Shown: piece after piece, positions 1 through 5,657 of the stretch
How the letters are laid out: the number at the start of each line of letters is the position of its first letter
How positions within the stretch are numbered: position 1 is the first letter of the stretch
From: a virus
Taxonomy: Duplodnaviria > Heunggongvirae > Uroviricota > Caudoviricetes
Direction: 5' to 3' (one strand)
Virus record (IMG/VR): IMGVR_UViG_2609460218_000011
Length of the DNA stretch: 5,657 nt
Notes under the pieces: model-generated
The model's input: the letters and a program-made list of their open reading frames with translations, nothing else
What the model was told of the DNA's origin: nothing
The model's database searches: none
Translations under genes and position numbers: made by a program

Positions 1-131
1 ATGAACTGCAGTTGCCATGTTTTACGGCAGTGAGAGCAGAGATAGCGCTGATGTCCGGCGGTGCTTTTGCCGTTACGCACCACCCCGTCAGTAGCTGAAC
101 AGGAGGGACAGCTGATAGAAACAGAAGCCAC
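1..131 (-). CDS. insA: IS1 InsA, N-terminal 43 codons; 3' part lies outside the window
   Basis: The minus-strand frame starting at GTG (complement of 129-131) translates to [43 protein letters not shown], which matches the InsA N-terminus from memory. The start lies ~55 nt inside the IRL, as expected for IS1. Confidence 0.85.
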
Positions 132-186
132 TGGAGCACCTCAAAAACACCATCATACACTAAATCAGTAAGTTGGCAGCATCACC
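1..186 (-). mobile_element. IS1-family insertion sequence, partial copy cut by the window edge; left inverted repeat (IRL) terminus at position 186
   Basis: Read on the minus strand from 186 down to 1, the sequence is the IS1 left end GGTGATGCTGCCAACTTACTGATTTAGTGTATGATGGTG... as I recall it. The same ~170 nt recur in forward orientation at 5487-5657. The element continues beyond the window start. Confidence 0.9.
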
Positions 187-254
187 ATTTCACGATTATA
201 TACAGCGGCATTGCTCAGTCTGCACAAGTCACGGCCCCTCCGCAGAGCTGGCAG

Positions 255-1406
255 GTGGATATCACTCCGGAACTGAAAACAGCACTGAAAGCACCTAATC
301 GCCTGTCAGAAATTGCTGATGAAGGCAAAGAGGCACAACAGGAATCACGCGATAATCTCGGGCTAAAAAAAGCGGCCACAATGGAACCTCAGAATGGTAT
401 CCGTGACCGTTCTGAAGGTCGTCTGGCGACACCTGGTGCATTTGGTTTTAGTCACAGGTTTATTCCGGGGGAGGCCGTCAGGTTTAAATCTGAGGCTGAT
501 TTTCTGGCATGGGCAAGATATGTGGAGCCAGGAGAATATTATGTGGATGGGGCAAACGGTGTACTTCCCGGCATTGTTTTTCAGGGGGTGATAAGTATCC
601 GCTGGCTGGAAGCAAACCATAACCCACCACTTCCGTTACATACAGCAAAGGCCATTATTTTCTACGGCATTAATGGCAATATTTATTACAACCGTTACTG
701 GTCCACTGGTAATGGCTGGCTGACTGGCTGGGAAAACCTGAAAGTAAACGAGGTTGCACTCAGGGAACTTATTGAAACAAGGGCTCCTCTGGAAAGCCCG
801 GAATTCACAGGAAAGCCGACTACACCAACACCGCCGGATGATGCAGCAGGTAATGAAATTGCCAGTGTGGCCTTTGTTCGCAAACAGATGGAATCTCTTG
901 ACACCACTTCACCAGAGGGTCCCGAAATTTCTTCTGCGCCGACCAATTTACTGTCCAGACAACAATCCGGAGACTTATTTGTTGATGGCGCTCATCCGGT
1001 CATTCCAAAGGTGGCTGTAAGTACCCTGAACAGCAACCTGGATTCATTTAAAAGTCTGCCGGATGGTTCACGTATTTATGCTATGGAACTGGATGTATCT
1101 AATCCTGTCAGGAAATCCTCTGTTGGAGGAGTGGGTATCGCTGTTTCTGCTCTGCTCGAACCACGTTATCTCTACATGAATCAGAACCGACAATACATTC
1201 CTGCTCAGTATTTTGTCGGTTCTGTCTCGGCTACCGCGAGCACAATAACAGTAAGAATACGGGTGGTGATGCCAGACACACCTTACTATGCACTGGATAC
1301 ATCGACACTGGAGGAGACAGCCAGCGCAAAAAATGGACCTCTTCCCTGTATTGTGGTGGCAAAAATATTTGCGGGAACAACATTACGCCAGAACGGAATG
1401 GGGTAA
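255..1406 (+). CDS. Phage side tail fibre protein, C-terminal fragment; 5' end apparently replaced by the IS1 insertion
   Basis: Long ORF ending TAA 1404-1406. The frame has no stop between 99 and 255, so it stays open upstream through the IS1 junction at 186/187; GTG 255 is only the first possible start in the track. The segment FTGKPTTPTPPDDAAGNEIASVAFV (about nt 803-889) resembles the conserved phage tail-fibre repeat (F-T-G-x-P-T-x-P-T ... I-A-x-x-A-F-V). Composition is rich in G/S/T/N, typical of fibre distal domains. Confidence 0.6.
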   Translation: MDITPELKTALKAPNRLSEIADEGKEAQQESRDNLGLKKAATMEPQNGIRDRSEGRLATPGAFGFSHRFIPGEAVRFKSEADFLAWARYVEPGEYYVDGANGVLPGIVFQGVISIRWLEANHNPPLPLHTAKAIIFYGINGNIYYNRYWSTGNGWLTGWENLKVNEVALRELIETRAPLESPEFTGKPTTPTPPDDAAGNEIASVAFVRKQMESLDTTSPEGPEISSAPTNLLSRQQSGDLFVDGAHPVIPKVAVSTLNSNLDSFKSLPDGSRIYAMELDVSNPVRKSSVGGVGIAVSALLEPRYLYMNQNRQYIPAQYFVGSVSATASTITVRIRVVMPDTPYYALDTSTLEETASAKNGPLPCIVVAKIFAGTTLRQNGMG

Positions 1407-1430
1407 TATCCGGACACACAGGAAGAACAA

Positions 1431-1931
1431 ATGAACAATTCAACATGGATACGCTCTGTTTTGCGACCAGCCCCCATAGCTATTACCTGTTCAATGGTTT
1501 GCCTCCACCCATGGTCAGAAAATACGGGAAACATTACACCATCAGGGCATTACCTCAGCCCGGATAATGCTGTATCCGCGCTTTTACCTTATCTGACAGA
1601 AAACACAGAAAAAAGACGTTGTGGCGCTGTTATTTTGCGCCCCGTCTGCTGGCGAGTTTTTATCACTCGCCAGGCAATTTTCAGGCGCATTTCCGTTACC
1701 AGAGGTGGGACGAATGTCCCGCATGATCTCCAGCCAGTTTTCACTGGCCATCAGCAGAATGCAAATCCCCGCCAGACCGGTAACATCACTTCCGGAACCG
1801 ATAATGCTATCGACACAGACCACTCGCAGCATGTCGCTGGCGGCAACCATTGCACAGGCAGCCACTCCTGCCGTCACATCACCGGAAACATTGTCATCAT
1901 CACTGCGTCAGTTCATGAATGCGAGAGATAA
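1431..1931 (+). CDS. Hypothetical protein in the position expected for a tail-fibre assembly/chaperone gene; frame assignment ambiguous
   Basis: ATG 1431 lies 25 nt after the fibre stop and is preceded by the SD-like AGGAAG (1420-1425, 5-nt spacer). The downstream half of the translation is rich in Cys/His/Arg and looks like an out-of-frame read. It overlaps the frame-1 ORF 1621-2154 and the antisense ORF 1584-1877, which shares the same codon register. Confidence 0.3.
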   Translation: MNNSTWIRSVLRPAPIAITCSMVCLHPWSENTGNITPSGHYLSPDNAVSALLPYLTENTEKRRCGAVILRPVCWRVFITRQAIFRRISVTRGGTNVPHDLQPVFTGHQQNANPRQTGNITSGTDNAIDTDHSQHVAGGNHCTGSHSCRHITGNIVIITASVHECER

Positions 1932-2154
1932 AGCCTTACAGGAAATCGCTGATCAGCAGGCCGCACTCCGGCAAAAATTTTGCCCGGTGTGGCGCTTTTG
2001 CCACAAGGGAGCCCTTAGCCAGGCCGCAGTGCTGATACAAAAAAACATCCCACACCCCGAGTGGGTTTTTACAGCTGTGATGCTGTTCGTCGGCGATAAT
2101 CTCTCATCACTAAGGGAAACACTACATGACCCAGATGATTGTCCTTGCGCTTGA
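1621..2154 (+). CDS. Hypothetical protein, alternative frame; may be the continuation of the 1431 ORF after a frameshift
   Basis: This frame opens at 1597 (after TGA 1594-1596), 12 nt upstream of an A6 run (1609-1614). Internal ATG 1712 is preceded by GAGGTGGGA. The translation contains plausible helical stretches such as DKALQEIADQQAALRQK. Its end overlaps the 2126 start by 29 nt. Confidence 0.25.
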   Translation: MALLFCAPSAGEFLSLARQFSGAFPLPEVGRMSRMISSQFSLAISRMQIPARPVTSLPEPIMLSTQTTRSMSLAATIAQAATPAVTSPETLSSSLRQFMNARDKALQEIADQQAALRQKFCPVWRFCHKGALSQAAVLIQKNIPHPEWVFTAVMLFVGDNLSSLRETLHDPDDCPCA

Positions 2155-2701
2155 CGGGGAAGCCATTCTGCTGCGCAACATCACCGTCAGCGCCACCATG
2201 CAACTACCGGACAAAGATATGTCCGGACAATCAACCAGCACCACGAGCGCCCAGCAGGGAAACAAGGCCAAAGAGCTGCGCGTATCGGGGATTATTGATT
2301 TTAACGATGAAGCTATTTTGACCCGTATTTTTCAGCTTGCGGAGGCAACAGAAAGCAACGGAGCCAAAAAAACATACCGCATCGCCAACGCTACTGCTAA
2401 GGCGATTAATATGCGACAGGGTGTTTTTTCGGGCAGCATCGATGCCACGGAACAACAGGGCAAGATGCACTGGCAGGTCACCTTTACCCTCAGGGAAAAA
2501 TTAAGCGTGCCGGAAAAAGCATCGGCACGCAGTGGCTCACAGAAAACAATCGCAAAGCAGCAGACACAGAACGGCAGTGAGCAGGTACCGGATAAAGGAA
2601 TGAATACCCAGGAGACTTTCTGGAAAAATATCAATGATGGTATTGGCTCCGGTCTGGACTGGATTGGCATCGGGAGCGTGAAGGAGGAAGGGAAAACATG
2701 A
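2126..2701 (+). CDS. Hypothetical protein (191 aa), first gene of a coupled pair; probably phage-associated
   Basis: SD-like AAGGGA (2112-2117) lies 8 nt upstream of ATG 2126. Its stop TGA 2699-2701 overlaps the next start ATG 2698-2700 (ATGA), indicating translational coupling. No catalytic motif recognised by eye. Confidence 0.6.
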   Translation: MTQMIVLALDGEAILLRNITVSATMQLPDKDMSGQSTSTTSAQQGNKAKELRVSGIIDFNDEAILTRIFQLAEATESNGAKKTYRIANATAKAINMRQGVFSGSIDATEQQGKMHWQVTFTLREKLSVPEKASARSGSQKTIAKQQTQNGSEQVPDKGMNTQETFWKNINDGIGSGLDWIGIGSVKEEGKT

Positions 2702-4395
2702 AATTAATCCAACGCTGTATGATTAATGGCGAGCTGGCGGAAATTGCCGATATCAGCCTTGTTCTTACCCTGAATGCTGCCGGTCGTGGTTTCATTTCTG
2801 TTAATAATCTGCCACCCAAAAAAAGTCTTGCCGGCGCAATGATACAAATTGATCTCGGCCGTAATGGTGAGGCATGGCGCTATTTCTCCGGCTACATTGA
2901 ACGCGATCAACCCGCCGAAAATGGCTCACGCCGCCTTTTTATCCGTGAAGCAGCTGCCGTGCTGGATTTTGATTTCCCCTGCTCCATGCAACATCCAACG
3001 TTACGGGATGTACTCGATAATCTGGGTAAACAAAGCGGCATCGTTTTCATCACGCCAGACGCGGATTACGTCGGTACTCCGACACCTTACATCACCCACA
3101 GCGGCAGCGGAACACAACTGCTTAGCCAGCTGGGGCGAGCATTCAGTATCAGCGATTACGTCTGGCATCCAATGCCGGACGGTTCCGTATTTGTGGGAAG
3201 CGCATCGGATTCACGGTTTGCCAGTATTACCATGCCGGATATTCCGCAACAGTACACACTCGGGCAAAGCGGCGGAAACAGCATCGACATCATGTTTATG
3301 GAAACTGTGCGACCGGGCGTGAACCTTCCAGCCGGGCGCATTACCCGTGTAGCCCTCAACAACGAGAAAATGACCCTGACATGGGAACGCCTTACCACCA
3401 CGGGTAGCCCTGTTTCCAAATCACCATTACGCAGACAGATGGAAACACAGTTCCCGGAACTGGCCAGCGGTACTCTACATACCAGGCTGGCGCGCGTCAT
3501 TGCCCCAACGGAATCCGTCACCCTGGGCGATGTTGCCGACAGTTTCCGCCCACGCTACGCCGTCGATGTGCAACTGCTTGATGAGAACGGCAACGATAAA
3601 AGCGATACGCCTGTTTATCCGGCAGTACCACTCCCCGTCCCGATGGCTGGTAGCGAGGCGGGATGTTTTGCCTACCCGCCGGCTGGCACCATCGTGGAAA
3701 TATCCAACATTGAAGGACGACCGGATAAACCTGTCATCAGGCAAATCTTACCCGCAGGCCATAACCTGCCTGATGTAAAGCCCGGCGAACAGCTGCAGCA
3801 ACAGCGCGCAGAAGTGTTTCAGCGCGTCACAACTGACGGAAGCTGGCACAGAGAAACCGACCAGCAAATCAGGGAGCATTCAGCCAGGCGAACCATTAAC
3901 AGCGATCAGGAAGAACGCACAACAACAACCAGAACAACAACAGTCCAGGCAAACGACATAACCAGTGTTCTTGGTACCAGCAAACTGATGACAGGCCAGA
4001 CAGAACACCTTACTACCGGCAATTATGCGATCGCAGCCGGTGAGCATATCCAGATGGTAGCGCAGGATTTGCTGACTCAACTCAAAGGGGCGATATCCAC
4101 CATTGAGCATGACCTCACCGAAAACGTGGGAGGCCGCAGAACATGCAGAGCGGACGGCGGTCTGGAGTTTACCGCTCCGACAGTATTTATTGGTCGCGGC
4201 GGCTCGCGGGAAAAGTCAGGGCTTAACCTGCTGACGTTGCTGATCGATATTCTGGATCTGATTCAATTACTGGCCACACATACAGCAAACCACACCCATA
4301 GCAACACTGACGCACCAATGAACAGCAGCGAACTTGCCGCAGATGCCCTGCAGGCGACGAGCCTGCGCGAAAAATACGGCGACATTATCGCCTGA
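2698..4395 (+). CDS. Hypothetical protein (565 aa), possibly a phage tail/fibre-associated structural protein
   Basis: Longest ORF in the window. AGGAGG (2682-2687) and GGGAA lie upstream of ATG 2698, which is coupled to the upstream gene. It contains a Thr-rich low-complexity tract (ERTTTTRTTTVQ, about nt 3910-3947) and a C-terminal His-rich motif ATHTANHTHSNTD (about nt 4273-4311). It is followed by a hairpin terminator. No NTPase or nuclease motif recognised. Confidence 0.7.
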   Translation: MKLIQRCMINGELAEIADISLVLTLNAAGRGFISVNNLPPKKSLAGAMIQIDLGRNGEAWRYFSGYIERDQPAENGSRRLFIREAAAVLDFDFPCSMQHPTLRDVLDNLGKQSGIVFITPDADYVGTPTPYITHSGSGTQLLSQLGRAFSISDYVWHPMPDGSVFVGSASDSRFASITMPDIPQQYTLGQSGGNSIDIMFMETVRPGVNLPAGRITRVALNNEKMTLTWERLTTTGSPVSKSPLRRQMETQFPELASGTLHTRLARVIAPTESVTLGDVADSFRPRYAVDVQLLDENGNDKSDTPVYPAVPLPVPMAGSEAGCFAYPPAGTIVEISNIEGRPDKPVIRQILPAGHNLPDVKPGEQLQQQRAEVFQRVTTDGSWHRETDQQIREHSARRTINSDQEERTTTTRTTTVQANDITSVLGTSKLMTGQTEHLTTGNYAIAAGEHIQMVAQDLLTQLKGAISTIEHDLTENVGGRRTCRADGGLEFTAPTVFIGRGGSREKSGLNLLTLLIDILDLIQLLATHTANHTHSNTDAPMNSSELAADALQATSLREKYGDIIA

Positions 4396-4435
4396 ACACC
4401 AGACATAAAAGCCACATAAACGCCCCATCACGCAA

Positions 4436-4459
4436 CGCACGGTCCCGGCCGTGCGTTTT
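4436..4459 (+). terminator. Putative Rho-independent terminator of the 191/565-aa operon
   Basis: Stem CGCACGG (4436-4442), loop TCCCGG, stem CCGTGCG (4449-4455), then TTTT (4456-4459); 41 nt downstream of the stop at 4395. The T-tract is short. Confidence 0.5.
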
Positions 4460-4935
4460 CATATCTGCCACCTGATTAATCGTTCTGCGTGCCATTCTGG
4501 CGCTGTATGCGCACACCGCGCAAACGGCGTGACGTAAAGCGTGAGGTGACGTAAACCGCGCTACCCCCTCCAACCCGCGGGTTTTGTGTCGAAACACTTT
4601 TTCAGTTTTCTGCCGTGCAAAAATGACCGCCAGCCCGCGCAGCGACTGAGGGAAAAGCGAAGATCTGAAATTTCACGCTTTGAAATTTTTTGCAGTTTTC
4701 AGCGAGTTTTTTACGATCTCATAAATGGCAGGAGCAATGAAACTGCATGATATTAAAAGAGTTTTCATGCTTTGCGCGAGACGAAAAACGATCAAAAAGG
4801 ATCGCGACAAAAAATCGTCAAACAACGAAGCCAGACGCGGCGCGGCCTGCGTAAAATTGAGAGTCAAAATTAAACTGAAAAAAGGATCAATAACGCGCCT
4901 CGATCGCACATGACGATCTACGCAGCAACAGAGCG

Positions 4936-4958
4936 AAAAAAACCGGCGCGAACGCCGG
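4936..4958 (-). terminator. Strong Rho-independent terminator acting on the minus strand
   Basis: On the minus strand: CCGGCG (comp. 4953-4958), UUCG tetraloop, CGCCGG (comp. 4943-4948), then seven U (comp. 4936-4942). The plus strand has no T-tract after the hairpin, so it is directional. Confidence 0.55.
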
Positions 4959-5000
4959 CGGAAGCATGTATCAAATGCGTGACTGAATAATGTATAAGGT
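4936..5000 (-). ncRNA. Candidate small RNA of about 60 nt, transcribed divergently from the hok-type promoter
   Basis: Minus-strand sigma70-like promoter: -35 TTGAGG (complement of 5030-5035), 18-bp spacer, -10 TAAAAT (complement of 5006-5011). This predicts a start near 4998-5000 and termination at the 4936-4958 terminator. No ORF of note lies inside. Confidence 0.25.
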
Positions 5001-5039
5001 CGGGAATTTTACATCAGAAGACCGACAAACCTCAACGGA

Positions 5040-5069
5040 TTGAAACAAGGGAAAAAACCAGGCTAGAAT
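5040..5069 (+). promoter_or_regulatory. Sigma70-like promoter of the hok-type toxin transcript
   Basis: -35 TTGAAA (5040-5045), 18-bp spacer, -10 TAGAAT (5064-5069). The predicted start near 5076 coincides with the first base of the 5' fold-back element. Confidence 0.45.
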
Positions 5070-5075
5070 TCGCGC

Positions 5076-5427
5076 GGGTGCCTTTCGGCTGATGGCTGGA
5101 GGGAATACCTGAAGGCCGGATGTGGAAAGGCCCCGGAAAACATTTTTGTTTAACCGAGGCCCTAACCATCTACCCTAGACAAGTGATAGGTTAGCGCCTC
5201 CCCGAAAAAGGAGCAAGCGCTATGTCGCAAAAATCGCTTACAGCCATCACGTTCTGCGTGACGGCAATCCTCATCATCTGGATGTTGCACGGTTCACTGT
5301 GTGAGATACGGATGAGTTTTTGGGGAGCGGAGTTTGCGGCGTTCTTACAGTGTAAACAGTAAGGAAACCGCGGCGGGGGAGCAATCCCCCGTCAATCGGT
5401 TGCTAAGGTAAGGTCGTAAAGGCACCC
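5076..5427 (+). other. hok/gef-type toxin mRNA unit with 5' (tac-like) and 3' (fbi-like) complementary elements
   Basis: GGGTGCCTTT at 5076-5085 is the exact reverse complement of AAAGGCACCC at 5418-5427 (10/10). A GC-rich hairpin (GGGGGA-GCAA-TCCCCC, 5375-5390) sits in the 3' UTR. This matches the long-range 5'/3' pairing known for hok mRNAs. Confidence 0.55.
5222..5362 (+). CDS. Hok/Gef-family type I toxin (46 aa), small membrane peptide
   Basis: Translation: MSQKSLTAITFCVTAILIIWMLHGSLCEIRMSFWGAEFAAFLQCKQ. It has an N-terminal hydrophobic helix, the conserved SLCEIR motif and a C-terminal Cys, as in Hok-family peptides. SD AAGGAG (5208-5213) lies 8 nt upstream of ATG 5222; stop TAA 5360-5362. 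Not in the ORF track because it is under 60 codons. The specific paralogue is not recognised, so no symbol is given. Confidence 0.75.
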   Translation: MSQKSLTAITFCVTAILIIWMLHGSLCEIRMSFWGAEFAAFLQCKQ

Positions 5428-5486
5428 TATCTTCTAACATATGAGTGGAAAATCCTACGGGGAAAAATGTAAACCTCGTCCTTGCC

Positions 5487-5657
5487 GGTGATGCTGCCAA
5501 CTTACTGATTTAGTGTATGATGGTGTTTTTGAGGTGCTCCAGTGGCTTCTGTTTCTATCAGCTGTCCCTCCTGTTCAGCTACTGACGGGGTGGTGCGTAA
5601 CGGCAAAAGCACCGCCGGACATCAGCGCTATCTCTGCTCTCACTGCCGTAAAACACT
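5487..5657 (+). mobile_element. IS1-family insertion sequence, partial copy cut by the window edge; IRL terminus at 5487
   Basis: GGTGATGCTGCCAACTTACTGATTTAGTG... in forward orientation, the reverse complement of positions 16-186. The last two bases (5656-5657, CT) differ from the left copy (TG). Confidence 0.9.
5542..5657 (+). CDS. insA: IS1 InsA, N-terminal portion; continues past the window end
   Basis: GTG 5542 opens a frame translating [38 protein letters not shown]..., matching the InsA N-terminus. Confidence 0.85.

Follow-up and report, generated by a model that had tools for sequence, protein, structure and literature searches.

The two inverted IS1 ends that close off the window, by which we mean the whole analysed stretch of 5,657 nucleotides, probably arose as separate, successive events at the native site of a prophage; sequence comparisons among near relatives put this reading at roughly 80%. 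The window looks like an entire contig of a short-read assembly, from an E. coli lineage rich in IS1, and at each end it breaks off within a collapsed IS1 repeat. We suggest that an IS1 in minus orientation would first have truncated the second tail-fibre gene of the prophage at 186/187, and that in a sub-clade a second IS1, in plus orientation, would then have inserted at 5486/5487. Such a history would yield a pseudo-composite structure built in situ, with the hok toxin locus as ordinary prophage cargo that became incidentally enclosed.

The sequence-only reading had described inverted IS1 ends with their IRL and insA sides turned towards the enclosed DNA, and this description holds. Positions 18-186 and 5487-5655 form an inverted repeat of 169 nt with 100% complementarity in a scan of the window. 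The repeat is IS1 and hence not a product of chance. As a reference served the RefSeq-annotated 768-bp "IS1-like element IS1A" at 2252-3019 of the relative L001. On the reverse strand, positions 2-186 are 100% identical to IS1A positions 1-185 (L001 2436-2252), and 5487-5655 are 100% identical to IS1A positions 1-169 (L001 2252-2420). The 23-bp IRL of the left copy ends exactly at 186 and that of the right copy begins exactly at 5487. Independent gene calls on the sister contig L013 place the InsA zinc-ribbon N-terminus (PF03811) at both contig ends, reading outward, with the Pfam match at the equivalent of the right end lying at 5482-5612. Together, the exact IRL ends and the outward InsA calls mean that both IRL/insA sides face the 5300-bp interior. 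The insA of the left fragment (1..186, minus strand) thus reads leftward out of the window and that of the right fragment (5487..5657, plus strand) rightward. Only 186 nt of the left copy and 169 matching nt of the right copy are present, because what appears to be a whole short-read contig stops inside a collapsed repeat; the longest reach into IS1 by any contig with either junction is IS1 position 254. Nucleotides 1 and 5656-5657 of the window mismatch IS1. Polymorphism among IS1 copies was considered as a source of these terminal bases and rejected, since they coincide with none of the variants seen, which are at IS1 positions 262, 444 and 486.

The enclosed DNA carries the truncated fibre gene, the coupled gene pair and the hok-type locus anticipated from the sequence, now backed by PHROG and Pfam matches. 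The second tail-fibre gene (189..1406, plus strand; matching PHROG tail-fibre families, among them 2636 and 8713) is short of some 112 N-terminal codons at its 5' end. Its reading frame stays open from the junction onwards, with a GTG at 255 as the earliest start codon. In L001 the complete gene begins at 5664, and in L002 and L004 it is called at 514 aa. The coupled pair consists of an HP1_ORF34-type baseplate complex protein of 191 aa (2126..2701, plus strand; PF25759, E = 3e-53; PHROG 1398) and a phage baseplate protein of 565 aa (2698..4395, plus strand; PHROG 2258 "baseplate protein", E = 2.9e-232), whose start overlaps the stop of the 191-aa gene (ATGA). The 191-aa protein carries a G104S change private to the window, and a search for this variant gave no exact-protein record. 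The same search gave none for the junction-spanning reading frames at 173-298 (plus strand) and 5345-5500 (minus strand). An additional phage gene of unassigned function, missing from the earlier list of contents, lies at 1431..2154 on the plus strand. Together with the coupled pair it gives the segment three genes of the baseplate region. It encodes 240 aa in relatives, where the intact form matches PHROG 31292 and 1677. In the window, an extra A at 1609, within an A-run, shifts the frame and splits the gene into reading frames at 1431-1931 and 1621-2154; the same column is a gap in 14 of 14 relatives. A weak Rfam hit for RsmY (18.8 bits, E = 0.24) covers 2044-2185, within a coding region, and was set aside as a chance match.

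The native context of this segment is the E. coli chromosome. At 99.8-99.9% identity, the interior corresponds to the distal end of a decayed P2/HP1-like prophage located between glsA and copA, and it is co-linear with both the glsA-side and the copA-side neighbours in CP053720, CP050031, CP050036 and NQBX02 (99.83-99.89% identity). Where the prophage at this site is intact, hok invariably precedes one and the same acetyltransferase gene, beyond which comes copA. The right IS1 site lies 75 bp upstream of this acetyltransferase gene.

Comparison with genomes lacking one or both insertions, as the sequence-only reading had proposed, provides clean empty sites at both junctions. In L001 and L002, the left site reads ...cttattcgta|ATTTCACGATT... 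and the right site reads ...CCTCGTCCTTGCC|cactcataagaag... without IS1. The left junction, IRL|ATTTCACGATTATAT, is identical in the seven contigs L011 to L017. Two of these, L011 (126.7 kb) and L012 (126.6 kb), carry the left IS1 only, read through the right site without interruption and continue into the acetyltransferase gene and copA. The left junction thus exists without the right IS1. The right junction is found in addition in L013 (NCBI assembly GCA_012037245.1) and in L014 and L015 (k141 metagenome assemblies), which hence carry both. The derived alleles 450A, 2284A and 4744T are common to the window and L013-L015 and absent in L011 and L012, so that the contigs with two IS1 copies group as a nested clade in a SNP tree of only 3 + 1 informative sites. 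The left-only junction of L011 and L012, together with both junctions and three derived SNPs in L013-L015, indicates that IS1 arrived stepwise and in place. The order of events was left, then right. Of the three origins envisaged earlier, the one closest to two successive IS1 events at the native locus is thereby favored by the empty sites, the left-only contigs and the SNP clade, and arrival as a composite transposon finds no such backing, with the junctions absent from complete genomes and the plasmid and phage matches restricted to hok (see below).

The mode of arrival might differ between the two copies. In L005, an IS1 of matching orientation sits 943 bp farther to the left, and allele 4772T is shared. 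The left junction therefore most likely arose through a 943-bp IS1-mediated adjacent deletion from an L005-type copy, or else through a fresh insertion. Arrival by adjacent deletion would probably have left the left IS1 without any target duplication. If the left IS1 was instead a simple insertion, the 9 bp of interior adjoining its IRL, ATTTCACGA (187..195), would be one copy of the duplication. The right IS1 likely moved in by simple transposition with a 9-bp duplication, of which GTCCTTGCC (5478..5486), adjoining the right IRL, is the presumed inner copy. IS1 has been active in this region, where near-identical genomes show no fewer than four different IS1 boundaries over some 4 kb. The IS1 copies on the glsA side have no target duplications, which would fit deletions mediated by IS1. 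The window thus resembles the simple IS1 insertions and IS1-mediated adjacent deletions of IS1-rich E. coli and Shigella chromosomes in its IS1A ends, clean junctions, stepwise gain and variable boundaries without duplications. There is no essential difference from these events, the two copies in the window merely being 5.3 kb apart and inverted.

An inversion is unlikely to explain the arrangement, in whole or in part. The left IS1 could have generated the right one by duplicative inversion, through intramolecular replicative transposition towards its IRL side, or homologous recombination between the inverted 768-bp copies could have flipped the segment, and the interior would now be reversed relative to glsA and copA, possibly in a mixed population. 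Under the standard model of replicative transposition, duplicative inversion would yield just such an inverted pair, both IRLs inward, when the starting IS points its IRL at the target. The left IS1 did exist beforehand with its IRL towards the later target site, IS1 is well established to transpose replicatively and to cause adjacent rearrangements, and other IS1-mediated rearrangements without target duplications occur in the region. Against this, positive evidence for inversion is lacking, all four junctions it predicts are those of a simple insertion, and simple insertion is the commoner outcome of IS1 transposition. Simple insertion, duplicative inversion and recombinational inversion give identical junctions, so the window and the short-read contigs cannot discriminate among them. 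Matching 9-bp duplications on the outer flanks would likewise not separate the models, and the target-duplication test proposed earlier would for the same reason not have been decisive. A segment that actively flips between its IS1 copies, an inside-out IS1 substrate or a nascent Tn1681-like transposon with hok as addiction module is very unlikely. If flipping did occur, orientation could alter the expression of hok or of the acetyltransferase gene just outside the right IS1.

Two inverted IS1 copies around a 5.3-kb cargo with an apparently intact hok locus could also be read as a functional Tn1681-like composite transposon, in which hok/sok would act as an addiction module for the receiving replicon. 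Tn1681 is a composite transposon with inverted IS1 arms around the STa enterotoxin gene, and Tn9 one with direct IS1 copies. In the window, too, passenger DNA of a few kb lies between two copies of one element, IS1, placed in the inverted orientation of Tn1681, as judged from the inner 169-186 nt of each copy. We consider this reading highly unlikely. Composite transposons are found as units at more than one locus or outside their ancestral context, but here the passenger sits in its glsA-copA context. The block formed in place, with a left-only intermediate in the ancestral context. Its cargo is the end of a dead prophage with one truncated and one frameshifted gene and no selectable function. 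Compared to Tn9 and Tn1681, the block thus has a single locus, an in-situ origin, no selectable marker and no evidence of movement as a unit. A literature search on IS1 composite transposons gave nothing specific.

Searches of sequence collections point in the same direction. Neither inner junction had a full-length match when 80-nt queries were compared to 5,426 complete E. coli genomes, where only IS1 halves with fortuitous extensions were recovered. Matches of the interior among 72,556 plasmids and 50,697 phage records were confined to the hok region, and no second locus or replicon was found for the IS1-bounded block across the complete E. coli genomes, plasmids and phages. In JGI metagenome contigs, IMG/VR and GTDB representative genomes, the inner junctions gave 0 matches, as did, in the first two of these collections, the sequence expected at the outer right junction (the IS1 IRR end, then 0-20 nt, then the native flank). 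Since the inner junctions are missing there, all of these negatives are uninformative. A look-up of the acetyltransferase for contigs starting at the outer right junction retrieved only long contigs, with intact or L002-type prophages. The exact 565-aa protein sequence is indexed in 341 collection blocks, in 209 of which the longest contigs are of 5-10 kb. That these contigs are all of the window type was rejected as unproven. The 5-10 kb class is probably mostly another IS-bounded arrangement, since the clade-specific 383-aa fibre fragment occurs on only 7 contigs and the acetyltransferase in 135 such blocks. Contigs of at least 5 kb with the 383-aa fragment are all of the double-IS1 type.

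The inward arrangement of the IRLs is no more than chance gives in this IS1-rich lineage. A query with a single IS1 recovered at least about 39 copies in the nearest complete genome. Simulations with 40 randomly placed IS1 copies in 4.55 Mb gave an expectation of 1.8 neighboring IS1 pairs within 5.3 kb, and a pair with inward IRLs within that distance arose in 37% of the simulated genomes.

An assembly artefact, with one IS1 junction real and the other created by a repeat mis-join or by strain mixing, is exceedingly unlikely. The window does end inside a repeat with mismatching terminal bases, and the extra A at 1609 might reflect an error in a homopolymer run. Both junctions nevertheless recur, identical to the base, in L013, L014 and L015, three independent assemblies that differ in source and assembler, and the left junction recurs also in L011, L012, L016 and L017.

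The toxin locus near the right IS1 is of the hok/sok type I (5040..5427, plus strand), as indicated by Pfam HOK_GEF, PHROG 251, a sub-threshold Rfam sok match, a promoter scan and the predicted fold. On the plus strand, a promoter-like site from the promoter scan lies at 5040-5069, with the predicted mRNA 5' end near 5076. The hok gene itself (Hok/Gef family; 5222-5362, plus strand) matches PF01848 with 29.9 bits against a cut-off of 22 and PHROG 251 "MokW-like host killing" with E = 1.3e-22, and the corresponding gene in relatives bears the RefSeq annotation "Hok/Gef family protein". An fbi-like element at 5418-5427 (plus strand) would pair with 5076-5085 at the mRNA 5' end. In both the MFE and centroid folds, the predicted 5'-3' (tac-fbi) closure pairs 5076-5090 with 5413-5427 (z = -7.3 versus shuffles). 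With the Rfam sok model the locus reaches 46.3 bits (E = 3e-08), under the gathering score of 59, and a candidate Sok promoter on the minus strand, TTGCTC-17-TAACCT at 5216-5188, does not attain significance by itself. The sole reading frame in the mok position is a 24-aa upstream ORF (5120-5194, plus strand), which stops 28 nt short of the hok start and has no overlap with hok. The spacing noted earlier is exact, with the fbi-like element ending at 5427 and the IRL starting at 5487, 59 nt beyond. By its predicted fold the hok locus appears structurally intact, and IS1 at this distance past fbi would leave the hok mRNA whole.

The remark that IS elements lie beside hok loci in E. coli K-12 is correct: Pedersen and Gerdes (1999), as cited in PMC7232551, report that IS insertions, point mutations or rearrangements have left the hok loci of K-12 non-functional. 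With IS150 or IS186 next to hokA, hokC and hokE, an IS just downstream of a hok-family type I locus is shared with the window. The window differs in having IS1 and a prophage-borne, MokW-like hok (PHROG 251), with all recognizable mRNA elements kept and no indication of inactivation. P88/Xuanwuvirus-like phages, Stx phages and several plasmids carry a hok region that is 84-94% identical to positions 4846-5258. The likeness to the hok/sok modules of these phages, prophage-borne as well, is limited to the hok region, whereas the structural genes of the window match a different, P2/HP1-like prophage. The earlier suggestion that a toxin module could stabilise the segment has little force, since recombination between inverted repeats flips the segment rather than deleting it. 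Moreover, hok is enriched in prophages and a common prophage cargo (bioRxiv 10.1101/2025.08.07.668861).

The block shows no sign of moving as a unit. Were it to prove mobile or invertible, the known IS1 composite elements would gain a modest further member. A contig ending in inverted IS copies does not prove a composite transposon, and short-read junctions cannot tell a simple insertion from an inversion. The window illustrates cleanly, step by step, how IS1 erodes a prophage in an E. coli lineage rich in this element, and is of small importance beyond bookkeeping.

Both ends of the window are IS1 left ends facing the enclosed DNA. Positions 18-186 and 5487-5655 form a perfect inverted repeat of 169 nt. 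Read on the reverse strand, window 2-186 is 100% identical to the first 185 nt of the RefSeq-annotated 768-bp IS1A of a related E. coli sequence (L001 2252-3019), and window 5487-5655 is 100% identical to the first 169 nt of the same element. The IRL terminus abuts the interior exactly at 186/187 and 5486/5487, and gene calls on a sister contig place the zinc-ribbon N-terminus of InsA at both ends, reading outward. The inward-facing IRL/insA ends described in the sequence-only reading are thus borne out. Only 186 nt (left) and 169 nt (right) of IS1 are included. The extreme tips deviate from IS1 at nt 1 ("a") and at 5656-5657 ("ct"), where sister contigs continue as normal IS1. Variants of the IS1 copy in the related sequence L002 (positions 262, 444 and 486) do not coincide with these bases, which were rejected as copy variants and are probably contig-tip noise. 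Near-identical contigs of 5.5-5.6 kb from four other assemblies stop at similar depths within IS1. Given the partial ends, the mismatching tips and these shared stops, the window appears to be an entire contig from short reads, broken off where assembly ran into a collapsed IS1 repeat.

The 5300-bp interior is 99.83-99.89% identical to four E. coli chromosomes (CP053720, CP050031, CP050036 and NQBX02), where it makes up the distal part of a decayed prophage that lies between glsA and copA. In strains with an intact prophage, the genes run from tape measure, DUF2590, baseplate J, a tail protein and fibre 1 with its assembly protein, through a second tail-fibre gene (fibre 2, in some cases accompanied by a DUF4376 gene), a gene of 237/240 aa, HP1_ORF34 and the gene for a 565-aa baseplate protein, to hok, a hexapeptide acetyltransferase gene and finally copA. 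The window retains fibre 2 without about 112 N-terminal codons (189-1406; PHROG tail-fibre families), the 240-aa gene (1431-2154), the HP1_ORF34 baseplate complex protein (2126-2701; Pfam E = 3e-53) and the baseplate protein, whose start overlaps the preceding stop (2698-4395; PHROG 2258, E = 2.9e-232). A stretch of about 650 nt (4396-5040), in which no gene is convincing, separates these from a hok/sok-type locus (5040-5427). The PHROG and Pfam matches agree with the truncated fibre gene, coupled gene pair and hok-type locus recognised earlier. Alignment with relatives shows that an additional A at 1609, private to the window, shifts the frame of the 240-aa gene: the run at 1603-1609 is A7 in the window and A6 in 14/14 related copies, leaving ORFs at 1431-1931 and 1621-2154. 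This base either reflects a mutation that turned the gene into a pseudogene or is a sequencing error in the homopolymer. RefSeq labels part of fibre 2 a "shikimate transporter" partial pseudogene in L001 (6177-6698) and in L003 (8172-9161), a prophage of the same type integrated next to raiA. The label looks like a misannotation, since the region matches tail-fibre families. The longest contig carrying the exact 565-aa baseplate protein is only 5-10 kb in 209 of 341 index blocks, as is that carrying the neighbouring acetyltransferase in 135 of 594. Such short maxima make it probable that some common clone of E. coli carries the region in a different form, likewise bounded by repeats.

The left edge of the prophage has been struck by IS1 repeatedly. 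IS1 in plus orientation occupies two different glsA-side positions, one in L001 (2252-3019) and one in L002 (4922-5689) and L004, neither with a target duplication. IS1 in minus orientation lies 943 bp left of the window junction in contigs of the L005 type (L005 1-186), the commonest among the contigs read, and also at the window's own left junction. Genomes more than 99.8% identical in the interior thus show at least four IS1 boundaries, with both orientations represented. This number, and the lack of target duplications at the two fully visible copies, suggests that IS1-mediated deletions have repeatedly eroded the prophage from its glsA side. For the window's left junction, the simplest source would be an adjacent deletion of 943 bp, mediated by IS1 and starting from the L005 state, as the L005 copy and the window copy agree in orientation and an allele is shared between the two groups. 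The left IS1 would then carry no target duplication, whereas a fresh insertion would leave an outer flank ending ...cttattcgtaATTTCACGA, with a duplication.

The two IS1 copies were acquired at different times. For each junction, near-identical genomes show a clean empty site (...cttattcgta/ATTTCACGATT... and ...CCTCGTCCTTGCC/cactcataag...). Exact-protein look-up retrieved two 126-kb contigs, L011 (GCA_048936035.1) and L012 (GCA_900195945.1), which start within the same left IS1 with an identical left junction and cross the right site without a break, running on into the acetyltransferase gene and past copA. The comparison with genomes lacking one or both insertions, proposed from the sequence alone, thus recovers both the empty and the left-only state. 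The same look-up found both junctions base for base in L013 (GCA_012037245.1), L014 and L015, and an assembly artefact is very unlikely. When 15 copies of the interior are aligned, derived alleles 450A, 2284A and 4744T are common to the double-IS1 contigs including the window and absent from L011 and L012, while 4772T is common to the double-IS1 contigs, L011, L012, L001 and L005. Read as a nested pattern, these alleles place the left junction first and the right IS1 later in a sub-clade. Together with the left-only intermediate, they argue that the block took shape at the native locus instead of being brought in whole.

Inverted IS1 arms are also the form of Tn1681-type composite transposons. 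The window block is alike in form but departs from them in the one behaviour examined. A composite transposon is very unlikely, as the block is seen nowhere but at its passenger's ancestral locus, a single-IS1 intermediate exists, neither inner junction was found among 5,426 complete E. coli genomes, and plasmids and phages match the hok region only. The scanned DNA collections contain neither the predicted outer junctions nor the inner ones, which leaves the missing outer junctions without weight as evidence, and proteins specific to the junctions or private to the window have no indexed entry by exact look-up. Of the three origins first entertained (composite unit, inversion, two insertions), we favour two successive in-situ IS1 events, with a probability of roughly 80%. 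The predicted order is L005-type outer flank, IS1 (minus), fibre to hok, IS1 (plus), GTCCTTGCC, cactcataagaag, acetyltransferase gene and copA, with both IS1 copies 768 bp long. Inversion of the segment after insertion is a less likely addition to these events. Under a standard replicative-transposition model with the IRL of the left IS1 facing the target, a simple plus insertion, a duplicative inversion starting at the left copy and a later inversion by homologous recombination between the two copies would share one set of four junctions: outer-left/IRR, IRL/fibre end, hok end with GTCCTTGCC/IRL, and IRR/GTCCTTGCC with native flank. Short-read contigs and inspection of target duplications therefore cannot separate insertion from inversion, and only reads spanning a whole IS1 can.

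The right IS1 lies beside an uninterrupted toxin locus. Hok (46 aa, 5222-5362) scores 29.9 bits in Pfam (cut-off 22) and matches PHROG "MokW-like host killing". An Rfam sok/leader match at 5076-5235 is sub-threshold yet significant (46.3 bits, E = 3e-08), a promoter scan places a promoter-like site at 5040-5069, and the predicted fold closes 5076-5090 onto 5413-5427 (z = -7.3). The fbi-like element ends at 5427, leaving the 59 nt before IS1 that had been read from the sequence. Similarity to the L003 prophage stops at 5432, 5 nt past this element, and this marks a sharp module boundary directly after hok at 5427-5432. The right IS1 has thus landed immediately beyond the hok module and 75 bp upstream of the acetyltransferase gene. 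Cargo after hok differs, with the acetyltransferase and a 93-aa gene at the window site versus Com and a DNA methyltransferase in L003 (~14250). An upstream 24-aa ORF (5120-5194) ends 28 nt before hok with no mok-like overlap, and the minus strand carries a candidate Sok-like promoter, TTGCTC-17-TAACCT, at 5188-5216. Regulation here may be laid out differently from R1 hok/sok. In P88/Xuanwuvirus-like phages, Stx phages and plasmids, the stretch beside hok that corresponds to 4846-5258 shows 84-94% conservation. Within 4396-5040, the minus strand has a strong terminator-like hairpin (4959-4942 plus T-run) and a promoter-like site (5035-5006), which together could delimit a short transcript divergent from hok. 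Where PMC7232551 cites Pedersen and Gerdes 1999, K-12 hok loci are reported as non-functional via IS insertion, point mutation or rearrangement. The suggested parallel with K-12 is real but loose, as the window IS1 lies beyond every recognisable hok mRNA element. The idea that the toxin stabilises the segment finds little footing: recombination between inverted IS1 copies inverts rather than deletes it, leaving nothing obvious for stabilisation to oppose.

The closest complete genome (CP053720, 4.55 Mb) has roughly at least 39 IS1 copies, with at least 40 match pieces to a query with a single IS1. With 40 copies placed and oriented at random, simulated genomes had a mean of 1.8 neighbouring pairs within 5.3 kb, and 37% had an IRL-inward pair; with 20 copies, 11% did. 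On this model, the paired arrangement is unremarkable for the lineage, even before counting local IS1 activity. The window structure is of an already known kind, matching most closely the insertion and deletion activity of IS1 in an IS1-rich chromosome.

Follow-up and report, generated by a model that had tools for sequence, protein, structure and literature searches.

The stretch of DNA that we analysed (the window; 5,657 nucleotides, from a virus of the Caudoviricetes) carries two adjacent intact genes, whose products of 191 and 565 aa belong to the HP1 orf34 and orf35 families, together with a damaged orf33-type gene, a truncated tail-fibre gene and a hok gene (Table 1). The feature is real and correctly delimited, and its nature is routine and already catalogued. 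As the earlier note had described, the two genes overlap by ATGA, the start codon of the larger one (ATG, 2698-2700) interlocking with the stop codon of the smaller one (TGA, 2699-2701), and both have good ribosome-binding sites, AAGGGA (2112-2117) lying 8 nt ahead of the ATG of the 191-aa gene and AAGGAGG (2681-2687) 10 nt ahead of that of the 565-aa gene. The same note had taken the pair for a unit closed by a terminator, which holds only in part. The two genes do overlap, but the 191-aa gene also overlaps the end of the upstream orf33-type gene by 29 nt and, therefore, the pair is the end of a longer operon; in intact relatives the orf33-34-35 trio forms the distal end of a long tail operon. 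As for the terminator, a hairpin is present downstream of the pair, at the position where a terminator is annotated in K139, but the U tract is short (only TT-C-ATAT lies 3' of the hairpin), the RNA fold of the 80-nt stretch 4396-4475 reached -17.4 kcal/mol with a z of -1.8, and a consensus terminator scan of the window did not list it, so that the hairpin is a plausible, if weak, terminator. A promoter scan noticed no sigma-70-like site upstream of the pair; since P2-family late promoters depend on an activator, this result is uninformative.

Table 1. Features of the window, with positions counted from its first nucleotide.
Feature	Position	Strand	Remarks
Inverted perfect repeats	18-186 and 5487-5655		sequence taken to be an IS1 end
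Tail-fibre gene, 5' end cut	255-1406		between the IS1 copies
HP1 orf33-type gene	1431..2154	+	frameshifted in the window; phrog_31292, phrog_1677; stop 2152-2154
HP1 orf34-type gene, 191 aa	2126..2701	+	intact ORF; tail-tube-fold protein, putative tube initiator
HP1 orf35-type gene, 565 aa	2698..4395	+	intact ORF; fused baseplate hub-spike
H532-T533-H534 codons	4291..4299	+	HxH motif, may cage a metal at the spike apex
Hairpin, 10-bp stem and 4-nt loop, short U tract after	4434..4457	+	candidate intrinsic terminator of the tail operon
Spacer, ~800 nt	between gene pair and hok gene		
Hok/Gef toxin gene	5222-5362		PF01848

The earlier note had regarded the pair as of unknown function, neither product belonging to a family that could be named. 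Confident homology to a family with a routine role overturns this, and the profile HMM and fold comparisons which the note had proposed led to a baseplate family, a hub and a tube initiator. The 191-aa protein matched the Pfam family PF25759 (Bacteriophage HP1 ORF34 baseplate complex protein) with 180.6 bits against a cut-off of 27 (E 3e-53), residues 2-174 aligning on model positions 2-176 of 180, and it also matched phrog_1398. PF25759 was present in every one of its 77 homologues, and the identity to HP1 orf34 was 46% (E 2.6e-33; tblastn, low-complexity filtering off). The Pfam search gave no family beyond PF25759, and a PDB sequence search with the single protein returned nothing. In its structural model the pLDDT is around 90 over most of residues 5-126, a long loop at 36-44 is of low confidence, and a disordered tail contains one helix. 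The modelled fold is that of a tube initiator, namely a tail-tube (Hcp-like) beta-sandwich with a flanking helix and a long hairpin loop, as judged against the class made up of P2 gpU, pyocin PA0626, Mu gp43, Pam3 gp17 and XM1 gp11; the BFVD matches were Dit-like, DNA-circularisation and LysM-initiator proteins. When the family alignment was compared with P2 gpU by hhalign, the probability was 0.1, with no sequence membership. The 191-aa protein is an analogue or a very remote homologue of P2 gpU, outside the gpU family.

The 565-aa protein matched phrog_2258, annotated 'baseplate protein', over its whole length (773 bits, E 2.9e-232, residues 1-565 on positions 1-544 of 544). Its identity to HP1 orf35 was 38% over residues 1-564 (E 2.7e-119; tblastn, low-complexity filtering off); under default settings the alignment to HP1 stops at residue 452, because the C-terminal ~110 residues diverge between lineages. 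By tblastn it matched about 75 phage records in total, among them HP1 and HP2 orf35, K139 orf39, Kappa kp45, phiO18P and ESSI-2; those whose taxonomy was checked, HP1, K139 and ACA1, are Peduoviridae. Four parts can be told apart in the protein: a hub (~1-250), a putative OB domain (~260-350), a putative beta-helix (~390-500) and a predicted helix-HxH-helix apex (~510-565). In the AF2 model confidence is high over residues 1-250 (pLDDT mostly 80-93) and moderate at ~260-350 and 510-560, and in this monomer model the pLDDT falls below 50 at 353-451, as is expected when an intertwined trimer is modelled as a monomer. The Thr-rich tract reported in the earlier note is present as RTTTTRTTTV at about residues 408-417.

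The modelled N-terminal part has the gp27-like hub fold, with the tandem tube-like domains of T4 gp27, Mu gp44 and P2 gpD. The best fold matches of the model were phage Mu-type hubs, with scores of 20.1 for the MuSo2 43-kDa tail protein, 19.2 for the A-1(L) hub and 18.8 for Mu gp44; the eCIS fused hub-spike proteins (Streptomyces CIS, AlgoCIS, PVC, Afp8) scored 14.5-18.2, E. coli c3393, a T6SS component, 17.6, the pyocin R2 hub 15.6 and VgrG1 12.8, and the spikes Mu gp45, A-1(L) spike and P1 gp5 scored 7.7, 7.0 and 6.9, respectively. Furthermore, residues 310-347 resemble the gpV/VgrG OB domain (PF04717, 15.7-17.8 bits, below the threshold of 23.8) and residues 393-500 the T4 gp5 beta-helix (PF22178, 14-16 bits, below the threshold of 30.9), and these two sub-threshold matches agree with each other. 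No Pfam hub family was matched; hhalign gave a probability of 0.2 against P2 gpD and, with the family alignment, no match to P2 gpV, and a PDB sequence search with the single protein returned only sub-threshold VgrG OB matches.

Near the C-terminus, at about residues 527-537, the 565-aa protein carries the sequence HTANHTHSNTD, whose likeness to the HxH metal sites at spike tips had been remarked upon before and is well founded. H532 and H534 are invariant in an alignment of 38 homologues, and HTH or HGH stands ~34 residues from the C-terminus in all the full-length homologues retrieved (116/116); the motif is found at 500 in HP1 orf35 (HTH), at 502 in K139 orf39 (HTH) and at 282 in ACA1 gp49 (HGH). 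P2 gpV has HTH at 195 and ends 17 residues later. In the study of the P2 Apex domain an Fe ion is caged by three HxH motifs, and a near-C-terminal HxH is the feature by which spike Apex domains are recognised (10.1101/2023.02.25.529910), a signature that the 565-aa protein carries. By analogy, its HxH would bind metal as well. In sequence searches the C-terminal 136 residues matched no PDB or Pfam entry, and the apex model places HxH between two predicted helices, 511-530 and 543-559, with ~30 residues following the motif. The apexes of P2 gpV and phi92 spikes are beta-structured cones. It is possible, though we consider it rather doubtful, that the HP1-type spike ends in a helix-HxH-helix tip unlike any solved structure; in the model the helix ahead of HxH is hydrophobic and the one after it folds back, so that in the trimer such a tip would be a bundle of six helices, the histidine cage sitting at its distal turn. 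If this is true, HP1-like phages, many enterobacterial prophages included, would penetrate the membrane with a tip that is distinct in structure, loaded with metal and fused with the hub in one chain.

We also examined the surroundings of the pair in other genomes, a neighbourhood comparison which the earlier note had called for and which placed the pair at the end of an HP1-type tail operon. The HP1 genome ends in the order orf33-orf34-orf35 with a 4-nt overlap of orf34 and orf35, as in the window, and the orf33-type gene is syntenic with HP1 orf33, K139 orf37 and ACA1 gp46; its product gave no Pfam, PDB or PADLOC match and no similarity to the orf34 profile. In E. coli AJ1 a complete P2/HP1-type late region ends with the pair. 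This region comprises portal, terminase, scaffold, capsid and lysis genes, then gpR, gpS, sheath (DUF2586), tube (HP1_Orf24), chaperone and tape measure, and distally DUF2590, baseplate J, tail protein I, fibres and DUF4376, followed by orf33-34-35. Every contractile tail needs a hub, a spike and a tube initiator. No other hub, spike or initiator gene was found in the AJ1 late region and, since the other tail ORFs of AJ1 have different roles, these three functions are left to the last three genes, the division of roles among the three products being tentative. When P2 tail proteins were searched by tblastn against the AJ1 relative and HP1 nothing was obtained, which says little because even P2 J and FI give no match there. 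Between the window and the intact-prophage copy of AJ1 (91% DNA identity) dN/dS was 0.086 in the 191-aa gene and 0.091 in the 565-aa gene, and 0.03 to 0.14 over four segments of the 565-aa protein, which reflects purifying selection; the constraint is that on functional phages and need not extend to the window's own locus. Both ORFs are real genes, as these ratios and the family matches (E 3e-53 and 3e-232) establish.

Combined together, these observations indicate that the pair very probably represents the last genes of an HP1-type (P2-family, Peduoviridae) tail operon, encoding a tube initiator and a VgrG-like fused hub-spike. Among the roles that the earlier note had considered, that of a baseplate component is the one borne out, the 565-aa protein being a baseplate hub-spike by PHROG 2258 and by its fold match. 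The stoichiometry, the position in the baseplate and the metal binding of the two products are read from the solved baseplates of P2, Mu, pyocin and eCIS. On this analogy, the central hub-spike would be a trimer of the 565-aa protein, the spike part consisting of the OB domain, a triple beta-helix and the C-terminal HxH apex, and a hexamer of the 191-aa protein would be seated on the hub as the initiator ring from which tube polymerisation starts. Contraction of the sheath would push the spike across the outer membrane of the host, and a metal ion, probably iron, held in a cage of the six His of three HxH motifs, would make the tip rigid. In P2, gpD is present in three copies (hub), gpV as a trimer with an iron site (spike) and gpU in six copies (initiator) (2026 P2 cryo-EM preprint).

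The window itself is a decayed prophage stub with two inverted IS1 copies at its bounds. The terminal repeats have a sequence that we take to be an IS1 end; in the nearest E. coli relatives the stub has a transposase gene of the IS1A family upstream of it, and the contig ends of two of the loci compared (L006 and L007) carry IS1 InsA and DDE_Tnp_IS1 fragments. The window lacks every other tail gene; its fibre gene is cut by IS1, and its orf33-type gene is frameshifted by an extra A (A5 to A6 at 1609-1614, from the alignment to relatives); the corresponding ORF is intact, at 240 aa, in L001 and L005-L010. An Rfam scan of the whole window gave no family at gathering score, and no Sok-type RNA was found beside hok. 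At the six loci compared among E. coli assemblies with the identical 565-aa protein, the same stub lies upstream of copA, and glsA is on its other side wherever the contig is long enough. Genes for head, sheath, tube or wedge were absent from these stub loci. At megablast level the pair was present in just 64 of 5426 complete E. coli genomes. The pair alone is unable to build a tail in the window.

One could argue that the intact pair has been kept in the stub through co-option by the host, for instance for a tailocin-like or membrane-active function, as both ORFs are intact next to damaged neighbours and many E. coli assemblies contain an identical 565-aa protein (341 index blocks, 165 contigs), in the same stub by copA at the six loci compared. 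However, no sheath, tube, wedge or tape-measure gene is left at the locus, the copies are ~99.9% identical and have hence had little time for decay, the few differences among remnant copies are mostly non-synonymous (2/3), and the upstream operon partner of the pair is already frameshifted in the window. Nothing supports host co-option of the stub and we regard it as very improbable. The tail machinery is incomplete in the window and, therefore, its pair is most likely recent debris of prophage decay. The window thus offers a snapshot of that ongoing decay, in which IS1 truncation and a poly-A frameshift have struck and the distal tail genes are still intact.

Another explanation would count the pair among the accessory genes of the prophage, as an alternative device for receptor binding or adhesion or else as moron or defence cargo, both of which the earlier note had entertained. 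The pair does lie at the extreme end of the prophage, past the fibre genes and beside the hok toxin gene, where morons are common, and among the hundreds of entries that E. coli databases have for both proteins the majority are labelled 'hypothetical'. On the other hand, the same gene order was observed in every HP1-like phage examined, from Haemophilus, Vibrio, Pseudoalteromonas, Aeromonas and Enterobacteriaceae, as expected of conserved core tail genes. The folds are those of a hub and a tube initiator, with nothing resembling a receptor-binding domain, and the intact relative AJ1 would be left without any hub or spike gene. Neither the pair nor orf33 matched PADLOC-DB at E <= 0.01. According to its GenBank record, ACA1 gp46, which matches HP1 orf33, was detected by mass spectrometry, and we read this as virion proteomics. 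Conservation, folds and the PADLOC result effectively refute an accessory module, the probability of which we consider to be slight in the extreme. A reading of the 565-aa protein as an orphan VgrG spike of a bacterial T6SS, after the name given by PGAP to one orthologue, has next to no probability and is rejected, as the protein scored far below the NCBIfam cut-offs (TIGR01646, 19.7 bits against 121.8; TIGR03361, 15.9 against 186.35), as its gene always lies in a P2/HP1-type tail operon or remnant, with phage or chromosomal and no T6SS neighbours in the loci examined, and as phage Mu-type hubs are its best fold matches. With the hub-spike and initiator reading, the entries labelled 'hypothetical', and the one orthologue mislabelled as T6SS VgrG, can now be given proper names, tube initiator for members of the HP1 orf34 family and fused baseplate hub-spike for those of the HP1 orf35 family.

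Among the known systems, HP1 orf34 and orf35 resemble the pair most directly, being its orthologues at the end of a tail operon with the same 4-nt overlap and the HxH at the same distance from the C-terminus; the HP1 pair, however, belongs to a complete phage and that of the window to a truncated prophage remnant. HP2 orf35, K139 orf38/orf39, Kappa kp44/kp45 and the 'baseplate protein' of ESSI-2 and phiO18P count among the orthologues as well. To P2 gpU, gpD and gpV (R2 pyocin PA0626, PA0628 and PA0616) no sequence similarity was detected by hhalign or tblastn. Hub and spike are two genes in P2 and one polypeptide in the window, and the apex following HxH, predicted as helix-HxH-helix, is longer here than the 17 residues of P2 gpV. 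In Mu (gp43, gp44 and gp45) the hub and spike genes are likewise separate, unlike the fusion in the window, and the initiator gp43 is much longer than the 191-aa protein (446 residues in the solved chain). The fused hub-spikes VgrG, Afp8 and Pvc8 share the one-chain design; those of T6SS and eCIS use a separate PAAR protein at the tip, whereas the window protein has its own HxH tip, stands in a phage tail operon and lies far below the VgrG thresholds.

In Pseudoalteromonas phage ACA1, gp47, gp48 and gp49 belong to the same family, with hub and spike split there and fused in HP1 and E. coli. In the HHpred notes of the ACA1 record gp47 matches HP1 orf34, at the position of P2 gpU, gp48 matches the N-terminal domain of orf35, and gp49, named 'cell puncturing device', is matched to P2 gpV (3QR8) and to the orf35 C-terminal domain. 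In the ACA1 paper, the cell-puncturing device and a gpU-like baseplate protein are listed with the P2 proteins that HHpred alone detected (PMC10612066). The hub, initiator and spike assignments for HP1-type genes are, thus, already in the ACA1 record.

We noticed that the prophage stub is bordered at both ends of the window by a perfect inverted repeat, the sequence of which we take to be an IS1 end facing outward at both sides. Since these outward ends stand on both sides, the stub is bracketed by IS1 ends in a composite-transposon-type arrangement. Both IS1 junctions together were found in none of the complete E. coli genomes in the collection searched, and the best-matching of these genomes cover 187-5486 only.

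Features at the window ends and around the gene pair
Feature	Window position	Remarks
Inverted repeat, 169 nt, perfect	18-186 and 5487-5655	both window ends
Tail-fibre ORF	255-1406	5' end cut off by left IS1 copy
HP1 orf33-type gene	1431-2154	upstream of the pair; broken into two overlapping ORFs
Promoter-like site	5040-5069	upstream of Hok/Gef gene (region about 5000-5220)
Hok/Gef family toxin gene	5222-5362	PF01848, E 4e-7

The Hok/Gef gene, about 830 nt 3' of the hub-spike gene, is part of the phage, because the prophage end and this gene were found together at two different chromosomal sites, one near copA and the other near flk. No Sok-type RNA was detected beside it in the Rfam search at gathering score.

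The orf33-type gene is split owing to the growth of a poly-A run (1609-1614) by 1 nt, from A5 to A6; its ORF is whole (240 aa) in strain CP131_Sichuan and in the contigs that encode the identical 565-aa protein. Searches of Pfam, PDB and PADLOC with the orf33-type protein gave no matches. For part of the stretch equivalent to the tail-fibre ORF in CP131_Sichuan (L001 8177-8698), PGAP gives a pseudogene named 'shikimate transporter', apparently an annotation error that has been passed on.

Most other copies of the 565-aa protein are named 'hypothetical protein', while the orthologue in E. coli AJ1 (WP_191632069.1; L002 22782-24479) bears the PGAP name 'type VI secretion system Vgr family protein'. 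Yet the latter scores far under the VgrG model cut-offs and sits in a phage tail operon.

In Pseudoalteromonas phage ACA1, a diversity-generating retroelement (reverse transcriptase and accessory variability determinant) lies immediately upstream of the orf33-35 module. This phage has separate genes, gp48 and gp49, for the hub part and the spike part of the HP1 orf35 family (L012 2818-4448).

Follow-up and report, generated by a model that had tools for sequence, protein, structure and literature searches.

A GATC repeat array beside the putative cos site of an HP1-type prophage suggests a packaging signal reminiscent of P1 pac

Genes and features of the prophage fragment

The window, by which we mean the whole 5,657-bp stretch of DNA that was analysed, contains a piece of prophage of 5.3 kb that is flanked by the ends of two IS1 copies in inverted orientation (1-186 and 5487-5657; Table 1). 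Identical ORFs of 36 amino acids were found in these two end intervals, and the terminal motif AAGTTGGCAGCATCACC is, as we take it, the reverse complement of the IS1 terminal repeat. Moreover, an IS1A transposase is annotated beside locus L002, which is 99.8% identical to the window locus. The product of the gene at 2698-4395 was 42-48% identical to the baseplate protein of HP1, HP2, the ESSI-2-like phages and phiO18P in tblastn comparisons. The initial annotation spoke of a phage-like operon in this part and, judged by these homologues, it is the end of the tail module of an HP1/ESSI-2-type prophage of the P2 family. The hairpin behind it probably terminates transcription of the tail operon, and it was kept in the satellite version of the region too (see the last section).

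On the far side of the GATC cluster lies a hok/sok cassette, consisting of a promoter-like site (5040-5069), the hok mRNA leader with the sok region (5076-5235) and the Hok ORF (5222-5362). The sok match to Rfam RF01794 scored 46.3 bits (E = 3e-8), which is under the gathering score of 59, and the Hok ORF matched the Pfam family HOK_GEF (E = 4e-7) and has homologues annotated as Hok/Gef. The terminator predicted in the spacer before this cassette would shield the cos region described below from leftward transcription.

Table 1. Features of the window (positions counted from its first nucleotide; a dot marks features given without a strand)
Feature	Position	Strand	Remarks
IS1 copy end	1-186	-	Sequence ends ...AAGTTGGCAGCATCACC; the inverted-repeat end faces inward; the prophage remnant is truncated here on its left side
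HP1 ORF34-family baseplate protein gene	2126-2701	+	Pfam PF25759 HP1_ORF34, E = 3e-53
Last tail gene, 565-aa HP1 orf35 homologue (annotated baseplate or Vgr-like)	2698-4395	+	tblastn
Perfect 9-bp hairpin, then TTTTC	4434-4457	+	Inverted repeat I12; conserved in L005 and L013
Two direct repeats GTGACGTAAA(G/C)CG	4529-4558	+	Repeat family D5; directly left of the putative cohesive-end segment
Putative cohesive-end (cosN) segment CTACCCCCTCCAACCC	4561-4576	.	Aligned to the HP1 and phiO18P junctions; placed within about 3 bp
TTTTTCAGTTT motif, copy 1	4598-4608	+	Right of the putative cohesive-end segment
Conserved box ACCGCCAGCCCGCGC	4626-4640	+	CCAG(A/C)CCGCGC type
GATC 1 (AGATCT)	4662-4665	.	Intact in 16/16 of group A; aligned with AGATCT in HP1; AAATGC in satellites
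TTTTGCAGTTT motif, copy 2	4688-4698	+	One mismatch to copy 1; TTTTTCAG in several homologues
GATC 2	4715-4718	.	Intact in 13/16
GATC 3 and 4 (4790-4793, 4800-4803)	4790-4803	.	Both intact in 16/16
TTTTTCAGTTT motif, copy 3, inverted	4872-4882	-	Perfectly complementary to copy 1 (inverted repeat I8)
GATC 5	4885-4888	.	Intact in 16/16; last 4 bp of the cargo-independent block (homology to YafO-cargo prophages ends at 4888)
GATC 6 and 7 (4902-4905, 4915-4918)	4902-4918	.	Spacer of the hok version; intact in 13/16; lost or replaced with other cargo
Predicted intrinsic terminator GCCGGCG-TTCG-CGCCGGT, then T7	4942-4959	-	Prediction; within the hok-side spacer
hok/sok toxin-antitoxin cassette	5040-5362	+	Promoter scan, Rfam, Pfam, annotation of homologues
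Second IS1 copy end, inverted relative to the first	5487-5657	+	GGTGATGCTGCCAACTTACTGAT...; mirrors 1-186

The gene order of an intact relative can be read in E. coli AJ1 (NZ_OZ547217), whose prophage between pdxB and flk carries int, C, cox, rep, parM, parR, ogr, portal, terminase, scaffold and capsid genes and, further along, tail genes, the orf35 homologue, the GATC block, hok and the attR side. The cargo after the block was found to vary among prophages: it is hok, hok with Com and a methyltransferase, a YafO toxin module with a nuclease, a DUF4875 gene or a serine acetyltransferase. Homology between versions with different cargo ends at window position 4888. Because it ends there whatever the cargo, the first five GATC sites are tied to the phage and not to the toxin. 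The suggestion that the cluster was brought by the element that delivered the toxin locus has to be abandoned, as the block is found behind the tail operon with hok, the YafO module or the nuclease alike as cargo. Likewise, the cluster had been treated as one unit, which is right for the first five sites, located in the conserved block up to 4888, and wrong for those at 4902 and 4915, which belong to the hok-side spacer.

Of 5426 complete E. coli genomes, 51 contained the non-coding DNA of positions 4400-5060, without exception on the chromosome; at the DNA level it had no match in plasmid or phage collections. The prophage of the window is an IS1-bounded remnant, and the GATC element in it is probably a relic; a related superinfecting phage might still use it.

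The seven GATC sites begin, as first described, at 4662, 4715, 4790, 4800, 4885, 4902 and 4915. This 257-bp stretch, with a G+C content of 41%, holds 7 of the 15 GATCs of the 5657-bp window, where the expectation for the stretch is 0.88 (order-0) or 1.35 (mean of dinucleotide shuffles). Seven sites were reached in 0.02% of 5000 shuffles of the region, and a scan statistic from shuffles of the whole window gave P = 0.0026 for any 257-bp span with seven GATCs. There is no such enrichment over the window as a whole, where 18.9 sites are expected and 15 were counted. The sequence contexts also agreed with the earlier description, with ACGATC at 4713, 4788 and 4913, GATCGC at 4800 and 4902, and tracts of A5 or A6 at 4784, 4794, 4809 and 4878.

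Our data confirmed that the cluster lies outside any convincing gene. Homologues have the 62-aa ORF at 4725-4913 in a broken or frame-shifted form, its frame in the window differs from that in nearly all of them owing to a 1-nt deletion near 4796, and no ORF on either strand is common to the window and the Edwardsiella, L004 or L012 versions. A small protein was rejected on these grounds, since neither this ORF nor the others are conserved in frame or in distant relatives. An RNA gene was ruled out by the Rfam scan of the whole window (E <= 1), which returned only the sok/hok leader and a chance RsmY match, and by the folding of 4650-4900, which was no better than that of shuffled sequences on either strand (z = -0.56 and -0.14). 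The GATC pair also forms a terminator-like hairpin on the minus strand (4788-4805); a terminator was rejected here, as the ESSI-2-like phages have direct repeats at this place instead.

Placement of the putative cos site beside the GATC cluster

Very probably, the cluster of GATC sites represents the cos flank of a prophage of the HP1 type. In the HP1 genome, orf35 is followed after 192 bp by the annotated cohesive end, with attP and int in the next 700 bp. The annotated 16-nt cohesive end of phiO18P (CTCATCCGCTCCCGCC) is located 215 bp after the homologous gene. The homologues at 2126-4395 and the gene order of relatives give the same arrangement for the window, with an orf35-type gene as the last tail gene and the putative cos site after it, before the attP/int side.

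The ends themselves can also be aligned. With a slash for the junction, the phiO18P end CTCATCCGCTCCCGCC/TGCGGG aligns with CTACCCCCTCCAACCC/GCGGG of the window at 4561-4576, and the HP1 junction ...CCACT/TCCTTCCCC aligns with the same positions. The likeness to these experimentally defined cohesive ends and their flanking motifs is one of motifs and not of long stretches, and it is by alignment of short motifs that the cohesive end would fall at about 4561-4576. A further indication comes from coliphage ESSI2_ev015, whose RefSeq record ends 237 bp past the homologous gene. Its final bases are a Nextera adapter, which is a sign of a physical DNA end, and both ends of the record map collinearly to window position 4565/4566. 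The record of ESSI2_ev040 lacks the cos region, and its ends were uninformative on this point.

The motifs on both sides of the putative end agree with this placement. The direct repeats at 4529-4558 are nearly invariant in all homologues, satellites included, and analogous CACGGAAA or CACGTAAA repeats of the CACG(G/T)AAA type are found left of cos in HP1 and phiO18P. To the right, the distance of TTTTTCAGTT from the DNA end is 32-36 bp in ev015 and HP1 and about 46 bp in P2. The conserved box was found in the window's own group (group A), in the ESSI-2-like phages (group B, as ACCGCCAGACCGCGC) and in phiO18P (as CCCAGACCGCGCCAG). Moreover, the conserved equivalent of motif copy 3, AACTGAAAAA, is located at the far right of the group B alignment and also occurs in the satellites. 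The window thus shares with the cos sites of HP1 and phiO18P a pyrimidine-rich end segment, the CACG(G/T)AAA repeats on the left and TTTTTCAGTT about 35 bp to the right, whereas outside these short motifs its sequence identity to them is low. Unlike HP1 and phiO18P, the window lineage also has a cargo hotspot, here occupied by hok/sok, between cos and attR.

A cohesive end of the P2 style was considered as well, as GGCGTGACGTAAAGCGT at 4526 resembles the 19-nt end of P2 and 186. It was rejected because the alignment of HP1, phiO18P and ev015 puts the end at 4561-4576, and the stretch is one of the repeats to the left of this end. Five independent lines of comparative evidence agree that the block is the cos region, and the satellites supply a sixth. 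It had been noted earlier that the cluster lies between the phage-like operon and the toxin locus. It does lie there, and the cos site directly beside it went unseen. The five GATCs at 4662, 4715, 4790, 4800 and 4885 are 85-325 bp to the right of the cohesive-end segment, all on one side. In a limited search of the open-access literature, no prior description of a GATC array at HP1-type cos sites was found.

This placement bears on two readings of the initial annotation. GATC clusters occur in oriC and in P1 oriR, and the cluster was supposed to be the remnant of a replication origin from a plasmid-like element that delivered the hok locus. The hok/sok pair is classically a plasmid module, and the intact relatives carry parM and parR, which would suit such a history. 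On the other hand, the search for DnaA boxes with at most one mismatch gave no hit in the whole window, no plasmid matched and no rep gene lies adjacent to the cluster or elsewhere in the window. P2-family phages start replication inside the rep gene. The block also occurs without hok, and its repeats are the cos-flank motifs shared with HP1 and P2. We regard an origin remnant as extremely improbable.

The second reading is a Dam-sensitive transcriptional switch, in the form of a phase-variable or methylation-sensitive promoter, for the cargo downstream of cos. GATC clusters mark Dam-dependent switches in enterobacteria, and cargo genes (hok, YafO, the nuclease, Com with a methyltransferase) always follow the block. 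However, no promoter-like site was detected within 4560-4890 and there is no constant downstream gene, so that the phase-variable promoter did not survive the analysis. The only promoter-like site on the plus strand is hok's own, at 5040-5069. Promoter scan and cargo comparison revealed no arrangement of the pap or agn43 type, with a promoter and a constant gene. The cargo differs between prophages, and in ev015 it is transcribed towards cos. The array is positioned by the cos motifs and not by any gene, and the block has neither a predicted stable RNA structure nor an Rfam match. A switch of this kind appears very unlikely.

Conservation, helix phasing and orientation of the GATC sites

The conservation of the sites was followed in an alignment of 16 non-redundant relatives from E. 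coli, E. albertii and Edwardsiella, including a divergent E. coli prophage (L004). The GTDB scan gave only 3 loci, and the diversity of the relatives came from the IMG/VR scan. Compared with the block of the window, the Edwardsiella version is 62% and the L004 version 68% identical, and each has five GATCs. The second site has shifted by 1 nt in L004 and by 12 nt in Edwardsiella (L018), which suggests that it was moved or re-created and not merely inherited in place. The third and fourth sites are one helical turn apart, at 11 bp in nearly all homologues and at 10 bp in the window because of a 1-nt deletion, and an 11-bp GATC pair recurs in group B. Bases directly flanking the conserved sites vary among the 16 sequences. 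When five random tetramers of the block were drawn, they were equally conserved in 0.03% of permutations (P = 0.0003). Taken together, this alignment argues with good confidence that the GATCs are under selection. Conservation across genomes had been named in the initial annotation as a point to examine, and the 16-sequence alignment upheld the cluster as non-random, non-coding and kept across genomes.

The enrichment is not limited to the window's group. In 34 non-redundant ESSI-2-like loci, with a protein identity of 46-48%, GATCs are found at -11, +116, +127, +191 and sometimes +202, counted from the first TTTTTCAG. The ratio of observed to expected GATCs was 6.7 in the window's group (3 representatives) and 4.1 in the ESSI-2-like phages (34 representatives), and GATC was by far the most enriched palindromic tetramer in both groups. 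These homologues are related by descent, and the GATC counts per locus are not independent of one another. The density was 9-17 GATCs per kb in the blocks versus about 3.5 in the tail genes and 2-5 further downstream. In phiO18P, three GGATC sequences lie within 30 bp at +93 to +121, and HP1 has two GATC sites beside cos, one of which aligns with the first site of the window. Pseudomonas phage phi3 has a recognisable cos core, placed by eye, and 1 GATC in about 400 bp to its right; its host is believed to be without Dam, and it is a single Dam-less case.

These findings can be set against the idea that the GATCs have no function and are a compositional or historical accident on a conserved cos flank. 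Shared sites could partly reflect descent, and the satellites do without GATCs. However, the sites are kept at about 60% identity, where the satellites at the same divergence keep none of the five, and the permutation result given above is hard to reconcile with chance. Arrays at different positions in the ESSI-2-like phages and phiO18P, together with the phasing and flank asymmetry described next, add to this. An accident of this sort is, in our judgement, highly improbable.

The five conserved GATCs lie on one face of the helix. Their phases in the window are 0.95, 0.95, 0.03, 0.97 and 0.99 of a 10.6-bp period (P about 0.001). In the ESSI-2-like loci the mean Rayleigh R was 0.93 versus 0.48 in the null, and GATC ranked first of 32 tetramers. 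Bent DNA was considered and rejected, as the A-tracts showed no helical phasing and the GATCs alone were phased.

The flanks of the sites are asymmetric and point in the same direction. In the window's group, A was found at -2 in 94% of the GATC sites and T at +2 in 0%. In the ESSI-2-like phages, G was found at -1 in 82% and C at +1 in 2%, and the context AGGATC occurs three times in phiO18P. The flank consensus differs by lineage, being A-N-GATC in one and GGATC in the other, and for this reason one reader common to all lineages is not established. Direct repeats bound by an asymmetric protein would predict such flank asymmetry. It suggests that the co-oriented flanks point to an asymmetric reader and not to a palindromic reader (Dam or SeqA) alone.

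The last point is important for the reading in which a pure Dam/SeqA array is present and no phage reader is required, the host SeqA alone recognising hemimethylated GATCs and sequestering new phage or prophage DNA beside cos. According to Brendler and Austin, SeqA reportedly prefers hemimethylated GATCs on one helix face, and both the one-face arrangement and the pair at 10-11 bp match this preference. As required of SeqA targets within about three turns, the sites at 4790 and 4800 are 10 bp apart on the same face and all five are in phase. Flanks that vary between lineages around constant GATC cores, and a second site that is displaced and not fixed, would also fit this protein. The window shares with the SeqA-bound clusters of oriC and P1 oriR a dense set of one-face GATCs that includes a pair one turn apart. 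It differs from them in the lack of origin features, in the asymmetry of the flanks and in most of the spacings, which are too long. The cooperative binding range of SeqA is roughly 31 bp, and the spacings of 53, 75 and 85 bp exceed it. A symmetric reader does not explain strongly asymmetric, co-oriented flanks. SeqA acting alone is unlikely in our view, and a phage reader of the array is preferred.

A putative packaging array, its relation to methylation and the satellites

Our preferred reading is that the GATC cluster forms the right-hand accessory part of the prophage cos site, as a cosB-like array, and the comparisons made here favour it with moderate confidence. The non-coding block, of roughly 320 bp up to position 4888, would form the left end of the chromosome in the virion. 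It holds three copies of TTTT(T/G)CAGTTT and five GATC elements on one face with the same flank orientation. That the GATC elements are binding repeats for a packaging protein is a reasonably likely proposal from the phasing and the flanks. Such a protein would assemble on the GATC-cored repeats, interleaved with the TTTTTCAGTTT repeats, beside the cut site, and the small terminase subunit would be the obvious candidate. As the recognition cores are Dam sites, methylation would be expected to affect this assembly. The methylation state of freshly replicated phage DNA (circles) may then influence assembly, or the cutting of cos, in the manner of P1 pac. A one-face array would let the terminase assemble or cut only on DNA in the right methylation state. 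The location beside cos, the selection on the sites, their phasing and asymmetry and their recurrence are properties of the DNA, from which we infer both the binder and the effect of methylation. That methylation gates packaging at cos sites of the window type is a tentative suggestion by analogy.

In lambda, the terminase small subunit binds the R sites of cosB, next to cosN, on the side that becomes the left end of the chromosome. The window resembles lambda in having an accessory array of repeated, here putative, protein-binding elements on the left-chromosome-end side of cosN. It differs in that there is no sequence relationship, the R sites are not based on GATC, and lambda needs an IHF bend.

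The comparison with P1 suggests that the element is a cos packaging signal with a GATC repeat array, reminiscent of pac. At P1 pac, seven GATC hexamers are bound by pacase and methylation controls the cleavage, and it is the only well-studied precedent (PMC10028697). Both systems have GATC-cored repeats at a packaging-cleavage site: P1 has seven within about 160 bp and the window five to seven within about 260 bp, with five co-oriented elements to the right of the putative cut. A Dam-type methyltransferase of the phage is known in the P1 family and, on the side of the window, in some relatives of the prophage. On the other hand, P1 packages in the headful (pac) mode with an unrelated pacase, whereas the system of the window is of the cos type. 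In P1 the hexamers, TGATCA/G, are found on either side of the cut and an IHF site separates them, whereas the array of the window occupies one side of cos, has another consensus (contexts aGATCt, cGATCt, cGATCa, gGATCg and gGATCa) and is without an IHF consensus. An IHF site had been considered here and was dropped, as the block contained no match to the consensus.

A methyltransferase was found in several relatives of the prophage. ESSI2_ev015 has one of the D12 class (Dam family) next to rep, HP1 has a Dam protein of family PF05869, and several others have Com with an N6_N4 methyltransferase near attR. In the intact group A prophage that was examined, the annotation of the early region includes no methyltransferase. 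The link to Dam drawn in the initial annotation appears reasonable, as the cluster is non-random, conserved and probably read through its GATC cores; the origin and the phase switch that were attached to it did not stand.

If methylation does gate packaging, the case of P1 pac, a headful phage, would be extended to cos phages, and the Dam genes that HP1-type phages often carry would gain a function. Apart from the mechanism, it has become possible to place the cos site in a widespread group of enterobacterial P2-family prophages, and the site includes a GATC array that is conserved, phased and directional. A known cos position helps to delimit prophages and their cargo hotspot, and to predict chromosomal islands that can be mobilised through cos.

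Elements that appear to be satellites share the core of this cos site. We use the word for an element of roughly 12 kb next to hpt, which was found in nine genomes and encodes a P4 alpha-like primase, an integrase, a Delta-like zinc finger, an Icd-like protein and its own P2-family capsid protein. It is from gene content that these elements at hpt would be classed as satellites, and the same qualification applies to their status as helper-dependent elements with the same cos core. Four of them (L005, L013, L100 and L101) share window 4434-4699 at 81-85% identity. E. coli A36 and STEC313 are examples of strains in which helper and satellite occur together. Over the block, the satellites are 59-60% identical to the window and none of the five GATCs is kept, every phage GATC having been replaced. 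There is no GATC in the whole 815-bp intergenic region of the satellite, though the cos core and the TTTTTCAG repeats are kept. It indicates that the GATC array is not needed for whatever packaging the satellites undergo. The array may be regulatory, or it may have been replaced in the satellites by a specificity factor that they encode.

By analogy, one could speculate that HP1-type cos phages gate their packaging by adenine methylation and that the GATC-free satellites escape this gate and are packaged ahead of the helper, a doubtful but possible scheme. If true, it would be a new way for satellites to outcompete their helpers. The block of the phage type co-occurs with the satellite in at least 5 of the 9 satellite genomes, versus about 1% of genomes overall, and this co-occurrence fits satellites that borrow the packaging machinery of a helper.

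Setting of the prophage fragment and its hok/sok cassette

The entire window, comprising the prophage tail fragment, the inferred packaging site cos and the hok/sok toxin-antitoxin cassette, lies between two inverted IS1 ends, and these components are therefore placed in a composite-transposon-like arrangement. In the E. coli CP131_Sichuan locus, which is 99.8% identical, IS1A is located farther to the left, and serine acetyltransferase and copA are found instead on the right.

The hok/sok of the window (5076-5362) scored 46.3 bits, which is under the Rfam gathering threshold of 59 bits; despite this score, neither the Hok ORF nor the promoter-like site at 5040-5069 is disrupted. This hok variant is divergent and of chromosomal or prophage type. 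The cassette is shared with the divergent E. coli prophage L004 from position 5052 onward at 93% identity, while the surroundings of the two are very different.

In the GATC array to the right of cos, the third and fourth sites are separated by an A-run in which the window has a 1-nt deletion at about position 4796 compared with other homologues; the same deletion was also found in one IMG/VR relative (L024). The spacing of this pair is 10 bp and not 11 bp because of the missing nucleotide.

Coordinates of features in the window and in homologous loci (L-numbers)
Feature	Location	Remarks
IS1 ends	window 1-186 and 5487-5657	mutually inverted; same terminal repeat, both facing inward
Com-family regulator overlapping N6_N4-type DNA methyltransferase gene	L007 5207-6155; L008 4586-5534; L010 4217-5165; L011 4649-5597	
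Gene upstream of YafO toxin	L004 6274-7053; L012 3595-4221	RefSeq label 'iron-sulfur cluster assembly scaffold protein SufA'
parM and parR-like partition gene	L003 20189-21467 (E. coli AJ1 prophage)	between rep and ogr
Satellite-like element	L005 5450-12264; L100 10461-22632; also L013, L101	~12 kb; adjoins hpt

Cargo and stability genes of related prophages

Between cos and attR, the related prophages have a segment that acts as a hotspot for cargo; the genes located there are those for hok, serine acetyltransferase, DUF4875, a TM2 protein, an ATP-dependent nuclease and a YafO module. In several of them, the Com and methyltransferase genes adjoin attR, at raiA, in a layout similar to com-mom of Mu, from which the prophages differ in having a methyltransferase. 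The SufA label is probably a mis-annotation, since the position of the gene upstream of YafO makes it more likely that its product is the antitoxin partner of YafO or a cargo protein with no relation to it.

The intact E. coli AJ1 prophage harbors hok/sok in addition to the parM/parR-like genes. Plasmid R1 is stabilized by two modules, a parM/parR-type partition system and hok/sok; the presence of both hints that the integrated phage of AJ1 may persist as a plasmid too.

In the RefSeq entry NC_049395.1 (Escherichia phage ESSI2_ev015), positions 1-48 consist of an untrimmed Nextera adapter, the reverse complement of CTGTCTCTTATACACATCTGACGCTGCCGACGA, and about 15 more bases. The deposited genome end is contaminated by adapter sequence.

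The satellite-like element adjoining hpt

Besides hok and its own P2-family major capsid protein, this element codes for an integrase and a second recombinase, a P4 alpha-like primase, a Delta-like zinc finger and an Icd-like protein. This gene content suggests a satellite of HP1-type phages that carries a capsid gene itself. The cos core of the HP1-like phage is also present, and no GATC was found in the 815-bp cos-hok intergenic region of the element. An HP1-like prophage accompanies it in at least five of nine genomes.

Follow-up and report, generated by a model that had tools for sequence, protein, structure and literature searches.

Type I toxin–antitoxin pairs whose antitoxin is a divergently encoded small RNA (sRNA) include IstR-1/tisB, OhsC/shoB, and OrzO/zorO. 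The antitoxin RNAs of these systems have about 18–21 nt of complementarity to the mRNA of their toxin. Trans-acting sRNAs encoded by prophages are also known, among them DicF, IpeX, and the AgvB/AsxR RNAs of EHEC prophages. A third arrangement is found in phage Mu, where momP1 and momP2 are competing promoters that stand back to back. The locus described here resembles the first group in its layout, in that a small, terminator-ended RNA is predicted to be divergent from, and directly upstream of, a gene for a small membrane toxin. It lies in a 5,657-nt stretch of tailed-phage DNA (IMG/VR record IMGVR_UViG_2609460218_000011), which we call the window and whose numbering is used throughout; related loci are denoted by L numbers. 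An earlier note on this DNA had suggested that the candidate RNA could be the antitoxin of the adjacent hok-type gene. A small-RNA signal beside a type I toxin need not come from its antitoxin, and the analysis points to a different, tentative role.

The Window and Its Parent Prophage

In the window, a 5.3-kb fragment of a prophage is enclosed by two IS1 ends. These inverted ends (18–186 and 5487–5655), which we take to be IS1 from their sequence, are each 169 nt long and 100% identical to one another, a layout like that of a composite transposon. The complete genome that comes closest, NZ_CP053720.1, has these prophage genes too, with an IS1A transposase annotated by PGAP on their left. There hok is followed by a serine acetyltransferase gene, which indicates that the right-hand IS1 is peculiar to the DNA from which the window came. 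The prophage part holds a truncated tail-fiber gene (255–1406), an open reading frame (ORF) of phrog_1398 with unknown function (2126–2701; a baseplate complex protein according to PGAP in some genomes), and the gene for a 565-aa baseplate protein of phrog_2258 (2698–4395). An 830-nt stretch with no annotated gene, referred to here as the gap, separates the 565-aa baseplate gene from hok (5222–5362).

The intact relatives of this fragment are P2-like prophages that carry an integrase, Cox, a gpA-type replication endonuclease, ogr, portal, terminase, and a P2-family capsid. The P2-like prophage is 42 kb long and, at the end away from the integrase, has a com/mom-like gene pair. These genes suggested a Mu-like identity, which was ruled out by the full prophage map. 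One intact P2-like prophage (L066, 26890–28168; NZ_LR778147.1) encodes ParM and a plasmid partition/stability protein besides hok/sok and an integrase, which hints at a phage that is also able to persist as a plasmid.

Two further features of the window were noted in passing. A plus-strand intrinsic terminator at about 4431–4460 (ACGCACGG...CCGTGCGT, then TTTTC) directly follows the 565-aa baseplate gene; it varies slightly among relatives, and the scan finds the L042 copy but not that of the window. Rfam gave a weak match to RsmY within coding sequence (2044–2185, minus strand; 18.8 bits against a gathering score of 57, E = 0.24), which is almost certainly a chance match driven by a hairpin at 2049–2065.

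A Promoter–Terminator Pair Divergent from hok

A σ70-like promoter, TTGAGG-18-TAAAAT, had been read on the minus strand in the earlier note, and a consensus scan recovered it at 5035–5006, with 9 of the 12 consensus positions matched. Its −35-like hexamer (TTGAGG) occupies 5030–5035 and its −10 hexamer (TAAAAT) 5006–5011. Judged by count alone, promoter-like matches in the consensus scan of the whole window are not above chance (4 observed, 5.3 expected). The hok promoter, TTGAAA-18-TAGAAT, was located by the same means on the plus strand (5040–5069). The two −35 hexamers therefore stand back to back on opposite strands, with 4 bp between them.

Downstream of the divergent promoter, scan and fold both bear out the strong terminator of the earlier note (six-pair GC stem, UUCG loop, U7) at 4959–4936. 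The hairpin, GCCGGCG-UUCG-CGCCGGU (4942–4959, minus strand), has a stem of seven pairs, six of them G-C (CCGGCG/CGCCGG) and one a closing G·U, capped by the UUCG loop. It is followed by a U7 tail (4936–4942, minus strand), which ranges from five to eight U in relatives. Folded alone, the hairpin has an energy of −12.9 kcal/mol (z = −2.9). Read on the plus strand, A7 comes before the hairpin and CGGAAGCATG, which lacks a T-run, comes after it, so only minus-strand transcripts would be terminated. The arrangement of a Rho-independent terminator, a G+C-rich hairpin leading directly into a U-run, is thus found on the minus strand alone. The U7 tail is also in keeping with a feature of Hfq-type sRNAs, a tail of at least six U after an intrinsic terminator.

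The frequency of such a combination by chance was assessed in 300 windows simulated with a first-order Markov model. Terminators this strong arose at 0.013 per simulated window, and a promoter-like site 30–120 nt upstream of such a terminator was found in 0 of the 300. The promoter–terminator pair is present and is far above chance expectation.

The predicted RNA would run on the minus strand between 5001 and 4936 (about 64–66 nt), its 5′ end being taken from the position of the −10 hexamer. A start placed some 6–7 nt past the −10, near 5000/5001, together with the 46 nt that separate the end of the −10 from the stem, gives an RNA of about 64 nt. In the centroid fold its 5′ portion of about 40 nt is mostly unstructured. 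A discrete RNA of about 60 nt, back to back with the hok promoter, had been predicted in the earlier note, and the comparison of related loci given below argues for such an RNA. Rfam searches of the whole window and of the 176-nt block that contains the candidate (4900–5075), at E values up to 10, yielded no family for it; the best score, to rseX, was 18 bits against a gathering score of 50 (E = 4.8). A full-text search of a literature library for the terminator and body sequences returned no match, and a keyword search returned nothing relevant.

The hok Gene Has Its Own Antitoxin

The hok coding sequence (5222–5362, plus strand) specifies a protein identical to one that PGAP names "Hok/Gef family protein". 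Its mRNA was placed at 5076–5430 on the plus strand from an Rfam leader match and from reading of the sequence. The match, to the sok/hok leader family RF01794, covers 5076–5235 at 46.3 bits (E = 3e-8), a score under the gathering threshold. The 5′ end of the mRNA, GGGUGCCUUU (5076–5085), is complementary to AAAGGCACCC (about 5415–5424), which lies downstream of the gene. The tac/fbi end pairing, a mark of the hok family, is likewise seen in the complementarity of GGGTGCCTTT to AAAGGCACCC.

Sok, the canonical cis-antisense RNA, was placed at 5120–5180 on the minus strand by transfer of the sokC annotation from K-12, after alignment of the locus with hokC and hokB of that strain. It is perfectly complementary to the hok mRNA and folds as the expected long hairpin (−26.9 kcal/mol, z = −4.9). 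A probable promoter, TTGCTC-17-TAACCT, is found just upstream by eye and is below the reach of the consensus scan. The terminator tail of Sok is weak, consisting only of UUUCC, which makes read-through from Sok plausible. The Hok/Gef peptide, the complementary mRNA ends, and the antisense Sok together identify a hok/sok type I system, and its own canonical antitoxin is present and sufficient.

The proposal that the candidate is a divergent, trans-acting antitoxin was examined by comparing its 5′ part and the whole RNA with the hok mRNA (5076–5440), with the leader alone, and with Sok, using shuffled controls. The absence of extended complementarity to the hok leader, noted earlier by eye, was confirmed by computation: the longest Watson-Crick run between the candidate and the hok mRNA is 8 nt, which 13%–29% of shuffles equal (p about 0.13–0.29). 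Duplex energies against the hok mRNA (RNAduplex) gave z scores of −0.66 to +0.43, no better than shuffles, and over all comparisons with hok mRNA, leader, and Sok the range was −0.66 to +0.82, again like shuffles. The L042 variant showed no pairing above shuffles with its own hok mRNA (z = +0.33). No complementarity between the candidate and Sok was detected, which argues against a sponge role. Nor does the candidate have the position of a Sok RNA, which overlaps the hok/mok leader in antisense; it occupies 5001–4936, and the hok mRNA begins at about 5076. The sok covariance model (RF01794) found no match in 4900–5075 even at E values up to 10.

A type I antitoxin is inherited together with its toxin gene, and the candidate block is not. 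Homologous hok genes (77%–94% identity) occur in 1,679 E. coli genomes, against 41 genomes with the block, so that about 1,640 genomes have a homologous hok and lack it. In most of the matches listed, similarity starts within the hok −10 region, and the sequence upstream is therefore not shared. Two of these loci were looked at in detail: in L067 (NZ_CP019051.1) hok comes after ogr in a different P2-like prophage at flk, and in L068 (NZ_CP062725.1) it comes after lom in an O157 lambdoid prophage; the terminator is absent from both. Homologous hok loci occupy other prophage cargo slots, with up to seven copies in some genomes. Closer to the window, hok without the block is seen in L027, L059, L058, and the Edwardsiella relatives. 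The earlier note had looked to RNA–RNA interaction with the hok leader and to conservation of the block beside hok-type loci as ways to judge its proposal. The former is at chance level and most hok loci have no counterpart of the block, so the proposal does not hold up: with both complementarity and co-inheritance failing, the candidate is not an antitoxin of the IstR/OhsC/OrzO type.

Distribution and Lineages of the Divergent Unit

The 176-nt block (4900–5075) is carried by 41 of the 5,426 complete E. coli genomes (0.8%), always in this P2-like prophage. Outside E. coli it occurs in E. albertii, in viral contigs, and in metagenomic ones; a BLAST search of phage and plasmid collections with the gap gave no match. 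The Edwardsiella relatives have only the conserved region that neighbors the block, the block itself being absent.

Several lineages differ in how much of the unit they retain. In class B, a recombinant lineage (L006–L008 and L036; about 9 of the 41 genomes), the sequence switches at about 4996, and no consensus promoter is detectable there though body and terminator are intact. In L027 and L059 window positions 4919–5038 are replaced by about 35 nt, so body and terminator are gone. These two loci nevertheless have a divergent promoter, TTGAAC-16-TATGAT (5213–5240 of L027, minus strand), beside the hok promoter. In L039 everything from 4889 onward is replaced. L042, which is 76% identical to the window over the gap, keeps a promoter (TTGAAT-17-TAAAAT) and a terminator, the latter formed by a GCCGGCGU-AUU-ACGCCGGU hairpin and a run of eight U; a U-rich stretch lies directly 5′ of the hairpin. 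By eye, under half of the positions of the L042 RNA body match, against the 76% over the gap. In L043, too, about 34 nt of the body have six substitutions (by eye), whereas the gap as a whole is 93% identical. A divergent promoter is thus seen in the window-type lineage, L042, and the L027-type, and none of consensus type is seen in class B. The spacing between the divergent −35 and the hok −35 is 4–18 bp across the window, L042, and L027. Among lineages the −35 hexamer varies (TTGAGA, TTGGGG, TTGACT, TTGAAT, and TTGAAC) around a GTTGA core common to all of them, and the −10 is TAGAAT in one lineage and gone from class B. Two other pattern matches, L052 and L055, proved to be chance matches unrelated to the candidate locus.

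Diversity (π) was calculated for each element over 21 distinct related loci. The lowest values are those of the −10 (0.016) and the terminator hairpin (0.021), although such low diversity could partly stem from shared ancestry and recombination among close relatives. The hok promoter has a value of 0.029, the U-run 0.059, the body 0.082, the start region 0.129, and the −35 0.133. The 18-nt promoter spacer is the most variable element (0.210), and the GATC region to the left stands at 0.130. The sole −10 substitution seen, TAAAAT to TAGAAT, retains A2 and T6 and still makes a good −10. In the terminator stem, 98% of cells are paired in 15 variants. Two one-sided stem changes in L060, G-C to G·U and G·U to A-U, leave the minus-strand RNA paired, and the first would give an A·C mismatch on the plus strand. 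No compensatory double substitution was found among the variants, so covariation support for the stem is weak. Judged from the comparison, the candidate block is probably a transcription unit, although the missing consensus promoter of class B and a body that has diverged further than the DNA around it (L043, L042) count against this. Such a body also does not show the conserved single-stranded seed of an Hfq-dependent sRNA.

A Conserved GATC-Rich Block Precedes the Cargo

Between the last tail (baseplate) gene and the candidate lies a conserved non-coding block (4460–4935). It is found in every relative, whichever cargo follows it: hok in most, and in L039 and L062 a protein with a signal-peptide-like N terminus. 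The core of the block (4549–4705) is 74% identical in Edwardsiella, against 60% for the adjacent protein. The divergent promoter of L027 and L059 would read straight into this block.

Seven of the 15 GATC sites of the window fall within 254 nt of the block (4662, 4715, 4790, 4800, 4885, 4902, and 4915), and the block includes two GATC pairs 10–13 bp apart. Their offsets from the core are nearly identical between E. coli and Edwardsiella. In one Edwardsiella locus (L053) the final GATC pair lies directly against the hok −35 region; in L058 all GATC sites of the block are lost. The cluster suggests Dam-, SeqA-, or OxyR-type control. A Pap-like GATC spacing of 102 bp was considered and discarded, as the match is not significant given 21 pairwise distances. 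Two motifs, ACGTAAA and TTTTTCAGTTT, are repeated in the block in both orientations. The first, as ACGTAAA(G/C), occurs at about 4537 and 4553 on the plus strand and at about 4775 on the minus strand. The motif TTTTT(T/G)CAGTTT occurs at about 4592 and 4688 (plus strand) and at about 4880 (minus strand), and L058 has extra copies of GACGTAAA. These recurring motifs may be binding sites for a regulatory protein, and the block as a whole looks like a protein-binding, possibly Dam-sensitive control region.

A coding search of the 830-nt gap on both strands found no conserved ORF and no Pfam or PHROG match. ORFs in the gap shift frame between lineages, and the window itself has a 1-nt deletion. 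A 31-aa hydrophobic ORF that resembles a type I toxin (4768–4673, minus strand) was rejected, since it varies at non-synonymous positions and has no counterpart in L042 or Edwardsiella. RNAalifold detected no covariation that would point to a conserved RNA structure on the minus strand of 4699–4933 (covariation term +0.04). PGAP places no annotation in the 4460–4935 region across eight genomes. This GATC-rich non-coding block, unannotated so far, is a more intriguing lead than the candidate RNA.

Discussion

We propose, tentatively and at somewhat short of an even probability, that the self-contained unit works in cis, by making a short, self-terminating divergent transcript that would occupy and insulate the upstream side of the hok promoter. 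A cis role is favored by the conservation of the transcription signals where the RNA body is not conserved, and by the retention of a divergent promoter in L027, which has neither body nor terminator. RNA polymerase would bind the upstream face of the hok promoter region and fire leftward; the intrinsic terminator would halt this transcription after about 64 nt and would stop read-through from Sok as well. Antisense transcription would thereby be excluded from the GATC-rich region and from the late tail operon. Because the −35 hexamers are only 4–18 bp apart, the divergent and hok promoters would probably compete for polymerase. We infer the transcription of the unit, its start, and its insulating or competing role from sequence comparison. 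Against the cis reading, class B has no consensus promoter though its terminator and body are intact. The terminator is also dispensable, as Edwardsiella, L058, and the L027-type do without it.

The same features have been weighed for other explanations. A trans-acting, probably Hfq-binding prophage sRNA, whose single-stranded 5′ part would pair with an mRNA or a different sRNA from the host or another phage, would account for the separate promoter, the intrinsic terminator with U7, and the mostly unstructured 5′ segment of about 40 nt. It would also fit the gain and loss of the module as one unit and the U-rich stretch just before the L042 hairpin. We regard it as the main rival, though an unlikely one, because a body less conserved than both its signals and the surrounding DNA (L043, L042) is the reverse of a conserved seed. 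Furthermore, among the 47 translation-start regions of the 42-kb prophage none paired with the candidate above shuffles (the best shuffled score was at least equal in 83% of trials), and there is no Rfam family for the candidate. That the block lies exactly at a hotspot of recombination and indels (4919–5038 in L027, from 4889 in L039, about 4996 in class B) brings up a neutral relic with no present function, in which a junction of prophage cargo exchange has kept a terminator that is now an orphan and a promoter that is decaying or arose by chance. The loss of the −10 from class B with the rest kept, the occurrence of the block in only 41 of 5,426 genomes, and the unconstrained RNA body all agree with such a relic. 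A relic sits poorly with the variability of the −10 and the terminator, which is clearly below that of the flanks and the adjacent spacer, with the survival of both signals in L042 despite heavy divergence between them, and with stem changes in L060 that keep the RNA paired; we consider a relic unlikely, to about the same degree as the sRNA.

Three other readings carry less weight. The unit could be the 5′ leader or attenuator of a longer minus-strand gene or RNA in 4460–4935, its terminator being a regulated stop. The L027 divergent promoter enters this highly conserved region with no terminator in the way, and minus-strand ORFs of 75–106 aa are present there in some lineages. These ORFs are frame-shifted or broken in most lineages, however, including the window with its 1-nt deletion, and the two longest have roughly 60% amino acid identity (by eye), under the 76% DNA identity. 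The want of Pfam and PHROG matches, of PGAP annotation in eight genomes, and of covariation (+0.04) in this region, along with a 40-nt leader that shows no alternative anti-terminator fold, makes a regulated leader very unlikely. Still less can be said for the candidate as antitoxin to hok, whether the first or a second one, with action in trans as for IstR-1, OhsC, or OrzO. Its divergent position directly beside the toxin promoter, with hok always to the right of the block among the loci collected, is what recommends it. A canonical Sok is already there, though, complementarity to the hok mRNA goes no further than 8 nt with duplex energies at shuffle level, the L042 RNA is likewise negative against its own hok, and about 1,640 genomes have a homologous hok with no block. 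We judge an antitoxin role highly improbable. A broader scheme, in which the divergent unit and the GATC block form a Dam-methylation-sensitive control region that sets expression of the cargo slot (hok, or the secreted protein of L039), is improbable in our estimate; the RNA of about 64 nt would then either serve as its read-out or, traveling with hok, regulate host genes.

If the unit is transcribed, a temperate phage would have one more unannotated small RNA among its cargo, and a toxin promoter would be paired with a self-terminating divergent promoter, an arrangement that could tune the toxin mRNA or shield phage genes from antisense transcription.

Set against the systems with which we began, the candidate departs from IstR-1, OhsC, and OrzO in that its longest complementary run is at chance level and its toxin already has an antisense RNA of its own. 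Sok (RF01794; sokC in K-12) provides a second point of reference: the candidate shares its strand, its length of about 60 nt, and its hairpin end, but its whole span is upstream of the point where hok transcription starts, and it has neither similarity nor complementarity to Sok. With DicF, IpeX, and AgvB/AsxR, the candidate, which is known from sequence, has in common that it is short, has its own promoter and an intrinsic terminator, and lies in a prophage accessory or cargo region. It differs from them in having no conserved seed and no target among the translation-start regions of the prophage. Like momP1 and momP2 of Mu, the divergent and hok promoters are so close (−35 gap of 4–18 bp) that polymerase footprints must overlap, and the prophage resembles the Mu setting further in carrying com/mom-like genes. 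Unlike momP2, the candidate unit has a dedicated terminator about 64 nt downstream. If real, it would be a short, terminator-ended transcription unit in a prophage cargo region, rare, and of a kind already known.

Follow-up and report, generated by a model that had tools for sequence, protein, structure and literature searches.

Features of the locus

The window analysed here, a stretch of 5,657 nucleotides from a virus of the Caudoviricetes (IMG/VR record IMGVR_UViG_2609460218_000011), carries at positions 5040-5432 what is very probably one copy of a widespread, mobile type I toxin-antitoxin cassette of the hok/sok type, belonging to cluster 72 of the catalogue of Escalera-Maurer et al. The coordinates of its features are given in Table 1. 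The promoter-like hexamers, the 46-codon open reading frame (ORF) and an exact 10-nt inverted match between the 5' and 3' ends, from which an earlier sequence-only reading of this DNA had proposed a hok/gef-type type I toxin, were all read directly where that reading had placed them. The locus had also been presented as unannotated, which holds only for an ORF track with a floor of 60 codons, a floor that hides type I toxins; RefSeq already names the exact coding sequence "Hok/Gef family protein" (WP_000078916.1), and the 46-aa peptide is present on at least 1000 public contigs.

Table 1. Features of the cassette and its 3' neighbour (positions in the window; nt, nucleotides; SD, Shine-Dalgarno sequence).
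Feature	Position	Strand	Basis
hok promoter: -35 TTGAAA (5040-5045), 18-nt spacer, -10 TAGAAT (5064-5069)	5040-5069	+	Promoter scan; function putative
Predicted hok mRNA 5' end and tac element (GGGUGCCUUUCGGCU)	5076-5090	+	Start of Rfam match, conservation, fold
Local 5' hairpin (GGCUGGAGGGAAUACCUGAAGGCC)	5093-5118	+	Predicted in full-length and trimmed folds
Upstream ORF of 24 codons in the hok frame, stop TAG 5192-5194; probably no functional mok	5120-5194	+	ORF comparison, 17 loci
ucb-like box (GUGGAAAGGCCCC), alternative tac partner	5122-5134	+	RNAalifold, fold, conservation
mok-SD-like GAGG (5156-5159) and site of the absent mok start (ATC, 5168-5170)	5156-5170	+	Comparison with hokW and R1
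Variable stretch, forming the apical loop of the SD/dcb hairpin and complementary to the predicted Sok 5' tail	5163-5187	+	Conservation and fold
dcb-like box (AGGUUAGCGCCUC), carrying the predicted sok -10 on the opposite strand	5188-5200	+	Pairing and conservation
Predicted sok unit: -35 TTGCTC (5216-5211), 17-nt spacer, -10 TAACCT (5193-5188)	5120-5216	-	Fold bias and positional homology
Predicted Sok RNA: hairpin 5163-5127, tail UUUCC, ~58 nt	~5181 to ~5122	-	Fold bias
hok SD AAGGAG, 8 nt 5' of ATG	5208-5213	+	Read in sequence; conserved among loci
hok toxin gene, 46 aa	5222-5362	+	Pfam, PHROG, RefSeq, intact ORF in 17/17 loci
3' stem-loop (core 5372-5393; AACCG/CGGUU as outer helix), where 3' trimming probably stops	5366-5401	+	Covariation, analogy with R1
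fbi element (GGUCGUAAAGGCACCC); conserved core GGCACCC 5421-5427	5412-5427	+	Conservation and fold
IS1 end (GGTGATGCTGCC...), 59 nt past fbi, outside the cassette	5487-5657	+	Identity to the IS1 of locus L001

The toxin gene and its peptide

The ORF at 5222-5362 translates to MSQKSLTAITFCVTAILIIWMLHGSLCEIRMSFWGAEFAAFLQCKQ (46 aa). As the sequence-only reading had noted, this peptide bears the hallmarks of the Hok family, namely the SLCEIR motif at residues 25-30, a cysteine at position 44 and a hydrophobic N-terminal run, LTAITFCVTAILIIWML. The profile search that had been suggested as a check gave a match to Pfam PF01848 (HOK_GEF) at 29.9 bits, above the gathering cut-off of 22 (E = 4.1e-7), with peptide residues 7-44 aligned on positions 5-42 of the 42 of the profile. 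All seven residues that are more than 80% conserved in the Hok logo of the Escalera-Maurer et al. preprint occur in the peptide in register: M1, C16, T18, L30, C31, E32 and E41 of the logo correspond to M1, C12, T14, L26, C27, E28 and E37, at a constant offset of 4. The peptide also matched PHROG 251 (E = 1.3e-22). The label of this group, 'MokW-like host killing', denotes similarity only when placed on the 46-aa protein. Among the NCBIfam models, the HokA equivalog NF007290 (34 bits, cut-off 89) and the Hok subfamily NF007279 (21.6 bits, cut-off 73) both scored far under their cut-offs.

The hok ORF was uninterrupted in all 17 loci that we compared, with dN/dS values of 0.04-0.65; an intact frame and dN/dS below 1 suggest that the coding sequence is under purifying selection. 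The hok Shine-Dalgarno sequence overlaps the predicted sok -35 box on the opposite strand, and in the full-length as well as the 3'-trimmed RNA a conserved long-range helix is predicted to sequester the hok AUG. The exact peptide is representative 72_1621 (plasmid LRP137; Table S2) in the tested set of the Escalera-Maurer et al. 2026 preprint. Its toxicity on induction is implied by the preprint's text, which names only 19_179, 60_1482 and 69_1540 as non-toxic among the 45 peptides tested.

Promoter and predicted pairing of the mRNA ends

In the promoter scan, the hok promoter showed 10 of 12 consensus matches; two sites were called in the region, versus 0.4 expected. A TAnnnT -10 box lies at a constant distance from GGGTGCC in 17/17 loci, and loci without upstream homology have another -35 box, TTGCCG or TTGCCC, at the equivalent position. 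Rfam RF01794 (sok / hok leader) matched positions 5076-5235 over the full model (1-157; E = 3e-8), with a score of 46.3 bits that lies under the gathering score of 59. The match starts exactly at 5076, at model position 1, in agreement with the mRNA 5' end that had been placed near 5076. The consensus of this model is complementary to YO-597, a probe for hokW mRNA, and the model therefore represents the hok-mRNA strand.

The sequence GGGTGCCTTT occupies 5076-5085 and its exact reverse complement, AAAGGCACCC, 5418-5427. The RNA from 5076 to 5430 was predicted to fold at -158 kcal/mol (z = -6.9), with nucleotides 1-15 paired with the 3' end; the pairing of the two ends, for which folding had been suggested as a check, was found in both the minimum-free-energy (MFE) and the centroid folds, and tac pairs with 5412-5427 in the full-length fold. 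The same end-pairing was predicted in 17/17 relatives (P >= 0.92), with a tac:fbi duplex of -23 to -29 kcal/mol in 17/17 loci. As controls, the characterised hokW and R1-type loci were folded by the same computation, which recovered their end-pairing.

The tac element had a mean pairwise identity of 0.99 among the 17 loci, with an invariant GGGTGCCTTT at its 5' side. On the 3' side, invariance was confined to the 7-nt core GGCACCC (16/17 loci), and the AAA that extends the 3' match to 10 nt is lineage-specific. The identity of this fbi core was 0.97, compared with 0.59-0.66 in neighbouring segments of 5396-5420 and 0.40 in the downstream flank. Overall, the tac, ucb-like, dcb-like and fbi boxes had identities of 0.94-0.99; the coding sequence reached 0.82, and sequence outside the cassette 0.40. 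Neither tac nor fbi varies within the cluster, so that their covariation is visible only across clusters (R1, hokW). Between clusters, both elements change yet stay complementary: R1 has GGCGCUU/AAGCGCC, hokW has GGGUGC-UUGAGG/CCUCAA-C-GCACCC, and the window has GGGUGCCUUU-CGGCU/GGUCG-U-AAAGGCACCC. RNAalifold did not return the tac/fbi pairing from the 17-locus alignment and chose the competing tac/ucb stem.

The probability of finding the specified 10-mer by chance had been estimated at about 1e-4. With the 10-mer fixed at the predicted 5' end and its reverse complement sought 250-450 nt downstream, a match occurred in 4 of 20000 dinucleotide shuffles (2e-4), which agrees in order of magnitude provided that the 5' end is fixed beforehand. 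Unspecified exact 10-mer inverted pairs, 200-500 nt apart, arose 1.8 times per shuffled window, and the real window holds six overlapping pairs of this spacing at four distinct sites. The comparison of the 17 loci is stronger evidence than the chance figure for the 10-mer. Elsewhere in the window, a match to RsmY at 2044-2185 (E = 0.24) was treated as chance.

Between the toxin gene and fbi, the 9-bp hairpin at 5372-5393 displayed two covarying pairs, from G-C to A-U in five sequences and from A-U to C-G in four. In R1, an analogous 3' hairpin protects truncated hok mRNA (PMC9841398). The promoter and terminator scan predicted no intrinsic terminator 3' of fbi.

Internal boxes and predicted refolding

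RNAalifold predicted a 12-bp stem between the ucb-like box and 5076-5089; U5079 is bulged out, and neither side varies among the loci. This box had a mean pairwise identity of 0.94. The tac/ucb pairing was predicted at P = 0.97 in the 3'-trimmed RNA of the window and was present in the MFE fold of 10 of the 17 loci. The MFE folds of the trimmed RNA of both controls (hokW and R1-type) contained a local 5' hairpin and not the published tac/ucb stem; folding of trimmed RNA was thus unreliable on the characterised controls and constitutes a weak test of the predicted refolding step. In the local 5' hairpin of the cluster-72 cassette (5093-5118), one-sided changes from G-C to G-U preserve the pairs, and one relative (L011) carries a 20-nt duplication within it.

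The dcb-like box, with a mean pairwise identity of 0.97, pairs with GAGGCCCUAAC, and RNAalifold returned both this SD/dcb stem and the tac/ucb stem. The variable stretch of the hairpin, which forms a 14-nt loop in the trimmed fold, had a mean pairwise identity of 0.68, compared with 0.87 and 0.97 in its flanks, and may act in Sok recognition.

Predicted Sok antisense RNA

A candidate Sok RNA was located on the minus strand opposite the hok leader. The antisense RNA was predicted to fold better than the sense strand in 17/17 loci: 96.4% of the cells of the sok hairpin in the alignment were paired in minus-strand RNA versus 77.8% in the plus strand, a difference due to 42 G-U cells. The predicted sok -10 is positionally homologous to the GGTTAGCC site that was mutated to silence sokW, and in R1 the sok promoter mutation falls in dcb (PMC9841398). 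With 6 of 12 consensus matches, the predicted sok promoter was not called by the promoter scan. The conservation of its hexamers is not independent evidence, because they overlap the hok Shine-Dalgarno sequence and the dcb box.

Absence of a mok frame

The sequence-only reading had described the fold-back architecture as intact. This is so for the predicted fold-back, but the full R1-type architecture is incomplete, as there is no mok reading frame. The codon located 8 nt after GAGG is ATG in hokW and in the R1-type locus, versus ATC in the window, and a start codon (ATG, GTG or TTG) was found at this canonical mok position in none of the 17 loci. Moreover, neither the window nor 12 of the 17 relatives have a frame starting with ATG, GTG or TTG that runs into hok, and the mok frame of the window contains stops at 5110-5112 and 5176-5178. 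In R1, translation of mok up to the hok Shine-Dalgarno sequence is reported to be mandatory, and Hok is no longer translated when stop codons are placed in mok upstream of hok (PMC9841398).

Two other ATG codons were considered as mok starts and rejected. The ATG at 5120 is invariant in the 17 loci but was discarded because its ORF comprises 1, 8, 19, 24, 25, 60, 61 or 78 codons depending on the locus; the pairing of its T and G with the tac extension can account for the invariance. The other ATG, located at 5092 in the mok frame, opens an ORF that ends after 6 codons in the window.

Distribution and genomic setting

Of 5426 complete E. coli genomes, about 1750 carry the cassette, which also occurs in P88-like and Stx phages and on IncI plasmids; its homology among these copies stops at 5427-5432. 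In the window, the cassette lies inside a phage-tail remnant of 5.3 kb that has IS1 ends, in inverted orientation, on both sides. The IS1 end downstream of it is 100% identical to the IS1 copy of locus L001 and is annotated as an IS1A/IS1B family transposase in E. coli genomes; the junction between the cassette and IS1 was absent from every complete E. coli genome searched. To judge from sequence, a cassette inside an IS1-bracketed remnant may fit the view that toxins of this kind promote the persistence of mobile DNA that has no other use.

Proposed mechanism and alternative readings

The cassette is an ordinary one that has already been catalogued, and its one point of modest interest is possible control independent of mok. 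What is newly described here is that the canonical mok is missing, together with a predicted Sok-like antisense RNA (~5181 to 5122, minus strand) and a modelled internal box that would compete with the 3' end for the 5' end.

In the mechanism that we propose, a sigma-70-type promoter would give rise to an mRNA of about 350 nt, starting near 5076 and coding for Hok, a membrane toxin of 46 aa. As long as the RNA is full-length, tac at the 5' end would pair with fbi at the 3' end, leaving the ucb-like box free to pair with the GAGG region, in a closed and inert form. Exonucleolytic trimming of the 3' end back to the 5372-5393 hairpin would remove fbi, after which the ucb-like box could become the partner of the 5' end, and the dcb-like box that of the GAGG arm. 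The refolded RNA would then present the variable loop (5171-5184) to the ~58-nt minus-strand Sok-like RNA, leading to decay of the mRNA. The transcript ends, the 3' processing and the transcription and action of Sok are putative, and the scheme borrows the toxicity of the exact peptide and the R1 refolding model from the literature.

As to how Hok would be translated in this scheme, cluster 72 may be a naturally mok-less hok lineage, abundant, mobile and under purifying selection, that has lost the mok start codon and kept the whole tac/fbi/ucb/dcb switch, with the 'mok SD' retained as a structural element, and in which Hok translation is controlled directly; we hold this reading tentatively, at slightly under an even chance. 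The cassette could instead be a silent relic that has kept its RNA architecture and an intact ORF and has lost mok, so that Hok is never translated from its native mRNA and the locus is inert or acts through RNA only. Such a relic would agree with the absence of the canonical mok start in 17/17 loci and of any frame into hok in 12/17, with the loss of Hok translation caused by mok stop codons in R1 (PMC9841398), with the predicted sequestration of the hok AUG in both RNA forms, and with the setting of the cassette, a decayed piece of prophage flanked by IS1 copies. Chromosomal hokA, hokB and hokC, moreover, gave no post-segregational killing and were suggested to be inactive, according to the introduction of the Escalera-Maurer et al. 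preprint. However, an ORF that is intact in 17/17 loci with dN/dS of 0.04-0.65 is hard to explain without translation; the cassette is kept in intact, inducible-type phages and conjugative plasmids and in about one third of E. coli genomes; and the peptide is toxic on expression, as the text of the preprint implies. We regard the relic as unlikely.

That the 24-codon ORF at 5120-5194 replaces mok, with ribosomes that end 27 nt before the hok ATG opening the structure around the hok ribosome-binding site, seems highly improbable. Its ATG is invariant in the 17 loci, GAAGG lies four nt upstream and the ORF ends 13 nt before the hok Shine-Dalgarno sequence; however, the ORF has 1 codon in three loci and 8 codons in three others, and there is thus no conserved coupling. 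In addition, both its ATG and its Shine-Dalgarno sequence are predicted to be held in helices, whether the RNA is full-length or trimmed; pairing with the tac extension can account for the invariant ATG; and in R1 translation has to reach the hok Shine-Dalgarno sequence (PMC9841398). As for coincidence, in which a short ORF for a hydrophobic peptide and an inverted 10-mer would have arisen by chance and have no biological meaning, a 46-codon ORF alone is unremarkable and inverted 10-mers are common when their position is not fixed (1.8 per shuffled window). Against this, the Pfam score above its cut-off, the Rfam match (E = 3e-8), the fold z-score of -6.9, the 17-locus comparison and the genome distribution, with thousands of conserved copies whose homology is sharply bounded and a peptide that is annotated and in a tested set, already refute coincidence, the probability of which is negligible.

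The value of the cassette for annotation is small, since the gene is called in RefSeq and a published catalogue with toxicity data already includes the peptide. Its interest lies elsewhere: the R1 model makes mok mandatory, and here a very common cassette without a canonical mok keeps every RNA element and a toxin ORF under selection. If active, it would allow the role of the fold-back switch to be studied in a natural system that lacks leader-peptide coupling. If the mok-less reading is true, the hok family would hold a second regulatory solution, and mok would be dispensable in nature.

Comparison with known systems

The Escalera-Maurer et al. preprint, which reports an enrichment of hok in prophages, includes the identical peptide in a high-abundance cluster and cloned it for toxicity assays. 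By its own account it deals with coding sequences alone and leaves Mok, Sok and the mRNA ends aside; it contains neither the regulatory anatomy nor the absence of the mok start reported in this analysis. HokA (NCBIfam NF007290) was the top-scoring named Hok subfamily, and one source calls the peptide 'protein HokA'; with 34 bits against a cut-off of 89, and with HokA in cluster 93 of the preprint whereas the window peptide is in cluster 72, the peptide should not be named HokA.

The hokW-sokW system of Sakai prophage 5 (PMC8621323) resembles the window in being prophage-borne, in its 5' start GGGUGC and fbi core GCACCC, in the GGTTAGC motif at the homologous site, which holds the sok -10 (predicted in the window), and in the hok -10 TAGAAT. 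HokW, in contrast, is a 51-aa protein (MKQQKAM...) of the HokD-type cluster 35, and its locus has an intact mokW (ATG at position 615 of locus L018) whereas the window has no mok. Stx phages carry both cassettes, hokW near one end and the cluster-72 copy downstream of lom; in VT2-Sakai, these lie at separate places, at 57.5 kb and 44.5 kb, respectively. A Stx-phage copy located downstream of lom (L004; 81% identical) was considered as the published hokW-sokW and rejected, as the primers of that paper show a different locus and peptide. Since hokW-sokW is a different locus, no experimental result from PMC8621323 transfers directly to the window.

R1 hok/sok (parB) and the window share a small Hok-family membrane toxin, the tac-fbi end-pairing, an internal ucb-like competitor for tac, an SD/dcb hairpin and an antisense RNA with its -10 in dcb, the pairings and the antisense RNA being predicted in the window. 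In both, a 3' stem-loop is followed, after about 30 nt, by fbi. They differ in setting, a prophage remnant for the window versus a plasmid for R1, and in toxin length (46 versus 52 aa). R1 has a 70-codon mok, with its ATG 8 nt past GAGG, which is required for hok translation, whereas the window has ATC and two stops in the mok frame. Five of the seven core pairs of tac/fbi differ between R1 and the window, and these changes are compensating.

Identity and Distribution of the Cassette

The 46-codon ORF at 5222-5362, with its SLCEIR motif and C-terminal cysteine, is as the sequence-only reading had described it, and its assignment to the Hok/Gef family was borne out by Pfam HOK_GEF (29.9 bits, cut-off 22). 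The peptide also matched PHROG 251 ('MokW-like host killing'; E = 1.3e-22). The nearest named subfamily was NCBIfam HokA, at 34 bits, far under the cut-off of 89, and the name 'HokA', which one source gives to the peptide, is thus unjustified. The description of the locus as unannotated did not hold: three complete E. coli chromosomes contain DNA identical to 4950-5486 and already have the same CDS annotated as 'Hok/Gef family protein' (WP_000078916.1). The label 'unannotated' was an artefact of an ORF floor of 60 codons. The exact peptide was found on at least 1000 contigs (Escherichia, Shigella, and Salmonella).

The 2026 preprint of Escalera-Maurer et al. (bioRxiv 10.1101/2025.08.07.668861) sorts 32,532 hok loci into 61 clusters. 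The window peptide exactly matches 72_1621 in its Table S2, a high-abundance cluster representative cloned as LRP137, and it has in register all seven residues for which the preprint gives a conservation above 80%. According to its text, 42 of the 45 homologues tested were toxic; since the three exceptions it names are other homologues, the text implies that 72_1621 is toxic on induction. Its authors place Mok, Sok, and the mRNA ends outside their analysis.

Of 5426 complete E. coli genomes, 1750 carried cassette-related DNA (about 74-100% identical), in as many as nine copies each; such DNA also occurred in 198 phage records (P88-like Peduoviridae and Stx-converting phages) and 35 plasmid records, mainly from E. 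coli, the two examined being IncI-type. Sampled P88-like prophage copies adjoin ogr, and copies in Stx-converting phages lie downstream of lom. Homology extends from about 5048-5052, inside the promoter, to 5427-5432, just beyond the proposed fbi (at the predicted mRNA 3' end); therefore, the unit that moves between genomes coincides with the predicted transcription unit.

Genomic Context

Each end of the window, 1-186 and 5487-5657, consists of one and the same IS1 terminus (GGTGATGCTGCC...), in opposite orientations and facing inward. The 5.3 kb of phage-tail and hok DNA between the two IS1 copies could form a composite-transposon-like unit or, as is probable, the window is simply a contig from short reads that ended at repeats. 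The interior is a prophage remnant, whose genes specify the C-terminal portion of a tail fibre, two proteins without assigned function, and a baseplate protein. Over 5300 bp, it differs from E. coli strain 33-6 by seven substitutions and one extra A at 1609. Because of this A, a 240-aa phage gene (1431-2154; PHROG 1677/31292, unknown function) is split into ORFs 1431-1931 and 1621-2154, which overlap; the gene is probably a frameshift pseudogene, or else the A is a homopolymer sequencing error.

The right-hand IS1 starts 59 nt past fbi and leaves the cassette intact. Its junction was absent from all complete E. coli genomes of the collection; strain 33-6 lacks IS1 downstream of hok, and the IS1 in its tail-fibre gene lies at another point. 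Within a 640-nt stretch without annotated gene, the minus strand carries a promoter-like site (TTGAGG, 18 nt, TAAAAT; 5035 to 5006) and, after it, a clean intrinsic terminator (stem 4959-4942 and T7). Judged from sequence, these features (4932-5035) would bound a transcript, about 65 nt long, that diverges from hok and for which Rfam returned no match.

Predicted Pairing of the mRNA Ends

Conservation was measured as mean pairwise identity per segment across 17 related loci.

Features of the cassette, with mean pairwise identity across the 17 loci
Feature	Position	Strand	Basis	Identity
hok promoter	TTGAAA 5040-5045, 18-nt spacer, TAGAAT 5064-5069	+	sequence; promoter scan, 10/12 matches	
Inverted 10-mer	GGGTGCCTTT 5076-5085; exact reverse complement AAAGGCACCC 5418-5427	+	sequence	
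tac (predicted mRNA 5' end)	5076-5090			0.99
ucb-like box	5122-5134			0.94
dcb-like box	5188-5200			0.97
Hok coding sequence	5222-5362	+		0.82
fbi core	5421-5427			0.97
Linker and variable segments				0.59-0.68
Outside cassette				0.40
sok promoter (predicted)	-35 TTGCTC 5216-5211, 17-nt spacer, -10 TAACCT 5193-5188	-	read from sequence	
sok RNA (predicted)	start near 5181, GC-rich hairpin 5163-5127, UUUCC tail	-	read from sequence	

The promoter-like hexamers proposed earlier are present and were recovered by the promoter scan, and the proposed perfect complementarity of the two 10-mers is exact. The earlier chance estimate of about 1e-4 was of the right order: only 4 of 20000 dinucleotide shuffles placed, at a distance of 250-450 nt downstream, the reverse complement of a 10-mer fixed at the predicted 5' end. 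This figure is valid only with the position specified beforehand, as unspecified 10-mer inverted pairs of equal spacing occurred 1.8 times per shuffled window.

Folding of RNA 5076-5430 (-158 kcal/mol, z = -6.9) paired nucleotides 1-15 with the 3' end, in the MFE and the centroid structure alike, in agreement with the suggested tac/fbi arrangement. The ends were likewise paired in full-length folds of all 17 loci (P >= 0.92; duplex energies -23 to -29 kcal/mol), and the identical computation gave end-pairing in both characterised controls, hokW of phage Sp5 and an R1-type plasmid locus. The tac and fbi sequences of these controls differ from those of the window on both sides while complementarity is kept; these cross-cluster differences are the only covariation available for the helix. 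Among the 17 loci, 5' GGGTGCCTTT(C)GGCT is invariant. On the 3' side, GGCACCC alone is invariant, with similarity stopping directly after it, and the AAA that extends the window's match to 10 nt is lineage-specific. A second short helix, of CGGCU with GGUCG, GGCCG, AGCCG, or GGCUG, is maintained through one-sided changes.

RNAalifold, applied to the 17-locus family, paired the 5' end not with the 3' end but with the invariant internal box 5122-5134 (12 bp, one bulged U), and paired GAGGCCCUAAC with AGGUUAGCGCCUC. These are the counterparts of the tac/ucb and SD/dcb stems that the R1 model (PMC9841398) assigns to processed mRNA. In window RNA trimmed at the 5372-5393 hairpin, which contains two covarying pairs, the 5' end may move to this box (predicted P = 0.97); the MFE folds of the controls showed no such switch.

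The hok start-codon region AUGUCGCAA (5222-5230) was predicted to pair with UUGCGGCGU (5334-5343, near the 3' end of the CDS) in 17/17 loci. This long-range helix is nearly invariant and would mask the AUG in full-length and trimmed RNA alike. One relative (NZ_CP069528.1) carries a 20-nt tandem duplication, GGTCGGAGGGAATACCCGAA, in the 5' hairpin of the leader (alignment A1, columns 72-91), which lengthens the leader and leaves the tac, ucb, and fbi boxes undisturbed.

Predicted Antisense Sok

The Rfam 'sok' model RF01794 matched plus-strand positions 5076-5235 over its full length (E = 3e-8; 46.3 bits, under the gathering score of 59). This model represents the hok-mRNA strand, since the published hokW mRNA probe is complementary to its consensus. 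On the minus strand, the predicted sok unit would yield an RNA of about 58 nt. In its support, the antisense RNA was more stable than the sense strand in 17/17 loci, and hairpin pairing reached 96.4% on minus-strand RNA versus 77.8% on plus-strand RNA, where 42 G-U cells turn into A-C mismatches. The predicted -10 lies at the motif homologous to the site mutated to silence sokW (PMC8621323). Against it, the promoter agrees with the consensus at 6 of 12 positions, was not called by the promoter scan, and has hexamers that share bases with the hok SD and the dcb box. Variation within the cassette is greatest at 5163-5187, the complement of the predicted Sok 5' tail, and may reflect diversification by which each Sok stays specific to its own hok mRNA in multi-copy genomes (up to nine copies).

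Absence of a Canonical mok and Comparison with Known Loci

In hokW and the R1-type locus, mok, the leader frame reading into hok, starts at an ATG placed exactly 8 nt past its SD, GAGG. The window reads ATC at this point, and ATG, GTG, and TTG are all absent from the position in each of the 17 loci. The mok frame of the window is closed at 5110-5112 and 5176-5178, and no frame leads into hok from a canonical start codon. Long frames into hok occur in 5 of the 17 relatives, from two different upstream ATGs. The ATG at 5120 is invariant and begins ORFs that range from 1 to 78 codons among the loci; given this range and the pairing of the ATG bases with the tac extension, RNA structure accounts for it better than a coding role does.

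Translation of mok, at least to the hok SD, is reported to be mandatory in R1 (PMC9841398), yet each of the 17 loci keeps an intact Hok ORF (dN/dS 0.04-0.65). The native loci could be silent, or Hok could be translated without mok in this lineage; we lean towards the latter. The sequence-only reading was right in both observation and interpretation, yet this kind of locus is known, annotated, and catalogued. The present analysis adds the regulatory map of cluster 72, its predicted sok, and its lack of a canonical mok; this lack is a modest open question and not a discovery.

The Stx2 phage VT2-Sakai (Sp5) carries two different hok loci (AP000363.1). The copy at 44.5 kb, downstream of lom, is an uncharacterised member of cluster 72 without a mok start, and stayed in place in deletion studies of hokW-sokW. 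Its identification with the characterised hokW-sokW (PMC8621323) was rejected, as the primers of that paper place hokW at a different locus. The characterised hokW-sokW lies elsewhere in the same phage, at 57.5 kb; it is HokD-type, belongs to cluster 35 (HokW, MKQQKAM...), and has an intact mokW.

Follow-up and report, generated by a model that had tools for sequence, protein, structure and literature searches.

The window, by which we mean the whole 5,657-nt stretch of DNA analysed here, probably carries near its 3' end a prophage-borne hok/sok-type type I toxin-antitoxin module of a clade with 46-aa Hok toxins, which has no mok and in which hok is translated from its own Shine-Dalgarno (SD) sequence, this being the element that is switched. 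The locus belongs to the known hok/sok family but lacks one of its defining features, namely mok. A more far-reaching reading, which we consider possible and offer tentatively, is that a widespread prophage Hok clade dispensed with mok coupling and uses a pure RNA relay, in which Sok, ~28 nt from the hok ribosome-binding site (RBS), would release an anti-SD sequence, the former mok SD having a structural or standby role only.

The hok/mok/sok locus of R1 (parB), compared here via the IncFII R1-type locus L113, is the paradigm of type I toxin-antitoxin control, and the textbook model holds mok to be essential. Because the clade appears to retain every RNA element but not mok, it can be regarded as a natural experiment on the essential parts of this design; if the relay reading is true, the leader peptide is unnecessary to it. 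The locus is also relevant to attempts at triggering Hok with anti-Sok oligonucleotides. The features discussed below are listed in Table 1.

Table 1. Features of the hok/sok-type locus in the window (predicted or placed by homology where so worded).
Feature	Position	Strand	Remarks
hok promoter (TTGAAA, 18-nt spacer, TAGAAT)	5040..5069	+	10/12 matches in promoter scan; -10 aligns with K-12 hokB/hokC
Full-length hok mRNA body, ~357 nt	5076..5431	+	MFE -158.2 kcal/mol, z = -7.6 against shuffles; 3' end undefined in window copy
tac element, 5' end	5076..5088	+	predicted to pair alternatively with fbi or ucb
Upstream ORF, 24 codons	ATG 5120 to TAG 5192-5194	+	hok frame; ends 27 nt before hok; not conserved
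Sok-like antisense RNA, ~60 nt	about 5180 to 5121	-	5' end by homology to annotated sokB; 3' end approximate
ucb (upstream complementary box)	5125..5136	+	predicted partner GAGG box (full-length) or tac (truncated)
GAGG box, homologous to mok SD	5156..5159	+	in conserved AACCGAGGCC motif; no start codon after it
Sok-target hairpin of truncated mRNA	5156..5200	+	GAGGC/GCCUC and CUAACC/GGUUAG; MFE of truncated form
ATC, 8 nt 3' of GAGG box	5168..5170	+	ATG at equal spacing in R1-type mok and mokC
Sok -10 hexamer TAACCT	5193-5188	-	placed by homology to sokB, sokC and sokW promoter
SD-sequestering hairpin	5193..5221	+	outer stem 5193-5197/5217-5221; anti-SD C5198-C5201 with G5210-G5213
hok SD, AAGGAG	5208..5213	+	8 nt before ATG
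Sok -35 hexamer TTGCTC	5216-5211	-	overlaps hok SD; 17-nt spacer to -10
hok CDS, 46 aa, Hok/Gef family	5222..5362 (ATG 5222, stop 5360-5362)	+	Pfam match
CDS 3' part pairing with hok start region 5222-5231	5333..5342	+	helix 99.5% paired
GC-rich hairpin past stop codon	5374..5391	+	presumed 3' protector of truncated mRNA; three pairs with compensatory changes
fbi (fold-back inhibition element)	5414..5427	+	complementary to tac
IS1 left end	5487..5657	+	59 nt past fbi; family terminator absent from interval

Locus identity, genomic setting and maintenance of the toxin

The hok product scored 29.9 bits with Pfam PF01848 (HOK_GEF), above the cut-off of 22 (E = 4e-7), and was annotated by PGAP as a Hok/Gef family protein. 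All database homologues inspected (67/67) begin with MSQK or MLQK, the longer ones being C-terminal read-throughs; the toxins of K-12 hokB and hokC have 49–50 aa compared with 46 aa in the window. Upstream of the CDS, Rfam RF01794, a family named sok that models the sense leader from its 5' end to the hok AUG, matched the + strand at 5076–5235 over the full model length (46.3 bits, E = 3e-8; under the gathering score of 59). The match begins at G5076, which is also the predicted start site of the hok mRNA. As the first-pass annotation had proposed, the leader was compared with known hok loci: it was alignable (MAFFT) with K-12 hokB and hokC through the promoter -10, GGGTGCC, GCCCCG, AACCGAGGCC and GCCTC, and these homologous elements also allowed the Sok promoter to be placed (see below).

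The window derives from E. coli: its positions 187–5486 are 99.85% identical to a prophage remnant that lies between glsA and copA in E. coli strain 33-6 and contains a tail-collar fibre gene and three hypothetical genes. IS1 sequences occur at both window ends (2–190, inverted, 99.5% identical; 5487–5655, 100% identical; compared with annotated IS1A of strain 33-6). The clade corresponds to cluster 72 of a 2026 preprint (Escalera-Maurer et al.) and is hosted mainly by P2-like prophages and Stx phages of E. coli, but also by Salmonella, Klebsiella, and Citrobacter. It is common among E. coli genomes: part of the queried region was matched in 1750 of 5426 complete genomes, with a best match of at least 90% identity in 963 records. 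Salmonella HokST was considered as a further member and rejected, as it is a plasmid gene of a different clade. Annotation of phage records is also affected, since the label 'MokW-like host killing', carried there by the 46-aa CDS, names hok itself; we rejected it, true hokW being a different gene.

The toxin gene appears to be maintained. Among mok-less members, the median dN/dS of hok was ~0.24 (maximum 0.56), and a comparison of the window hok with that of a P2-like phage gave 8 synonymous changes and 0 non-synonymous ones. Identical copies of the window peptide were found in 80 viral contigs. Escalera-Maurer et al. reported that 42 of 45 tested Hok peptides were toxic and named three exceptions; the window peptide is identical to their entry 72_1621, which was one of the 45 and is absent from these three. 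Judged from the sequences, Hok of the mok-less clade is under purifying selection across genera.

These observations bear on the reading that the locus is silent or decaying, with hok untranslated for want of mok and the module persisting by prophage hitch-hiking, or only for its Sok RNA, which would counter addiction by incoming hok loci. It would be consistent with the R1 paradigm, which needs mok (PMC9841398), with a window copy that has no terminator, is bracketed by IS1 and sits in a prophage remnant, and with the truncated and frameshifted Hok variants found in databases; inactivation is also known for hok loci of K-12. Nonetheless, we consider silence quite unlikely. The selection on the hok ORF is seen specifically among members without mok and in several genera, the 80 viral contigs and the place of 72_1621 outside the non-toxic peptides point the same way, and RNA elements that serve only the control of hok translation appear to be maintained by compensatory changes (see below).

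Decay of the window copy, as judged by comparison with its relatives, is located at the 3' end, where the family terminator is lost and IS1 follows 59 nt beyond fbi. In most relatives, a strong terminator (AAACCCGCAGCG...CTGCGGGTTTTCTTTTT) stands ~20 nt past fbi; no terminator was found after fbi in either the window or the IS1-free allele, and both diverge from the relatives directly after this element. With the terminator lost and IS1 just downstream, the expression state of the window copy is therefore uncertain. The first-pass annotation had offered a variant control scheme or partial decay as its two options: the former fits mok better, the absence of which is clade-wide in the presence of a selected hok, and the latter applies only to the 3' end (terminator and IS1).

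Reading frames upstream of hok and the absence of mok

The claim that no frame overlaps the hok start was confirmed for the window. One alternative frame has stops at TAA 5151, TAA 5163, TGA 5184, and TAG 5187, the other at TGA 5110 and TAG 5176, and once the last stop of each is passed, neither frame has an ATG, GTG or TTG ahead of hok. Past the GAGG box, the only near-cognate starts for a mok were ATC 5168, GTG 5183, and ATA 5186, all in the hok frame. Each of them was rejected as a non-canonical mok start, as TAG 5192 ends the frame and conservation was seen for none of the three. The first-pass annotation had held that its view of the locus would be overturned by a mok-like frame with a non-canonical start or by an antisense gene in the leader; the frame was not found, and an antisense gene was placed by homology.

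Closed frames are expected by chance in non-coding DNA; the observation matters only against homologous loci. We defined a mok test (a GAGG, a start 4–10 nt later and a frame open as far as the hok start) and applied it to 29 clade representatives with a mutual identity of <96%. The test was passed by 72 of the 75 prophage hokC/hokW-type loci and by 0/29 clade representatives. Since the passing hokC/hokW-type loci are spread over all three frame offsets, it is the act of translation that is conserved there. The annotated mokB and mokC also pass the SD-plus-ATG test, whereas the window fails it. In the R1-type locus, an ATG 8 nt past GAGG opens a frame that reaches hok; the window has ATC 5168 instead, with the frames closed. 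The ATGs of mokB and mokC align 1–2 nt from this ATC (MAFFT), and the relatives have GTC, CTT, GCA and others at its position.

An ORF overlapping the hok start is absent in 16 of the 29 clade representatives. The remaining 13 have an ATG at -103 (4 representatives), a GTG at -100 (3) or only odd GTG/TTG starts (6), and no SD-like motif was found upstream of the odd starts in these 6. The L013 type, about half of the sampled instances, has an open overlapping frame with a GTG, ATG or TTG start; none of these starts lies at SD spacing from the GAGG box, and a weak AAGG, 6 nt upstream, is found for the GTG only. The overlapping frames of relatives were rejected as mok, as they depend on indels, vary in their start codons, start outside SD spacing from the GAGG box (with only weak AAGG/GAAGG motifs 4–6 nt upstream) and fail the mok test calibrated on the controls.

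On the sequences compared, the absence of mok is a trait of the clade (E. coli, Salmonella, Klebsiella, and Citrobacter) and not decay of the window copy. No published account of a mok-less hok clade was found in the literature collection searched; in the preprint of Escalera-Maurer et al., the most recent survey of Hok diversity, Mok was not analysed across homologues, being hard to call. We also note that the hok+2 frame has fewer stops than the other two frames (38 vs. 68 and 83); an ancestral mok might have left this trace.

The only upstream ORF reported by the first-pass annotation was recovered with the same coordinates, length, frame, and distance to hok (Table 1), and could be taken for a short mok: Sok would block its translation, and a terminating ribosome would cover the anti-SD and free the hok SD, with (re-)initiation 27 nt downstream. 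The ORF lies wholly within the Sok-complementary stretch, has GAAGG 4 nt 5' of ATG 5120, and its ATG is largely free of pairing when the RNA is truncated (P = 0.66); in addition, translation of mok in R1 is important only as far as the region of the hok SD (PMC9841398). However, the start codon is missing in 27 of 114 family instances; it is lacking in Salmonella and Klebsiella members, which share GAAAGACGAAGG in its place with hokB, and in some other members. Where the ATG is present, the end varies widely (-45 in 51 instances, -30 in 16, and -46, -51, -60, -71 or -81 in 10 together, with 10 overlapping hok), and the Stx-phage copy stops after 8 codons. The ATG region is moreover accounted for by tac–ucb pairing with compensatory changes, and the TAG of the ORF arises from the Sok -10 region on the other strand, because AGGTTA(G) complements TAACCT. 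With neither start nor end conserved, a short mok was rejected as the main explanation, and we hold it to be very unlikely.

The Sok antisense gene and the RNA switch elements

Because by-eye inspection is limited, the first-pass annotation missed the Sok promoter and described none as placeable; homology to sokB, sokC, and sokW places a -10, a -35, and an RNA of ~60 nt. The annotated sokB of K-12 served as the template for the Sok 5' end: its -10 (TAAGAT) is followed by 7 nt and then +1, and is the complement of the sequence directly 5' of GCCTC. Of 27 representatives, 25 have TAACCT as the -10 and 2 have TATCCT, with a 17-nt spacer throughout (27/27); in a Stx-phage relative, the -35 is TTGACT. 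The hokW leader has the same TAACCT hexamer in the same place, and Takada et al. 2021 (PMC8621323) reported that mutation of the sokW promoter around the -10 abolished antitoxin activity (primer YO-421 replaces AGGTTAG). The Sok-like RNA is predicted to fold (-26.9 kcal/mol, z = -4.3) into a long hairpin preceded by a single-stranded 5' tail, the sequence of which complements the target loop. By this homology, a cis-encoded Sok-like antisense gene with its own predicted promoter is present in the leader.

A check of the minus strand by promoter prediction, also proposed earlier, gave a negative result: a generic promoter and terminator scan of the window detected the hok promoter and called no Sok promoter and no terminator. 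The scan is blind to the Sok promoter because each hexamer has only 3/6 consensus matches. Considering this, and that sokW shares the -10 hexamer, we rejected the miss as proof that Sok is absent. Conservation of the hexamers is alternatively explicable by the overlapping RNA helices and SD. As to the SD itself, the AAGGAG upstream of hok was confirmed in sequence and spacing, but it is not the unusual trait that it had been taken for, as AAGGAG also stands 7–9 nt before the start in R1-type hok, hokB, and hokC.

The window locus has the full set of hok RNA switch elements, and these show covariation. Pairing was assessed in 20 sequences from E. coli phages, E. albertii, Salmonella, Klebsiella, and Citrobacter, with partners slid by 1–3 columns and 500 shuffles as controls. 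The full-length conformation was 96.8% paired and the truncated conformation 96.0%, compared with 35–53% in the slid controls (35–48% for the full-length conformation), and 0/500 shuffles equalled the observed paired percentage or the covariation score. Pairs changed on both sides numbered 9 in the full-length and 6 in the truncated conformation. The tac–fbi helix of 13 pairs, which is predicted in the MFE, reached 96.9% pairing, and in 4 of its pairs both sides have changed; tac 5085/5086 covary with fbi 5417/5416 (UA/CG, CG/GC) and likewise with ucb 5126/5125. The pair G5129–C5161 is GC in 19 sequences and AU in 7. In the truncated form, the tac–ucb helix was 94.0% and the target-hairpin helix 93.6% paired. 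One Salmonella copy combines G5159A (GAGG to GAGA) with C5131U and C5197U, by which both alternative helices are repaired.

The SD hairpin (5193–5221) appears in the MFE structure of both the full-length and the Sok-blocked state, and its outer stem, 99% paired, has wobble-preserving changes only. The helix between the CDS 3' part and the hok start region would explain the nucleotide-level conservation of the CDS end. No other stretch of the leader varies as much as the target loop (5168–5188; 21 nt), which has a YUNR motif in 27/27 representatives (CUAG 5175–5178 in the window); a variable loop with a constant YUNR fits a determinant of Sok specificity. The stop TAG 5176 is part of this motif. 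The hairpin at 5374–5391 is analogous in position to the R1-type hairpin before the truncation point.

Predicted switching of the hok ribosome-binding site

To evaluate switching, we predicted the energy needed to open the entire RBS, with the truncation point in the folds assumed by analogy with R1 (Table 2). The mean unpaired probability of the SD was dropped as a measure because 2-bp helices count as paired and the states barely separate. Within the clade, the hok RBS was easier to open in the truncated than in the full-length form in 27/27 representatives, and easier than in the Sok-blocked form in 26/27, although opening of the truncated form still costs ~8 kcal/mol. In both controls that have a mok, it is the mok site that changes strongly, and the hok site stays shut or changes little. 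These predictions suggest that the switch has moved in the clade from the mok site to the RBS of hok itself.

Table 2. Predicted opening energies of ribosome-binding sites (kcal/mol).
Site	Full-length	Truncated	Sok-blocked truncated	Remarks
hok RBS, clade mean	11.8	8.6	12.2	
hok RBS, window	9.2	8.1	10.2	small effect
hok RBS, R1-type locus	17.5	17.0	17.4	
mok RBS, R1-type locus	13.4	7.1		
hokB RBS	13.5	11.4	13.5	
mokB RBS	14.6	3.4		

When the 3' end was removed in silico, tac shifted to ucb, the GAGG box shifted to GCCUC and the hairpin 5156–5200 formed. The relay would then work as follows. In the full-length RNA, the tac–fbi and ucb–GAGG pairs would leave the anti-SD (5198–5201) available, and it would shut the hok SD. 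After 3' trimming, tac would capture ucb and the GAGG box would pair with GCCUC (5196–5200), by which the anti-SD would be removed and the hok RBS loosened; the SD-closing hairpin and the target hairpin are mutually exclusive because the anti-SD overlaps this GCCUC. Sok on 5121–5180 would strip the GAGG box from GCCUC, upon which the anti-SD would re-close the hok RBS, and the Sok–mRNA duplex would probably also be cut by RNase III. A counterpoint to the relay is that R1 no longer produces Hok when the mok start codon is mutated or an early stop is introduced (PMC9841398), and a mok-less relative might be silent.

A standby role of the retained GAGG box is a close alternative to the relay. Under standby control of the tisB/IstR-1 kind, a loading site for the 30S subunit would be formed by the GAGG box together with the open 21-nt loop, and ribosomes would move from there to the structured hok RBS; Sok would compete for this site from a distance, with no leader peptide involved. 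The tisB/IstR-1 pair of E. coli is a type I system without a leader peptide, in which the toxin SD is hidden by RNA structure and activated through mRNA processing, and tisB is reportedly a precedent for standby-ribosome control. Such control is consistent with a GAGG box kept in 26 of 27 representatives despite the lack of a following start codon, with a Sok that stays clear of the hok SD (28 nt between the SD and the complement of the Sok 5' end), and with a hok RBS that is partly closed even when truncated. However, the GAGG lies within a stem in both conformations, and the one GAGA copy, with its compensations, preserves structure and not SD strength; we therefore consider standby control unlikely.

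Among the related systems compared, the R1-type locus has, like the window, a Hok/Gef toxin with a strong AAGGAG before hok, and its RNA includes tac, ucb, the GAGG box, the target hairpin, dcb, fbi, and a 3' hairpin before the truncation point. The Sok -10 lies in both directly 3' of the target hairpin, with the -35 over the hok SD, and Sok consists of a single-stranded 5' tail and then a long hairpin. The R1-type locus differs in that the predicted switch is on the mok RBS while the hok RBS is shut (~17 kcal/mol), whereas the hok RBS of the window is looser and changes itself.

In its working, the locus would also resemble aapA3/IsoA3 of Helicobacter pylori, with a toxin SD hidden by alternative structures, activation by mRNA processing, and an antisense RNA that acts with no coupled ORF in the leader; PMC9841398 makes the comparison with aapA3. 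Neither aapA3/IsoA3 nor tisB/IstR-1 shares sequence or structural homology with the window, the architecture of which is entirely hok-type. Closer to it is hokW-sokW of the Stx2 prophage Sp5 (PMC8621323), which is likewise prophage-borne and has the identical Sok -10 in the same position, but which belongs to a different toxin clade, with a hokC-like 51-aa toxin (MKQQKAM...) and a mok-like ATG 8 nt past GAGG. As for hokC itself, the target hairpin of the window is 8 nt longer.

Reading frames upstream of hok

In the prophage hokC/hokW-type loci compared here (L114-L193), the ATG of a mok-like ORF lies 7-8 nt after the GAGG box, and the ORF reaches hok in all three possible registers (in frame in 44 loci, at offset 1 in 25 and at offset 2 in 3). 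What is conserved in these loci is the act of translation, not the Mok product. In K-12, mokC and hokC (L004 352-561) end at one common stop codon; in the IncFII R1-type locus (L113 344-559), the mok ATG is likewise in the hok frame, with no stop in between. "Mok" at both of these loci is Hok extended at its N-terminus.

With regard to the clade of prophage-borne 46-aa Hok loci, which have no conserved mok leader frame, stops in the leaders of 28 representatives (the region of window 5076-5221) were least frequent in hok+2, with 38 vs. 68 and 83 in the other frames. This is the frame used by mok in hokB, and in the clade it may have been left over from a mok present in an ancestor. It is fully open in the common phage allele (L013 type) and in some Salmonella copies, and in these no GAGG-spaced start was found ahead of it.

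Salmonella copies and phage-record naming

In Salmonella enterica (L100-L102, L103, L104, L109, L110), complete 46-aa hok loci are found as tandem arrays of 2 or 3 copies spaced about 490-640 bp apart, in which the hypervariable target loop is divergent and different for each copy. A further Salmonella copy (L093, about 800-1000) retains the 3' elements and an undamaged hok ORF, but its promoter/tac region is replaced by unrelated sequence; this copy is probably a 5'-truncated hok locus.

In phage records, the PHROG-derived name "MokW-like host killing" sits on the 46-aa hok CDS itself (L001 1659-1799; L002 1675-1815). The true Sp5 hokW is a different, hokC-like gene of 51 aa.

Other signals in the window

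The minus-strand promoter-like site and terminator-like hairpin near the hok promoter could produce a small transcript, or the hairpin could act as a stop for Sok read-through. A weak RsmY-like Rfam match inside phage genes (2044-2185, minus strand) is probably due to chance: its E-value is 0.24, and its 18.8 bits fall far short of the gathering score, which is 57.

Since IS1 copies in inverted orientation occupy both window ends, the 5.3-kb hok-bearing prophage remnant is bracketed like a composite transposon. When compared with strain 33-6, the tail-collar fibre gene is truncated by the left copy.

Minus-strand signals and IS1 copies in the window
Feature	Position	Orientation	Remark
IS1	2-190	inverted relative to other end	99.5% identical to IS1A of strain 33-6
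Terminator-like hairpin, strong (GCCGGCGTTCGCGCCGGT then T7)	4942-4959	(-)	just upstream of hok promoter
Promoter-like site	5006-5035	(-)	about 45 nt ahead of terminator-like hairpin
IS1	5487-5655	inverted relative to other end	100% identical to IS1A of strain 33-6
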